From contig CAWHWQ010000001.1 of the NCBI GenBank assembly GCA_963833095.1, positions 256,001 through 320,000 on the forward strand: a stretch of DNA of 64,000 nt, read 5' to 3'. The position numbers were made by a program, and so were the translations under genes. The DNA is from Vulcanimicrobiota bacterium (GTDB taxonomy: Bacteria; Vulcanimicrobiota; Vulcanimicrobiia; Vulcanimicrobiales; Vulcanimicrobiaceae). The notes beneath the pieces were generated by a model. It had not been told where the DNA came from. It worked only from the letters and a program-made list of their open reading frames with translations, and made no database searches. Positions 1-64,000 of this stretch are shown here, in pieces (position 1 is the first letter of the stretch; the number at the start of each line of letters is the position of its first letter).

Positions 1-338
1 CGCCGCGGCCGAGAAAACTGCCGTAGCGCGCGACGCCCGGGCGGCACGCAGCGCACGCCCAGCTTCTTATAATTCCGCTTGATCGGAAGCTTGTCAAAGA
101 ATTCGAGACCCTGCGCATCGCCCATCGGCGCCACCTTACGCCGGGCGAAATAGAGAAGGATCGCCTGTTTGATCCAGGCGTGCACGACCCAGTCATCGCC
201 GTCCGGTTCGGCGACGCGCAACGTTCCAACGTCGAGTGCCGCAATGACGTCGTCAATCGGGCGGCCGGCGCGGCCGCGCACGTCGCCGTCGCCGGCGACA
301 AGCGCTTCAACTTGCACTTGCAGTTTGTCGGTTTTCAT
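1..338 (-). CDS. dapD: Tetrahydrodipicolinate N-succinyltransferase, 5' part (runs off the window; one indel near position 40)
   Basis: Not in the ORF track. Manual translation from ATG at 338 gives MKTDKLQ...LDVGTLRVAEPDGDDWVVHAWIKQAILLYF...FFDKLPIK...GVRCVPPG, then after a 1-nt shift VARYGSFLGRG. This matches the DapD N-terminal pattern (LRVAE...W.KxAILL.F...FDK.P.K...RVVP). Confidence 0.85.
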   Translation of the reverse strand, partial: MKTDKLQVQVEALVAGDGDVRGRAGRPIDDVIAALDVGTLRVAEPDGDDWVVHAWIKQAILLYFARRKVAPMGDAQGLEFFDKLPIKRNYKKLGVRCVPPGRRALRQFSRPR

Positions 339-374
339 GCCGGGCCAAGGTTACGCCTCGGCGAAGGGGCTTCC

Positions 375-1406
375 ATGCTCGCATACCGACTCTTTGAAGA
401 CGGGCCGCGTCTGATCGATGACGCGCCGGTCCCGCAACCGCGTGAAGGCCAGGTGCTCGTAAAGGTCGCCGGCTCGGGCGCCTGCCATTCCGATCTCCAC
501 GTGATCGCGGCAACGGCTGCCGGCAACTGTTTCTTCAAGCCTCCATATACGCTCGGGCACGAGAGCACCGGGTGGGTCGAAGCGGTCGGCGCGGGCGTGC
601 AACGCGTCCAACCCGGCGATAAAGTCGCGGTGTATTGCGCGATCGGTTGCGGAAAGTGCCGCATGTGTCTGGCCGGCTTCGAGAGTTACTGCATGCGTTC
701 TCGTCCAGTGAATGCCTTAGGTCTCGGGATCGACGGCGGCATGGCCGAATATCTCCTCGTGCCGGCGGAACGTTACCTCATTCCGCTGGGCGATCTGGAT
801 CCCGTGCAAGCAGCACCGCTCACCGACGCGGGCATGACGCCATACCATGCGATCAATCGCTCGCGCCCGCTCCTCACGCCTGACGCAACCGTCGTGGTCA
901 TGGGGATCGGCGGCCTCGGTCACCTCGCGCTACAGATTCTGCGCTCCACGAGCGCCGTGCGCGTGCTCGCGATCGACATCTCTGACCACAAACTGGCGCT
1001 GGCGAAAGAACTCGGTGCCGATGCTACCGTGCGCGCGGGTGAGAACGCGCTGCGCGAAACGATGGAGTTGTTGCACGGCGAGCAAGCCGACGTCGTGTTG
1101 GATTTCGTCGGAGTGCAATCGACGATCGACCTCGGCCGAAAGCTGGTTCGTCCCGGCGGCGATTTCACGATTGTCGGCCTCGGCGGCGGAACGATGAGCT
1201 ACGGACAAGGGCGGATCGCCGTAGGCGCGCGCGTCTTCACTCCCTACTTCGGCGGCATCGGCGAAATGCGCGAATTGATTGCGCTCGCCGCGCGCGGCGG
1301 CATCGCGGCGCACGTTACCCGCTATCCGCTCAAGCGCGTCGCCGAAGCATACCAGGCACTTCACGACGGCACCGTCGAGGGCCGCGCCGTTATCTGTCCG
1401 GGATAG
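375..1406 (+). CDS. Zn-dependent NAD(P) alcohol dehydrogenase (MDR family)
   Basis: GACHSDLH, GHE, structural Zn motif CGKCRMC...C, Rossmann GIGGLG. Start moved to ATG 375 (MLAYRL) because the upstream part overlaps dapD. Confidence 0.92.
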   Translation: MLAYRLFEDGPRLIDDAPVPQPREGQVLVKVAGSGACHSDLHVIAATAAGNCFFKPPYTLGHESTGWVEAVGAGVQRVQPGDKVAVYCAIGCGKCRMCLAGFESYCMRSRPVNALGLGIDGGMAEYLLVPAERYLIPLGDLDPVQAAPLTDAGMTPYHAINRSRPLLTPDATVVVMGIGGLGHLALQILRSTSAVRVLAIDISDHKLALAKELGADATVRAGENALRETMELLHGEQADVVLDFVGVQSTIDLGRKLVRPGGDFTIVGLGGGTMSYGQGRIAVGARVFTPYFGGIGEMRELIALAARGGIAAHVTRYPLKRVAEAYQALHDGTVEGRAVICPG

Positions 1407-1611
1407 GTCCCACGTCCCATAATCCATTGTCACGTGAGATGGCGTACTGTGAGGGCCCCACGCTCAACGCGGGGTGCGAAGCAGCGTAGCTGCGGAGCAT
1501 TTCAAAATAGGGGTCCCCAAATGACGATGAGCCATTTGGGGGTAAGATATGGATACGGGAGCGCGAATTACTCGCTCCCGCCTCTTCACTAGGGAACGAG
1601 AAGGAGCAGTC

Positions 1612-3615
1612 GTGCCGAACGCCCCCGCCGACGAGCAACGCATTAACACCATCCGCTTTCTTGCGGTCGATGCGGTCCAAAAGGCCAACTCTGGGCATCC
1701 CGGCATGCCCTTAGGGGCCGCCGCAATGGCCTATACGCTCTGGACCCGCCACCTCAAGTTCAATCCTAAGGACCCGCACTGGTTCGATCGCGATCGCTTC
1801 ATTCTCTCGGCCGGACACGGCTCAATGCTGCTCTACGCCCTGCTGTACCTCACCGGCTACGACCTCACGCTCGACGATCTCAAATCGTTCCGGCAACTCG
1901 GCAGCAAGACACCCGGCCATCCCGAAGCTGGGCATACGGCCGGCGTCGAGGCGACAACTGGGCCGCTTGGGCAGGGCCTTGCGAACTCGGTGGGCTTCGC
2001 GATCGCTGAAGCGCATCTCGGTGCCGTCTACAATCGATCCGACGCGAAGATCGTGGATCATTTTACCTACGTCATCGCCGGCGACGGCGACTTGATGGAG
2101 GGGGTGAGCCAAGAAGCTATCTCGCTTGCCGGTCATCTGCAACTTGGCAAGCTTATCGTGCTTTATGACGACAACCGCGTCTCGCTCGCCGCTCCTACCG
2201 ATGTCACGTATACGGAAGATGCGTGCGCGCGCTTCGATGCAAGCGGCTGGCACACCCAACGCGTCGACGTCGATCGTTCGAACGACGTCGCTACCCTCGA
2301 TCAAGCTATCAGCGTTGCCAAGGGCGTCACCGATCGCCCATCCATGATCGCGGTTCGCACGCACATCGGATTCGGCTCGCCGCTGCAAGATACGTTCAAG
2401 GCGCACGGCGAGCCACTCGGTGCCGACAACGTCAAAAAAACCAAACAAGAATTGGGCTGGCCGCTCGAGCCGGATTTCTACGTACCGGAGGAGGCGCTCG
2501 CGTTCTTTCGCGAGTGCGGCGCAAAAGGAGCGACGCTGGAAGCCGAATGGCAGAAACGCTATGACGGATGGATGTCGGCAAACCCGGATCTCGCCACACA
2601 GTTCGAGCGCGCGCTCGACGGCAAGCTGCCGGCGAACGTGCCGTGGCCCGCGTTCAACGCGGAGAACGGCGCAGTCGCCACGCGCGACGCGGGTGGGACG
2701 GTGATGAACGCGATCGCAAGCGCCCTCCCAGAGCTGGTCGGCGGCTCGGCCGACCTCGATCCCTCGACCAAGACCTACCTCAAAGACTGCGGCGATTTCC
2801 AGCCCAACAACTACGCCGGGCGGAACATTCACTACGGCGTTCGCGAGCACGGGATGGCCGCCGCGACCAATGGCATCGCGCTGCATGGCGGACTCATGCC
2901 CTTCTGCGCGACGTTCTTCAATTTTTCCGACTATCTCAAGCCGTCGCTGCGCCTGGCCGCGCTGACGAAATTGCATGCGATCTACGTTTTCACTCACGAC
3001 TCGGTGTTCTTGGGCGAAGACGGGCCGACGCACGAACCGATCGAGCAACTCGCGATGCTGCGCGCGACGCCAAACGTTCGCGTGGTGCGACCCGCCGATT
3101 CGCTCGAAACTTGCGAAGCGTGGAAGCTTGCCGTCGATCCGCGGAGCGGATGTCCGTGGGTGCTGGTGCTCACACGGCAAAAGCTGCCGTTCTTGGGTGC
3201 TCGCGACGCGCACGTTGGGCGCGGCGCCTACGTCCTCTCCGATGCAGCCGGCACGCCCGACCTGATTCTGATCGCGACCGGCTCCGAAGTCTCGCTCGCG
3301 CTCGACGCCAAAAAGCTCCTCGAGGACAAAGGCGTGCGGACGCGTGTCGTCTCGATGCCTTGTTGGGAGCTCTTCGAAGCCCAACCGCAATCCTATCGCG
3401 ACGAGGTACTTCCGCCGCAGATCACTGCGCGTATGTCGATCGAGGCTGCGGCGACCTTCGGGTGGGAGCGTTGGACCGGCGAACGCGGCGTCACGTATGG
3501 GATCGATCGCTTTGGCGAATCCGCGCCAATGGCCGCCATCGCCAAGAGCCTCGGCTTCACTCCGGAGCGCGTCGCCCAGGTTGCGCTCGACGCATTCGCG
3601 CTCGCCTCGCGCTAA
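1612..3615 (+). CDS. tkt: Transketolase
   Basis: [30 protein letters not shown] motif, [17 protein letters not shown] start after AAGGAG RBS. Confidence 0.98.
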
Positions 3616-3648
3616 TTTTTCCTTCGTTCCTTTGTACAGGAGAACCAC

Positions 3649-6499
3649 GTGAGCAACCAATTGCACCAACTGCTCGAGGCCGGGCAAAGCGTTTGGCTGG
3701 ACAACCTGCGGCGCGGCATGTTCGCGTCGGGTGAACTCAAGCGCCTGATCGACCAGGGTCTGCGCGGAATGACCAGCAATCCGACGATCTTCGAAAAGGC
3801 GATCGGAACGGGCGATGACTACGACGAGCAGTTGCGCACCCTCATCGGCCGCGAGACCAGCGCCGACGCGCTCTTTTGGGACTTGGCGGTAGCCGACATC
3901 CAGCACGCCTGCGACGCGTTTCGCGGCGTCTATGATTCCAGTGGCGGCAACGACGGCTTCGTCAGCCTGGAGGTCTCGCCGCTGCTCGCGCACGACACGC
4001 AAGGCACGATAGAGAATGCCAAGCTATTATGGCAGCGTGTCGATCGTCCGAACGTGATGGTGAAGATTCCCGGCACGAACGAAGGCGTCGCCGCGATCGA
4101 AGAGTGCATCTATTCGGGGCTCAATATCAACGTAACGCTGATCTTCTCCATCGAGATGTACGAGAAGACCGCAACGGCCTACATCGACGGGCTCAAGCGC
4201 CGCCTGTTGGAAGGCAAACCGATCGATCGGATTCGTTCGGTCAACTCGGTGTTCGTCAGCCGGATCGATTCGGCCGTCGATCGACTGTTGCAGGCCAAGA
4301 TCGCTAAGGGTGAAGCGTCGCTCCAGTCGCTCATGGGGAAGGCCGGCGTCGCGAACCTCAAACTGACCTATGCGAAGTTCGAGGAGCTTTTCGAAGGTGA
4401 GGGCTTTTCGCGGCGTGCTTCAGGCGGGCGGCGCGGTGCAGCGCCCGCTCTGGGCCAGTACGTCGGTGAAGAATCCGGCCTATCCCGACTTGATGTACGT
4501 TGAGACCGTGGTCGGCAAGCACACGGTTAACACCATGCCACCTAACACTCTCGATGCGCTGCTCGATCACGGCAAGGTCACAGCCGACACGGTTGAGACG
4601 GGGCTCGATGAAGCCCGCGCGACGATGCGCGCGCTGCAAGACGCCAAGATCTCCTTCTACGACGTCACGCACGAGCTTCAGGTTGAGGGCGTCTCGCTCT
4701 TTTCCGATTCGTTCGCCGCGCTAATGGGTGCGATCGTCTATAAGCAAAAGCAACTCGCCGGCGGCAAGGAGCGCGTGGCAATCTCGTCAGAGCGAGCCGA
4801 CGCACTTGAGAAACTCGCGAGCAATGATTTCCTCAAAAAACTCTGGGCCAAAGATCCTTCACCGTGGACGAACGATCCGGCGGCCGCCGACATTATCAAA
4901 CACGCTTTGGGTTGGCTAGACATTCCGCAGCATATGATGGAGCGCGTCCCGGAGCTCGATGCGTTTGCGAAGGAGATCGCGCGCGAGTTCGATCACGTCG
5001 TGGTGCTCGGCATGGGCGGAAGTTCGCTCGCGCCCGATATCATGAGTGAAACGTTCGGTGACTTGGCCGGTGGCCCGGCGAACGACGCCGATTGGCCGGA
5101 ACTGCACGTGCTCGATTCGACCGATCCAACGCAGATCGCCGAACTCGACGAGAAGCTTGCGCTCGACCGCACGCTGTTCATCGTATCGAGTAAAAGTGGA
5201 TCGACTACTGAACCCAATGCGTTCTTTGCCTACTACTACGACAAGGTTGCAAAGCTCGTCGGAACGAGCAATGCGGGCAAACAGTTCATCGCCGTGACCG
5301 ACCCGGGCACACTCATGGTTGACGTTGCCAAGGGCCACAACTTCCGCCGCATTTTCGAAAACGATCCGAATATCGGCGGACGGTATTCTGCGCTCTCCTA
5401 CTTCGGCATGGTGCCCGCGGCGCTGGCCGGTTACGACGTGCGCCTGATCCTCGATCGCGCGCTGGGCGCGATGCATGCCAACGATAAGTCGGTCGACCCG
5501 CGCGTTGCAACCGGCGTCCGCTTCGGTGCGGCGATCGGCGGCTGGGCGCAGGCCGAACGTGACAAACTCACGATCGTAACGCATCCCGACGTATCGGCTT
5601 TCGGTGCGTGGGCCGAGCAACTCATCGCCGAATCGACCGGTAAGCACGGTAAGGGTATTGTGCCGATCGAAGGCGAGGCCTTGGGCGCGCCCAGCGATTA
5701 CGGGGACGATCGCGTCTTTGTCTACGTGGGGTCGAATCTTCCGGATCCCAAAGCCGGCGTGAAAGAAAGTTTGCAGGCTTTGGAAGACGCCGGGTATCCA
5801 GTGATTCGTCTCGCCATGAACGACGAATACGATCTGGGCGAGCAGTTCTACCTATGGGAGATAGCGACGGCTGCGGCGGGAAGCATTCTCGGGATCAATG
5901 CATTCGATCAGCCCAACGTGCAAGAGTCCAAAGACAACACCAAAGCGCTGCTTGCGCAGTACGAAGCCAAAGGCTCGATCGACGAACCGGCACCCAACGT
6001 CGAAGGCCCCGCCTTTGATATCACCTATCTCTCGGGCACCAAGGACTTCGCTGGAGCGCACCGCGATGTCGGCGCGCTTGCCGCGGTCTTCAAGCAACTC
6101 GTGCCCGGCGATTACGTCGCGATCTGCGCTTATATCGCGCGCAATCCCGCGCACATCGAAACGCTCGACAAGCTGCGCTTGATGATACGCAACGCGAGCG
6201 ACGTCGCAACAACGGTTGGCTTTGGGCCGCGCTTCCTGCATTCTACGGGACAACTCCACAAGGGCGGTCCCAACTCGGCAGTGATGCTGCAGATCGTCGG
6301 CGACGACCCGGCGGATCCGCCGATCCCTGGCATGAACGTCGGCTTCCGCACGCTCCTCGCGGCGCAGGCGCTGGGCGACTGGCAATCACTCGATAGCCGC
6401 AAGCGGCGCGGCGTTCGTATCCATCTCAAAGGCGATATCGATTCCGCGCTCCAAACGTTCGTCGCTGCAGTCGACGACGCACTTTCCACTCGGGCATAG
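3649..6499 (+). CDS. tal-pgi: Bifunctional transaldolase/glucose-6-phosphate isomerase fusion, split by a single extra T (TTTT at 4405-4408)
   Basis: ORF 3649-4503 has MTSNPTIF, VMVKIP and NINVTLIFS. ORF 4370-6499 continues with the Tal C-terminus QRPLWASTSVKNP, then PGI motifs GMGGSSL, SKSG, GGRYS, QLIAES and FDQPNV. Confidence 0.93.
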
Positions 6500-6578
6500 A
6501 CGGTTCGGCCGCTTTACGGCGGTCGCGCCGCCTGCGCTCCTCACCTTCACCTGCATCGTGCAGGTACAGGAGTAATAC

Positions 6579-7487
6579 ATGCAAATCGGGATGGTTGGAC
6601 TGGGCAAGATGGGCGCGAACATGACGACGCGCCTGATCCAAGGTGGACATCAGGTTGTCGTCTACGACCGTAGCGCGGATGCGGTCGCGCAAGCGGCCTC
6701 CGGTGGCGCAAGTGCGTCGAGCGGACTGCGTGATTTGTGCGCTAAGCTCAGTGGCTCGCCCAAGGTCGTGTGGATCATGGTTCCTTCGGGCAAGCCGACC
6801 GATGACACCATCGATGAACTCGCCGCCATCTTAAAAAGCGGCGACATCATCATCGACGGTGGAAATACCAACTGGAAGGATGGACTTGCCGCCTACGAGC
6901 GCTGCAAAGCTAAGGGCGTGTTTCTCGTCGATGCGGGCACGAGCGGCGGCATCTGGGGCCTCAAGGAAGGCTATAGTCTCATGGTGGGAGGCGACGACAT
7001 CGCGGTCAAGGCGTGCGAACCGGTTTTTTTGACCCTCGCACCGCCCAAAGGCTACGCGCACGTTGGCCCAGCCGGCGCCGGCCATTTTTCGAAGATGGTG
7101 CACAACGGCGTCGAGTACGGCATGATGCAGGCCTACGGCGAAGGATTTGAGATTCTCGAGACCTCGCCGTTCGATTTCGATCTCGAACAAGTCGCGAGCG
7201 TTTGGTGTTACGGCAGCGTCGTGCGCTCGTGGCTGCTCGAGCTGGCGGTGCTTGCGTTCAAAGCCGATCCGGGCCTCAAAGACATTCGCGGCTACGTCGA
7301 GGACACGGGCGAGGGACGCTGGACGGTGCAAGCCGCAATCGACCAAAACGTGCCCGCTCCGGTCATCACGCTCTCGTTGATGCAACGGTTCGTGTCGCGT
7401 CAAGAAGAGTCGTTCAGCGCAAAGGTGATCGCCGCGCTGCGCAACCAGTTCGGCGGGCACGCCGTGAAGACGGAGACCCATGCCTGA
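6579..7487 (+). CDS. gnd: 6-phosphogluconate dehydrogenase, decarboxylating (short YqeC/GntZ type)
   Basis: GLGKMG, DGGN, SGG, KMVHNGVEYG, LRNQFGGH. Confidence 0.96.
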   Translation: MQIGMVGLGKMGANMTTRLIQGGHQVVVYDRSADAVAQAASGGASASSGLRDLCAKLSGSPKVVWIMVPSGKPTDDTIDELAAILKSGDIIIDGGNTNWKDGLAAYERCKAKGVFLVDAGTSGGIWGLKEGYSLMVGGDDIAVKACEPVFLTLAPPKGYAHVGPAGAGHFSKMVHNGVEYGMMQAYGEGFEILETSPFDFDLEQVASVWCYGSVVRSWLLELAVLAFKADPGLKDIRGYVEDTGEGRWTVQAAIDQNVPAPVITLSLMQRFVSRQEESFSAKVIAALRNQFGGHAVKTETHA

Positions 7488-9030
7488 AGCGGTTGCTACC
7501 GTCTCCGTCGACGGTCAGTCCGAGAATCCGCTGCGCGTTGGGCTCCAGACCGAACGCATCAGCGATCCGTGCACGATCGTATTCTTCGGCGCGAGCGGCG
7601 ACCTCTTTAAGCGCATGCTGCTTCCTGCCGTCTACTCGCTGCGACTGCACGGCACGCTGCCCAACGATTTCGCCGTCGTTGGAGTTTCGCGCGCCGAGTA
7701 CACCGACGACAGCTTTCGTGACTACTGCAAAGAGCAACTCGATCAATTTGCGCCGGCCGATCAGAAGCCGCAGGGCGCGATCTGGGACGACTTCGCCAAA
7801 CGCCTGAGCTACGTTGCGGGCGAATTCGACGATCACAAGACTTACGGTGAACTGGCTAAACAGATAGCGTACAACGATAAGGAACTCGGGACCAAAGGAA
7901 ACCGGCTCTTCTACCTCTCCACGCCGCCTTCGGTCTTCCCGACAATCATCGAATTCTTGCGCGAAGCCGACCTCAACCAGCAACAAGAAGGCTGGGGCCG
8001 CATCGTCGTCGAGAAGCCGTTTGGCACCGATCTCGAGTCGGCTCGCGCTCTGCAGACAGCGGTCGAGAGCGTGTTCCGCGAGAGGGAGGTCTATCGCATC
8101 GATCACTACTTGGGCAAAGAGCCCGTGCAAGACATCATGGCGTTGCGCTTTGCCAACACGATCTTTGAGCCGGTGTGGAACCGCAACTACGTGCAGTCGG
8201 TGCAGATCACCGCAGCCGAACAGCTCGGCGTCGAGATGCGCGGCGGCTACTACGACAATGCCGGCACCTTGCGTGACATGATCCAAAATCACGTGATGAA
8301 TCTGCTCGCGCTCGTCGCCATGGAGCCTCCCTCGAGTTCCGACGCCGACGCAATTCGCAGCGAGAAGTTCAAAGTGCTCGAGTCGATCCAGCCGCCTGAG
8401 CACGCCAAGGTGCTCGAGATGTCGGCGCGCGGACAGTACGGCGCCGGCGCGATCAACGGCAAACCGGTGCCCAGCTATCGTCAGGAGCCCGATGTCGATC
8501 CACAGTCAAATACTGAGACCTTCGCGTCGGTCCGGCTTTTGGTCGATAATTGGCGCTGGGCCGGGGTGCCATTCTATTTGCGCTCGGGCAAGCGGCTCGC
8601 AAAGAAAATGTCGGAGATCGCGGTGACGTTCAAACCGATTCCGCACCGGATTTACGGTGAACGAACCGATACGATCGAACCCAACGTGCTGGTGATGAAG
8701 ATTCAGCCCGATGAAGGCGTCGCGATGCGTTTCTCGGCCAAGGTCCCGGGAATGAAGAATCACATTCGCAGCGTCTTCATGGACTTCAATTACGGAACGG
8801 GATTCGGCGTGCAATCTCCGCCCGCGTACGAACGCTTGATCGGCGACGCGATGCGCGGCGATCAGACCCTTTTCACCCGCTGGGACGCGGTTGAACGCGC
8901 GTGGGAGATCGTGACGCCCGTGCTCGACGTCTGGCGGAACACCAAGGACTTCACCTTCCCAAACTATCCGGCGGGATCGCAGGGTCCGCAGTCGGCTTTC
9001 ACGCTCTTTCCGGAGTGGCGCGCGTTGTGA
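7480..9030 (+). CDS. zwf: Glucose-6-phosphate 1-dehydrogenase
   Basis: GASGDL, EKPFG, RIDHYLGKE, RDMIQNH. Confidence 0.98.
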   Translation: MPEAVATVSVDGQSENPLRVGLQTERISDPCTIVFFGASGDLFKRMLLPAVYSLRLHGTLPNDFAVVGVSRAEYTDDSFRDYCKEQLDQFAPADQKPQGAIWDDFAKRLSYVAGEFDDHKTYGELAKQIAYNDKELGTKGNRLFYLSTPPSVFPTIIEFLREADLNQQQEGWGRIVVEKPFGTDLESARALQTAVESVFREREVYRIDHYLGKEPVQDIMALRFANTIFEPVWNRNYVQSVQITAAEQLGVEMRGGYYDNAGTLRDMIQNHVMNLLALVAMEPPSSSDADAIRSEKFKVLESIQPPEHAKVLEMSARGQYGAGAINGKPVPSYRQEPDVDPQSNTETFASVRLLVDNWRWAGVPFYLRSGKRLAKKMSEIAVTFKPIPHRIYGERTDTIEPNVLVMKIQPDEGVAMRFSAKVPGMKNHIRSVFMDFNYGTGFGVQSPPAYERLIGDAMRGDQTLFTRWDAVERAWEIVTPVLDVWRNTKDFTFPNYPAGSQGPQSAFTLFPEWRAL

Positions 9031-10004
9031 GTCTTGACGTCCATCCGGTTGTGGACGCGCTGGCAAAAAGCCGGCAAGACCCAGGCGCAATGAAAACCGC
9101 GACGATGACGTTCGTGATCTTCTTCGGCGCCGGCGAGGGAGCTGATTGGGTGCGCGGTCGCGCGCATGCGCTCGCCGAGAAACATCCTTCACGCGTTGTG
9201 ATTTTCGATGCGAATAAGAACGACGACGAACGCCTCATCGAACCTCCGCAAAGACGCGGTGAGTGGGTAGAAATCGGCGTACACGACGCGGCCCCGGCCG
9301 AGCTCGATGCTGCGCTCACGTTGCTCGAGCTACCCGAAGCACCGGTCGTGCTGCTCTGGATTGCCGAAGCGCTGTCGGCCGACGAGCGCTTTCTGGCGCT
9401 CGCGCGCCGCGCGGATACGACTATTTGCAGTACCTCGGTCGCGCGAACCGACGAGCGTCCGCTGCGCGATCTCAGTCAATTCGTTGACGCGCATCCCGAG
9501 ATCCCTATCCAGGACGTTGCGTATTTGCGTCTGGCAGCGTGGCAAGAGCTCATCGCGGAGTTCTTCGATGAACCGGGCTGCCGCGTGGAACTCGAAGCCC
9601 TGCGCAGCGTCGAAGTTACCGCGGGATCGGATGCCGAGATGTATTATTTGCTCGGCTGGCTCGCAAGCCGGCTTGCGTGGACGCCGCTCGACGGTTCGAC
9701 CTTTGCAGCCAAAAGCGGGAACGTGCAGTTCACGATGATTCGGGACGGCCCGGCGCGACGGCTCTCGAAGGTCGTACTCGCGTCGGAGCGAGCGTCATTT
9801 AGCGCGAGCGTTCATCCGCAGGATCAGGACGCGATCTGCCTCGACGTCACGGGTTCGGCTGCATGTCCGTCGCGCTGCACTCCGTTGCACACGGTCGACC
9901 TCGCTTCGCTCGTCGAGCGCGCGATTCTCCGCCGCTCGCGTGACGAGGTCTTTATGGAATCACTGGGCATGGCCAAACTCATCATCGAAAGGCACGTTGC
10001 ATGA
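9027..10004 (+). CDS. opcA: G6PDH assembly/effector protein OpcA
   Basis: Lies between zwf and pgl with a GTGA overlap. HPSRVV, PVVLLW, D..Y.RL..WQELIA.FFD and LLGWLASRLAW motifs. Confidence 0.85.
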   Translation: MSLDVHPVVDALAKSRQDPGAMKTATMTFVIFFGAGEGADWVRGRAHALAEKHPSRVVIFDANKNDDERLIEPPQRRGEWVEIGVHDAAPAELDAALTLLELPEAPVVLLWIAEALSADERFLALARRADTTICSTSVARTDERPLRDLSQFVDAHPEIPIQDVAYLRLAAWQELIAEFFDEPGCRVELEALRSVEVTAGSDAEMYYLLGWLASRLAWTPLDGSTFAAKSGNVQFTMIRDGPARRLSKVVLASERASFSASVHPQDQDAICLDVTGSAACPSRCTPLHTVDLASLVERAILRRSRDEVFMESLGMAKLIIERHVA

Positions 10005-10732
10005 CACGCGAAGCCGGGACCCTCTACGTCTACGAAACGCCCGACGACGTCGCCAAGGCGCTTGCCGATCTTTTCATACGTCATGCAACGTCGGCAATCG
10101 ATAGCAGCGGTCGTTTCGTGGTTTCACTCGCTGGGGGGACGACACCAAAGGCGACCTACTCTATGTTCGCCAAACCTCCCTACGCGAGCGCGATCGATTG
10201 GAGCGCGGTCGATATTTTTTTCGGCGACGAACGCTGCGTACCGCCTGATAACGAGCAGTCGAATTATAAGATGGCATTTGAGGCGTTCATCGGCCCGCTG
10301 GGAATCGCGGGCAGCCAGGTGCACCGCATGCGCGGTGAGGACGATCCGCAGCATGCGGCAATTGCTTATCGCGGCGTGCTCTTCGATGAACTTGGCGAAC
10401 GGCCGTCCTTCGATCTGGTGATGCTTGGCATCGGCCCCGACGGTCACACCGCCTCGCTCTTCCCGGGCGAAGATCCACGCGCCGAAGATCAGGAAAAGGT
10501 TCGCGCCGTCTACGCGACGTCGCACGCACAATGGCGTCTCACCCTTACGCCGGCGGTGATCAATGCCGCGCAGGCGATCGTCTTTGCTGCCACAGGCGCG
10601 GAAAAGGCCATGGTCATTGGAACCGTGCGTCAGGGGCCTTACGATCCGATCACGCTCCCAGCGCAAATCATCGCGCCGACCGACGGCGAACTGATCTGGC
10701 TCGTCGATAAAACGGCAGCCGGGAAAACGTAA
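10001..10732 (+). CDS. pgl: 6-phosphogluconolactonase
   Basis: LAGGTTP, FGDERCVP, LGIGPDGHTASLFP, RLTLT. Confidence 0.96.
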   Translation: MTREAGTLYVYETPDDVAKALADLFIRHATSAIDSSGRFVVSLAGGTTPKATYSMFAKPPYASAIDWSAVDIFFGDERCVPPDNEQSNYKMAFEAFIGPLGIAGSQVHRMRGEDDPQHAAIAYRGVLFDELGERPSFDLVMLGIGPDGHTASLFPGEDPRAEDQEKVRAVYATSHAQWRLTLTPAVINAAQAIVFAATGAEKAMVIGTVRQGPYDPITLPAQIIAPTDGELIWLVDKTAAGKT

Positions 10733-10766
10733 CCGGCCTATTGGAACGCATCTATTAGATATGTAA

Positions 10767-10795
10767 TTGACAGGCACCCGCGCTTCCGCTATGCT
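10767..10795 (+). promoter_or_regulatory. Near-consensus sigma70 promoter
   Basis: TTGACA-17 nt-TATGCT, 31 nt upstream of the ATG at 10827. Confidence 0.7.
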
Positions 10796-10826
10796 ACCAT
10801 TAGATTCATAATAGCTGGAGACGACG

Positions 10827-12263
10827 ATGCCGTTGATTGCGCAGGCGTTTGGATTTTTATTGCTCGCCGCGGCGGTGCCGATGCAGGCGATTACGCCGCA
10901 GATGGCCTCACACATCGATGCTGCCGTGAACGACGCCCTGGTCCGTCAGCACGTAGCCGCAGCCTCGCTCGCGATCGTTGAAAATGGCGCGGTCGTCTAC
11001 GCGAAAGGCTACGGCACGCGAGAAATCACTTCCGGCGCAGCAGCAGACGCGCAAACCGTCTATCCCATCGGCTCGAATACCAAGCAATTCACGGCTGCGG
11101 CTATCTTGCTGTTGCAAGAGCGAGGCCGCCTAGACATTCACGATCTGCTCGCAAAGTATCTGCCGGACGCTCCCCACGCAAACGAGATTACGATACAGGA
11201 ACTCCTCGAACAAGTCTCTGGTTTAGCGGATTACACGCAAACGGCCCAGTACGGTAAGGACTTTTCAAACGAAGTCACGCCCCAGCAGATACTCGCCACG
11301 ATAGAAAAATCGCCGCTCGCGTTCAGGCCCGGAACCGCCTGGCAATATTCAAATACAAATTACCTTCTGCTCTCAATGGTAATCGCGAAAGCTTCCGGCG
11401 AGCCGTATCAGCGTTTCATCATCGACAATCTGTTGAAGCCGGTCGAGCTGACCACCGCAGATTTCGATTCCTATACAAGAACCTATCCCGACGAGGCGCG
11501 CGGCTATACGTCGTTCGCTATGGGCGCGCTTCACGACGCGGATCACGACGATTACAGCTGGTTTCAGGGAGCTGGAGACCTTATGATGAGCGCTAACGAT
11601 CTTGCGCGTTGGACGATTGCGCTCGATTCCGGCAAAGTCGTCTCTGCCGCATCCTTCGAAGAAATGTCGACGCCCAAGCAGCTGTCAGACGGAACGACGA
11701 CGGGTTACGGATATGGATTGAGCGCCGGCAATAGCTTTCTCGGCCACGAGCTCGTCGGACACCTCGGCGGTCTTGCCGGCTTCGTTAGTGAGGATTTCAC
11801 GGTCCCCACCGAAAACTTCGCCGTGGTCCTCCTCGCAAACGGTGATACCTTCAATCCCGTTCCAATTACGCACGATATCGTGGCCACGCTCTACGGTCAG
11901 CCGCTTCCCCACACTCCCGAGAAAATCTTGACGGAAACAAGCGCTGAGGAGTCGCAGGCAAGAACATGGTTAGGTCGCGCATTCTTAGGCGACATCGATA
12001 CGACGAACGCGACGCCCGACTTTATGGCGTGGGTAATGCGGACCCGGCAAGCGCAGGCCTCAACGCAGGCAGACTTGCGGGAATTGGGCGATAGGCTCGG
12101 CGCGCCGGAGGCATTTGCTTTGGTGAGTCGCCAGGGTCCGCCCGGCGTGAGCGCCTTTGACTACCACGTGACCTTTGCGCATAATGAAATCGACTTTCAG
12201 TACGCGCTCCGTCCGTCGGGCCGGCTCGATTATCTGAATTTTGCGCCAGTGTACGATTACTGA
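10827..12263 (+). CDS. Secreted serine hydrolase, beta-lactamase class C/AmpC-like family
   Basis: Signal peptide, SxxK (GSNTK), YSN, HLGG. Confidence 0.88.
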   Translation: MPLIAQAFGFLLLAAAVPMQAITPQMASHIDAAVNDALVRQHVAAASLAIVENGAVVYAKGYGTREITSGAAADAQTVYPIGSNTKQFTAAAILLLQERGRLDIHDLLAKYLPDAPHANEITIQELLEQVSGLADYTQTAQYGKDFSNEVTPQQILATIEKSPLAFRPGTAWQYSNTNYLLLSMVIAKASGEPYQRFIIDNLLKPVELTTADFDSYTRTYPDEARGYTSFAMGALHDADHDDYSWFQGAGDLMMSANDLARWTIALDSGKVVSAASFEEMSTPKQLSDGTTTGYGYGLSAGNSFLGHELVGHLGGLAGFVSEDFTVPTENFAVVLLANGDTFNPVPITHDIVATLYGQPLPHTPEKILTETSAEESQARTWLGRAFLGDIDTTNATPDFMAWVMRTRQAQASTQADLRELGDRLGAPEAFALVSRQGPPGVSAFDYHVTFAHNEIDFQYALRPSGRLDYLNFAPVYDY

Positions 12264-12381
12264 CGACTGCGAGAGTTGAGGCGGTTCAGCTCTCTTCCGT
12301 ATAAGATAGCCATGCGTTCGGAGAGCTTTGCGTAGGTCAGCGCCGAGAGGCGGCGCGAACGGGCTGGTTTCTTGACGACGA

Positions 12382-14111
12382 TCATGGTGTGAGCGCTCCT
12401 TGTCCCAGCGTACCGAGCGAAACATTGTTCTGGCTCAGAATCGAGCCGTCGACACGCTGCAGTTCGACGACAGCCTTGTTGAGGTCGGTCTGCGCCTGGA
12501 GTTCGAGCCCCTCGTTCTGCACGAATTCCACCTGGCGTTGACTGATTAAAAACGTGGTCGACTCACCGTTATGGAACTTGCGTTCTTCGCTCGCGAGCAC
12601 TTGCGCCGAGGCCTCGCGCGCTTGGCGCGCTGCGAAGAGGCGCGCGAGCGCGGCTTGATAGGCTTGCACTGCGTTACGCACTTCGTACTGAATGCGTTCT
12701 GCCGTGCCGAGTTTTTGCACTGCGGCGATGTGCGCTTGCTCATCGGCAACGCCGAGCGCGCCTTTGGCGGTGTTGTTGCCGATCGGCAACGAGACTTGAA
12801 TACCGGCAGAATACGTCGAGAAACGGGACGAGTTGGCGAACGCTTGGCCGTATGTGCCGTCGTAGTACGGTGGCGGCGTCGCCGACCCGAATACCCCACC
12901 CAGGGGCGGCAACGCATTGCCCGCAAAGCCGTTGCCGTTGTAGGTCAACTGCAAGTCGGCTTGCGGTAACATTTGATTCTTGGCATACGCGCGGTTCACG
13001 TCGGCCTGCTTCTGCGCATCGATCGCTTGGCGAACTTCGGGCCGATTCTGCATTGCCGTCGCGAGCAGCGAGGCTACCGAGGGCGTCTGCGGCAACGATA
13101 AGACCGCTGAGGTCGGAACGAGATTCGCCGCCCAGATCGGATCGCCCGGATCGGTGACGATCAGGCTCTTGAGCTGATTTTGCAGCTCGGAGACGGTCTG
13201 CAGCGCCGAAAAGACGTTTTGTGAAGATCGCAACTTGCGTCGAGGATTCGACGGCGTCGATCGGCGCGGCGGCGCCCGTGTTTGGCTTGGCGAACGTTGC
13301 TCTGCTGCTGCAGCACGCTTCTTTGAGCGCGTCCTCTTGAATCGCGACGTTGCGCCAGGCGGCGACCAGATTCCAGTACGCGTCTTCCACACTGCGAGAT
13401 CGTGTGTCGGACCGTCGCCAGCGTCTGGGCCTGCGTCGCGTCGGTGTTGACGATCGCGAGCTTGAAGCTGCCGCTTATCGTCGTTCATCCGAAGTTCTTG
13501 AGCAGCGGCTGCGTCACCGAGACGTTGAACGAGCCGAGATAGTATGGGTTGAACGTGTTGATGTAGGTGTTATCGTTCACCTTGGTCTGCGAGACGCCGA
13601 CATTGTACTGCGTGCCGGTTTCGGTCTGGCCTTGACGCCGGCTTCGTGCGTCTGGTAGTTTTGCACGATCGGCTGAAAGTCGGTGCCGCCCGCGAAAAAG
13701 GCGTTGAGCGGCGGCGTTCGTGTCATGCTTGACGACGGCTCGACGAAGAAGCGAACGTCGAAAGCGCCCTTGGCTTGCTGCATTTGATAGCGCGCGACGC
13801 GCATGTTCGAAGCCGAGACGGCAAGATTCGGATTCCTCAGCAGCGCCATGCCGATCGCGTCCTAGAGCGCGATGCCGACGAACGGCTGCTGCGTGACGCC
13901 GACGATGTCTGCCGCGGTCGGCGCGTACGTCCGGCGCTTCATAGCCGGGCGCGACGCTCGGGACCGGCGGCAGGATCGGCGATGGGACCGGCGTCGGGAC
14001 CGTCGCGTGCGCCGGAACGTCTGCGCGTCTGGCCGGCGCCGCGAGAACGGCGGCCGCTGCGATGACCGGCGACCGAGCGCAAGGGAACGAGAGACGTACG
14101 AAGTCGTTCAC
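12382..14111 (-). CDS. TolC-family outer membrane efflux protein (several frameshifts)
   Basis: TolC-like segments across frames: MALLRNPNLAVS, VTQPLLKNFG, EDAYWNLVAAWRNV, NRPE, SEERKFHNGESTTFL. Confidence 0.8.
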
Positions 14112-14121
14112 GATACGCTCC

Positions 14122-15661
14122 TTATTCGACCGCGACCGCGCCGAGGCGCGGCTTATTGAGCAATAGGACGAGCGGAGCGAGCAGGATCGTAATCACCGCC
14201 AGGGCTCGCGACGTGTCGGCGTAAGATTGAGACCAGCGCTTGGCCGGCGACGATTCCCTCGAGATTGGCAAGCGCGGTTGTCGACCGGGCGCCGCCGTTC
14301 TCCTGCAGATAGATGCGCCGTCGGCTGCGTGCTGCAGGTCTGACGCTGGCGCAAGTTCGGTCTGATGCGCCGTCGTACCGCGCACGAGCAGCGTGACCAG
14401 CACGGCGGTCGCGATGCTGCCGCCGACTTGCCGCGACAGGTTGAAGAACGCCGAGGTGGACGGGCACTTCCTTATCGGGCACGCCGCCGAGCACGGCGAT
14501 CGAGAGCGGCACGAAGATCTGCGAAAGGCCGATGCCGCTGATGACCAAGCAGACGATGAACGTTCCGAACTCCGATTGCGGCGTCGTAATGCCGGCCAGA
14601 ATCCAGTTCGAGACGCCAGCAGCACGAAGCCGATCGCCGTCGAGATGCGCACGTCGATCGTGCCGCGGCCGGCCAGCATCGCGGTGATCGGCGTGAAGAG
14701 CATCACCGCCGCCGCGCGCACCAGAATCGTCAGGCCCGAGAGCGTCGCCGTGAAGCCGAGCGAGTTCTGCAGGTACTGCGGTAAGACGAGAATCGATCCG
14801 TAGAGGCTCACACCCAGCACCGCCGCCGAGCAAACTCCCCGCCGCAGACTTGCCGCAGTCGCAGCACGTGCAGATCGACGACCGGAATCGCCGACTTCAG
14901 CGTCCACCACACGAACGCCGCCGAGCCCGGCGACCGCGAGCGCGGTGAACAGCCGAATGTTGCCGTCGTCGAACCAGTCGTATTGCTGCCCTTGGTCGAG
15001 CACGTACTGCATCGATCCGAGGCCGAGCGCCAGCAAGCCGAGGCCGATCCAATCGAGCTTGCGATCGTGCTGCGGCTCTGATGGGATTGCGCAAGTACAT
15101 CCAGATCAGCGTGGCGGCGACGATGCCGACCGGAAGGTTGATGAAGAATGCCCAGCGCCACGTGAAGTTGTCGGTGATCCAGCCGCCCAGCACCGGGCCG
15201 AGCGCCGGCCCGACGATGACGCCCATCGCGAAGATGCCTTGCGCTTTGCCCTGCTCTTGCAGCGTGTACGTGTCGCGCAGGATCGCCTGCGACGTCGAGA
15301 TCAACCCGCCGCCGCCCAGACCTTGCACGATGCGCCAGAAGACCAGCGAGCCGAAGCGTCGGCGCGAGGCCGCACATCAGCGAGGCGATCGTGAAGATGA
15401 CGATCGATGCGAAGAAGTACTGTCGCCGCCCGAAGCGCGCGGCCAGCCACGGCGTGATCGGGATGACGATCACGTTGGCGATGATGTACCCCGTGACGAT
15501 CCACGCGCCTTGATCGACCGCCACGCCGAAATTGCCTTGAATGTTCGGCAGCGCGACGTTGACGATCGTGGTGTCGATGATCTCGAGCAGCGTCGCGGCG
15601 ATCACCGCGACGCTCACGATGACCCTGCGCAGGCCGTGCTCGACGACGCACGGTCTTGCAT
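14122..15661 (-). CDS. DHA2 (EmrB/QacA) MFS efflux permease (frameshifted)
   Basis: [62 protein letters not shown] in successive frames. Confidence 0.85.
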
Positions 15662-15737
15662 GACAACTCCGCTGGAGGTTACACGGCCGCGGATCGGCCG
15701 AGGCCGACGCGACAGATTGACCGAAGGTGAATCCACG

Positions 15738-16988
15738 CTAGTGAACTTTCACGTTCGCTTCGACCGACATACCCGGGCCGCAGCGGCATGTCCGCGCTCT
15801 GGTCGTCGACCGAGATGCGCACGGGAATGCGCTGCGTGACCTTCACGAAGTTTCCGGTCGCATTCTGCGCCGGAACCAGCGCATAGGTGTTCTGCGACGC
15901 CGGATTGATCGAGATCACGTGCCCGTGGAACGTCGTGCCCTTGTACGCGTCACACGTGATGTCGGCCGGCTGGCCGACCTTGATGCCGCCCATCTGCGTT
16001 TCTTTGAAGTTCGCCGTAATGTAGATGCGGTGCGTGCGGAATGAGCGTCATCACGTCATGCCGGCGGAGACCGACTGACCGATCTCGGCGTTCTTCTCGC
16101 CGACGAAACCGTCGATCGGCGAATAGATGTGCGTGTACGCGAGATTCTGCTTCGCAATCGAGTTGCGCTTTGGCCGACTCGACTTGGCTCGGATCGCTGG
16201 CTTGGTCGAGTTTGCCTTGCGCGGTGGTCGCGCCGCCTTGCGCCGCCGGGACGCCGGCTTGCGCCGCCGCGAGCTCGCTGCGCCGCGTCGTAGTTTGCTT
16301 GGGCGACGTTGATTTGATCTGCGCGTCGCTGGAAGTTGCGCGACGCCGCGGCCTGCTCGGAGCGGATCGCGTCGAGCTGCTGCGCCGGCACGTCGCCGGT
16401 CGCGACCAGCGATAGCGTGCGCGAGTAGTCGGCCTGCGCCTTCTGTAACGCTGCCTGCGCTGCCGGAAGCAGCGCCTGCGCCGAGCGCACCTGCGCGTCG
16501 GCCTGCGCGACGCCGGACGCGCGACGGGAACCTGCGCTTGGCGCATCGGCGATGTTGCCGGAGGCTTGCGTCACGCCGCCTTGATTCTGCAGCGTGTTCG
16601 TCCGCTGATTGGCGACCGCGAGATCGTACTGCGCCTGCGCTGCTGCGGACCTGGCGCGCTCGTCCTTGTCGTCGAAAACGACCAACAGCTGGCCTTTGTG
16701 GACCTGCTGGTTGGTGTCGACGAGAATCTGGTTGATGCGCTCGGGGATTTTGCTGGTGATGGCGACCGGTCGGCGTCGACGCGCGCATCGTCGGTCCCCT
16801 GGTGAACGAGTGCGTAGAGCAACCACGGGATGCCCCAAAAGATCAGGAGCACCGCGACGATCGCCCCGAGCGCGCCGAAGATGACGCGCTTGCGGGGACC
16901 CTTGCGCTCTTGGATGTCGGTCACTGGTTCGGCTGGGCCGTTCGCGATGCGTTGGCCACGGCTGCCGCTGGTCCTCGCGCGTTTCCAT
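15738..16988 (-). CDS. HlyD/EmrA membrane-fusion protein (frameshifted)
   Basis: TM helix followed by TDDA, YTHIYSPIDG, PAQNATGNFVKVTQRIPVRI, LRPGMSVEANVKVH*. Confidence 0.87.
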
Positions 16989-17604
16989 TTACTTTTCTCC
17001 TTACGCCGTTGAGAAAGACGTCGATGATATAGGCGCAGTGCGTAGTCTGAATCCGAGAACATCCGGCTATCCGGAAACTTACCGCGCGCCATGACTCGTG
17101 CAAAGGTGATACCCATAAAGAACTCGCTAGTTTCTCGGGGTTGCCGTGCAGGGTCCCGTCCCCGACCTTTTTCTCCATGAAGTCGACCACGGCCGACCGG
17201 ACGGCGGTCTGCGGCCGCCAGGTCTCGCGAGCGAAGACGCTGTTCTCGTAGTCGGTCTCGACCAGGGACCAACGGATCATGTCGCTCATGGACTCCATGT
17301 GGTCGTTCATCGATTTTGCGATCGCAAGAGAGCTGGTGCTCTACCGGCCCCGCCAGCGTACCGATCGAATCGCGCAGTTCGCCGTCGGGGCACAAGCGCT
17401 TGCGCGCACGGCGATGATCAGCGCGTCCTTATTTCCGAAATGACGAAAGAGCGTTGCCTCGTTTACGCCGGCGACGTCTGCGATTTCTCGCGTCGTTGCG
17501 CCGCGTTTGCCCTTGCGCTTGATAACGTCACGCGCCGCGAGAACGATGCGATCGCGCGTCTCTTCCGGAGCAGCTTTTTCCGTCTGCTTTTGAGCTTCGA
17601 TCAT
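16921..17604 (-). CDS. TetR/AcrR regulator (frameshifted; 3' end uncertain)
   Basis: HTH GATTREIADVAGVNEATLFRHFGNK. C-terminal IIDVFLNGV lies in another frame. Confidence 0.85.
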
Positions 17605-18301
17605 GGCTGCTTCCTAAATACCGCGTCGTTTACGGCGACGTTGGTTTGATAGGAATCGTAAATCGAGTCGCCCGTAAACCCGATGCGGCGATGTCCTTCG
17701 AAGTGCTGGCGTACGACAACGCTAAAACCGTCTTCCGTGCCATAGTACTGCTTCATCACGATGGCATCGCCGTTCGTGTAGTGCCAATCCATCTCGACGA
17801 GCTCGTAGGTAGCGGGATCGACATAGACGGTCGTGTCCTTGATCTGATCGCTGTAAATTTTCTTGGTCAGCACGAGCACGATCATCGGATGGCCGTCGAG
17901 CGGCCGGATGCCGTCGAGCTTGATGTTCGAGTTTTTTCCCATCCGGTGGGGTCGCCCACGTCGGTGGAAAGTTTTTGAATGTCCTTTAGCGAGCCTGCGC
18001 ACAGGCCGGAGATCGGATTCAGTTCCACGGCAAAACTTCCGGGACGCTTGTAGTAGGCCGTGCCGTCCGTGCGCAGGCTGCACAGCGGAATCGAAGGACG
18101 AGCGCTAACATGTACGTGCGCCGTGTACGAGCTCAGCCCCGCGTTGCGCGAGAGCATGCGCTCCACAACCGCATTCGCATCCTCGGGCGCCGCTTGGATC
18201 GCAGCCGAAGCCGGTGCGACGCTCGGTGCTGTATTTTGGGCAATCGCACCAACCGATGCGCCGGCCATGGCCGCGACCATCGCAAAAGCTCGCAGAATCA
18301 C
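17601..18301 (-). CDS. Secreted hypothetical protein, possibly LolA-like fold (frameshifted)
   Basis: Signal peptide, RNAGLSSYTAHV, TVYVDPATYEL, YDSYQTNVAVNDAVF. 4-bp overlaps with both neighbours. Confidence 0.6.
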
Positions 18302-18579
18302 GCTGCAAGCCCAACCATCGGAAAGAGCCGGTCGAGCGCCATCACCGAGAGCGAGCGCAGCAGTTCCGGCCGGGTCACTTTGAGGGCGACCTCGCCGCCG
18401 ACTTCGCGCGATCGGCGAAGCAGCGTGATGAGGCCGCGGACGCCTTCGGTATCGAGCCGTACGAGCTTATCGAGATCGAGAACGACCCGCGGGGCGCCCT
18501 CTTCGAAGGCGGCCAGCGTTTCACGGGTGATGGCCTCGAGCGATTCGGGGCGATAATTGATGGTCAGCGGGGTCAGCAT
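18298..18579 (-). CDS. STAS-domain protein (anti-sigma factor antagonist-like)
   Basis: RVVLDLDKLVRLDTEGVRGLITLLRR...LDRLFP STAS pattern, 93 aa from ATG 18579. Confidence 0.8.
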   Translation of the reverse strand: MLTPLTINYRPESLEAITRETLAAFEEGAPRVVLDLDKLVRLDTEGVRGLITLLRRSREVGGEVALKVTRPELLRSLSVMALDRLFPMVGLAA

Positions 18580-18603
18580 GGTATCTGCGCTTGTGTTCCT
18601 TAA

Positions 18604-18669
18604 TGCAAGTGGGTACTTGCACGCAAAGAATACCACGAGGGCCACGTTGCGTGCAAGTACCCACTTGCG
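18604..18669. promoter_or_regulatory. Two palindromic operators (TGCAAGT-N4-ACTTGC[A/G]) inside a perfect 22-bp inverted repeat around a minus-strand promoter
   Basis: Arms 18605-18626 and 18647-18668 are exact reverse complements. Minus strand reads TTGCAC-18-TATTCT with an extended TG. Confidence 0.8.
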
Positions 18670-18730
18670 CAACGTCGCCTTTCGCATTTTTCCCTCGCGC
18701 CGCTCCGGGGAAGGCCGCCGAGCCGGGGCC

Positions 18731-19150
18731 TTAGGTTGAGGCCGGGGAAGGCTCTGCGCCCTCCATGGCGCCACCCATGGCACGGTGGTGGCGATACTTA
18801 CCCGAGGCCTTATGGTAACCGGCCGCCACCGCCGCCGACGGGCACATGTATGACCCGTGCTTCGTCCGGCCGTAAAGCGGATCGGCAGGCTCGTGATAGG
18901 TGTGCGAGCGCTGATTCACCCAGACCGGTTGGACGGCACCGCAATTAAGGCCGGACGGTACAGGTGCGGCTACCCCGCCGCCCATGGACCCGGGCGACGC
19001 GGCGCTCATCGCGCCCGGCGATACGACGCTCATGGCGGCGGCGCTGGAGGACGGTTCCGCGCTGCTCGAACTCTGACTCCCACCGCCCCCGCCGCATGCA
19101 GCTAAGGCGGTGATGAGGAGCGCGCATACGAGTTGGTTACGCGATGACAC
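18731..19150 (-). CDS. Putative lipoprotein with a Ser/Ala-rich linker and a small C-terminal domain
   Basis: Lipobox LAAC. C-terminal VWVNQRSHTYH...YGRTKHGSYMC...AAGYH. Start uncertain. Confidence 0.7.
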   Translation of the reverse strand: MSSRNQLVCALLITALAACGGGGGSQSSSSAEPSSSAAAMSVVSPGAMSAASPGSMGGGVAAPVPSGLNCGAVQPVWVNQRSHTYHEPADPLYGRTKHGSYMCPSAAVAAGYHKASGKYRHHRAMGGAMEGAEPSPAST

Positions 19151-20435
19151 GATTCGCAATCTCCTTGAGCTTCACGCGCGCATGTTGCGCGATAGGTGAT
19201 GGTTCACCGCTGTAGACTCGGGCTCCGTTGACAAATGCTGCCTGCACCCACGCATCCTGCGCGCGGTAGACGATCGCTTGCACCTCGGGCGTCCACGGAT
19301 CGATATTCGAAGCGTCGAGTACGAGATAGTCCGCCGCGTAGCCCGCGATGAGGTCTCCGGTCATAAGGCCCAGCGCGCGCGCGCCTTGCGCCGTCGCCAG
19401 ATCGAATGCCGCGCGCGCACCGAAAGCGCTCCCGTCGAGGCGCGCGATCTTTTGTAACAGTGTTGCCGCGCGCATCTCGTCGATCAGCGAGGGCTTCACA
19501 TCTGCATCAGTGCCTAAACCCATCGTCACCCCGAGCGCTTGCAAACCGCCGGCATCGCAGATTCCGTCGCCCAGATATTGGTTGGTCATCGGGTTGTGGA
19601 TCACACGCGCGCCGCGCTCCGCGAGTAGTCGCTTTTCTTCCTGGGTGATGTGAATTGCATGAATCGCGATCGTCCGGTGGTCGAGCGCGCCGAGCTGATC
19701 GAGAAGCGCGATCGGGGTCGCACCATAGCGCTCGAGGGTTTGATCGCCTTCATAGGCAGCCTCGGCGACGTGAACGTGCAGCATACAATCGTACGACCGA
19801 GCGAAATCGGCGGCCGCGCGAATCATCGCCTGCGACGCCGCGTGGAGCGAGTGCGGCGCGACGCACACATTTGCCCAGGGATACCGCTCGATCAAGTCGA
19901 GCGTGCGCGATTGGGCGACGTCGATACTCTCGCGAAACTGAGGCGGTGCATATTCGGCGTCCATCCACGTGCGCGCGAAGATCAGGCGAATGCCCGTTTC
20001 TTGGGCAGCCGCGATTGCGGCCTCGGCGTGCGCGTTCCCTGCTCCGTTGAGATAAAAGAACTCCGCAACCGAGGTAATGCCAGCCGCGAGCATTTCGCTA
20101 AAGGCGGCGATGAACGTCCAGTAGACGTCATCGGGAGTGAGCTGCGGAACGACCTTGTAGAGCGCGTCGCTGCGCCAACGCTCAAAGGTCCAATCGTCGG
20201 CCCAACCGCGCAGCAAGATCTGATATGCGTGACTATGCCCATTGATGAATCCCGGCACGATCAAGCGGTCTTCGGGAAATGCGCGGGCGGGGAGATCGTC
20301 TGCGTGCTCGCGGATCACCGCAAAGTCCCCTGCGTATTCGATCGTACCCTTGCGAATGACCATGGCGTAGTCGCGGCGCAACTCGCCGCCCACTAGGGCG
20401 CGAGCGCAGCGCACGAACTCGCTTGCGGCCTTCAC
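19137..20435 (-). CDS. Amidohydrolase, probable formimidoylglutamate deiminase (HutF-like)
   Basis: NGHSHAYQ, VAEFFYL, APHSL, HVHVAE, LGTD. GTG overlaps the hutI stop. Confidence 0.72.
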   Translation of the reverse strand: MKAASEFVRCARALVGGELRRDYAMVIRKGTIEYAGDFAVIREHADDLPARAFPEDRLIVPGFINGHSHAYQILLRGWADDWTFERWRSDALYKVVPQLTPDDVYWTFIAAFSEMLAAGITSVAEFFYLNGAGNAHAEAAIAAAQETGIRLIFARTWMDAEYAPPQFRESIDVAQSRTLDLIERYPWANVCVAPHSLHAASQAMIRAAADFARSYDCMLHVHVAEAAYEGDQTLERYGATPIALLDQLGALDHRTIAIHAIHITQEEKRLLAERGARVIHNPMTNQYLGDGICDAGGLQALGVTMGLGTDADVKPSLIDEMRAATLLQKIARLDGSAFGARAAFDLATAQGARALGLMTGDLIAGYAADYLVLDASNIDPWTPEVQAIVYRAQDAWVQAAFVNGARVYSGEPSPIAQHARVKLKEIANRVIA

Positions 20436-21649
20436 TTGAAGAGCTCGCCGCGATGCACGACCGCACGAGCGAGGTTGGCGCCGAACTGCCAGCCGAATTC
20501 GTCCGGCGAGTCGATCTGCAACGCGACAAAGTCGGCGCGTGCGCCAAGGCGTATCACGCCGGCATCCCTGCGCAACGAGCGCGCTGCCGCGCGTGTCACC
20601 CCGTACAGCGCTTCGGCGGCGGTCAATCCAAAGAGCGCCCGCCCGAAATAGGCGACCGTCTGAAGATTGAAGCACGGCGACGTACCAGGATTATAATCGC
20701 TCGCGAGCGCAACGTCGGCGCCGCGTTCGAGCAGCGCTCGCACCGGAGCTTTCTGCGCCAGCCCAAGATAGGCGATCGTGGCGGGGCACGCGACGGTCAC
20801 GATGCCGGCGTCGGCGATTGCGCGCACATCCTCGTCGCGAATACAGTTGCAGTGATCGACCGCGTCGACGCCAACCTCGACCGCCATCTCTGCCGCCGCG
20901 CCGAACGCCATCTCGTCGCAGTGGACGCGCAGACGCATCCCCGCCTCCGCGCATGCTTGTAAATACCGGCGCGTCTGTGCCGGTGAAAAGAATCCCGGTT
21001 CGCAAAAGGCATCAGCGTAGACGGCGCCATGGGCAACCGCGGTGGGGATCACCTGATCGATCAAGTAATCCACGTAGGCTTCTTCGCGCGTAAACTCCGG
21101 AGGTAGCGCGTGCGCGCCGAGAAATGTCGCGACCAAGTGGGGCACACCCGGATCGTCGCGATGGCGTGCGATCAGGTCGAGCAACGTATCCTCGCCGGGC
21201 TTATGCAACGCGTACCCGGTCTTGGTCTCGAGCGTCGTCGTCCCATGCGCAAGCATCGCGCCCAATCTGGGTCGCACGACGTCGTCGTAAAAGGCGTTGG
21301 GCTCGAGCAGCGCGTCCCGCGTATGCTCGACCGTGTAGAGCATACCGAGGGCCGGCTTTTCGCCGCGCAGGCGCGAAGCAAAGTCGGGCTCGCGATCGCC
21401 GGCGAAGAGCGGGTGCGCATGCGCATCCACAAAGCCCGGCACGATCACGGAGTCGCGCAGATCCAGCTCCTCGATATTACCGCGCAACGAACGTTCGACC
21501 TCGGCGCGCGGGCCCACCGCGGCGATACGCTCGCCATCGATGATGAGCGCGGCATCGTCGATGCGTCCGAGATCCTCGAACGTGACACCGTTCTGCGCGA
21601 CGTCGCCGTCGCACGTTACGATCGTCCTCGCGCGGACGAGCGTCAGCAC
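20432..21649 (-). CDS. hutI: Imidazolonepropionase
   Basis: PGFVDAHAHPLFAGDR, GTTTLETKTGY, FLGAHA, DAFCE, ASDYNPG. Confidence 0.95.
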   Translation of the reverse strand: MLTLVRARTIVTCDGDVAQNGVTFEDLGRIDDAALIIDGERIAAVGPRAEVERSLRGNIEELDLRDSVIVPGFVDAHAHPLFAGDREPDFASRLRGEKPALGMLYTVEHTRDALLEPNAFYDDVVRPRLGAMLAHGTTTLETKTGYALHKPGEDTLLDLIARHRDDPGVPHLVATFLGAHALPPEFTREEAYVDYLIDQVIPTAVAHGAVYADAFCEPGFFSPAQTRRYLQACAEAGMRLRVHCDEMAFGAAAEMAVEVGVDAVDHCNCIRDEDVRAIADAGIVTVACPATIAYLGLAQKAPVRALLERGADVALASDYNPGTSPCFNLQTVAYFGRALFGLTAAEALYGVTRAAARSLRRDAGVIRLGARADFVALQIDSPDEFGWQFGANLARAVVHRGELFK

Positions 21650-21650
21650 G

Positions 21651-23312
21651 CTATAAACGCCAATCGATGCCTTGTTCGTCAGCGGTTTGGATCGCGAGGT
21701 CGTACCCGGCGTCGGCATGGCGGACGACCCCCATGCCGCAATCGGTAGTCAGTACGCACTGCAGTCGCTCTTGCGCGTCGGCCGACCCGTCGGCGACAAC
21801 AACCATACCCGCGTGCAGGCTATAGCCGATCCCGACGCCGCCGCCATGATGGAAACTGACCCAGTGCGCGCCGGCGGCAGTATTGAGCAGCGCGTTGAGG
21901 ATCGGCCAATCGGCGATCGCGTCGCTGCCGTCCTTCATCGCCTCGGTCTCGCGGTACGGCGACGCGACGCTACCGGTATCCAAATGATCGCGGCCGATCA
22001 CGATCGGCGCTTTGATCTCCCCGGAACGCACAAGTTCGTTGAAGCGCACACCGGCTTTGGCGCGATCGCCGTAGCCGAGCCAACAGATGCGAGCCGGCAA
22101 ACCTTGGAATGCAATGCGCTCCTGCGCGAGCTTGATCCAGCGCTGCAATCCGGCGTCGTTCGGAAAGAGCGCGAGCAACTCGCGATCGAGGCGCGCAATA
22201 TCGCTCGGGTCGCCCGAGAGCGCGGCGAACCGAAAGGGTCCGGATCCCTTGCAGAACAGTGGCCGTATGAACGCCGGGACGAAGCCGGGGAAATCGAAGG
22301 CGCGCGCGTAGCCGGCGCGCTGAGCTTGCGCGCGCAGATTATTGCCGTAGTCGAAGACGACCGCGCCCGCATCGAGAAACTGCACCATTGCGTCGACGTG
22401 TTTTCCGCAGCTCTCTAGTGCGCGGCGTTCGTATTCGTCCGGCGCGCTCACCCGCAAAGCAGCCGCTTCTTCGAGCGTCACACCTTCTGGAACGTAGCCG
22501 TTGACGAGATCGTGGGCGGAGGTTTGGTCGGTGACCGCATCGGGACGAAATCCCGACTTGTACAGTTCCCAGAACTCGGTAGCCGCGTTGCCTTCATAAC
22601 CCACGGAAATCGCCTCACCCGCCGCGCGCGCACGTTCGACTTCCTTCAGTGCCGCCTCGCGCGAATCGGCGACAACATCGAGATAGCGCAAATCGCGGCG
22701 GCGTTCGAGGCGCGAGCGGTCGACGTCGACGAGCAGCGCAATCCCTTCATTCATCGTGATCGCGAGCGGCTGCGCGCCGCCCATGCCACCGACGCCGGCC
22801 GTCAAACAGACGCGCCCTTTGAGCGAGCCGCCGAAGTGCTGACGAGCAAGCTCGGCAAATGTCTCGTACGTTCCTTGCACGATGCCTTGCGTGCCGATGT
22901 AAATCCATGAGCCCGCCGTCATCTGCCCGTACATCGTGAGACCTTGCGCTTCGAGTTCGCGGAAGATTTTCCAATCCGCCCACTTCGGGACGAGGTTCGA
23001 ATTGGCAAGCAGCACGCGCGGCGCGCGCTCGTGCGTCTTCCAAACTGCGACGGGCTTTCCGCTCTGCACGATCATCGTCTCGTCGTTTTTAAGACGGGTG
23101 AGCGTGCGCACCATCGCGTCAAACGCCGCCCATGAACGCGCGGCGCGGCCGTTGCCACCGTAGACCACCAAGTCGTCGGGCCGTTCAGCGACGTCGGGAT
23201 CGAGATTGTTGCAGAGCATGCGCAGCGCGGCTTCTTGCGGCCACCCTTGCGCGGTTAACTGTGTACCTCGTGCTGCCCGAACCACTCGCGGACCTGAGAT
23301 CGTCGTTGCCAT
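21651..23312 (-). CDS. hutU: Urocanate hydratase
   Basis: [57 protein letters not shown]. Confidence 0.99.
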
Positions 23313-23560
23313 GCCTTGGGGTTTTGGGCCGGGGAACGTTGACCCTCGCTAAGCGCCTCGCGTCTCGGATACGCCTACATGGTCAGGGTCCTCGCCGCTT
23401 GGCTAACCCGCTCGGGCAAACGTCCCCGGCCCAAATCTATAAGTTCCAGTGGCGGCAAAACTTCGAGCCTTCGGTCGCGAGACCGGTGCAGCCGTTCCCA
23501 CACCTCGTGGCGAGCCCGAGCGACCAAACGCGGCTCTCGGTGAATTCTTTCGAGGAGGGC

Positions 23561-23594
23561 TTGACCGTATTCGATATATCGAGTAACTTACTCG
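23561..23594 (+). promoter_or_regulatory. Sigma70 promoter with palindromic PadR-type operator
   Basis: TTGACC-17-TAACTT. The perfect palindrome TCGATATATCGA (23571-23582) lies in the spacer and a second dyad CGAGTAA-C-TTACTCG (23580-23594) covers the -10. Confidence 0.75.
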
Positions 23595-23625
23595 TAAGCA
23601 CGGCGACTATTCGAAAGGACCTCCA

Positions 23626-23853
23626 ATGGACTACGCCATCCTGGCAACCCTCTGGAACGGACCGGCGACCCTCCCCGAACTCGTTGGTGCCGTCTACGAC
23701 CGCATGGGCGGCCGCCCGGTCAGCCCCTCCCTCGTCGATAGCTATCTACGCCTGCTCGAGCGATTCGGGTTCATCGAGCGCTCGGCCGGCGATTTACCCT
23801 ACAAACTCGCGGAACGCGGCTCGGTCTACTTGGCCCACGCAGCGACCGCATAG
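23626..23853 (+). CDS. Small winged-helix protein (75 aa)
   Basis: AAAGGA RBS. ILATLWNGPATLPEL...LRLLERFGFIER...YKLAERG is a minimal PadR/ArsR-like wHTH pattern. Confidence 0.65.
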   Translation: MDYAILATLWNGPATLPELVGAVYDRMGGRPVSPSLVDSYLRLLERFGFIERSAGDLPYKLAERGSVYLAHAATA

Positions 23854-23867
23854 GAATAACAGCATCA

Positions 23868-24398
23868 ATGGACTTCCAATTTAGACACAGACACCACGGC
23901 TTCGAAGGCCACTTTGGACCCGGACGCGGCGGACGTCGCGGCGGATGGGGCGGCGGTCGCGGACGCGGCGACCTCAAGTACGAGATTCTCGAAGCGTTGA
24001 TCGAGGGCCCACGTCATGGTTACGACATTATGCTGACCATCGAACAAAAGCGCGGCGTGCGCCCAAGCCCCGGATCGATTTATCCGGCGTTGCAGATGCT
24101 CGAAGACGGCGACTTCGTTCGCGGTCAGGAGCGCGACGGTAAGCGCGTCTATGAAATTACCGACAAGGGCCGCGAACTGTTTGCTCAACGCGAGCCGGCC
24201 GAGGAAGGCCACGAGATGCCCTTCGGCAATCCCGCCTTTTACGCGACCGTCGCCGAAGCAATGCGCCAAGTGCATGGCATCAAAGATGCCGCCAAACAAA
24301 TTGCCAAGAGCGGGAACCTCGAGCTCTACAAAAAGGCCGTCGAGGTCCTCGATAAAGCGCGCCGCGAGCTCTTACACATCCTCGCGGATCACATCTAG
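23868..24398 (+). CDS. PadR-family regulator
   Basis: PRHGYDIM, PSPGSIYPALQMLED, KRVYEITDKG. Confidence 0.93.
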   Translation: MDFQFRHRHHGFEGHFGPGRGGRRGGWGGGRGRGDLKYEILEALIEGPRHGYDIMLTIEQKRGVRPSPGSIYPALQMLEDGDFVRGQERDGKRVYEITDKGRELFAQREPAEEGHEMPFGNPAFYATVAEAMRQVHGIKDAAKQIAKSGNLELYKKAVEVLDKARRELLHILADHI

Positions 24399-24504
24399 CG
24401 GATCACATCTAAAGGAACCCCGCGTGCTCTAAAGCACGCGGGAATGCGTGCGGCGCATGGAAAAGACAGCCAAGTCGCTACGCGACGGAAGGACGGATTT
24501 TCGT

Positions 24505-24885
24505 ATGATCAAGCGCCTTTCTATCGTGTTCCTTACAGCACTTGCGATCGTTTTTCCGCGGCCTGCATACCCCGGCACGTACCCGAGCATCGAGGTGGTG
24601 AACCAATCGCACCACTGTGCTTGGGTCACCTTCTACCACAAGGGCTACCTAAACGTCGATTGGACGATGCAAAAGAATCAGTGGTGGCCCGGTTTTCTCG
24701 GACCGGGATGGCATACCGGCTATGCCAGCACCAACTCGTGGCGAATGAAAGTGCTTGTCGAGATCATGCCCGGCATCGATCATTGCGGGGGCAGCCGCAT
24801 CGCCGCCGTGGATTTCATCACGGACGTGAACGGCGATAAGGTGTATCTGCGGCAGACAAACGGCCGCTGGACGCTCACTCGATAA
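24505..24885 (+). CDS. Small secreted hypothetical protein
   Basis: Signal peptide MIKRLSIVFLTALAIVF. Trp-rich mature region with two Cys. Confidence 0.6.
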   Translation: MIKRLSIVFLTALAIVFPRPAYPGTYPSIEVVNQSHHCAWVTFYHKGYLNVDWTMQKNQWWPGFLGPGWHTGYASTNSWRMKVLVEIMPGIDHCGGSRIAAVDFITDVNGDKVYLRQTNGRWTLTR

Positions 24886-24962
24886 GGCACACATCAGACC
24901 CGGCCCGCTAGGACCGGAGGCTTTTTCAGCGATCTCTCAATAATTGCCGAGAAACTTCTTGG

Positions 24963-26576
24963 GTGCCAGAGCCGGAAGTCAAAGACTCCATTTTCCTACA
25001 CTGCGGGTGGCGTACGGCGGGAACATGGCTATGGTCACTGTTCCGGTCACGACCCGATGTGATGGCGTTTTACGAGCCTCTCAACGAATCACTCGCAACG
25101 GCAACGCTTCGCGACATTGCGGCGATGCGCCCAAGCGCCACCGACTCGAGACATCCTGACCCAGAACGCCCGTACTTCGGGGAATTCGCCCCGCTGATTC
25201 CAACACGGGGGTGCGGTGTTACAGGGTTTCCGGTTGGTCTCTCTTACGATCATTTTCTCGCCGGCCCGCAGACGAATCTCCCCGGCCTCGCAAGCTATCT
25301 CGACTCTCTGGTACGGTTCGCACGCGCCGACGGAAAGACGGCGGTGATGAAGCATTGCCGTACGCTTGGACGAGTTGCGTGGATGCGCAAACACTTTCCC
25401 AACGCGTGTCATATCGCGGTGGTACGCTCCCCGTGGGGTCAGTGGCTCTCGGGGTGGCGAATCTACAAGGCTTCCGGTAACGCGTACTTCATTACCAAGC
25501 CCCTAGAGATACTCGCGCTGTATCACGATCATCCGCTCTTCGCGCGTGCCTTGAAGGCGCTCCACATCTCACCCGAACTTTTGAACGGCGCCGTGAAAAG
25601 TGCGACCAGAAGGGGGTTAAGCCGGGCCGTTCCGGCCACGACGACACCTGACATATTCTATCGAGCCTTCCTCGCTTTTTGGATCAGCACGACCTACAGT
25701 ACGTTGTTGGACGTTGGAGACGTCATCGATTCGGATCGGCTGGGCGAATCGCAAGCCTATCGCCGTGAAACCGAGCAGATGATTCAGGTACGCAGCGGGT
25801 TAGCGATCGATCTTAGCAATGCGCATCCTCTCCCCGCCGCCGGGTCGGTTGTTGGAATATCGGGCGCCGATATCGAGCGTTGGCATACCGAAGCGATTTC
25901 AGCGCTGCCGGCCTTTGCCGAGGTCGATCGTACAATTTCAGAGGCGCATCATGCTACTGTTTCCGCGTTGATCCGGGCGAAGCTGGCTACGATCATATCC
26001 CTAACCCCGGATCGACCTGCCGTTCCGAGTAGCATCGTCTCCCGGGCGTCAAAGATCATGCGTTGGCCAATCCGGTATCGAGACGCCGTGAAACACGCCT
26101 CGAGCCGGTTCTGGTTCTGCATTGCTGCGGCGGTCATCGCGGCCGCGACCGCCGATCCTTTGGTCGAAGGCGTCTCGAACGCCGGCTGGCTTGGGCGGGG
26201 TTCGTACACCGACCATTCGAGTCTCATCGTCCTGCCTACGCTTGCCCTGGGCGCTATAGTTGTCGTGCTCTACTTAGTGACGCGTGTGCGCAGCGATCTG
26301 TCTCAGGGCTCCGAGGATGCGCTGCGCATGCCGGTCAGCCGTTTGCTCGTACCGATCTTCGGGTTGCAGCTCGCGCTGCTCGCGTCTATGGAGACGCTCG
26401 AACAGATCGTCGTTGCCGGCCACTCACTTGGCCGTACGGTTTGGCTGGGCGGCCCCATATGGTTCAGCCTAAGCGTCCACGCGGCGGTCTGCGTCGCCGT
26501 CAGTTTCGGTCTGGCGAAGGTGCTGCAGCCGTGGACGCGCACGACCGTGCGCATCATCCGGCACATGCGCGCGTAG
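24963..26576 (+). CDS. Sulfotransferase-like domain fused to a multi-TM membrane domain
   Basis: IFLHCGWRTAGTWLW...FYEPLNE (5'-PSB-like) and VVRSPWGQWLSG (3'-PB-like). The last ~160 aa are hydrophobic helices. Confidence 0.65.
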   Translation: MPEPEVKDSIFLHCGWRTAGTWLWSLFRSRPDVMAFYEPLNESLATATLRDIAAMRPSATDSRHPDPERPYFGEFAPLIPTRGCGVTGFPVGLSYDHFLAGPQTNLPGLASYLDSLVRFARADGKTAVMKHCRTLGRVAWMRKHFPNACHIAVVRSPWGQWLSGWRIYKASGNAYFITKPLEILALYHDHPLFARALKALHISPELLNGAVKSATRRGLSRAVPATTTPDIFYRAFLAFWISTTYSTLLDVGDVIDSDRLGESQAYRRETEQMIQVRSGLAIDLSNAHPLPAAGSVVGISGADIERWHTEAISALPAFAEVDRTISEAHHATVSALIRAKLATIISLTPDRPAVPSSIVSRASKIMRWPIRYRDAVKHASSRFWFCIAAAVIAAATADPLVEGVSNAGWLGRGSYTDHSSLIVLPTLALGAIVVVLYLVTRVRSDLSQGSEDALRMPVSRLLVPIFGLQLALLASMETLEQIVVAGHSLGRTVWLGGPIWFSLSVHAAVCVAVSFGLAKVLQPWTRTTVRIIRHMRA

Positions 26577-26715
26577 CACGTGGCACTTCGAAAGCAGTGC
26601 TTGCGCCGTGATCGGCAGTCGCGTACGCGAACGCCGGTCGCGTGTCGCACGGTCGCGGCCGGATCGTTCATCTGACACGCTGCCATTCTTCCTCGATTTT
26701 CGAAAGAATCACGGG

Positions 26716-27261
26716 TTAGGGCAGGTCGGAAAGGTCGTCTACATCGGTATAGGGCCAAGCTTCCTCGATCGTCAGGGTGCGCCGTGTCAACCCGGGATGT
26801 TCGCGCACTTTGGAGATCGGCTCATTGTCCGCCAGCTTTGCGATCAGCGCACGAGCGCGTGCCGAAAAATAGACCGGATGTCCGGGCGTGCCGTCGGACC
26901 GCATGGGATGGACGACGTCGGCGTCCTCGGCCGCAGCGGCGACGTCGGCGACGTGATGTGGTTCGATCAGCAGCAGGTCGGCGGGAAGAACCAGGATCGG
27001 CCGTTCCGGTCCAATCGCATCGTTGGCGAGGCGAAGCGAGTGCGCCATTCCCCGTTCCGGCTCGCGATTGAGAACAGCATGCGTTCGTAGCGCGCGAGCA
27101 ACGGGCTGCGTCGCCTCGCTGCACACGACGACGGTATCAAAGGCGCCGGCGGCCCGGATCGCGCGTTCGACCAGCGTGTCGTTTTCCTCGAGCTTGTGAA
27201 GCAGCTTTTGCGATCCGAACCGTTTCGATTCCCCGGCCGCAAGCACAACGACGGTGAGCAC
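26716..27261 (-). CDS. MobA/MocA-like NTP transferase
   Basis: VVLAAGESKRFGSQKLL, GMAHSLR, PADL, GHPVYF, DVD. Confidence 0.88.
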   Translation of the reverse strand: MLTVVVLAAGESKRFGSQKLLHKLEENDTLVERAIRAAGAFDTVVVCSEATQPVARALRTHAVLNREPERGMAHSLRLANDAIGPERPILVLPADLLLIEPHHVADVAAAAEDADVVHPMRSDGTPGHPVYFSARARALIAKLADNEPISKVREHPGLTRRTLTIEEAWPYTDVDDLSDLP

Positions 27262-27266
27262 CGTTC

Positions 27267-28811
27267 TTACAACGGCTCGCCGATCGCCGCTTGCGCCGCA
27301 TGGACGAGCACGCCCGACGCGATGAGTTCGCGCGCCGCTTCAATATCCGGCGCGGGCACGCGATCGGTTGTCCATGGCGCGATGCGCGCTCGCGCGCATT
27401 CATAGGCAGCGTGCGTGCCGGCGCCCGACTTGAGCGGCCGGCGAAAATCCGTCGCAGCTAGCGCGCCGAGAAGCTCGCAGGCAAGCGCACCTTCCACGTT
27501 GTCGAGCACACGGACGAGATTGTTGGCTGAGGTCATGCCCATACTTACGTGGTCTTCCTGTCCAGCCGAGGTGGGAATTGAATCAACGCTCGAGGGCCAC
27601 GCCAAACCCTTGTTGTCGTTGACCAGCGCAGCCGCCGTATATTGCACGATCATCAGACCGGATTGCAAGCCCGAGCGCCCGGTGAGGAAGAGCGGCAGCC
27701 CGCGATCCTCGGCGTTGAGCAAGAGATAGAGACGCCGCTCGCCGATCGAAGCAAGCTCGCCGATCGCCATCTTGAGAAAATCGATCGCCAGCGCAATCGG
27801 TTCGCCATGAAAGTTTCCGCCCGAGAGAAATTCACCGTCCTCGGGAAAGACCAGAGGATTGTCGGTGACCGAGTTGGCTTCGGTTTGCGTTACGCTACGG
27901 GCATACGCGATCGCGTCGCGTACCGCACCATGCACGACGGGAATGCACCGGAACGAATACGGATCTTGAACGCGGCCGCACTCGCGATGCGAGAGCATAA
28001 TTTCTGAGCCGGCGAGCAACACCCGAAGATTTGCCGCGACGCGTCCTTGCCCCGGATGCGGGCGCAAGTCGTTGAGGCGCCGATCGAAAACGCGGTCAGT
28101 GCCCAAGAATGCTTCGAGCGACATCCCACCGATCACGTCGGCCGCCGCCGCCAAGCGTTGCGCCCGCAAGACTCCAAGCGCCGCAATGCCGGTCATGACT
28201 TGCGTTCCGTTAATTAGCGCGAGGCCTTCTTTGGGACCCAGCGTCACGGCGCGAAGGCCGGCGCGTTCCAGGGCAACTGCGCTGGGCAACCGCTCACCCT
28301 TAAAGATCGCCTCGCCTTCGCCGATCAGCGTCAGGGACATGTGCGCCAGCGGTGCGAGATCGCCACTCGCGCCCACCGAGCCTTGGCATGGAACCACCGG
28401 GGTGACACCGCGATTGAGCAGTTCGGCCAAGAGGTCGAGCGTCTCCAGCTTCACGCCCGAATGCCCGGCCGCGAGTGAGTTCACGCGTAACACGCCTGCC
28501 GCGCGCACCAAGCGCGCGTCGAGCGGCGCACCGGTTCCAGCTGCGTGCGACCGCACCAAATTTAACTGCAAGGCGGCAGCATCTGCGGGTTCGATTTGCA
28601 CGTTTGCCAGACGGCCGAAACCGGTCGTGACTCCGTAAATTGCATGTCCGCTTGCAAAACGCTCGTCGACGAACGCGCGCGCCCGGACGACGCGCTCGCG
28701 CGCAGCGGCCGCGATCGTGACCTGGGCACCGCCGGCGACGGCTTCAATTGCCTCGAGACTCAAGTGGCGGCCGTCGAGTTCGACCGGCTGCGCAAAGACC
28801 GTTTGTGACAT
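27267..28811 (-). CDS. hutH: Histidine ammonia-lyase
   Basis: YGVTTGFG, MIO motif GSVGASGDLAPL, KEGLALING, QDPYSFRC, GGNFHG, QEDHVSMG. Confidence 0.98.
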   Translation of the reverse strand: MSQTVFAQPVELDGRHLSLEAIEAVAGGAQVTIAAAARERVVRARAFVDERFASGHAIYGVTTGFGRLANVQIEPADAAALQLNLVRSHAAGTGAPLDARLVRAAGVLRVNSLAAGHSGVKLETLDLLAELLNRGVTPVVPCQGSVGASGDLAPLAHMSLTLIGEGEAIFKGERLPSAVALERAGLRAVTLGPKEGLALINGTQVMTGIAALGVLRAQRLAAAADVIGGMSLEAFLGTDRVFDRRLNDLRPHPGQGRVAANLRVLLAGSEIMLSHRECGRVQDPYSFRCIPVVHGAVRDAIAYARSVTQTEANSVTDNPLVFPEDGEFLSGGNFHGEPIALAIDFLKMAIGELASIGERRLYLLLNAEDRGLPLFLTGRSGLQSGLMIVQYTAAALVNDNKGLAWPSSVDSIPTSAGQEDHVSMGMTSANNLVRVLDNVEGALACELLGALAATDFRRPLKSGAGTHAAYECARARIAPWTTDRVPAPDIEAARELIASGVLVHAAQAAIGEPL

Positions 28812-28905
28812 GGATCAAACGTACTTCCGAGTGGATAACCCGACGCCTGCCGTGCATAACCGCAAAAAACTTGTGGATAGTATGTGGGTGAGCGCGCGCG
28901 TGCCC

Positions 28906-28934
28906 TTGAAGCGCCAAAGACGCGGTGCTACCAT
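28906..28934 (+). promoter_or_regulatory. Sigma70 promoter with no credible downstream ORF
   Basis: TTGAAG-17-TACCAT with extended -10 TG. Confidence 0.65.
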
Positions 28935-28940
28935 CACTTC

Positions 28941-29140
28941 ACTTCGAATTCATCGAAGGGCGACGCACGTATCGGTCGCGATCGAAAGCACTACGTGTGA
29001 TGGCTGCGCTGGTAGCCATCCCACGGCGACGATCGAACCGCCGTCGACGTCAGTTGGGCTCTCCCACCCGGGAGCCCGATAGGCGACCCCGGTGCGCGAA
29101 TACGTCGAAATCCGCTAGCTACACGCTAGCGGATTTTGTT
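28941..29140 (+). ncRNA. Candidate stand-alone structured ncRNA (~200 nt), family not recognised
   Basis: Promoter upstream, terminator downstream, nested stems, and six G-U pairs that only form on the + strand. Confidence 0.6.
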
Positions 29141-29142
29141 TT
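29108..29142 (+). terminator. Intrinsic terminator, possibly bidirectional
   Basis: AAATCCGCTAGC-TACAC-GCTAGCGGATTT followed by TGTTTT. Abuts the stop of the convergent WYL gene. Confidence 0.85.
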
Positions 29143-30160
29143 ACGCGTGTACGCCGGCCGCGCTGCCGTTGCTCGAGTACTTACTTGCTATTTCTTTGGT
29201 GAGCGTTGCGACGCGGTCGCGGACATCGGGCGGACCGAGAATCTCGGCCTGCGCGCCCCAGCCCAATACCCACCGCGCAAGTTCGTCGGCATCGCTCACG
29301 CGATATTCGATCTCGACGCCGCCGTCATCCAAACGCTCGATCTGGCGCTCGGCAATGACGCGCGCGGCAATCGCCGCCTTTGCGACGCGGGAGGCGAAGC
29401 GCACGCGCACGGGCGTTGCCGGCGCTCCGTGCATCACGCCGCTGATCGAATCCGAGGCAAACACATCGACGTCAAAATCGTGCGGCTTGGTGAAGGTTTG
29501 CGCGGTCACGTGCACGTCGCTGACGTTATCGATCGCGAAGACGCGCTTATCGTGACGCGCATGATCGTACGCAACGCAGTAGATGCGACCGGAACTCACG
29601 ATGAAGCCGTACGGGTCGGCTTCGCGCCTGCTGCGAGTCCCTTCTTTGTCCTGATAGACGAATTGCACGCTGCGTGAGGAGCGCTCGGCGGCGGCAAACA
29701 GACTGAACGCGCGCTCGCCGTGTTCGTCGAGCTGAATTTCGGAAAGGCGAAACGAGACCGGTGATGGCGCATCGACCTGCGCGCGAACGGCGTTGCGCGT
29801 GGAGCCCAGCAGCTTGTCGGTAATCTCGTCGATCGACGCGCCGATTGCGCCGCCGATCGAGGCGCCGAACGAACGCAAGGCGACCAAACCGAACAGCTCG
29901 CCGTTCGAGAGATCGAGGCGGCGCAGGCTGTAGCCCGCGGCAAAGCGATACGCGTTGGTCGCACGGTCGAAATACCAGGGGAAACCGGCATCGGCCAGCA
30001 CCGCAAGGTAGCGGCGCAGGCTGCGGGTGCTCGGGCGCTTGGTGCCCTCGGCGATCCGGTCCTTGAGGCTTTCGAAGGAGTGCCGTCCCTCGTCGATAGC
30101 GCTCAAAAGCCGGACCAGCAGCACGATCTTGGGTTCCGTTGTACGTTCCACTGATTCCAT
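29141..30160 (-). CDS. HTH-WYL-WCX transcriptional regulator (PafBC/DriD-like architecture)
   Basis: N-terminal HTH (STRSLRRYLAVL), WYL core (READPYGF...IYCVAYDHARHDKRVFAIDNV), WCX (WVLGWGAQAEILGP). Confidence 0.92.
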   Translation of the reverse strand: MESVERTTEPKIVLLVRLLSAIDEGRHSFESLKDRIAEGTKRPSTRSLRRYLAVLADAGFPWYFDRATNAYRFAAGYSLRRLDLSNGELFGLVALRSFGASIGGAIGASIDEITDKLLGSTRNAVRAQVDAPSPVSFRLSEIQLDEHGERAFSLFAAAERSSRSVQFVYQDKEGTRSRREADPYGFIVSSGRIYCVAYDHARHDKRVFAIDNVSDVHVTAQTFTKPHDFDVDVFASDSISGVMHGAPATPVRVRFASRVAKAAIAARVIAERQIERLDDGGVEIEYRVSDADELARWVLGWGAQAEILGPPDVRDRVATLTKEIASKYSSNGSAAGVHA

Positions 30161-30261
30161 ACTCTAGCGTAGATCGTCGCGTCGTGGTGTGCCAACTGCT
30201 CGGCCTAGTGCTCAAATTTCAATCAATTCGGAGGCTAGACAGCCGTGTTAGAATGGACGCC

Positions 30262-30879
30262 ATGCTCGACGTCGCCGTGCCCCCCCAGGTCGCAGCCGAT
30301 CTCGCCGCTATCGGCCGGTTCGCCGCCGCGCGCGGCTGGGTGCCCGCGACCAGTGGAAATTTCTCGTGCCGCGTCGATGCGACCCATGCCGCCGTCACGC
30401 GCTCGGGGATCGACAAGGGAAACATCCGCCCCGAGGACCTGATCGTTGTGCCCCTCGCCGGGGAGCTTCCGGCCGGCGTCTCAGCCGAGACACCGCTGCA
30501 CGTCGCCCGCTATCGCCGTGAAGCCGGGGTCGGGGCGATCGTCCATGTCCATACCGTCGCCGCCACCGTCCTTTCGCGCGCCGATGCCGCTCGCGGGTTC
30601 GTCGAACTCGACGGCTTCGAAATGCACAAGAGCCTGCGCGGCGTAACCACCCACGAGAGCACGCTGCATCTGCCGATCTTTGCCAACGATCAGGACACCA
30701 GCCGCCTGGCCGACCGCATCGAGAGCAGCTTGGCGGCCGAATCGCCGGTGCCCGGATACCTGCTGGCGGGACACGGGTTGTACGCGTGGGGAGCCACGAT
30801 GGCAGATGCCCAGCGCCATCTCGAGGGACTCGAATTCTTACTCCAGTGTTCATTAGAGGAACGGAGACTACGCCGATGA
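30262..30879 (+). CDS. mtnB: Methylthioribulose-1-phosphate dehydratase
   Basis: GWVPATSGNFS, SAETPLH, HVHT, GHGLYAWG. Confidence 0.93.
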   Translation: MLDVAVPPQVAADLAAIGRFAAARGWVPATSGNFSCRVDATHAAVTRSGIDKGNIRPEDLIVVPLAGELPAGVSAETPLHVARYRREAGVGAIVHVHTVAATVLSRADAARGFVELDGFEMHKSLRGVTTHESTLHLPIFANDQDTSRLADRIESSLAAESPVPGYLLAGHGLYAWGATMADAQRHLEGLEFLLQCSLEERRLRR

Positions 30880-31433
30880 CCACGACCCTAACCAGCACGC
30901 TTCGCGTCTATGACGACGAGCGTCCCGAGACGCTTGTGCTTGAGACGAGCGACGGCGAGCGCATTGCCGACGAGCTGCGCGCGCTCGGCGTGCGCTTTGA
31001 GCGTTGGGCCGCAGACGCGCAGTTGCCCAAGGGCGCCGACCAGCAAACGGTCATCGATGCGTATCGCCGTTCGATCGACAAACTTGTCGCCGAGTGCGGC
31101 TATCAAACGATGGACGTGATTCGTCTGGAACGCGGTACGCCGAACACCGAGCCGATGCGCAAAAAGTTCCTCGACGAACATCAACACTCTGAAGACGAAG
31201 TGCGCTTCTTCGTCGAAGGCCGCGGCGCGTTCTACCTTCACGTCAACGGACGCGTCTATCAAACCGTCTGCGTCAAGGGCGACTTGATCAGCGTCCCGGC
31301 CGGGACCAAGCACTGGTTCGATATGGGCGCGGATCCCGAGTTCACAGCGATTCGCCTCTTCAACAACCAGGAAGGCTGGGTCGCCAACTTTACCGGCGAC
31401 CCCATCGCAAGCGGTTTCCCCAAGCTCGATTAA
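30876..31433 (+). CDS. mtnD: Acireductone dioxygenase
   Basis: GVRFERW, FLDEHQHSEDEVRFFVEG, PAGTKHWFDMG, AIRLF. Confidence 0.96.
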   Translation: MTTTLTSTLRVYDDERPETLVLETSDGERIADELRALGVRFERWAADAQLPKGADQQTVIDAYRRSIDKLVAECGYQTMDVIRLERGTPNTEPMRKKFLDEHQHSEDEVRFFVEGRGAFYLHVNGRVYQTVCVKGDLISVPAGTKHWFDMGADPEFTAIRLFNNQEGWVANFTGDPIASGFPKLD

Positions 31434-31498
31434 CAGGGTTCAGCTTTGCTGAACCCGTGGTGTTCGGGCTTCGCCCGATCCGCAGCGAGGATGCGATA

Positions 31499-32194
31499 TT
31501 GAAGTTTAGAGCTCGTACGGCGCTGATCGATATCGAAGGAACGATCGGCTCGATCGCTTTTGTGCGTGACGTGCTCTTTCCGTTTGCCGCGCTGCGCATG
31601 GATGCATACGTGCGCGAGCACGAGCGCGATCCCGCGGTGCGCGAGATCCTCGACCAAACCGCCGTCGAAGCTGACGTTGCGCGCGGCGACCTCGACGGAC
31701 TGCTCGAGGCGCTGCACGACTGGGCCGATCGCGACGTCAAGGTGACGCCGCTCAAAGCGCTCCAGGGATTGATTTGGGTCGAGGGATTCGAATCCAGCGG
31801 TATCCAGGGCCACCTGTATCGCGATGCGATCGACGCGCTGCGCCGCTTCTACGACGCCGGCGTCGCGTTATACGTCTACTCGTCGGGCTCGGTTCCCGCG
31901 CAGAAGCTGCTCTTCGGTCACAGCATCGCGGGCGATTTACTTCCGCTCTTTTCAGGCTTCTACGACACGACGATCGGTCCGAAGCGCGAAGCCTCTTCCT
32001 ACGAGCGCATTCTCGACGAGATCGACCTTGCGCCCAACGAGGCGATCTTCTTCTCCGACAACGAAGCCGAACTCGACGCAGCGCAAGAAGCCGGGGTGCA
32101 GACCGTTCAGCTCGCGCGTCCCGAAGACCTGACCGTTCCGACGACGCGACATGCCTGCGTCGAATCGTTCGACGAAATCGAGGTGACCCGATGA
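31499..32194 (+). CDS. mtnC: Enolase-phosphatase E1 (HAD)
   Basis: DIEGT, FVRDVLFPFA, LKALQGLIW, YSSGSVPAQKLLF, FFSD. Confidence 0.95.
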   Translation: MKFRARTALIDIEGTIGSIAFVRDVLFPFAALRMDAYVREHERDPAVREILDQTAVEADVARGDLDGLLEALHDWADRDVKVTPLKALQGLIWVEGFESSGIQGHLYRDAIDALRRFYDAGVALYVYSSGSVPAQKLLFGHSIAGDLLPLFSGFYDTTIGPKREASSYERILDEIDLAPNEAIFFSDNEAELDAAQEAGVQTVQLARPEDLTVPTTRHACVESFDEIEVTR

Positions 32195-32643
32195 GTTCCC
32201 CCAAGCAGTTCTACGAGGATTTTGAAGTCGGCGACGTGCGCGAGACCGGCCGCTATCGCATCACGCAAGAAGAGGGGCTGGCCTTCGCGCGTGCCTACGA
32301 TCCGCAGCCCTTTCACCTCGACGAAAAAGCTGCTGAATCGAGCTTCTTTCGCAAGCTGGTGATCAGCGGCTGGCAAACCGCCGCGATCAGTATGCGCTTG
32401 CTGGTCGATGCGCGCGCGAAGGAGGACAGCCCCCTCGTAGGCAGCGGCGTCGACGAATTGCGTTGGACGTTTCCTGTCGCGCCTGGTGACGAGCTGCGCG
32501 TGCGCAGCGAGGTGATCGAAAAGACGCCGTGGCCGGGCGGCAAGCCGCGGGGGCTCGTACGTTTTCGCAATGAAACGCTTAACCAGGACGATGTGGTGGT
32601 GCTGACCTACATCGCCAATACTATCGTTCCCAAGCGCGAGTAA
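32191..32643 (+). CDS. MaoC-family dehydratase
   Basis: YEDFEVGD, YDPQPFHLDE, SGWQT, LRWTFPVAPGD. ATGA overlap with mtnC. Confidence 0.9.
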   Translation: MSSPKQFYEDFEVGDVRETGRYRITQEEGLAFARAYDPQPFHLDEKAAESSFFRKLVISGWQTAAISMRLLVDARAKEDSPLVGSGVDELRWTFPVAPGDELRVRSEVIEKTPWPGGKPRGLVRFRNETLNQDDVVVLTYIANTIVPKRE

Positions 32644-34768
32644 TTGACGCAATAACATCGTTCTGACGATCGATGCGATCGGCGAGCGAACGCACGACCA
32701 CAGCGTGAAACAGCATGGCGGCGCGCGCGTCTGCCGCCTCGATTGCGTCGAGCCCATCGCGGGTGAGCGCATAGACGACGGCGGGCGTTTCGGCCACGAC
32801 GGTCGCGTCGCGCGGCAGGTGCCGATAAAATCCCATCTCGCCGATGGTCGTTTGCGGCCCAAGACTCGCAACGCGGACCTGACCTTCGCCGATGATGACG
32901 GCAAGACGCCCAGAATCGATAAAGAACATTCGGTCTGCGACGTCGCCTTGCGCGCACAGAACGTCGCCCGTCGCCAATTCGATGGGCTCGAGGCGATCGT
33001 AGATCAGTTGCGCAAGCGTCGCGCCGAACCGCGCCGCTAGCCATGCTGCGACGCCTGGTAGCGCGTCAGGAGACGAGTCATAAAGCTGCAACAGCTGCGC
33101 TTCGCAGAATTCGAGCGCCAGATCGCGATCGCCGAACGCGAGCGGACGAAGGTGCTCTTCAAGCGACGCATCCCAAAGCATCCGGACGCGCGACGACATT
33201 CCACAGATCATGAACTGCACTCGATCCGCGTCGATGTTACGCGCGAACTTGACGAAGGCCGCGGCGGCCGACGAATCCATGCCGGTCACGCCGCCGAAAT
33301 CGACCACGATCCACATCACGCCGTCGATCTCGCGCGTGCAAGCAAGAAGTTCCCGGTAAAGCCGATCGGCGATGCCGAAAAACACGAACCCGCGCAGGCG
33401 AAAGATCCGCACGCGCGCGCCGTACTCGGCGAGCACCTCGGATTCGCGCTGCGAACGCTGCAGGCTCGAGCGGATCACCGCTCCAGACCAACGATGCTCC
33501 ACGACGTCGACACGTCCGTAGCGCACCACGAATGTGATGCAGCCTACGGCAAGACCGACGACGATGCCCGGCACGAAGCCAAACCAGACGATCGCGAGGA
33601 CGATCGCCCAAATCGTTACGTAATCGCCGACCGATTGACCGTGGGCCGGCCGTAGCAGCCATCGATAGGCTACCCCGCCTCCAAGAGCCATCAATAGGCC
33701 GGCGGGTGCAAATAGCGGGACGAAATTGATGAGGCGCCAAGGGCCGATCAGCATCGCCGCGACCGCACCGAGTCCGACGATGACGCCGACCGAGCGATCG
33801 CGCACGCCGAGCTGGTGATTCATCGACGTCCGCGCAAACGAGACGTAAGCGACCATACCGCCGAACAGCGCCGAGCCGATGTTCGCCCAGCCGGTGAGAC
33901 CCAATTCGCGATCGAGATCGACGTCTTTCCCGGTGAGGAGCTCAAGCCCGGTCTCGTTGAACAGAAGCGTAACCGCCGACACGATGGCCACCACCAGCAT
34001 AGCGGGAACGCTCATAAACGTGGCGCGCACATCGATCGGGGCGTGCAACGACCATGCGAACCACGGTGCGGCGGCCGGCATATCGAAGAACCACCCGCTC
34101 GCGCGCAAGCCCGCGAGCGGCAAATGGAACGCGGCTACCACCACGAGCGCCGCAGCGATCGATCCAAGAAAGCTCGCCGGAACCGCAACTGCGCCGAACT
34201 TGCGCGAAAGCAACAGCAGTGCGGCGGCGAGCGCAAGCGCGAGCGCGAACTGCGCGAGCACGGGCTGCGCAGCAAGCGCGCCCAACCCTCCAAGCCCTAG
34301 CGAATGCCCGGTCAGCACGCGCACCGAGCCGAGCATCACGAGCACGCCGGATGCCGCGTTGAAGCCACCGATCATCGGCTCGGGAATGAAGCGGATAACT
34401 CGCGACGCGCGAGCGGTTCCAAACGCAATCAACACGACGCCGGTCAGCAACGTAGCCAGCGCGATGACGGTGAGCAGCGTCGCAATGCGCTGCGCCGGAG
34501 CGACGACGACGAGCGCAGAGGCCACGAGCACCAGTACCGCCGTTGGATTGTTGTCGGGGCCTGCCATGGCGATCGGAAACTTGCTGAAGACCGCAGCGAC
34601 GAGGCCTCCGACTGCAACCGCGATCAACGCGGAAAAGACGCCTATTCCAAACCCGGCCTGGAACTCGCCGGAGAAAATGAGCGCTGCGAACGAAAGCGCA
34701 TAGGCCAGCGCAAGCGCGATGGCAACGAGGGAATGAAGCCCCCGCTCTACGGGTGCTTGATTTTGCAA
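32621..34768 (-). CDS. SulP/SLC26 anion transporter with STAS and C-terminal cNMP-binding domain
   Basis: RFIPEPMIGGF, DLDREL, LRGFVFFG...VDFGGVTGMDSSA (STAS), GEMGFY...RDATV (CNB). Confidence 0.9.
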   Translation of the reverse strand: MQNQAPVERGLHSLVAIALALAYALSFAALIFSGEFQAGFGIGVFSALIAVAVGGLVAAVFSKFPIAMAGPDNNPTAVLVLVASALVVVAPAQRIATLLTVIALATLLTGVVLIAFGTARASRVIRFIPEPMIGGFNAASGVLVMLGSVRVLTGHSLGLGGLGALAAQPVLAQFALALALAAALLLLSRKFGAVAVPASFLGSIAAALVVVAAFHLPLAGLRASGWFFDMPAAAPWFAWSLHAPIDVRATFMSVPAMLVVAIVSAVTLLFNETGLELLTGKDVDLDRELGLTGWANIGSALFGGMVAYVSFARTSMNHQLGVRDRSVGVIVGLGAVAAMLIGPWRLINFVPLFAPAGLLMALGGGVAYRWLLRPAHGQSVGDYVTIWAIVLAIVWFGFVPGIVVGLAVGCITFVVRYGRVDVVEHRWSGAVIRSSLQRSQRESEVLAEYGARVRIFRLRGFVFFGIADRLYRELLACTREIDGVMWIVVDFGGVTGMDSSAAAAFVKFARNIDADRVQFMICGMSSRVRMLWDASLEEHLRPLAFGDRDLALEFCEAQLLQLYDSSPDALPGVAAWLAARFGATLAQLIYDRLEPIELATGDVLCAQGDVADRMFFIDSGRLAVIIGEGQVRVASLGPQTTIGEMGFYRHLPRDATVVAETPAVVYALTRDGLDAIEAADARAAMLFHAVVVRSLADRIDRQNDVIASITRAWER

Positions 34769-34848
34769 GGCGGTTTACTTCGTGAGCGAAACTTTGAATC
34801 TTCTGCGCGCGAACAAAGTATACCGTGGTTATTTAAATTGAGCGCTTC

Positions 34849-35826
34849 TTAATGCTCTGAGTCGATCGAGGCGTCGATGAGCGCGATTGCCTGCGCGCCA
34901 CGCTCTTCGTACGTTCCGCGCAACACCTCAAACCGATGCCCCATTTGCGCGAAAAGTTCGATCAGTCGTTCGTACATCCAGTAGCGCTTATGCTCGCCGT
35001 CGCGGATCTCGTCGGCGACGAACGGCACGTCGGGATAGGGAACCAAGTACAGGCAGATGCGCGAGGGAGGCAGCGGCCAGCGCGTCGGCACGCGATCGAG
35101 ATACCGCTCCGACCACACCATCGTCGCGAGTGCGTCCGTATCGCAAATCAATACGGGATTGGCGCGGCGCGCAGCATCGTCTTCGCGACGCTGCTGCTCG
35201 AATGCGATGTGCACGAACTCATCTTCGACCCACTGTCCCTGCAAGCCATTGCGCAACTTCTCGAGCGAGTACTCGCGACCGTATTCGGGAACCCAGACCG
35301 TATCGTAGTGCGCGGCAAGGCGCTCGCACAGCGTGCTCTTGCCGGTTGACTCCGATCCGACGACACAGACGCGCGGAACGTAGTGCGCCCGCACCGGTGG
35401 TTCGAGCCATTCGAGCATCGCGGCGGGGGCGCGGCGCACCATTGTCCCGGTAACCGGAACGAGTGCACGTTCGCGGTCGACGTCGAAGTGGCGCGCGCCA
35501 AGCGCCGCCGCCATCATCTCGCCGTAGTCTTCGGAAGTAAAGAGCACGTCCACTCGCTCGCTAAGGAATGCATGCACTCGAGCGGCTTCGCGCTCGGCAT
35601 CGTCCGGTGTAAGCCGTGGATAGTTAAACGTCGAAAGAACCCGCACGTCGACGCCTGGATGAATCTCGCGTAGCCACTCTGCGCGCACGTCCGACGGTAC
35701 GGTTTGCGCCTCGAAGTCAAAAAGTAGCACGATCAAACGATCGCACCGCGCGCGCGCCGTGTCGATCAACAAGGCGTGCCCGCGGTGCGGTGGGTCGAAT
35801 TTTCCGGCCACCAGGCCGGTGGTCAT
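34849..35826 (-). CDS. nadR: NadR-like protein (cytidylyltransferase-like domain plus P-loop kinase domain, no HTH)
   Basis: [10 protein letters not shown] (HxGH), TSEDYG, Walker [21 protein letters not shown]. Confidence 0.82.
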
Positions 35827-38321
35827 GCGTGGGCCGGTTCGCTCGGTTCCGACGGCAGTTCGATCGAAGGGATCTTCGAGAATTTCAGCTTCTCAGGATC
35901 ATCCGGATCGACGTCGGCGAGGACGTGATCGCCACCGACAAAGTTCCCTTTGAGCATCTCTTCGGCGAGTTCGTCTTCGACGTTGCGCTGAATCGCGCGG
36001 CGTAACGGACGCGCGCCGAACTGCGGATCCCAGCCTTTCTTGGCTAGGAGCGCTTTCGCCGCTTCGGTCACTTTGAGGTGCATATCTTGCGCGCGGACCT
36101 CGCGCAGAACTTTCTCGAGCTCGAGCCCGACGATCTCCTCGATCTGCGGCTTGGTAAGTTGATGGAAGACGACGACTTCGTCGACGCGGTTGAGGAACTC
36201 GGGACGGAAGGTGTGCTTGACCTCCTCGAGCACCTTGTTCTTCATCCGCTCGTAGCCCTTGGCTTCGTCTTCTTCGGTGCCTTTTTGCGGGCGGAACCCG
36301 ATGTCGGTCGTCGTCTGCATGCCGGCAGCGCCGACATTCGAGGTCATGATGATCACGGTATTTTTGAAGTCGACTTGGCGACCTTGCGAATCGGTCAGCC
36401 GGCCGTCGTCGAGCACTTGCAGCAACAAGTTGAAGACGTCGGGGTGCGCTTTCTCGATCTCGTCGAGTAATACGACCGAATACGGACGGCGACGGACGGC
36501 TTCGGTGAGCTGCCCGCCCTCTTCGTAGCCGACATATCCCGGAGGCGCGCCAACCAAACGCGACACCGAATACTTCTCCATGTACTCCGACATGTCGATG
36601 CGGATCATCGACTCTTCGTCGTCGAACATGAACTCCGCGAGCGAACGCGCGACTTCGGTCTTGCCGACGCCGGTCGGACCAAGGAAGAGGAACGAACCGA
36701 TCGGACGATTCGGGTTCTTGAGCCCCGCGCGCGAGCGGCGGATGGCACGGGTAATCACGTTGATTCCTTCGTCTTGACCAACGATCCGCTCGTGCAGCTT
36801 CGCGCCCATGTTGAGCAGCTTCTCGGTTTCCGCCTGCGCAAGACGGCTGACCGGAATCCTGGTCCACGCCGCGACGATCTCGGCGACGTTTTCGCTCGTG
36901 ACCTGAAGCGGCTTGTCGGCGTTGCGCGCCTTCTTCTCTTGCCACTCCTGTTCGAGGCGCGACTTCTCGAGACGCAGCTTCTCCTCGCGATCGCGAACCG
37001 AAGCGGCCTTTTCGAACTCTTGGTTCTTGACGACCGATTCTTTCTCAGCGATGACGCGACGCAGTTGCGCATCGACTTCGCGAATCTCGGGCGGCGGTAG
37101 CGTTGCTTGCAAGCGCACGCGCGAGCTCGCCTCGTCGATCAGATCGACGGCCTTGTCGGGCAAGAAGCGATCGGTGATGTAGCGATCGGCCAGCTTGGCT
37201 GCCGCAGCCAGGGCCTCGTCGGTGATCTGCACCTTATGGTGCGCCTCGTAGCGGTCGCGCAGCCCCATCAAGATTTCGACGGTCTCTTCGACCGACGGCT
37301 CGCCGACCATGACCGGCTGAAAGCGCCGTTCGAGCGCGGAGTCTTTTTCGATGTGCTTGCGAAATTCGTTGAGCGTCGTCGCACCGATGCACTGCAGCTC
37401 GCCGCGCGCCAGGGCCGGTTTGATGATATTACTCGCGTCGATCGCGCCCTCGGCAGCGCCCGCACCGACTAGCGTGTGCAGCTCGTCGATGAAAAGGATG
37501 ATCTCGCCCGCTGCGCCGCGGATCTCATCCATGACGCGCTTCATGCGCTCTTCGAACTCGCCGCGGTACTTCGTACCTGCAACTAGCCCGGCAAGATCGA
37601 GTGTGATAACGCGCTTGTCGCGCAGGGGATCGGGGATGTCACCCTTGATCACGCGCTGCGCAAGACCCTCGGCAATCGCCGTCTTGCCGACGCCGGGTTC
37701 ACCGATGAGCGCGGGATTATTCTTAGTGCGTCGCGAGAGAATCTGAATGACGCGTTCGATTTCGTTGCTGCGTCCGATCACGGGGTCGAGTTTGTTCTCC
37801 CGCGCGAGCTGCGTGAGATCGCGTCCGTAGGCATCCAGCGTCGGCGTCTTACTCTTGCCTTTGGGTGCGGGCGGCTGACCTTCCGCGCCGAGCAGCGAGG
37901 TCGTTTGCACGCGCACCTTCGCGGGATCGACGCCGAGGTTGGTGAGCACGCGCGCAGCAACGCCTTCGCCTTCGCGGATCAAGCCGAGCAGCAAATGCTC
38001 CGTACCGATGTAATTGTGATTGAGTTGACGCGCTTCTTCGAAGGCAAGCTCAATGACGCGCTTTGCGCGCGGCGTGAAGACCATCTCCTGCTGCACGGTT
38101 TGGCCGCCGCGACCGACGATGGCCTCGACCTCTTGGCGCACCTTGGCGAGATTGACGCCAAGGGACTCGAGGACTTTTGCAGCGAGGCTTTCGCCTTCGG
38201 AAATAATGCCGAGCAGAATGTGCTCGGTTCCGATGTAGTTGTTCCCGAGGCGCTGCGCTTCTTCTTGAGCGAGCACGATGCTGCGTCTCGCACGCTCGGT
38301 GAACGGTTCCCACATTGACAT
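35823..38321 (-). CDS. clpC: ATP-dependent Clp protease ATPase ClpC
   Basis: Two Clp-N repeats, GEPGVGKT, short UVR middle domain, [16 protein letters not shown]. Confidence 0.97.
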
Positions 38322-38482
38322 TGCTTGGCTCTTCCCTCCGAAGACTGTGCCTTGCGCCCCGCGCAAGTATTTTACTCTAACGCTACCCAGGTCAGGTGGG
38401 TTTCGTGACGCTCTTTACTCTTTTGTATCAGGCGGTACGCCACCGCATCGCCAAGGGCCTCGGGTGAGTTAAGATAGTAGCC

Positions 38483-38794
38483 ATGCCAACCAGCGATCAA
38501 ATTCGTACCGCCTTAGCCGAAGTCAAGGATCCCGAACTGAATCTGGGCATCCTGGAGCTTGGGCTTGTCTACGACGTAAGCGTTGAAGGGGATGCCGGCG
38601 AGCACGCGACCGTCGTCATGACCCTCACCTCACCTATGTGCCCGGTGGGCCCCATGTTCAAGAAGTCCGTCGAGGATCACGTCCTGGCCGTTGAGGGAGT
38701 CAAGACCGCCACGGTAGACATCACCTTCTCGCCGCCCTGGGACCCAGTGACCATGGCCTCTGACGACGTAAAGGCCGCCTTGGGTATATGGTGA
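38483..38794 (+). CDS. DUF59/SufT metal-sulfur cluster assembly factor
   Basis: DPEL...LGLVY...MTLTSPMCP...PPW. Confidence 0.92.
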   Translation: MPTSDQIRTALAEVKDPELNLGILELGLVYDVSVEGDAGEHATVVMTLTSPMCPVGPMFKKSVEDHVLAVEGVKTATVDITFSPPWDPVTMASDDVKAALGIW

Positions 38795-38821
38795 GCCCGA
38801 GCGAAGCCGCGCGACTTTAGC

Positions 38822-39322
38822 CTACTGAGCCGTTCCGATAATTGCAAAGGTGCCGGTGCCGTGGGCGATCAGTTTGCCGTCGGGGCTGAGGACCCGGCCT
38901 TCAGCGGTGGCGAAGTTGGCCCCGACGTGAACCGCGCTTGCTTCGGCGGTCATGCTTCTCGCCCGTCCGGCAGCAGCGGACGCACCATGTGCACGTGCAA
39001 GTCGACCGTCGTGGCCATCCGGTCTTGCGGCAAACGGGTCTGCACGGCGAGCGTCAGGACCGTATCGAGCAGCGTTGACGTGAAGCCGCCGTGCACGACG
39101 CCGGCTGGATTGCCCGTCCACTCATGTGTCGGGCATGGAGAACGTCACGCGTCCCGGCTCGGCCGTCTCGAAGACGAAGCCGAACGCACTAGCCAGCGGC
39201 GGTGGAGGCGCCTCACCTGTGATGATGCTTTGCATCCACTCTAAATGCGGCTTTCCGGCCATCGCACGCGCGAGTTCGCGCGGGTCGGACCAAGTGAACG
39301 AGTACTCGCGCAGGGTATCCAT
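38822..39322 (-). CDS. PaaI-family thioesterase (frameshifted)
   Basis: NPAGVVHGG.T..LDT and AEGRV...DGKLIAHGT, spread across frames. Confidence 0.8.
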
Positions 39323-39334
39323 CCTAGTCTCCTT

Positions 39335-40198
39335 TTAAGCGGGTGCCGGCGCTTGCAGTGCGAGCGCGTCGCGCGCGATCGGCCACATGGCGGGGCCATT
39401 TGCCGATCGAAAAAATCCCATGTGCCCGACAACGCTTGCACCATAATCCCGCGGATCGATCCTGCGGATCTCCGCCGTCGTGCCGGAGAACGCCGATGCG
39501 AGGCCCTCGATCGCGGACCGCGTCGCCCAGCGGTCGTCGGTCAGCTCGAGCATACAGATCGCCATGGTAGGAGGCCCCGTTGCGCAAGGAGTCGAGGGTT
39601 CGGTCGTCCAGAAAGTAGCGCGGCTGCAGCACCCACTTGCGCCACTCGAGGGCAATACCGCGCGCAAGATCCTCGCCGAAACCGATTCGCGAACCGGGCA
39701 AATAGCCGACGCTCGCGGTCACGACCGGAACGATGAACTTCATCAACGCGTAGATACGGTAGTTGTCGGGAAACCGGCAGTTGCCCCAATAGCCCAAAAA
39801 CGATGCGACGGTGAGCGCGCGTGACACTTCGCCGTTGTTCGGCGCGATAAGCAGCGCGTGACCGCCATAGCGAATGTCCAACCAGGTGGAGCGCAAGCTG
39901 CGGATAACGGCCGCGGATCCATGCGATCACACCCGGCGAGTCGCGCTCGCCCCAATCGCGCATGCGCGCATCGCTGCGCGAAAGTTGCTGCGCGCTCTCG
40001 CCCGATCCGCGGTAATCGTAGGTCACCGTAACGGCACCGCAGCCGGCAAGGTACGAGGCGAAGCGCGCGATAGTAGCCGCGCGGCATCGCGGTTGCACCG
40101 CTCACGATCACCGCTGCGCTGGCTTCTCCCAGCGGTTCAAAGAGCGTCGCGCGAAGCGGCAGGCCATCGAGGGCGCCAATTTCAACGTCGCACTTCAT
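39335..40198 (-). CDS. Alpha/beta hydrolase (frameshifted)
   Basis: GATAMPRGYY, YDYRGSGES, MRDWG, VGHS, GEDLARG, GHMGFFR, spread across frames. Confidence 0.8.
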
Positions 40199-40209
40199 CA
40201 GCCTCGCGC

Positions 40210-40802
40210 TCACGGCAGCACGCGCTCCTCGAGCCAGGCACGCAGTCCAGCGCAAACGTTGCGAGAGTGCGTACGCGAGCGCATTCCGCGCGCGAGCAGA
40301 ACGGCACCTTCGAGCGACGCCACGATAAAGTCGGAGGCTTGTTCGATATCGGTGCGCGCGTCGATTTCTCGCGCAAGCACGCCGCGCTCGACGTTCCGGC
40401 GTACGATGCCGCGCATCGCACCGAACGCCTTGGACACGCGCTCGCGCAAGAACGGCAGCGCATCGTCGGCCTCGACGCAGGCGTTGATCACCGGACATCC
40501 GCCGTCGATGACCGGCCGCTCGCAATAATGTTCGAAGGCGTCGACATAGGCGCGCAAGGCGCGCCAGGCCCGGACTCGCGCCACCCAGCGCCTTGCCGAA
40601 ATACTCGACGACCTGCGCGTATGCGAAATCGAAGGTCTCGACCGCAAGCTCTTCTTTGCTCGCAAAGTGGTTGTAGAGTCCGCCTTTCTCAAGCGACGTC
40701 GCTTCAAGGATGTCGGCGATCGACGTCCCCGCAAAACCGCGCCGGTTGAACATCGGCGCGGCCGACGCGAGGATCGCCGGCGCGGCGCTTCGAACCTTTC
40801 AT
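40210..40802 (-). CDS. TetR-family regulator, LmrA/YxaF-like (frameshifted)
   Basis: GFAGTSIADILEATSLEKGGLYNHFASKEEL, GGCPVIN, IVASLEGAVLLAR. Confidence 0.87.
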
Positions 40803-40805
40803 AAA

Positions 40806-40823
40806 ACAGACCGTTCGGTCTGT
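40806..40823. promoter_or_regulatory. Palindromic TetR operator
   Basis: ACAGACCG-TT-CGGTCTGT, between the divergent TetR and DHA2 starts. Confidence 0.78.
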
Positions 40824-40860
40824 AACCAAAGCGATCCTTGAGGGCGTTCCTACAGCGATA

Positions 40861-42420
40861 ATGCAGTCACCCCGAAGCCACTGGTTGAATACGGCGCTGC
40901 GCCGCTGGCTGATCGTCGTCGGCGTCATGTCCGCGACGCTGCTTGCAAGTGCTCGACGCGACGATCGTCAACGTCGCGCTGCCGACGATTCAGGGCAACA
41001 TGGGCGCAAACTTCGACGAAGGCGCATGGATCGTCACTGCCTACATCATCGCAGCGGTCATCGTCATTCCGCTCACGCCGTGGCTTCAGCAAGTCTTCGG
41101 CCGGCGCAATTACTACGTCGCGGCGATCGTCGGCTTCACGATCACGTCGATGCTGTGCGGCACTCGACCTCGCTCGACGAGCTGATCTTCTTTCGCGTGC
41201 TCCAAGGCCTGTGCGGCGGCGGCCTGATCGCGACCGGTCAAGCGATCATGCGCGACACGTTCCCCGCCAAGCAGCTCGGCTTGAGCCAAGCGCTCACCTC
41301 GATCGGCGCGATCGTCGGTCCCTCGATCGGCCCGACGCTCGGCGGCATGCTCACCGACGCGCTCTCTTGGAACTGGATCTTCTACATCAACATCGTTCCG
41401 GGCATCGTCGCGGCCATTCTCTGCGCGATGCTGCTGCGCGATCCGCAGCGCAAAGGCGCCCGAGTCGCCTCGACGGCGTGGGCCTCGCCTTCATGGCGAT
41501 CGGCCTGGGCTGCCTCCAATACGTCCTGGACGAAGGCGAACGCTACGACTGGTTCGGCGATCGAACATCACGATCATGGCCGTGCGTCGCTGTCGCGGCG
41601 CTCGCGGCGTTCGCCTATTGGGAGCTACGAGTCGTCAAGAATCCGATCGTCGATCATCGCGGATTCTGCTGCACAAATCGCATCGTTGCCGCCGGGTGCC
41701 TGTGGCTCGCGATGCTGCTGGCGTTTCAGCTTTTCGGCAGCGTCATCCTCGCTCCGCAATTTCAGCAGTCCTGCTCAATTTCACCGCGACGCTTTCGGGG
41801 CTCTCGATTCTGACGCCGCGCGCTCGGCATCATGGTGATGACGCTCGTGACGCTGAGTCTTATGAACCGCTTCAAGATCACGCCCGCCGATTCTGCTTGG
41901 CTACCGGTTTCATGATCGTCGCGATCGCCAACTTTCAGACGGCCGCGCGTATTCACCACCGACAGCGTCTTCGGAACGTTCGTCTTTCCGCTGGTCTTCG
42001 GCGGCATCGGTTTCGGCATGATCTTCGTGCCGCTCTCGGTCGCGGTGCTCTCGTCGGTACAAGGGTCCGACACGCAGAAGGCAACGTCGCTGATCAGCCT
42101 GTGCCAGCAGCTCGGCGGCTCGATCGCAACCGCGGTCCTCGTGACGTTGCTCGACCGGCGCGGCGCGTTGCATCTCGACACGCTCGCCGGCATCGATCAA
42201 CCTCGCAGAGCCCTGCCGTGCAAGCACGCGCTGCAAGCGCACGCGCCGCTCAGCGCGATGGCCGGGATCGTGTCAAGCAACAGGCCGCCACCATGGCCTT
42301 CGCCGACGCCTTCTACTTCTTAGGTGTCGTCACGCTCGTCCTTTCGCCGCTGGTGCTCCTGCTGCGTCCGCCCAAGCGGTGCGGCCGCCGGCCCGCAGCG
42401 CGCATGCACATTGCCGATAG
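40861..42420 (+). CDS. DHA2 MFS efflux permease (many frameshifts)
   Basis: [46 protein letters not shown]. Confidence 0.82.
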
Positions 42421-42436
42421 AATAACTCGTCGCGCC

Positions 42437-44014
42437 ATGCGGCTGAGGACGCACGAAGAAACGCAGTACCGTGGAGCTCGCCGCAAAAACGCGAGCTGGC
42501 GCAGGCGCCGGCCGGCGCGGAAGCGATCGACAAGCAGCACGAGCGCGGCAAGCGAACCGCGCGCGAACGCATCGAGGCGCTGGTCGACGAGGGCTCGTTT
42601 ACCGAGCTCGACCGTTTCGTCGTGCACCGCACCAACGCGTTCGGCATGGACGAGAAAGAGTTTCTCGGCGACGGCGTCATCACCGGCCGCGCGACGATCG
42701 ACGGCCGCCAGGTCTTTCTCTTCTCGCAAGATTTCACCGTGCTCGGCGGATCGCTGGGCGAAGCGTTACGCCGAGAAGATCTGCAAGGTGATGGATCTCG
42801 CGGTTCGCACCGGCTCGCCGATGATCGGCATCAACGACTCGGGCGGCGCGCGCATTCAAGAGGGCGTCGTTTCGCTGGGCGGCTACGCGGAGATCTTTTG
42901 GCGCAACGTGCAGGCCAGCGGCGTGATTCCGCAAATCAGCTTGATCGCCGGTCCGTGCGCGGGCGGCGCGGTGTATTCGCCGGCGATCACCGACTTCATC
43001 ATCATGACCGAGAAGATCTCGCAGATGTTCATCACCGGCCCCGAGATCATCAAGACGGTGACCGGCGAGGACGTCACGTTCGAAGCAGCTCGGCGGCGCG
43101 ATGACGCACGCCACGAGGAGCGGCGTCGCGCACCTCGTCGCTGCCGACGAAGACGATCTGGTCGAGCGTCACGCGACTCGCTCTTTTCGTTCGTTCCGCA
43201 GAACAATCTCGAGGATCCGCCGCGCTCCGCTTGCGACGACGACCCGCATCGCGCGAATCACCGAGCGCTCGACGACGTCGTTCCCGACTCGCCGAACAAG
43301 CCGTACGACATGCATGCAGGTCGTCGAAGCGCGTGCTCGACTACGGCGACTTCTTCGAGATCCAGCCGCTCTTCGCGCAGAACATCCTCTGCGGGTTCGG
43401 CCGCGTCGACGGGCGCAGCGATCGGCGTCGTCGCCAATCAGCCCAGCGTGCTGGCGGGCGTGCTCGATATCGACGTCGTCGATCAAAGCCGCGCGCTTCG
43501 TGCGCTTTTGCGACGCGTTCAACATTCCGCTGGTCACGTTCGTCGACGTCCCCGGCTTCTTGCCCGGCACCGAACAAGAGTACGGCGGCATCATCCTGCA
43601 CGGCGCGAAGCTGCTCTACGCGTTCGCCGAAGCGACGGTTCCGAAGATCACCGTCATCACGCGCAAGGCCTACGGCGGCGCGTACGACGTCATGGCCAGC
43701 AAACACATCCGCGCCGACTACAACGTCGCGTGGCCGACGGCCGAAATCGCGGTGATGGGCGCCGAAGGCGCGGTGAAGACGATCTTCCGCCGCGAGATCG
43801 CCGCCGCCGGAAGACCCGGATGCGAAGATGAAAGAACTGGTCGACGACTACGTCGAGCGGTTCGCCAATCCGTACATCGCGGCGCAGCGCGGCTACGTCG
43901 ACGACGTCATCGAAGCGCACCGTACGCGCGGCGCCATCGCGACGGCGCTGGACGATGCTTGCGAACAAACGCGTCGAACGCCCGCGCCGCAAACACGGCA
44001 ACATCCCGCTGTAG
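42437..44014 (+). CDS. pccB: Acyl-CoA carboxylase carboxyltransferase (PccB-like), many frameshifts, start approximate
   Basis: [66 protein letters not shown]. Confidence 0.88.
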
Positions 44015-44803
44015 CTACGGCTTCGGAATCACCTGAAACGTCGCCGGTCCCCGCGCGCTTGGCGCGTGCAGATCGCGCATCGCTACTGGAGCGCCCCGCA
44101 TTGCTGAGCGGATCGCCGCGATCTCGGGTGCGCTGATTCCCGATCCTTGGGTCACTGTCATGAGCTGATCGCCATTGCGCCAGGCAGACTGTTCGTGCCG
44201 CACAATGACGGGCCGCCCGTCAGGTGCCGGATCCCTCGCTTCGAAGAGATATTTCGCCGGCGGGGCATTCGGGTCGTAGCGCGCCGCGCCCAACGTGAAT
44301 TCGCGCCCGTCTCTGCGCCGGTAGGTAAAGGTTACATGCATCTGACCCGCTTTCCACGACTGCGTCGTCCGCGAGTACGCACCAAGAGGGACCACGTACA
44401 ACGCGGAGGACACGACATCGTACGGTAAGCCCACAGGCGGCGTTATCATGAAGTTGACTTGCGACTGCGCCGCGGCAAGACTCGCAAGGTGAGGCCGCAG
44501 CTGCGAAACGAGCGATCGCGGGACCGGCACCGGCGGGGGCGCGATGCCTCCAAGCGCCTGCAACGCTGCGCGATATCGCGCATCCAAGTTTTGCACGAAC
44601 GCCGGCGAAAGCGCCGGTAACGCGATGCATACAAGCATCGCAGCGGCCGCCGCCCAGATTCCGACGCGAAGAACGTTCGTATGCGTTGCGCGTTCGCTGG
44701 GATGCGCGACCCTATGCTGAATCTCTTCAAGCCGGACGGGCGGTATGTCGATGCCCTCCATCCATGAATCCAGCGCCTCGCCGATGCGTGCGTCAATTGA
44801 CAT
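44015..44803 (-). CDS. Putative anti-sigma factor (one TM, extracytoplasmic C-terminus)
   Basis: Overlaps the ECF sigma 3' end. Short cytoplasmic N-terminus followed by a TM helix. Confidence 0.6.
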
Positions 44804-45341
44804 TTGGAAGTACCTCCACAGGAGAGAGCGCTCGTAGCAGTGCGCGTCTGGCAAGCATGAGATTAAAGCGCACGGTGGGCGCCGGCAAGCCGCAGGCTGC
44901 GGCGATTTCCGCGCTGGTCAGGCCGGCGTAATAGTGCAAGACGATCGCGGCGCGCTGCGAAAGCGGAAGCGCCGCAAGCGCCATAGCGAGATCGATCGTC
45001 GTCGTCGCGTCGTTTTCGGTCGCGCGTTCGCGCAGTAAGTCTAGCGATGCAACGCGTGGGCGGCGGCGCGCAGCCGACATCGCGCTGTTGGTGATGATGC
45101 GGTACGCCCATGCCCGAAAGCGCTCGGCGCTTTTGAGCGCCGGCAACGAGCGGGAAATTGCAGCGCACGCATCTTGCGCCGCATCTTCGGCAAGTCCGGC
45201 GTCGCGTAAGATGCTAAAGGCGATCCGATAGGCTTCGGGCCAGACGGCAACGATGAGATGGTCGAGATGCTCTCCGCCCCGTTTGGCGCGTTCGATGAGC
45301 GTTTGTGGCACGTCTAATGGCACACTCAGGAGCTCCTTCAC
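44793..45341 (-). CDS. ECF sigma-70 factor
   Basis: LAEDAAQDA, FRAWAYRI, LPLSQRAAIVLHYYAGLTSAEIA...TVR. Confidence 0.92.
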   Translation of the reverse strand: MKELLSVPLDVPQTLIERAKRGGEHLDHLIVAVWPEAYRIAFSILRDAGLAEDAAQDACAAISRSLPALKSAERFRAWAYRIITNSAMSAARRRPRVASLDLLRERATENDATTTIDLAMALAALPLSQRAAIVLHYYAGLTSAEIAAACGLPAPTVRFNLMLARRALLRALSPVEVLPNVN

Positions 45342-45446
45342 CCCAATAGACGCGCCCGAGCGTCAAACTGTTGGCCCAGGTAGCATGAAATGGAGCGTAA
45401 ACGTAATACAACGCCTTTTTGGCACCTCATCGTCCAAGGAGCAGCG

Positions 45447-46145
45447 ATGACCACGCGCAAGGACTTTCTCGTAGCGGGAACGCTCGCCGCAGCGATTCCG
45501 GGCCAGGCGCTCGCCGATGCACCGGCAACGGCGCACCCCAAGACCCCGAAACTCGACTTCGATCTCGAGGCGTTTAACGCGCTGCTCGACGGCGCCCAGG
45601 CGCACAAGAACCTCTTCACCGCCGTGCAGATCGAAGGCGGCGAGGTGCTTTTGGCAATGCGCAACACGTTGGGCGGCTACCGCGACGTCGGTGTCGATTG
45701 GAGCGAGGTACTTCCGGTCGCGGTGCTCTATCACGGTTTTTCGATTCTCCTCGCGTTCGACGATTTCGTTTGGAACCGCTACGTGATCCCGTTCTCGGGA
45801 AAGCTCAAACACGGAAACGGCGCGGCTCAGATCGCCTCGGTTCGCAAATTAGACGTAGGCGGGAATCCATGCTTGCGCGAGCAGGGTGGCGACGGGGATA
45901 TCTCGATTCGTTCGCTTGTGGCCGACGCCGGTGCACGATTCTTCGTCTGCAACAATGCGGCGCTGGGCACAGCCTCGATGCTCGCAAAGGCGCTGGGCAA
46001 GCCGTTCGACACCGTTTATAGCGATCTCGCGCACCATCTCGTGCCGAACGCGCTACTGGTTCCCGCCGGCGTTTGGGCCATACATGCGATTCAAGAGCAG
46101 CGCTTTACGCTGCTCCAAACGTCGCTCGCTCCGCCCAAGGGTTAA
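45447..46145 (+). CDS. Tat-type secreted protein with DsrE-like C-terminus
   Basis: TTRKDFL signal, VLYHG, GARFFVCNNA, LVPAGV..I...QE. Confidence 0.62.
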   Translation: MTTRKDFLVAGTLAAAIPGQALADAPATAHPKTPKLDFDLEAFNALLDGAQAHKNLFTAVQIEGGEVLLAMRNTLGGYRDVGVDWSEVLPVAVLYHGFSILLAFDDFVWNRYVIPFSGKLKHGNGAAQIASVRKLDVGGNPCLREQGGDGDISIRSLVADAGARFFVCNNAALGTASMLAKALGKPFDTVYSDLAHHLVPNALLVPAGVWAIHAIQEQRFTLLQTSLAPPKG

Positions 46146-47662
46146 GGCGTCGTCCCCAAGTTCTCGATACCGTAGTGCTTGAACGTCGGCCAGCGCTGCG
46201 GCAGCGGCGGATGCATGCCGCGGCAGAGGACGATCGGGCGATTGACTTCGTAGGGCATGGCGTAAGGTGAAGTGCCGAAGCGCGCGACGACGCGCGCCGA
46301 GTCGCAGAACGTGGCCCACTGCACCGGATCGACGTTGATCGCAATCACGACCGACCCATCATACCCGCGCGGACCCCATAAGTAGTACTGATTGTTTCCG
46401 CTGAGCGCCGGCGGGAGATCGTGACCGTACACGTCGACTGCGGCCGCTTCGCCGTAATTCGAACCGTAGATTGCGGCATTTTGCCGATCGGCCGCGGAGA
46501 GCGACGCGTACACGCTTTCGACGGTCTGCGCAACATCGCGCCAGCCAAACTGGTCGGCAAGCTGCTGGGGAATCGGCGCGCCGATGCCGGCGTGTTCCAT
46601 CGGCCGCATCTTGAACGCGGAATGGTCGTACATGAACTTCAGCCGCTCGGGCGGAAGCACCGGAAGCACAAATGGTAAAGCGAGAGCGGCATTCGCGTAG
46701 GCGAGGACCGCCCAGATGCCTACAAGGATGCTCGGCAACATCGTGCATGCGGCGGCGCCGAGCGCGAAAATCGTCGGATAGGCGCCGGCATAATAGTACG
46801 CCTTGCCATGCGTCGCGAAGATCAGAACGCCCATCATGACAAAGGTGACGGCGAGAAACCGAAACGGCGCCAGGCGCTTGGAAACGAAGGGCGCGATGGT
46901 GCCCGTCAACCAGAGCGGGGCCAACAAGAAGTTCGTAAGGAAGACTTGCTGCAGCACGAATCCGATCGGACTCCCGATGAGATTCCCGCTGCTGTCGTTG
47001 CGCACGAGTTCGAGAAACGGCATGCCGTGGGCGATCTGCCAGACCGCGTTGGGCAGCGCGATCACCGCAGCGATGGCGAAGCCGATCCACAGGTCGCGCG
47101 AGCGAAAGATCGAGCGCGGCCCGAAGAGCGCAATGCCGAGCGCCAAGCCGATCACCCACAACAGGATCGTGTATTTCGTTTCAAAGGCGAGGCCGCCGAC
47201 GAGACCCGCCCACCAATACATGCGCGGCTCGTTGCGCAACACTCCGCGCGTGATGAGGTAGGCCACCAGCGTGAAATCGAACGGCTCGAACGTCGCGGTG
47301 GATAAGCTGCCAAACATCGCGGTAACCAGCGACGAGCTTGCCGCCGCGACGGCGGCTAACCACGCGCCGCGCGTGTTTGCGCCGAGCAGTTGCGCGAAGA
47401 TAACGGTGAGCGGAACGAGCGCGATCGCGGTCAACACTGCGGGCAAGCGCTCCAGCCACACGTTGACGCCGGCAACCTGCGTGAGCGCGGCGAGCAATGG
47501 AACAATCGGCGGCTGATCCACGTAGCCGAACGCCGGATGGCGGCCACACACGATAAAATACAGCTCGTTGCGGAAGAGATCGTACTTCCCGGCGACGGAG
47601 AGGTGCAGCAAGGCGACGAGCACCACCACAACACCGACCGCCCAACGAGCGCCTTTTGTCAT
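46142..47662 (-). CDS. Glycosyltransferase family 39 (PMT/ArnT-like)
   Basis: FRNELYF...GYVDQPP, TKYT, PN.VWQ, GKAYY, NYGEA, SGNNQYYLWG, multi-TM. Confidence 0.88.
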   Translation of the reverse strand: MTKGARWAVGVVVVLVALLHLSVAGKYDLFRNELYFIVCGRHPAFGYVDQPPIVPLLAALTQVAGVNVWLERLPAVLTAIALVPLTVIFAQLLGANTRGAWLAAVAAASSSLVTAMFGSLSTATFEPFDFTLVAYLITRGVLRNEPRMYWWAGLVGGLAFETKYTILLWVIGLALGIALFGPRSIFRSRDLWIGFAIAAVIALPNAVWQIAHGMPFLELVRNDSSGNLIGSPIGFVLQQVFLTNFLLAPLWLTGTIAPFVSKRLAPFRFLAVTFVMMGVLIFATHGKAYYYAGAYPTIFALGAAACTMLPSILVGIWAVLAYANAALALPFVLPVLPPERLKFMYDHSAFKMRPMEHAGIGAPIPQQLADQFGWRDVAQTVESVYASLSAADRQNAAIYGSNYGEAAAVDVYGHDLPPALSGNNQYYLWGPRGYDGSVVIAINVDPVQWATFCDSARVVARFGTSPYAMPYEVNRPIVLCRGMHPPLPQRWPTFKHYGIENLGTTP

Positions 47663-47665
47663 CGT

Positions 47666-47935
47666 CTAGGGATTGATTGGGCGGGTCGGTTTGAACTCGA
47701 TGATCTGATATTCTGAGACGCCTTCGCGCACGAAAGGATCTTCGGCAAGCATCGCCTCGACCTGCTCGCGCGTGAGATCGTGGGTGACGATCACGCCCCC
47801 GACACGCGGATTTTGCGGGCCGGACGTGAGGAGGTGGTGCGCCTCGAAATGTCGCTCCAAAAACGCGCGGTGCTCGGGCACCCAGCGATCGACCTCATCC
47901 AGGGGTTTGAGATAGCGTGAAAGCAGCACAAACAT
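47666..47935 (-). CDS. YciI-family protein
   Basis: HRAFL, SGPQNPRVGGV, DPF. Confidence 0.88.
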   Translation of the reverse strand: MFVLLSRYLKPLDEVDRWVPEHRAFLERHFEAHHLLTSGPQNPRVGGVIVTHDLTREQVEAMLAEDPFVREGVSEYQIIEFKPTRPINP

Positions 47936-47990
47936 GCCGCTACCGGTTCGCGCGAGAGGACGAGGGCCCTTGCGCTGGTATGTATCGGGC

Positions 47991-48779
47991 GTGAAGCTAC
48001 TCGAAGGAAAGCGCGCCCTGATCACGGGCGTCGCCAATCGCTGGTCGATTGCGACCGGCATCGCGCGCAAAATGTACGAGCACGGCGCGACGATCGCCCT
48101 GACGTATCAGGGCGAGCGCGTGAAGGACGAGGTCGAAAAACTGGCCGCGGAACTGGGCGGCGGCCCGGTGCTGGAATGCGACGTCTCAAATGATGCCTCG
48201 CTCGAGGCACTCCGCGATGCCTTAACCGCGCAATTTGGTCCGCTCGATGCGTTGGTTCACTCGATCGCCTTTGCCGACAAAGAGGATCTGCGCGGAACTG
48301 TCTACGACACCTCGCGCAAAGGGTTCGCGCTCTCGCTCGACGTGTCGGCCTTTTCACTCATTGCGCTGGTTTCCGCGCTACGCGATAACTTCAACGACAG
48401 CGCCTCGATCATGGCGATGACCTACCTCGGCGCGACGCAGATCGTTCCCAATTACAACTTGATGGGCATTGCCAAAGCGGCTCTCGAGTCGTCGGTACGC
48501 TACCTCGCGTACGATCTAGGCGCACGCGGCATCCGGGTCAACGCGATTTCAGCCGGACCGATCAAAACTGCGAGCATGCGGCAAGTCGCGGGCGCAACGA
48601 AGATGCTCGACGTGGTACCTAAGGTGGCACCGCTGCGTCGTAACGTCTCGGCCGAAGACGTGGGGAACACCGCGGTCTACCTCGCGTCCGATCTTTCTTC
48701 CGCGATCACCGCCGACGTGCACTTCGTCGATGCGGGCTATCACACGGTCGGGATGTATCCGCCCGATTTCCACGCGTGA
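47991..48779 (+). CDS. fabI: Enoyl-ACP reductase
   Basis: GVANRWSIA, HSIAFA, YNLMGIAKAALES, NAISAGPIKT. Confidence 0.96.
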   Translation: MKLLEGKRALITGVANRWSIATGIARKMYEHGATIALTYQGERVKDEVEKLAAELGGGPVLECDVSNDASLEALRDALTAQFGPLDALVHSIAFADKEDLRGTVYDTSRKGFALSLDVSAFSLIALVSALRDNFNDSASIMAMTYLGATQIVPNYNLMGIAKAALESSVRYLAYDLGARGIRVNAISAGPIKTASMRQVAGATKMLDVVPKVAPLRRNVSAEDVGNTAVYLASDLSSAITADVHFVDAGYHTVGMYPPDFHA

Positions 48780-48834
48780 TCACGGAGGATGAATTGGCTG
48801 CGATCGCGGCCGCGCTCACCATATTAAACGCGCG

Positions 48835-48872
48835 TCACCCTGAGGTGCGAGCGCAAGCGAGCCTCGAAGGGC
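48835..48872. repeat. REP-like palindromic element
   Basis: GTCACCCTGAGGTGCGAGCGCAAGCGAGCCTCGAAGGG. Shares its GAGG..CGAGCG..AGCGAGCC..GAAGG core with the element inside accC. Confidence 0.5.
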
Positions 48873-48932
48873 AAGATCGGTCACGCTGGAAAATAGCTGC
48901 GCGCAATCCCGACCTCGAAATCGAGGATCTGC

Positions 48933-50732
48933 GTGTTCACTAAGATCCTCATTGCCAATCGTGGTGAGATCGCGGTGCGCGTGATACGCACCGCGCGCGA
49001 GATGTCGATCACAACGGTCGCCGTCTATTCCGAGGCCGATCGCGACGGCATGCACGTGCGCATGGCCGATGAGGCGTATCTCATTGGTCCGGCCGCGCCA
49101 TCGGCGAGCTATCTCAACATCGATGCGATTCTCGAGGTCGCCAAGCGCTCGGGCGCGCAAGCGATTCACCCCGGCTACGGCTTTCTCGCCGAAAACAGCG
49201 CGTTCGCGCGACGGGTTGTCGCTGCGGGCCTGGTCTGGATCGGCCCGCACGCGGATGCGATCGATGCGATGGGTGATAAGCTGCGCGCGCGACAAGCAAT
49301 GGCGAAGGCTGACGTGCCGTTCGTGCCCGGCGGCACCGAAGCGATCGAGGATGTCGCGGCCGCACGCGAAGCAGCCAAGTCCTACGGGCTCCCGCTCGCG
49401 CTCAAAGCGTCTGGGGGCGGCGGCGGCAAGGGACTCAAGGTCGCGCACACGCTCGACGAGATCGAGTCGGCGTTTACGACTGCCAAGCGCGAAGCCGAAG
49501 CCTATTTCAAGAACGGCACGATCTACGCCGAGCGCTATCTCGACAACCCAAAACACGTGGAACTCCAGATTCTGGCTGACAAGCACGGCAACGTCGTGCA
49601 CGTCGGCGAGCGCGACTGCTCGCTGCAGCGCCGCCATCAAAAGCTCTGGGAAGAAGCGCCGGCCAACATTCCGCTCAAAGTGCGGCGCGCGATGCGCGAA
49701 GCCGGCGTGCGCGCGGCGCAGGCAATCGGTTATGACTCGGTCGGGACGATCGAGTGTCTGGTCCAGGGCGACGACTTCTTCTTCCTCGAGATGAACACGC
49801 GCATCCAAGTCGAGCACACGGTTACCGAAATGATCTCCGGACTCGATTTAATCCGCGAGCAAATCCGCGTGGCCGCGGGCGAAGAACTCGGCTTCGGGCA
49901 GGACGACGTCAGTTTCCGCGGCTTTTCGATCGAAGGGCGCGTCAACGCCGAAGATCCCGCCGACAACTTCCGTCCTGCACCCGGCACGATTTCCGCCTAT
50001 CGCGAACCCGGCGGCCTTGGCGTGCGTGTCGATTCCGCAGCATATCCCGGGTACACGATCTCCCCCGACTACGATTCGATGATCGCTAAGCTCATCGTCT
50101 GGGCACCCACGCGCGCGCAAGCGATTGCGCGTCTCGCTCGCGCGATCGATGAATACGTCGTCGAGGGTGTCCCGACGACGCTGCCGTTACTGCGCGCATT
50201 GTGCGACGAACCCAGTGTCCAAAACGCATCGTACGGAACGGCAACGCTCGAACCATTCGCCGCGAAATTTTTCGACGGTTCCTCCGGAGGCGAGCGTAAC
50301 AAGACTCAGCGAGCCGAAGGAGGAACCGTCGAAATTGCGCTCGGCTCCGGAGGAGGCGCTGAAACTTCTCCGCCACAAGACCTACGGGTTGAGGTCAATG
50401 AAAAGCTCTATCGCGTTCGTGTTTTTGACTTACCGGAGCGCGCGTCAGGTGCGCCACGCAATGGGTCGCCGCGAGTAGCGCCGCGCGCCGGTGGAACAAA
50501 GAAGAGCTCCACGTCGAGTGGAAATGACGTCGTGTCGCCGATGCACGGTGTGGTCGTCGAGATGAAGGTTGCGCCCGGCGATGCGATTGCTGAAGGTCAG
50601 GTCGTCGCGATCGTCGAGGCAATGAAGATGATGAACGAGGTTCGCGCGCACAAGGCCGGCACGGCGAGCGCCGTTCACTCGAAGGCCGGCGATACCGTCG
50701 AGGCGCAAGCGCCACTGGTCACGATCGGCTAG
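48933..50732 (+). CDS. accC: Biotin carboxylase fused to biotin carboxyl carrier domain (acyl-CoA carboxylase alpha)
   Basis: ANRGEIA, HPGYGFLAEN, GGGGKG, RDCSLQRRHQK, EMNTRIQVEH, biotin motif EAMKM. Confidence 0.95.
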   Translation: MFTKILIANRGEIAVRVIRTAREMSITTVAVYSEADRDGMHVRMADEAYLIGPAAPSASYLNIDAILEVAKRSGAQAIHPGYGFLAENSAFARRVVAAGLVWIGPHADAIDAMGDKLRARQAMAKADVPFVPGGTEAIEDVAAAREAAKSYGLPLALKASGGGGGKGLKVAHTLDEIESAFTTAKREAEAYFKNGTIYAERYLDNPKHVELQILADKHGNVVHVGERDCSLQRRHQKLWEEAPANIPLKVRRAMREAGVRAAQAIGYDSVGTIECLVQGDDFFFLEMNTRIQVEHTVTEMISGLDLIREQIRVAAGEELGFGQDDVSFRGFSIEGRVNAEDPADNFRPAPGTISAYREPGGLGVRVDSAAYPGYTISPDYDSMIAKLIVWAPTRAQAIARLARAIDEYVVEGVPTTLPLLRALCDEPSVQNASYGTATLEPFAAKFFDGSSGGERNKTQRAEGGTVEIALGSGGGAETSPPQDLRVEVNEKLYRVRVFDLPERASGAPRNGSPRVAPRAGGTKKSSTSSGNDVVSPMHGVVVEMKVAPGDAIAEGQVVAIVEAMKMMNEVRAHKAGTASAVHSKAGDTVEAQAPLVTIG

Positions 50733-50743
50733 AATAGGGCGAG

Positions 50744-52321
50744 ATGGCACGGGAGTTCAATGGCAGCGGTATTCCGCTCGAACCGCACTACGACCAGGTC
50801 GAGGGCAGCGCGCACGATCTCGGCGAGCCGGGGGCGTTTCCGTTTGGACGCGGGACGCGCGCCAATATGTATCGCGACCGGTTGTGGACGATGCGCCAAT
50901 ACGCCGGCTTTGCGACGGCCGCCGAATCGAATGCGCGCTATCGCTATCTCCTCGAACGCGGCACGACCGGGCTGTCGGTAGCCTTCGACCTTCCAACCCA
51001 ACTCGGATATGACTCAGACGCGCCGCTCGCGCGCGGCGAGGTCGGCAAAGTCGGTGTCGCGATCGACTCGATCGCGGACATGGAGACGCTCTTCGAAGGC
51101 ATTCCGCTCGAGACCGTCACCGTCTCGATGACGATCAACGCGCCGGCCTCGATCCTCCTCGCGATGCTGCTCGCGGTTGCTCGCCGCCGCCGTATTCCCT
51201 TCGCAAAGCTCGGCGGAACGGTCCAGAACGACGTGCTCAAAGAGTACGTCGCGCGCGGAACCTACATCTATCCGCCGGGCCCGTCGATGCGTTTGGTCAC
51301 CGACGTGATGGCGTATTGCGCGCGCGAAGTCCCGCAATGGAATACGATCTCGATCTCGGGCTACCATATTCGTGAAGCCGGATCGACCGCGGTCGAAGAG
51401 ATCGCTTTTACACTTTCCAATGCCAAGGCATATCTGCGCGCAGCGCGCGAGGCCGGCATCGATCTCGACCTGGTTGCGCCGCGCATCTCGTTCTTCTGGA
51501 ACGCGCACAACGATTTCTTTGAGGAAGTTGCAAAATTCCGGGCGGCACGATATCTTTGGGCGCATATCACACGCGATGAATTCGGGTGCGCAGACCCGCG
51601 CTCGCAGATGCTGCGCTTTCATACGCAGACGGGCGGCTCAACGCTGACCGCGCAGGAGCCCGACAACAACGTCGTACGTGTCACGCTGCAGGCGCTCGCG
51701 GCCGTCCTCGGCGGGACCCAATCACTGCACACCAACGGCAAAGATGAAGCGTTAGCGCTACCTACGGCGGAAAGTGCGAAGGTTGCGTTACGCACGCAAC
51801 AGATTATCGGTTACGAATCCGGCGTTACCGATGTCGTCGATCCGCTGGCAGGTTCGTACTATGTTGAATCGCTGACGAATGAGCTGATCGAACGCGCGCG
51901 GCAACTCATCGTTACAGTCGACGAGCTCGGCGGAAGTATCGCCGCGATCGAGAGCGGCTGGATGCAGGCGCGCATCGCCGATTCCGCCTACGAGGCGCAA
52001 CAGGCGATCGAACGTGGAACCAGCGTCGTGGTCGGCGTGAACAAATTTGTCGAAGAGGGCGGCGACGCTGCGATCCCTTTACTGCGCATCGACCAAGCGA
52101 TCGAGCGCGAGCAAGTCGCGCGCTTGGCGGCGTTTCGGGCTGCGCGCGACCTGCCCACGGTCGAGGCGCGTTTGGCCGATGTCCGGCGCGCCGCGGGGTC
52201 GCGCGAGAACTTGATGCCGCCATTCGTCGAAGCCGTCGACGCCGGCGCCACGCTCGGCGAAATCTGTAACGTGCTTCGTGACGTCTTCGGCGTTTATCGC
52301 GCAAAGGAAGTTGTCGCATGA
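50744..52321 (+). CDS. Methylmalonyl-CoA mutase, substrate-binding subunit (no B12-binding domain)
   Basis: [44 protein letters not shown]. No DxHxxG domain. Confidence 0.92.
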
Positions 52322-52716
52322 CGATCGATCACGTCGCAATCGTGGTCAAAGATCTCGACGCCGCGATCGAACTCTACACGCAGACGCTGGGTTTCCAACC
52401 ACTCTATCGCGAGACGATCGCCGATCAGGGCGTAGAGGCAGTCGGATTGCAAGCCGGCGATTCGGTCATCGAACTGTTGCGACCGCTGGATCCCGGCTCG
52501 CCGATCGCGCGCTTCCGCGGCGAGGCCGAGATGAAACTCCACCACACGGCCTATCGCGTCGATGACATCGAGACGGCGCTCGCCGACTATAAGGCCAAAG
52601 GTGTGCGCTTGATCGACGAGCGGCCGCGCAAAGGTGCGCACGGAAACCGGATCGCGTTTCTCCATCCAAAGTCGACGGGCGGCGTGCTCATCGAACTCTG
52701 CCAGCGCTCGAACTAA
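52318..52716 (+). CDS. mce: Methylmalonyl-CoA epimerase
   Basis: [36 protein letters not shown]. Confidence 0.93.
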
Positions 52717-54179
52717 GGATTTGGCGCTAAGCGCACGTCGATTGCGGTCTCGAAGGTGCGGTCCCACGGCAGCGTGATCGACATCGCGGCGATGTGCAAT
52801 TGCGGATAGAGCTGCGCGAGCGTTTGCTGCGCTTCGTACCAAAGCAGCGCGCGATTGCGATCCGCGGTCCGCCCGGCGACTTCGGGCGCAAGCAAGGTAT
52901 GGTCGGGGACGCCTTGCTCCGCCAGCCAATCGTTGAGCTCGGGGCGCACATCGTCGTGGAAGTCGACGTCGTCGACGAATCGCACATACGTGAACGTCTG
53001 GTGCGCCAGCGCATCGTAGCTGTGCATGCGCCGTCCGGAACCGGCGGCAATCGCTTCGGCCAATGCCGTTCCGGTCGTATTTGCGTCGGTGTTCCAGGCC
53101 GCGTACGCATCCAAGCGGCTGGCCAGGCCTGACGTCAGCAGCGAGGTCGCAAACGCCTTCTGCTCGGGATAGGTTCCTTCAAACGAGAGATCGACGACTG
53201 CGACCGAACGCCGGGCGTCCAGACCGGAGCGAATCGAACCGAGGAAGGCATCATCGAGCGCGGCGCCGGTGGATGGAACGCGAACGTAGAGCGCGATATC
53301 CGGTGCGGTATCATCGCGCACGCCTCCGCACAGCGAGATCAAACGATCGATCGTGACGCCGATCGGTGCGTACTCCAGCGGATCTTGATACAGCGCGCCC
53401 TGCGGCGTCGAGTAGTGGACGGCCACCCGCGGTGTCCATCCCGCATCGCGCGCAAGCGTGTTTGCCACCAGTGCCATCCCGAGTTCGTCGGCGCCCGGTT
53501 CAATCGAGGCACGGCCGCCCAGATCGCTCGCATCGAGATAGCGTTGCAATGCCTGCACTTCGGGCACGTGCAGCCCGTAGGTCTTGGCATCGTCTTGGCC
53601 AAGCACGAGCCGGTCGATCGACTTCGCCCGGGCGTCGTCGATGAGCAATTGGTCGACGCCGTAGTCGCGCGCGCGCGTTTGAAGGTAGGCATCGAGCACA
53701 TTCTGACCGATCAGGCCGCGCAGACGCTGCGCTTCGCTTTCCTCAGACGGTTCGAGAGGATCGTGGAGATTTGCGTACTGCTGAAGATACAACCACACTG
53801 GATACGGCGCAAAGTAGGACGCGTTTGCTGGAATACCGGTTGGCGCAAGGCGCATGATCGTACCAAAGACGCCGATCCACGCATCGGGATAGCGCGAACG
53901 CAGACGCGCGATTTCACGAAGGCGCGCGAAAGCATCCGCATAGCTTGGGCCCGGAACACGCGATGCGATCAGGCCACCATACGCGAGCATGTCGCTCGAA
54001 AGCACGTACGCTTGCGCGCGCGGCGCACGCGCGTTGAGCCACGCGATAATTGCGTCGGGAGCACCGGGCTGCAAGTTATTCCCAAGCAAGCTGCGCGGCG
54101 GCGTCACGACCGCGCGCCCGGCAATCTGCCCGAGCATAATCGGTAGGCCCCAGGTGACTGGACGATCGTCCAACGGCAC
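52713..54179 (-). CDS. DUF4127-like protein (start may lie slightly upstream)
   Basis: VPLDDRP, SSDMLAYGGLIASR, IMR, LGQDD, PGADE, YAAWNT.ANT.G, LPWDRTFE. Confidence 0.75.
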   Translation of the reverse strand: MPLDDRPVTWGLPIMLGQIAGRAVVTPPRSLLGNNLQPGAPDAIIAWLNARAPRAQAYVLSSDMLAYGGLIASRVPGPSYADAFARLREIARLRSRYPDAWIGVFGTIMRLAPTGIPANASYFAPYPVWLYLQQYANLHDPLEPSEESEAQRLRGLIGQNVLDAYLQTRARDYGVDQLLIDDARAKSIDRLVLGQDDAKTYGLHVPEVQALQRYLDASDLGGRASIEPGADELGMALVANTLARDAGWTPRVAVHYSTPQGALYQDPLEYAPIGVTIDRLISLCGGVRDDTAPDIALYVRVPSTGAALDDAFLGSIRSGLDARRSVAVVDLSFEGTYPEQKAFATSLLTSGLASRLDAYAAWNTDANTTGTALAEAIAAGSGRRMHSYDALAHQTFTYVRFVDDVDFHDDVRPELNDWLAEQGVPDHTLLAPEVAGRTADRNRALLWYEAQQTLAQLYPQLHIAAMSITLPWDRTFETAIDVRLAPNP

Positions 54180-54211
54180 GAAGACAATCGTCGCGAGTAG
54201 GGCGAGCGCCT

Positions 54212-55090
54212 TTAAAGCAAGGATCGCAACGTCTCCGATCGCAGCAGCTCACGCGCGCGCTCCGCGTCAACCCTGCGCGCGATCATCACCACGGCGACCT
54301 TTGCGCTGCCTCCCGAACTTTCGAGCGCCGCTTGCACGCGCTCATCGTCGGCGCCGGTCAGGATACCTACGAGCCGCTGCGCGCGCGCGCGCAATTTGTC
54401 GTTGGTGGCAACGACGTCGATCATCAGGTTGTCGTGGACCTTACCCATCCGCACCATGACCGCGGTCGAGAGGGTGTTGAGCACGATCTTCTGCGCGGTT
54501 CCGGCTTTCAAACGTGTGGAACCGCTCAAGACCTCGGCCCCGGTCGGCAGCGCGATGGCCTCATCGGCGGCACGAACCAACGCCGATGCGCCGCTGCTCG
54601 TGATGGCGATGGTGAGCGCGCCGATCGAACGCGCGTGCTCGAGCGCAGCGACAACATAGCGCGCGCCACCGCTAGCTGAGATGCCGACCACGACGTCGCC
54701 AGGGGCTACGTGATCGCGCAGCGCGCGTTGGCCCTCCTCCGCATCGTCTTCGGCGCCTTCGACCGCATGGCGCAATGCGCGCTCGCCGCCGGCGATGTGC
54801 GCGCAGACCAGCTCGTTTGGCGTTCCAAACGTCGGCGGCATCTCGGACGCATCGAGCACACCCAAACGTCCGCTCGTACCCGCACCGACATAATGCACGC
54901 GTCCGCCCAAGCGCAACCGCTCTGCCACCGCATCGACCACGCGCGCCAGCGTCGCCGACTGCGCGCGTACTGCCGCAACGGCTTCGCCTTGATCGCGCAC
55001 CAGCAGATCGACGAGGTCGCGCGTCTCGAGCAGGTCGAGGCCGGCACTGTCAGCTTGCCGCTCTTCGGTTGGGGGAAGGCGCTCGCTCAC
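54212..55090 (-). CDS. murQ: N-acetylmuramic acid 6-phosphate etherase
   Basis: GAGTSGRLGVLDASE.PPTFG, EGAED, GSTRLKAGTAQK. Confidence 0.97.
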   Translation of the reverse strand: MSERLPPTEERQADSAGLDLLETRDLVDLLVRDQGEAVAAVRAQSATLARVVDAVAERLRLGGRVHYVGAGTSGRLGVLDASEMPPTFGTPNELVCAHIAGGERALRHAVEGAEDDAEEGQRALRDHVAPGDVVVGISASGGARYVVAALEHARSIGALTIAITSSGASALVRAADEAIALPTGAEVLSGSTRLKAGTAQKIVLNTLSTAVMVRMGKVHDNLMIDVVATNDKLRARAQRLVGILTGADDERVQAALESSGGSAKVAVVMIARRVDAERARELLRSETLRSLL

Positions 55091-55983
55091 TGCTTCATCC
55101 TGCGCGCCAGCTCGAGCGCCCCGTGAACTGGAAGCGGTGGCGACTTGATCGGATGCAACAAGGGAAGGTCGGCGAGCAAACGTGTCTCGACCAGATATGA
55201 GAGCAGCGAGTTTTGGGCAAAGAGTCCGCCCGCGAAGACTAGCGGGATTTCGCGCGCCTCGATCTTCGCCAGGCGCACGAGCGCCTTGAGTAACTCCACG
55301 AGTTCCAGCGCGGCCGTCTGGACGATCTTGTTTGCCAGCCGGTCTCCGGAACCGGCGCGGTCCAGAATCAGCGGCGCAATCGAAGCGACGATCGCCACCG
55401 GATGCGGCTCACCATACACGCGACGCAAAAGCTCCTGCGCGTCGTGCACCGCGAGTTGCACGCGCATCGCGTCAAACAGCTCGGTGTGCGCTGCGCGTCC
55501 GTCGTACCACCGCAGCAAGTGGGCCAGCGCGGCGCGACCAATGGCAAATCCCGAGCCGTCATCGCCGAGCAGGTAGCCGTACCCGCCGGTGCGATGGGTC
55601 TCCTCGCCCACATGAGCATACGCAATCGATCCGGTGCCGGCGATCAAAACGGCGCCGTCTCCGTCTGGAACGGCTGCGCGCAATGCGATTTCCGCATCGT
55701 CGAACACCGCGATCGCCGCGCCGGGAAAATGTTCGCGCAGCGCAACCTCGAGCGCGCGTGCCAGCGCGAAGTCGCCGGCACCGGCAGCACCGACGGCGAG
55801 CGCGTCACACGCCTCTCCCCGCAAAGCGCTACGAACCGTCGCCGCGATACGCTCAGCAGCATCGGCAACACCTGCGGTGCGCACGTTGACGCCCTCGCCG
55901 CGCGCGGCGTGCTTGTCACCATCACGCTCGACGACGCACTCGGTCGAGGTGCCGCCGGCATCCAGCCCTATGAAGATCGGCAC
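55087..55983 (-). CDS. BadF/BadG/BcrA-family sugar kinase (GlcNAc/MurNAc kinase-like)
   Basis: GLDAGGT, IAGTGS, GGYGYLLGDDGSG. Confidence 0.88.
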   Translation of the reverse strand: MPIFIGLDAGGTSTECVVERDGDKHAARGEGVNVRTAGVADAAERIAATVRSALRGEACDALAVGAAGAGDFALARALEVALREHFPGAAIAVFDDAEIALRAAVPDGDGAVLIAGTGSIAYAHVGEETHRTGGYGYLLGDDGSGFAIGRAALAHLLRWYDGRAAHTELFDAMRVQLAVHDAQELLRRVYGEPHPVAIVASIAPLILDRAGSGDRLANKIVQTAALELVELLKALVRLAKIEAREIPLVFAGGLFAQNSLLSYLVETRLLADLPLLHPIKSPPLPVHGALELARRMKQ

Positions 55984-57122
55984 TCTTTTTCTACCTCCAA
56001 GATCAATCGGCGCAACGCAAACGGCGCGATTGCTCCCAACGGCACCGCGTGAGAAGCTCCGGTCACGCGCGGCACATTTGCGGCGCGCTCGCGCAGCGTT
56101 TCATAGCCGAGCACGGCAAAGGCGACTGCCTCCTTTGCGTCGCCGCGGACGCCAATCGTCTCGCTAGCTTCGACGCGCGCGTGCGGCAATCGTGCCGCAA
56201 TCCGTCGCAGCAATGCTGGATTGCATGCGCCGCCGCCGCTGCACAGCACGCGTGCAGCCGACATGCCCAGCACCCCGACGGCGTCCGCGATCGCAGCAGC
56301 GCTCAACTCCGTCAGGGTCGCAGCGCCGTCCTCGGTCGATAAACGCTCGAGCACATGGCGATGCGAAAGCAGAAACTGCGCGCCGAACCGCTCCCGTCCG
56401 GTTGATTTTGGCGCAACCAGCGCAAAATACGGATCGCTGAGCATGACGTCGAGCGCCGTCTGGTCCACTTGACCGGCTGCGGCGAGCAAGCCGTCGACGT
56501 CGTAGCGCTGGGTTCCACCGGTACGCATCTGGACAAATGCGTCGATGAGCATCACGCCCGGCCCGCAGTCGAAGGCCTGCACGTCATTTGCTATGCAGCC
56601 GCGCGGCAGCGCCGTCAGGTTCGCGATGCCGCCTATATTGAGCGCCACGCGATCCTCGTTTGGATTCGCGAGCAGCAGCACGTCAACGTAAGGAACCAGT
56701 GGGGCGCCGTTTCCGCCAACGACACAGTCGGCCGTGCGAAAATCGTAGCAGACCGTCGCGCGCAGAGCTTCGCGAATGACGAACGGATCGCCGATCTGCA
56801 GCGTCAGGTGCGCGGCACCATCATGAAACATCGTGTGCCCGTGCGAAGCAACGTAATCCACGCTGAGAGCTCCGCTGGCGCTGCGCGCCGCTCGCGCAAA
56901 CGCGGCACCCAAAGAGCGGTGCAGGCCGGCGATGGCGGCGGCGTTCGCGTCGTGCGGCGGAAGCGCGGCACGCAAGCGTCGCTCGAGCTCACCGTCGAAA
57001 GGCGTCGTTACAAAGTTGAGCAGATCGATTCCATATCCCGCATCACGGGGAACGATGCGCACCAGCGCCGCATCGATTCCATCGAGCGACGTCCCGCTCA
57101 TCAAGCCCACAGCAATCATCAA
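55968..57122 (-). CDS. anmK: Anhydro-N-acetylmuramic acid kinase
   Basis: GLMSGTSLDGID, SHGHT.FH, DFR..D, GAPLVP, NIGGIAN, PKSTGRE, AKEA. Confidence 0.96.
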   Translation of the reverse strand: MMIAVGLMSGTSLDGIDAALVRIVPRDAGYGIDLLNFVTTPFDGELERRLRAALPPHDANAAAIAGLHRSLGAAFARAARSASGALSVDYVASHGHTMFHDGAAHLTLQIGDPFVIREALRATVCYDFRTADCVVGGNGAPLVPYVDVLLLANPNEDRVALNIGGIANLTALPRGCIANDVQAFDCGPGVMLIDAFVQMRTGGTQRYDVDGLLAAAGQVDQTALDVMLSDPYFALVAPKSTGRERFGAQFLLSHRHVLERLSTEDGAATLTELSAAAIADAVGVLGMSAARVLCSGGGACNPALLRRIAARLPHARVEASETIGVRGDAKEAVAFAVLGYETLRERAANVPRVTGASHAVPLGAIAPFALRRLILEVEKECRSS

Positions 57123-58153
57123 CCGAACGTTTCGATGACGGCATCATAAAACGCCACTCGCAGCGGACGGGAATCTTCGCGTCCGAAGTAGACGGCATTG
57201 GTGAGGAGCACCGCTTGCAGGTCGCGGTCGGGATCCGCCCAGACGCAGGTACCCGTAAAACCCGTGTGACCGAAGCTGCGCGGACCAAAGCCGGCGCCGC
57301 ACGAATTTTCGTCGGTCGTTTTGAGCGCCCAGCCAAGACCCCGTCGCAACACCGGATCGTCGGCGGCGCACGCGATGGCTTCACGTGCCAATGCCGGAGA
57401 GAGGAGCGACGGCGCGCGTCCGCACGCCGCCCCGAGGTAGATCTCGGTCAGCGCGGCGACGCCGGCGGCGCTCCCGAAGAGGCCGGCGTGCCCGGCGATG
57501 CCATTCATCAAGTGCGCCTTTTCGTCGTGCACGCTGCCCTGCACGCGGCCGCGCCAGCGATCTTCTTCCGTCGCCGGAATCGCGGCGCGTTCGCGAGCGA
57601 GCGGGTTGAACTCTACCTGCGAACCCCAAAGCCGCGCGCTCGATGCCAAAAGCGATCGCCGCGTGATCCGTTCGATCGCGACGCCCAGCGCGATCATTCC
57701 AAGATCGCTGTAGATCACGCGCTCGCCGGGCCGCGCCGCCAGCGGCCGCCGCAGCGCAAAATCCGCTACTTGCGTATCGAGCAGCGTACGGTAGTCGGCG
57801 CCCGAGTGCATGCCCGACGTATGGGCTAGCAACATCCTGGGCGTGATTCGCGCATGTTCGGTGCCTTCCCATTCGGGAAGGTACGCGCACAGCGTGGTGT
57901 CGAGATCGATGACACCGCGCGCCACGAGATCGAGCGCAATCGTCGCAACGAATAGCTTCGTGATCGAAGCAAGATCGAAACGCGTGTCGACGTAGACCGC
58001 TTGCGTGTTCGCGTCCAGACGCGTTTCGCCGACGGCGCGCTCGTAGACCAGAACGCCTCCGCGCTCGACACGCGCCAATGCGGCGGTGAAGCTGCGGTTC
58101 TGCGCACCGCTCAGAACGTCGTCGATTGCGGTGACGCGTTCAAGCGAGCGCAA
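57119..58153 (-). CDS. Serine hydrolase (beta-lactamase family), probable muropeptide amidase/peptidase
   Basis: FDLASITK, YSDLG, VHDE, GHAGLF, GHTGFTG. Embedded in the recycling operon. Confidence 0.85.
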   Translation of the reverse strand: MRSLERVTAIDDVLSGAQNRSFTAALARVERGGVLVYERAVGETRLDANTQAVYVDTRFDLASITKLFVATIALDLVARGVIDLDTTLCAYLPEWEGTEHARITPRMLLAHTSGMHSGADYRTLLDTQVADFALRRPLAARPGERVIYSDLGMIALGVAIERITRRSLLASSARLWGSQVEFNPLARERAAIPATEEDRWRGRVQGSVHDEKAHLMNGIAGHAGLFGSAAGVAALTEIYLGAACGRAPSLLSPALAREAIACAADDPVLRRGLGWALKTTDENSCGAGFGPRSFGHTGFTGTCVWADPDRDLQAVLLTNAVYFGREDSRPLRVAFYDAVIETFG

Positions 58154-59603
58154 CGGGAAGCACTCCAGCGCTTGGAACGCCGAGGAAGATGACGTCGGAA
58201 AGCCCAGCGAGGCTCACCTCGTCGTTGCCGTAACAGGCCAGCACGTGCCGCGCGCGCGCGAAGAGCGGTACGTCGTATGGTTCGCCGGTCGAAACGACCA
58301 GAGCATCGGGGGCATGCGCGAGGATCGCGTCGATTGCACGCGCCTGACCCTCATGGAGATGCGCGCGATACGCAAGCACGATCGGACGCCGGCTGTTGCT
58401 GCGGACCGCCGCCACTGCTGCTGCGATCTCGCCGTCGTCGGGATCGATGCTCAGCACGCGTTCCTCGAGCGCGGGCGCGTGCGCCGCCAGCGATGCTTGG
58501 CCGAAAACGATCGCGACATCAGCCGGCGCATCGGCGCGCGGCGCTCCCCGCAGGACGGTCACCGCTTCGCGCGCGATGCGGCGGCCGATGCCCGGGTACG
58601 GCGCAAATGCGTGCACGTCGAGCGGTGCGAGGGCCCGGGCCCGCAGCGCCATCACGCGACCGTGCGCCTCGCGCAAACGCTCGAGCGGAAGATCGCCGCC
58701 CTCGACGGCGCGCGCGAGGTGGTGCGCCGCCTCGAATGCTAGCTCCGGATCGTGGCTCACCAGCGCGCAATCGGCGCCTGCAGCGATCGCCTCGGTTACG
58801 CCGCGGACCGTACCAACGCCATGAGCGATCGCGTCCATCTGCATGCAATCGCTGAAACACACCCCCGCGAATCCCCATTCGTTCCGCAAAATGCCGGTGA
58901 GGAACCGGCGCGAGAGCGATGCCGGACGCTCGCCGTCGATCGCCGGTACCGCGACGTGAGCGGCCATGATCGCCACACCATCACCAAGTGTGGCTGCAAA
59001 GGGCGCAAGATCGCGTGTGCGCAGCGTCGCCTCGTCGGAATCCAGGCGTGCCGGCCCGACGTGCGTATCGGACGCGGTCGCGCCATGACCCGGAAAGTGT
59101 TTGAAGGTCGCCGTGATGCCGCCGCTCTCGAGACCGCGCGCAAGCGCGCCGCCAAGTCGCGCTACCAGTTCGCCGCTTGAACCGAAGGCGCGCGTTCCGA
59201 TCACGGTGTTTCGCGAATCGAGCGCCAGATCGAGGACCGGCGCGAAGTCGTGCGTGCAACCTACGCGCCGTAGATCGTGGGCCAGTGCCTCTCCGGCTTC
59301 GAAGGCACGCTCGGCATCGGCGAGCGCACCCAGCGCCATCATCGGCGGAATGGCTTCGAGGCCGGCGCGCAGTCGCATCACGCGCCCACCTTCCTGATCG
59401 ATCGACACGATTGGAGGAATCGACGCCTTTTCGCGTAGAGCATCGGTCAGCGCGCGCGCTTGCGCGACGTCCTCCAGATTTCGCGCGAACAAGATGTACC
59501 CCGCAAAGGGGACGCGTTGCAATGCGGCAATTTCACTCGGGCCCAGGCGCGTTCCATTGAAGCCCGTGATGATGACGCCGCTCGCGAGCTCGAGCGCGTT
59601 CAA
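58140..59603 (-). CDS. nagZ: GH3 beta-N-acetylhexosaminidase
   Basis: DQEGGRV, FAPVLD, NagZ signature KHFPGHG...DTH, nucleophile SDCMQM. Confidence 0.92.
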   Translation of the reverse strand: MNALELASGVIITGFNGTRLGPSEIAALQRVPFAGYILFARNLEDVAQARALTDALREKASIPPIVSIDQEGGRVMRLRAGLEAIPPMMALGALADAERAFEAGEALAHDLRRVGCTHDFAPVLDLALDSRNTVIGTRAFGSSGELVARLGGALARGLESGGITATFKHFPGHGATASDTHVGPARLDSDEATLRTRDLAPFAATLGDGVAIMAAHVAVPAIDGERPASLSRRFLTGILRNEWGFAGVCFSDCMQMDAIAHGVGTVRGVTEAIAAGADCALVSHDPELAFEAAHHLARAVEGGDLPLERLREAHGRVMALRARALAPLDVHAFAPYPGIGRRIAREAVTVLRGAPRADAPADVAIVFGQASLAAHAPALEERVLSIDPDDGEIAAAVAAVRSNSRRPIVLAYRAHLHEGQARAIDAILAHAPDALVVSTGEPYDVPLFARARHVLACYGNDEVSLAGLSDVIFLGVPSAGVLPVALA

Positions 59604-60235
59604 ATGCGAATCGTCTGCGCGACGAGTCGACCGCCGACGTCATAGACCGAAATATCGGCATGCTGCCCGCGATGCAAATCGGCGAAGGTCGCGTATTCCC
59701 CGTGCTGATAGATGGTCGTTGCCGGAACGACGGCCACGACCGCAGATCGTGAACCATCACGCACGACGAACGTTCCCCCCGGATAGTCGACCGACTCGAT
59801 CGTTCCGTGAATCTCACGCGCTGGACGCGACGACGGACCGGCCTCGAGAGACCGATAGAGGTTGGGTATCGGTGTCGCCGTCTGCGCCGAAGCAGAGGCG
59901 CTGGGAGCAAACGCAAGCAGAATTGCGAAGACGATCAGCGCGAGCATGCGCTGATAGGCCTCGCGAGCTGCGGCAGCATCCGCGCCGCCCGCGCGAGCAC
60001 CTTCGGCGTAGCCGCGCAACTGGACGACGCTTGCATCGTCGGCTCGCCTGCCCGCCAGGACCAGCCGCAGGGCGACCAGGGTCAGGTCGGGCGTACGAGG
60101 CCCCAGCATCCGCATTCCCTCGTAGAAAGGCGCCGCCTCGGGCAGCGTGCTCCGATTTGCCAGCAATTTTTCAATCACGTCGGCCTTACGCCCGGTTCCG
60201 CGCAGAAGATACTCATCGATCAACTCGAACTGCAT
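59600..60235 (-). CDS. Hypothetical protein, possibly two genes read in one frame (cytoplasmic ~95 aa plus secreted beta-rich protein)
   Basis: MQFELIDEYLL... runs into an internal signal-peptide-like MLALIVFAILLAFAPSASA. Confidence 0.5.
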   Translation of the reverse strand: MQFELIDEYLLRGTGRKADVIEKLLANRSTLPEAAPFYEGMRMLGPRTPDLTLVALRLVLAGRRADDASVVQLRGYAEGARAGGADAAAAREAYQRMLALIVFAILLAFAPSASASAQTATPIPNLYRSLEAGPSSRPAREIHGTIESVDYPGGTFVVRDGSRSAVVAVVPATTIYQHGEYATFADLHRGQHADISVYDVGGRLVAQTIRI

Positions 60236-60239
60236 GAAC

Positions 60240-61718
60240 ATGTTCTTCGCCAAGCGGCTTGCTGTGCTTTTTGCAGTCGGCCTTGCGCTGCTGGCCGCGA
60301 CCCCGCCGCACGAATCGCTCGCCCGACTGCTCGCCCGCATGCGTGAGCGAAGTGGCCCGGTTTGGAGCGCGCACCTCAGTTCGACCTCGCACCTGATCGA
60401 CAGCGGCGAAACGGTCGACCTGCGTAGCGAGTCGTCGGGATTGCGCTTTGCGACGTACCGATGCAACGGCGGCGTGTGCTTGGGAACGTATTTTGACGGC
60501 GAGCGGCTCTTCTCGATCAATATCAACGGTACGACCTTGCCGGAAGCTGACGGCAGCGACCCACTGCTACGGGCCGAGCGCACTGTCGCCTCCCTCGCCT
60601 TTCTCGACCCGGAATTCACCGCGCACGGCGGACGCATCATCGACGACGGCCCGACCATGATCTCGCAGGTCGCTTATCGCACGCTCCTCATCGCGAACGG
60701 CGACAGCGTGCCGATCCTCGTGTACGTCAACCCGAAGACCGCCGCGGTCACGTACATGCGCGATGTCAACGGCGATATGACGTTCGAATACCGCGACTAC
60801 GTGCAGGTCGGTGGGCATTACGAGCTTCCGCTCGAGGTCTATCGTAACGGCGCATTGTTCGAACGATACGATCAACGCGATGCACTGGCCACGTCATTCG
60901 AAACGCCGCATGGCCCCATTGCGGCGTTCTCCTCGATGCCGGCACCCGTTGCTACCGATCCCGACCAAACAACGCCGATCTTCGCCTGTACGCTCGGCGG
61001 CATCGCAACGACGTGCCAGCTCGATAGCGGCAACTCCGGGCTTGCGGTAAGCTCGGCCCTCGCAGAACGGCTCAAAGCTCCGACTATCGGCTCGTTTCAA
61101 GTTCTTGGTTTGGGCGATTACGCGACCGAGGTCGTGCACGCGGGCGAATTGCACGTCGGCGCCATGACGCTCCCGGCGGCGAACTACGTGGTGCTGCACG
61201 ACATCGATCGCTTCGGCTATCAGGTCGTGCTTGGCGCTGACGTCTTCGCCGCAACGACGATCGAGCTGGATAATTCGGCCCACCGCGTCGTGTTCGGTGC
61301 GTCGGCACCGCAAAATGGTTTCACCGTGCCTCTCGCATTCGATAATTTCGTGCCCGTGGTCGACGTGCGCCTGGGCACCTTGCCGGCGTCGCTCACGCTC
61401 GATACCGGCGACGAATCGAATATCAATCTCGCCTACAACTATTATCAGGCGCATCGCGAGCTGTTCCGGGCAACCCGTCAGCAAACCGTCGACGGCGTCG
61501 GCGGTTCGAGCGTCGAGGTGTTCGGCACCATTCCGCTGGTGCAAATCGGAGGCTATTCGATCCAGTCATCGACCATCGGTGCGACGGAGAGCCTGCAAGG
61601 AAACGAGCTTGGACACTTGGGCGCCGGGTTGCTCGCGCGTTTCAACGTGACGATCGACTACGCGGCGGGCGAACTGCACTTCGTACCGCTGGCTGTGCAA
61701 TCACCGAACCCTCCGTAG
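60240..61718 (+). CDS. Secreted retropepsin-like aspartic protease (two domains)
   Basis: Signal peptide, LDSG and LDTG catalytic motifs, VLGAD and HLGAG psi-loop motifs. Confidence 0.82.
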   Translation: MFFAKRLAVLFAVGLALLAATPPHESLARLLARMRERSGPVWSAHLSSTSHLIDSGETVDLRSESSGLRFATYRCNGGVCLGTYFDGERLFSININGTTLPEADGSDPLLRAERTVASLAFLDPEFTAHGGRIIDDGPTMISQVAYRTLLIANGDSVPILVYVNPKTAAVTYMRDVNGDMTFEYRDYVQVGGHYELPLEVYRNGALFERYDQRDALATSFETPHGPIAAFSSMPAPVATDPDQTTPIFACTLGGIATTCQLDSGNSGLAVSSALAERLKAPTIGSFQVLGLGDYATEVVHAGELHVGAMTLPAANYVVLHDIDRFGYQVVLGADVFAATTIELDNSAHRVVFGASAPQNGFTVPLAFDNFVPVVDVRLGTLPASLTLDTGDESNINLAYNYYQAHRELFRATRQQTVDGVGGSSVEVFGTIPLVQIGGYSIQSSTIGATESLQGNELGHLGAGLLARFNVTIDYAAGELHFVPLAVQSPNPP

Positions 61719-61721
61719 CGA

Positions 61722-63783
61722 CTAGCGCCGATGTCCCGATTGCAGGTCGCTGAGCGCGTCGAGCGCGTCTTGCGGCGGCCCGGGTTCACCAAGGAAATAG
61801 CCTTGGACTTCATACGCGCCGATCGCGCGAATTTGCTCGAGCGTGACCCGCGATTCGATGCCTTCCGCGACCGAGGTGAGACCGAGATTTTCGGCCAGCG
61901 TCACGATCGTTTTGACGATCGCCTCGTCTTGCGAACCCGGCAACATGTCGCGCAGGAAACTTCGATCGATTTTGAGCGTGTCGATCGGAAAGCGCCGCAA
62001 ATAGCCAAGCGACGTGTAGCCCGTTCCAAAATCGTCGACTGATAAACGTACCCCTAAGCCTTTAAGCTCGTGCAGCATCGCGATACCGCCCGAGATGTCG
62101 CGCATGATCGAGCTCTCGGTCAATTCGAGTTCGAGTCGCGAGGGCGCTATGCCCGACTCGCGCGATATCCGCGCGATCGAATCGCGCAGTCCCGCCCGCT
62201 CGAATTGACGTGCGGAGATGTTGACGCAGACGCGTGGAATCTCGATGCCCCGCGCGTCCCACTCCTCAAGCTGCCGGCAGACGTCGCGCAACACAAAGAC
62301 GCCGAGGTCGTCGATTGCTCCCGTCTCCTCTGCCAAATGAATGAAGTGTTCGGGCGACAAGAGCCCGAGATCGGATGCTGCCAGCGGACCAGCGCCTCGA
62401 ATCCGGTGAACGAAAGATCGTCTGCGCGAAAGATCGGTTGATAGTGCAAAACGAACTGCCCGGCACTGCGGCCCCGCGAAGATCGCGCTTGAGCGAGAGG
62501 CGCTGCGACGACGATGCGATCATGCTCGGTACAAAGAACCGGAAGGCGTGCCCCCCGGCGGCCTTTGCGGCCTGCATCGCGGCCTCCGACGAACGGATCA
62601 GCGTTTGCGTGTCCGCGCCGTCTTCTGGGAAGGATGCAAGACCCGAACTCGCACTGACGTAGACGTCGATATCGCCGACCACGAAAGGAGCGTCGAATGA
62701 TGCGTGGAGACGCTCGAGGAACGCGCGGCCCTGCGTGGGTTCGAAGCGTCGACCAACAGGACGCGAATTGGTCGTCGCCGATGCGCGAGACCGTAGCGCC
62801 CCGTCGACCAGACGGCGCATGCGGCTCGCGATCATGCGCAACACTTCGTCGCCGTTGCTGGTTCCGTAGAGATCGTTGACTTCGCGAAAGGCGTCGAGAT
62901 CGGTGGTAATAACGTGCAGCGGAGTGCGATGCCGCTGCGCCATCGAGATGGCTTGCATCATACGGTCCTCGAGCAATGCGCGGTTCGGCAGATCCGTCAG
63001 CGGATCGTATTGCGCGAAATACGCCAGGCGCTGCTCGGCGATCTTGCGCTCGGTGATGTCGAAGGCGACCGCGATCGTGCCGACGATGCGTCTGTCGACG
63101 TCGCGCAGAGGCTCGACGTGTCCGCGGAACGTCTTGCCGCCCCAGATCATCTCGTACTCGGCGGCGCCGCCTTGCAGCGCTTGCAGATGCGCGTGACGGA
63201 TCGGAAAGCGCGACTCGTCGGCCAGCAGCGCCGAGCTCGCGACGTGCGTGCCGATCAGCGCTTCGGGGGCGTCGGGAACCTGAGAAAGCTGCGCGCCTTC
63301 GACCGACGTGACCGTGAGCGCGGTGTCGCACGAGATGACCAGCGCCGGGAGTTGTTCGAAAAGCAGGCGCAGCCGCGTCTCGCGCTCGCGAAGCTGCTCT
63401 TCCATGAGCGCGCGGGCGCGTCGCAGTTCGGCATCGCGCAGCGCGCGTTCGGCGGCGGGCCCGAGACGCTTGAGGTTGTTCTTGAAGACGTAATCGTAGG
63501 CGCCCAAGCGGATCGTTTCGACGGCGGCTTCTTCGCCGACCGCGCCCGAGACGACAAGCGTGGGCACGTCGGTACCCGCGGTCTGAACAGCTCGAGCATG
63601 CGCGATCGCGCTAGAACGCCGGCATCGAGTAATCGCACAGGATAAGGTCCCACTGCTCGGACAGCGCGACCCGCGCTGCCTCGTCGCTCGTCCACTCGCG
63701 CGCTTTCGCAACGCGAATCCGTGGCGTTGCAGCGCCAGAACGTTGAGCTCGGCATCGTCGGGCGAATCGTCGACGCAGAGCAC
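61722..63783 (-). CDS. REC-PAS-GGDEF-EAL c-di-GMP signalling protein (frameshifted)
   Basis: REC (CVDDS...GAYDYVFK), PAS (DITERK), YDPLTDLPNR, degenerate RIGDDQF, FEALVRW, DDFGTGYTSL. Confidence 0.85.
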
Positions 63784-63798
63784 CCGAAGCTCGGCAAG

Positions 63799-64000
63799 CT
63801 ACAAGCCTCCCCCCCATCGCGGGCGGCGGTTCGTTGAGCACGAGCCAATACAACCCGACTTGGCGCACGGCTTCGACGAACTCGTTGAAGTCGACCGGTT
63901 TGCGAACGTAGCTGTTCACCCCAAGCCGGTAGCCTTCGAGCAGATCTTCTTCTTGCTTGCTGGACGTAAGGATGACCGTCGGATCAGAGCGCGTCGCATC
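63799..64000 (-). CDS. Single-domain response regulator, Rcp1-like (3' part only)
   Basis: PTVILTSSKQEEDLLEGYRLGVNSYVRKPVDFNEF...GLYWLVLNEPP. The stop is probably displaced by the C-run at ~63809-63815. Confidence 0.85.

Follow-up and report, generated by a model that had tools for sequence, protein, structure and literature searches.

Layout of the locus

The window, a stretch of 64,000 nucleotides, carries at 28941-29142 on the + strand an independent gene for a structured RNA of about 200 nt, which is the representative of a previously undescribed family. The gene lies between hutH and a gene encoding a WYL-domain regulator (Table 1). It is highly structured and highly expressed, and its hosts form one family of uncultured soil and peat bacteria of the phylum Eremiobacterota. 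The 5' end of the RNA was predicted from the position of the -10 hexamer. At the other end, the U tract of the terminator overlaps the stop codon of the WYL gene (29141-43, - strand).

Table 1. Positions of the genes, regulatory elements and RNA helices at the locus (window coordinates)
Feature	Position	Strand	Details and basis
hutH (histidine ammonia-lyase), divergent	27267..28811	-	Pfam Lyase_aromatic 7e-190
Intergenic region between hutH and RNA promoter	28812-28905		holds the box array; shared with hutH
Array of four same-orientation DnaA-box-like 9-mers	28830..28891	+	
Box 1	28830	+	AGTGGATAA; 1 mismatch to TGTGGATAA
Box 2	28851	+	CGTGCATAA; 2 mismatches to TGTGGATAA
Box 3	28872	+	TGTGGATAG; 1 mismatch to TGTGGATAA
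Box 4	28883	+	TGTGGGTGA; 2 mismatches to TGTGGATAA
Sigma-70-type promoter	28906..28934	+	-35 TTGAAG (28906-11), 17-nt spacer, -10 TACCAT (28929-34); read directly
RNA, about 200 nt	28941..29142	+	fold, covariation, RNA-library contigs
P1 hairpin	28942-47/28953-58	+	CUUCGA/UCGAAG; consensus fold
Closing helix P2, 5' strands	28967..28979	+	ACGUAU/AUACGU 28967-72/29100-05; CGC/GCG 28977-79/29096-98
Arm A (variable)	28980..29034	+	base helix 28980-84/29030-34; distal hairpin 28994-29005/29014-25
Arm B (conserved)	29039..29094	+	P4 CGCCG/CGGUG 29039-43/29090-94; P5 CGUC/GGCG 29048-51/29082-85; P6 hairpin 29053-63/29070-80
Intrinsic terminator	29108..29142	+	12-bp stem 29108-19/29125-36, U tract to 29142
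HTH-WYL-WCX regulator, 339 aa, convergent	29141..30160	-	Pfam WYL 3.2e-15, WCX 7.6e-18

Promoter, terminator and coding potential

A first-pass annotation, made by a model from the sequence alone, had described the gap between hutH and the WYL gene as a complete transcription unit devoid of any credible open reading frame. Its promoter hexamers and their 17-nt spacer are present where they had been placed, and so is the terminator, the two arms of which are 100% complementary over 12 bp, enclose a 5-nt loop and are followed by TTTTGTTTT. A simple consensus scan of positions 28500-29500 called neither element, the promoter hexamers agreeing with the consensus at 8 of 12 positions for a scan threshold of 9, and the case for both therefore rests on conservation. 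When 105 unique upstream regions were aligned with MAFFT, the CTTG columns of the -35 element and the TAC-AT columns of the -10 element proved about 90-99% identical while the spacer is variable, which supports the promoter. More generally, free variation is seen in the alignments within the spacer and past the U tract, in contrast to the conserved hexamers and RNA body. The terminator stem is rich in compensatory changes: at two of its pairs, 10 and 11 of 18 sequences, respectively, are changed on both sides. The gene thus has its own intrinsic terminator, and at this copy no same-strand gene stands behind it, the next gene being convergent.

No open reading frame starts inside the transcript, and the overlapping + strand frames of at least 30 aa all start upstream of 28941, in agreement with the first reading of the gap. 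A small protein gene was also considered and rejected, both for want of an ORF start within the transcript and because one-nucleotide indels between close relatives break the frames.

Conserved fold of the RNA

The + strand of the transcribed stretch has a minimum free energy of -98.5 kcal/mol (z = -5.91; none of 200 shuffled sequences did as well), and the - strand of the same stretch gives z = -4.08. The consensus fold is composed of a 5' hairpin followed by a branched three-way junction. Most of the helices drawn initially from the single sequence were recovered in this covariation-supported fold, namely the 5' hairpin (P1), the base of the long arm (GAUCG/CGAUC) with its distal hairpin (arm A), the 11-bp hairpin P6 of arm B and the terminator stem. 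The closing helices did not fare so well: the register proposed for them (28961-65/29103-07, 28968-75/29089-96 and 28976-79/29083-86) received no support from covariation, which favours instead the pairings listed in Table 1 for P2, P4 and P5. The G-U pairs from which the RNA had been assigned to the + strand fit that strand and include conserved ones; one, for instance, reads GU in all 26 of the sequences aligned.

Covariation among relatives, which had been put forward as a check of the RNA, proved extensive. In an alignment of 113 sequences, changes on both sides were found at 41 of the 48 pairs. Over these 113 hits (107 distinct), standard pairs fill 92.3% of the cells, versus 30-46% when the partners are slid relative to each other; the alignment used for this count was fitted to a covariance model and therefore favours the structure, but the margin is large. 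None of 500 shuffles reached the observed values. Helix by helix, P1 (helix 1) is paired in 94.6% of cells, with 3 pairs changed on both sides; P2 (helix 2) shows such changes at 4 of its 6 pairs, arm A (helices 5-7) at every pair and arm B (helices 8-9) at 18 of 18 pairs. The apical sequence of arm B, CCCACCCGGG, is invariant in the first 26 aligned sequences. Arm A is designated as variable because a short hairpin takes its place in two relatives (G013 and L039). An alternative hairpin, GCGAC/GUCGC (28962-66 with 28976-80), was rejected since its two sides vary independently in the alignment, as judged by eye.

Comparison with known RNA families

No family of Rfam 15 reaches its gathering score anywhere in the window. 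Between 28780 and 29200, the search at E < 10 returned only a chance-level match to p27_CRE (E 9.3), and in eight homologous loci (56 kb) searched at E <= 1 only an unrelated weak SAM_alpha match was detected, away from the RNA. The absence of an SRP signature, already remarked upon from the sequence, is confirmed by the location of the SRP RNA (RF00169) match elsewhere in the genome (G000:C3:173081-173179, 71.9 bits).

A divergent 6S RNA, binding RNA polymerase as a mimic of the open promoter, had been named as the main alternative. The length of the RNA and its abundance do resemble those of 6S RNA (RF00013), which is likewise abundant, stable, protein-binding, about 180-200 nt long and transcribed from its own gene. 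However, no RF00013 match was obtained at the locus even at E < 10, and the consensus fold is a three-way junction, branched and without a central bubble, rather than a rod. Furthermore, near-threshold full-length RF00013 matches occur elsewhere in two related genomes, G023 and G021 (45.7 and 43.1 bits, respectively, for a cut-off of 46.4), and the homologue of this separate 6S candidate lies at G000:C8:113828-114029 in the present genome. Since candidates for both 6S and SRP RNA are found elsewhere in the genome, the RNA is neither of them, and we regard the 6S explanation as extremely improbable.

Expression

Parts of the stretch are contained in 22 RNA-library runs from many studies, of which four were examined. 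In two peat metatranscriptomes from different studies (runs X5 and X4), contigs cover only positions 28953-29087. The contig depths over the RNA core, summed over contigs, are about 1,735 in X5 and up to about 26,000 in X4, as against a depth of 0 for hutH and for the WYL gene; such contigs attest the presence of an RNA species and not its ends, strand or level. Peat metatranscriptomes thus contain an abundant RNA that spans the folded core or more, and the unit predicted from the sequence alone has thereby been seen to yield RNA at very high depth. In both studies, letters that are presumably those of Illumina adapters stand immediately to the left of 28953, and in X4 such letters also stand immediately to the right of 29086. 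In a third run, what we take to be an Illumina adapter abuts 29106, the end of the closing helix. A further run, X2, was left out as evidence because its depth is low and even over genes and RNA alike and may reflect DNA carry-over.

As a side observation, the orientation of the adapters is the same in X1, X4 and X5; it fits a + strand RNA only if the libraries were dUTP-stranded.

With no Rfam match, strong covariation, strong expression and its own promoter and terminator, the RNA bears out the proposal of a new family; the interpretation that the annotation built upon it was, overall, partly supported.

Distribution and copy number

Using blastn, the RNA was found to be single-copy in this assembly, with matches in 16 of 17 genomes of the same genus and in a single further genus. 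Scanning public genomes with a sequence pattern recovered 24 loci, 18 of which bear Eremiobacterota-type names in their record titles. Four loci of the same scan are titled as belonging to other phyla, but in the RNA region they do not differ from genomes of the same genus.

A covariance model built from 26 sequences (R1) matched 73 of 151 genomes of the family and 32 of its 78 genera; five unpublished genomes enter this tally, with none of their sequence being used. Searches of smaller scope and higher sensitivity brought six further loci. With a broader model (R2), 52 of the 71 genomes sampled from the family gave a hit, as against 0 of 79 that represented 20 other families of Eremiobacterota. 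As far as these sequence searches extend, the RNA family thus appears confined to one family of Eremiobacterota.

Copies are frequently multiplied. Tandem arrays of 2-3 copies, each with its own boxes, promoter and terminator, occupy 16 of 39 loci, and many genomes carry a second, unlinked paralogue, referred to below as the second locus. A mobile, plasmid or phage element was considered and discarded: blastn yielded no match in plasmids or phages, and the RNA is single-copy in the assembly.

Gene neighbourhood

The WYL-WCX regulator has WYL proteins and PafBC among its distant relatives of solved structure. At the primary loci, its gene is convergent with and adjacent to the RNA in 24/24, 29/30 and 34/39 cases in three tallies, respectively. 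The six misses comprise four loci at contig ends, one (L125) corresponding to a weak hit of second-locus type and one (G103) in which the WYL gene lies on another contig. The hutH gene is usually found divergent beside the RNA; it is absent within 3 kb at 6 of 24 loci, where the WYL gene is kept. The usual conservation of hutH beside the RNA nevertheless tempers the meaning of the WYL synteny. WYL orthologues are present in 148 of 151 genomes of the family (44-100% identity), ten unpublished genomes being included in this count in the same manner as above. Beside the more distant of these orthologues, a search at full sensitivity recovered the RNA at only 2 of 15 loci, from which we deduce that the RNA, as detectable, is confined to the sub-clade whose WYL protein is about 56% identical or more.

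No WYL gene was found within 4 kb of any of 12 second-locus paralogues. The linkage to WYL foreseen in the annotation is therefore very tight at the primary locus and does not extend to the homologues of the second locus, 12 of 12 being unlinked; homologues of the kind that the annotation had named as refuting a partnership with WYL thus exist. The WYL domain of the regulator's family binds single-stranded nucleic acids. That the convergent WYL regulator is the partner of the RNA is a guess, and a doubtful one, although the tight synteny offers a concrete candidate for the nucleic acids bound by chromosomal WYL transcription factors, which are still poorly defined.

The second-locus paralogues differ in their surroundings. 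In 5 of 12 (four from one genus and one from another), the terminator lies 30-50 nt upstream of a same-strand gene for an OPT oligopeptide transporter; three others are divergent from a proline dehydrogenase gene and four occur in other contexts. The earlier argument that no gene follows the RNA, which would then not be a riboswitch, is correct for the window and does not hold for the five paralogues preceding an OPT gene.

These five paralogues raise the main rival explanation, which is that the RNA would be a riboswitch-like or otherwise cis-acting leader, whose folded domain would respond to a small molecule or to a factor and thereby decide whether transcription continues past the terminator. 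The outcome at the second locus would be expression of the OPT transporter; in the present window, transcription past the terminator would enter the WYL gene in antisense and adjust the regulator in this way. Several observations fit such a leader: by eye, no promoter was seen in the gap between terminator and OPT start of the five paralogues; both loci adjoin genes for amino-acid or peptide utilisation (hutH, Pro_dh and OPT); a multi-helix junction combining invariant junction nucleotides with variable peripheral stems is typical of aptamers; and the terminator of the present copy reaches the stop codon of the WYL gene. There is also a precedent among riboswitch-controlled antisense RNAs, in the B12 riboswitch acting with AspocR and pocR in Listeria. 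As there, a structured RNA is followed by a terminator and is convergent with a transcription-factor gene, and paralogues occur in 5' leaders; the tandem complete units and high abundance of the present RNA fit an sRNA better.

On inspection of the alignments by eye, however, no conserved antiterminator or alternative pairing was seen: the terminator stems of the primary loci differ freely while the folded domain is constant, so that no alternative pairing seems to be conserved. In addition, no same-strand gene follows the RNA at any primary locus examined, the tandem arrays are made of complete promoter-RNA-terminator units, the RNA accumulates to very high levels and no OPT gene stands behind 7 of the 12 second-locus copies. 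On balance we find a leader function unlikely.

An array of DnaA-box-like repeats upstream of the promoter

The alignment of 105 unique upstream regions, drawn from all copies, revealed four conserved repeats ahead of the -35 element. While the promoter of the first-pass annotation was borne out, this array in front of it had been missed. The four repeats lie on one strand at about -110, -88, -67 and -56, with start-to-start spacings of 21, 21 and 11 nt, and their columns are about 90-99% identical over the 105 regions. They correspond to the DnaA box in reverse complement and are close to TTATCCACA, which we take to be its consensus. Allowing up to 2 mismatches, at least one box was found in 105/105 regions, at least two in 98/105 and at least three in 65/105; among shuffled regions, two or more boxes occurred in 11 of 2100, versus 98 of 105 real ones. 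A box in the opposite orientation was present in only 1 of 105 regions.

We also considered the boxes at the scale of the genome. Apart from the RNA promoter, no place in the 2.8-Mb assembly combines four boxes on one strand within 90 nt; three were counted at five other places. Perfect boxes are scarce, each genome having only 2-4 of them. The region preceding dnaA in this genome (G000) contains TGTGGATAG-n3-TGTGGACAA, the adjoining boxes TGTGGATAA and GTGCATAA, and TGTGGATCA; identical or similar boxes precede dnaA in two other genomes, G006 and G023. A search of the genome for further members of a regulon with the pattern TTGTGGANNNNNTGTGRG returned only the RNA promoter and one site with 1 mismatch, and no regulon emerged. 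Two further pairs of boxes, at C3:223.9 kb and C5:178.8 kb, were inspected, with no RNA-like sequence seen there. From the motif, it is reasonably probable that transcription of the RNA is governed by DnaA.

A replication origin at this place was considered and rejected: contig C1 has no GC-skew switch, and dnaA is located on another contig in this assembly and at a distance of 1.1 Mb in the single-contig relative G006.

Alternatively, a factor other than DnaA could read the upstream repeats and have the RNA in its regulon; a winged-helix response regulator and the neighbouring WYL protein are candidates. Direct repeats phased by 11 and 21 nt before a -35 element also suit activators of the OmrR/PhoB type, and the WYL gene adjoins the RNA at nearly all primary loci; genes for regulators and for sRNAs often stand side by side. 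The repeats nevertheless match, with 1-2 mismatches here, what we take to be the universal DnaA-box consensus; the same variants, GTGCATAA among them, lie upstream of dnaA in three genomes; and the second-locus copies of the RNA keep the boxes with no WYL gene nearby. A reader other than DnaA accordingly seems rather unlikely to us.

A further possibility places the primary function in the DNA. The box array would titrate or modulate DnaA in the manner of datA or DARS, and the strong promoter and its transcript would serve mainly to modulate DnaA occupancy. DnaA-box clusters outside oriC include datA and DARS of E. coli and the DnaA-box clusters of B. subtilis, and the present cluster resembles these loci in being dense and distant both from dnaA and from any skew switch. 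It is the densest same-strand cluster of boxes in the assembly, is conserved in every copy and has been multiplied by tandem duplication. Yet the transcribed part is conserved beyond what a by-product would lead one to expect, with 41 of 48 pairs covarying and invariant loops, the RNA is very abundant, and no GC-skew switch is seen at the locus. To our knowledge, loci of the datA/DARS type do not act as promoters of an abundant structured RNA. A function residing mainly in the DNA is thus very unlikely.

Proposed mode of action

Our preferred reading is that of a DnaA-controlled, trans-acting and probably protein-binding RNA, to which we assign a probability of roughly 0.55. In the proposed mechanism, DnaA bound at the four phased same-strand boxes would govern transcription of the RNA, the level of which would consequently report the state of the replication initiator. 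The tandem and second-locus duplicates keep the same promoter architecture.

That the RNA acts in trans is likely from the architecture of the gene: termination appears constitutive, no same-strand gene follows here, the arrays are made of complete units and accumulation is high. A crude duplex test against the leaders of dnaA, the WYL gene, hutH and mtnB gave z values of -0.93 to +0.59, no better than shuffled sequences, and pointed to no target. The long invariant sequences of the junction and loops point to a folded protein-binding RNA, rather than to simple antisense pairing, and suggest that the RNA works by sequestering a protein or as a scaffold.

The preferred reading can be extended into a replication-status circuit. 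DnaA, cooperatively bound on the four boxes, would set the level of the RNA, the WYL sensor would bind this RNA in place of, or in competition with, single-stranded DNA, and the status of the initiator would thereby be coupled to the transcription of genes for catabolism and salvage (the hut, mtn and proline/peptide-uptake genes). This extension is quite improbable as it stands; if true, the circuit would comprise the first DnaA-controlled regulatory RNA as well as the first case of a chromosomal WYL transcription factor with a structured RNA as its ligand. If it is DnaA that reads the boxes, the RNA would in any case be a regulator wired directly to the replication initiator, and a promoter standing behind a row of DnaA-box-like repeats suggests that replication control and RNA-based regulation may be connected.

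Relation to known systems

The closest concept in print, in the part of the literature available to our search, is CcnA of Caulobacter crescentus. CcnA is a 182-nt non-coding RNA whose gene lies within the replication origin and which is described as activated by CtrA; it base-pairs with the ctrA and gcrA mRNAs and so acts in trans (PMC8959179). CcnA is likewise a structured RNA of similar size, with a gene situated among sites for master regulators of the cell cycle or replication, whose state is passed on in trans. The present locus differs in that it coincides with no GC-skew switch, is separated from dnaA by 1.1 Mb in G006 and carries sites that are DnaA-box-like. On this comparison, the two RNAs share a logic and not a sequence or location, and we claim no likeness of structure.

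Within the sources, partly available, that our literature search covered, we found no WYL-linked RNA gene, no sRNA promoter with DnaA boxes, no non-coding RNA of Eremiobacterota, no description of regulatory RNAs for this phylum and no report of an RNA regulator wired to the replication initiator.

Another point of comparison is the raiA motif RNA, an orphan structured RNA that has its own promoter and terminator and is restricted to certain lineages. The present RNA shares with it a length of about 200 nt, a complex conserved fold, a stand-alone unit, high expression and restriction to a lineage; it belongs to another lineage and, raiA being included in Rfam, does not match that model. We know of no DnaA-box array or WYL synteny among orphan RNAs of the raiA type.

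Eremiobacterota (WPS-2), of which hardly any member has been cultured, abound in peat, permafrost and polar soils. Given its complex, covariation-supported fold and the very high depth of its contigs, the RNA found in this phylum is a good candidate for structural and biochemical study.

Reach of the RNA family and its association with the WYL gene

Locus L138, in the genome of a relative, carries an RNA copy that has diverged strongly and scores 24.5 bits with R2, the broader covariance model. It adjoins a WYL orthologue of 56% identity and retains the box-like repeats (the DnaA-box-like 9-mers ahead of the promoter), the 5' hairpin and a terminator, but its loop sequences are different. Hence the RNA family probably extends beyond what the covariance models detect. 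At another locus, L161, the RNA and the WYL gene are duplicated jointly, in an inverted arrangement located at a contig end; alternatively, this inverted duplication may be an assembly artefact.

In the window, the RNA-WYL pair is flanked by two gene sets. The amidohydrolase of the histidine-utilisation set matches the imidazolonepropionase domain weakly, below the cut-off. The set on the other flank looks like methionine salvage.

Features identified in the window and in the assemblies (plain numbers are window positions; the G000 features, from the source genome's own assembly, lie outside the window)
Feature	Location	Description
Histidine-utilisation flank	20432-28811	amidohydrolase, urocanase, hutH; also PadR regulator and MobA-like transferase
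Other flank	30139-32194	class II aldolase, ARD dioxygenase, HAD hydrolase; divergent from WYL
L138	G060:C12:2700-2990	diverged RNA copy
L161	G063:C6:325730-327510	RNA(+), partial WYL(-), partial WYL(+), RNA(-)
Probable 6S RNA	G000:C8:113828-114029	
dnaA match	G000:C8:193934-194421	three overlapping pieces, frames differ
DnaA-box-like 9-mers	G000:C3:112340-112384	two, facing each other
Clearest GC-skew sign switch of the assembly	G000:C3, about 100-150 kb	+0.036 to -0.027

Ends of the RNA-library contigs

RNA-library contigs from two studies start at window position 28953, with adapter letters attached directly, and extend to 29086-29087. In X4, a peat metatranscriptome run, an adapter lies directly at 29086. 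The limits 28953 and 29086 could correspond to a processed species of 134 nt, or else to strong reverse-transcription stops.

Probable 6S RNA of the source genome

No match to RF00013, the Rfam 6S RNA family, was found in the same-genus genomes at E <= 0.001, indicating that the 6S RNA of this lineage is missed by the Rfam threshold. The probable 6S RNA of the source genome is 76% identical to a stretch of G023, a relative, which itself matches RF00013 over its full length with 45.7 bits, slightly below the cut-off of 46.4.

dnaA and the possible replication origin

The dnaA match is fragmented in the source assembly, whereas relatives exhibit a single intact match, which suggests either assembly frameshift errors or a broken gene. 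Since the dnaA-bearing contig shows no GC-skew switch, the replication origin may not adjoin dnaA. Besides the switch on C3, a GC-skew sign change was observed on contig C4, near the contig start.
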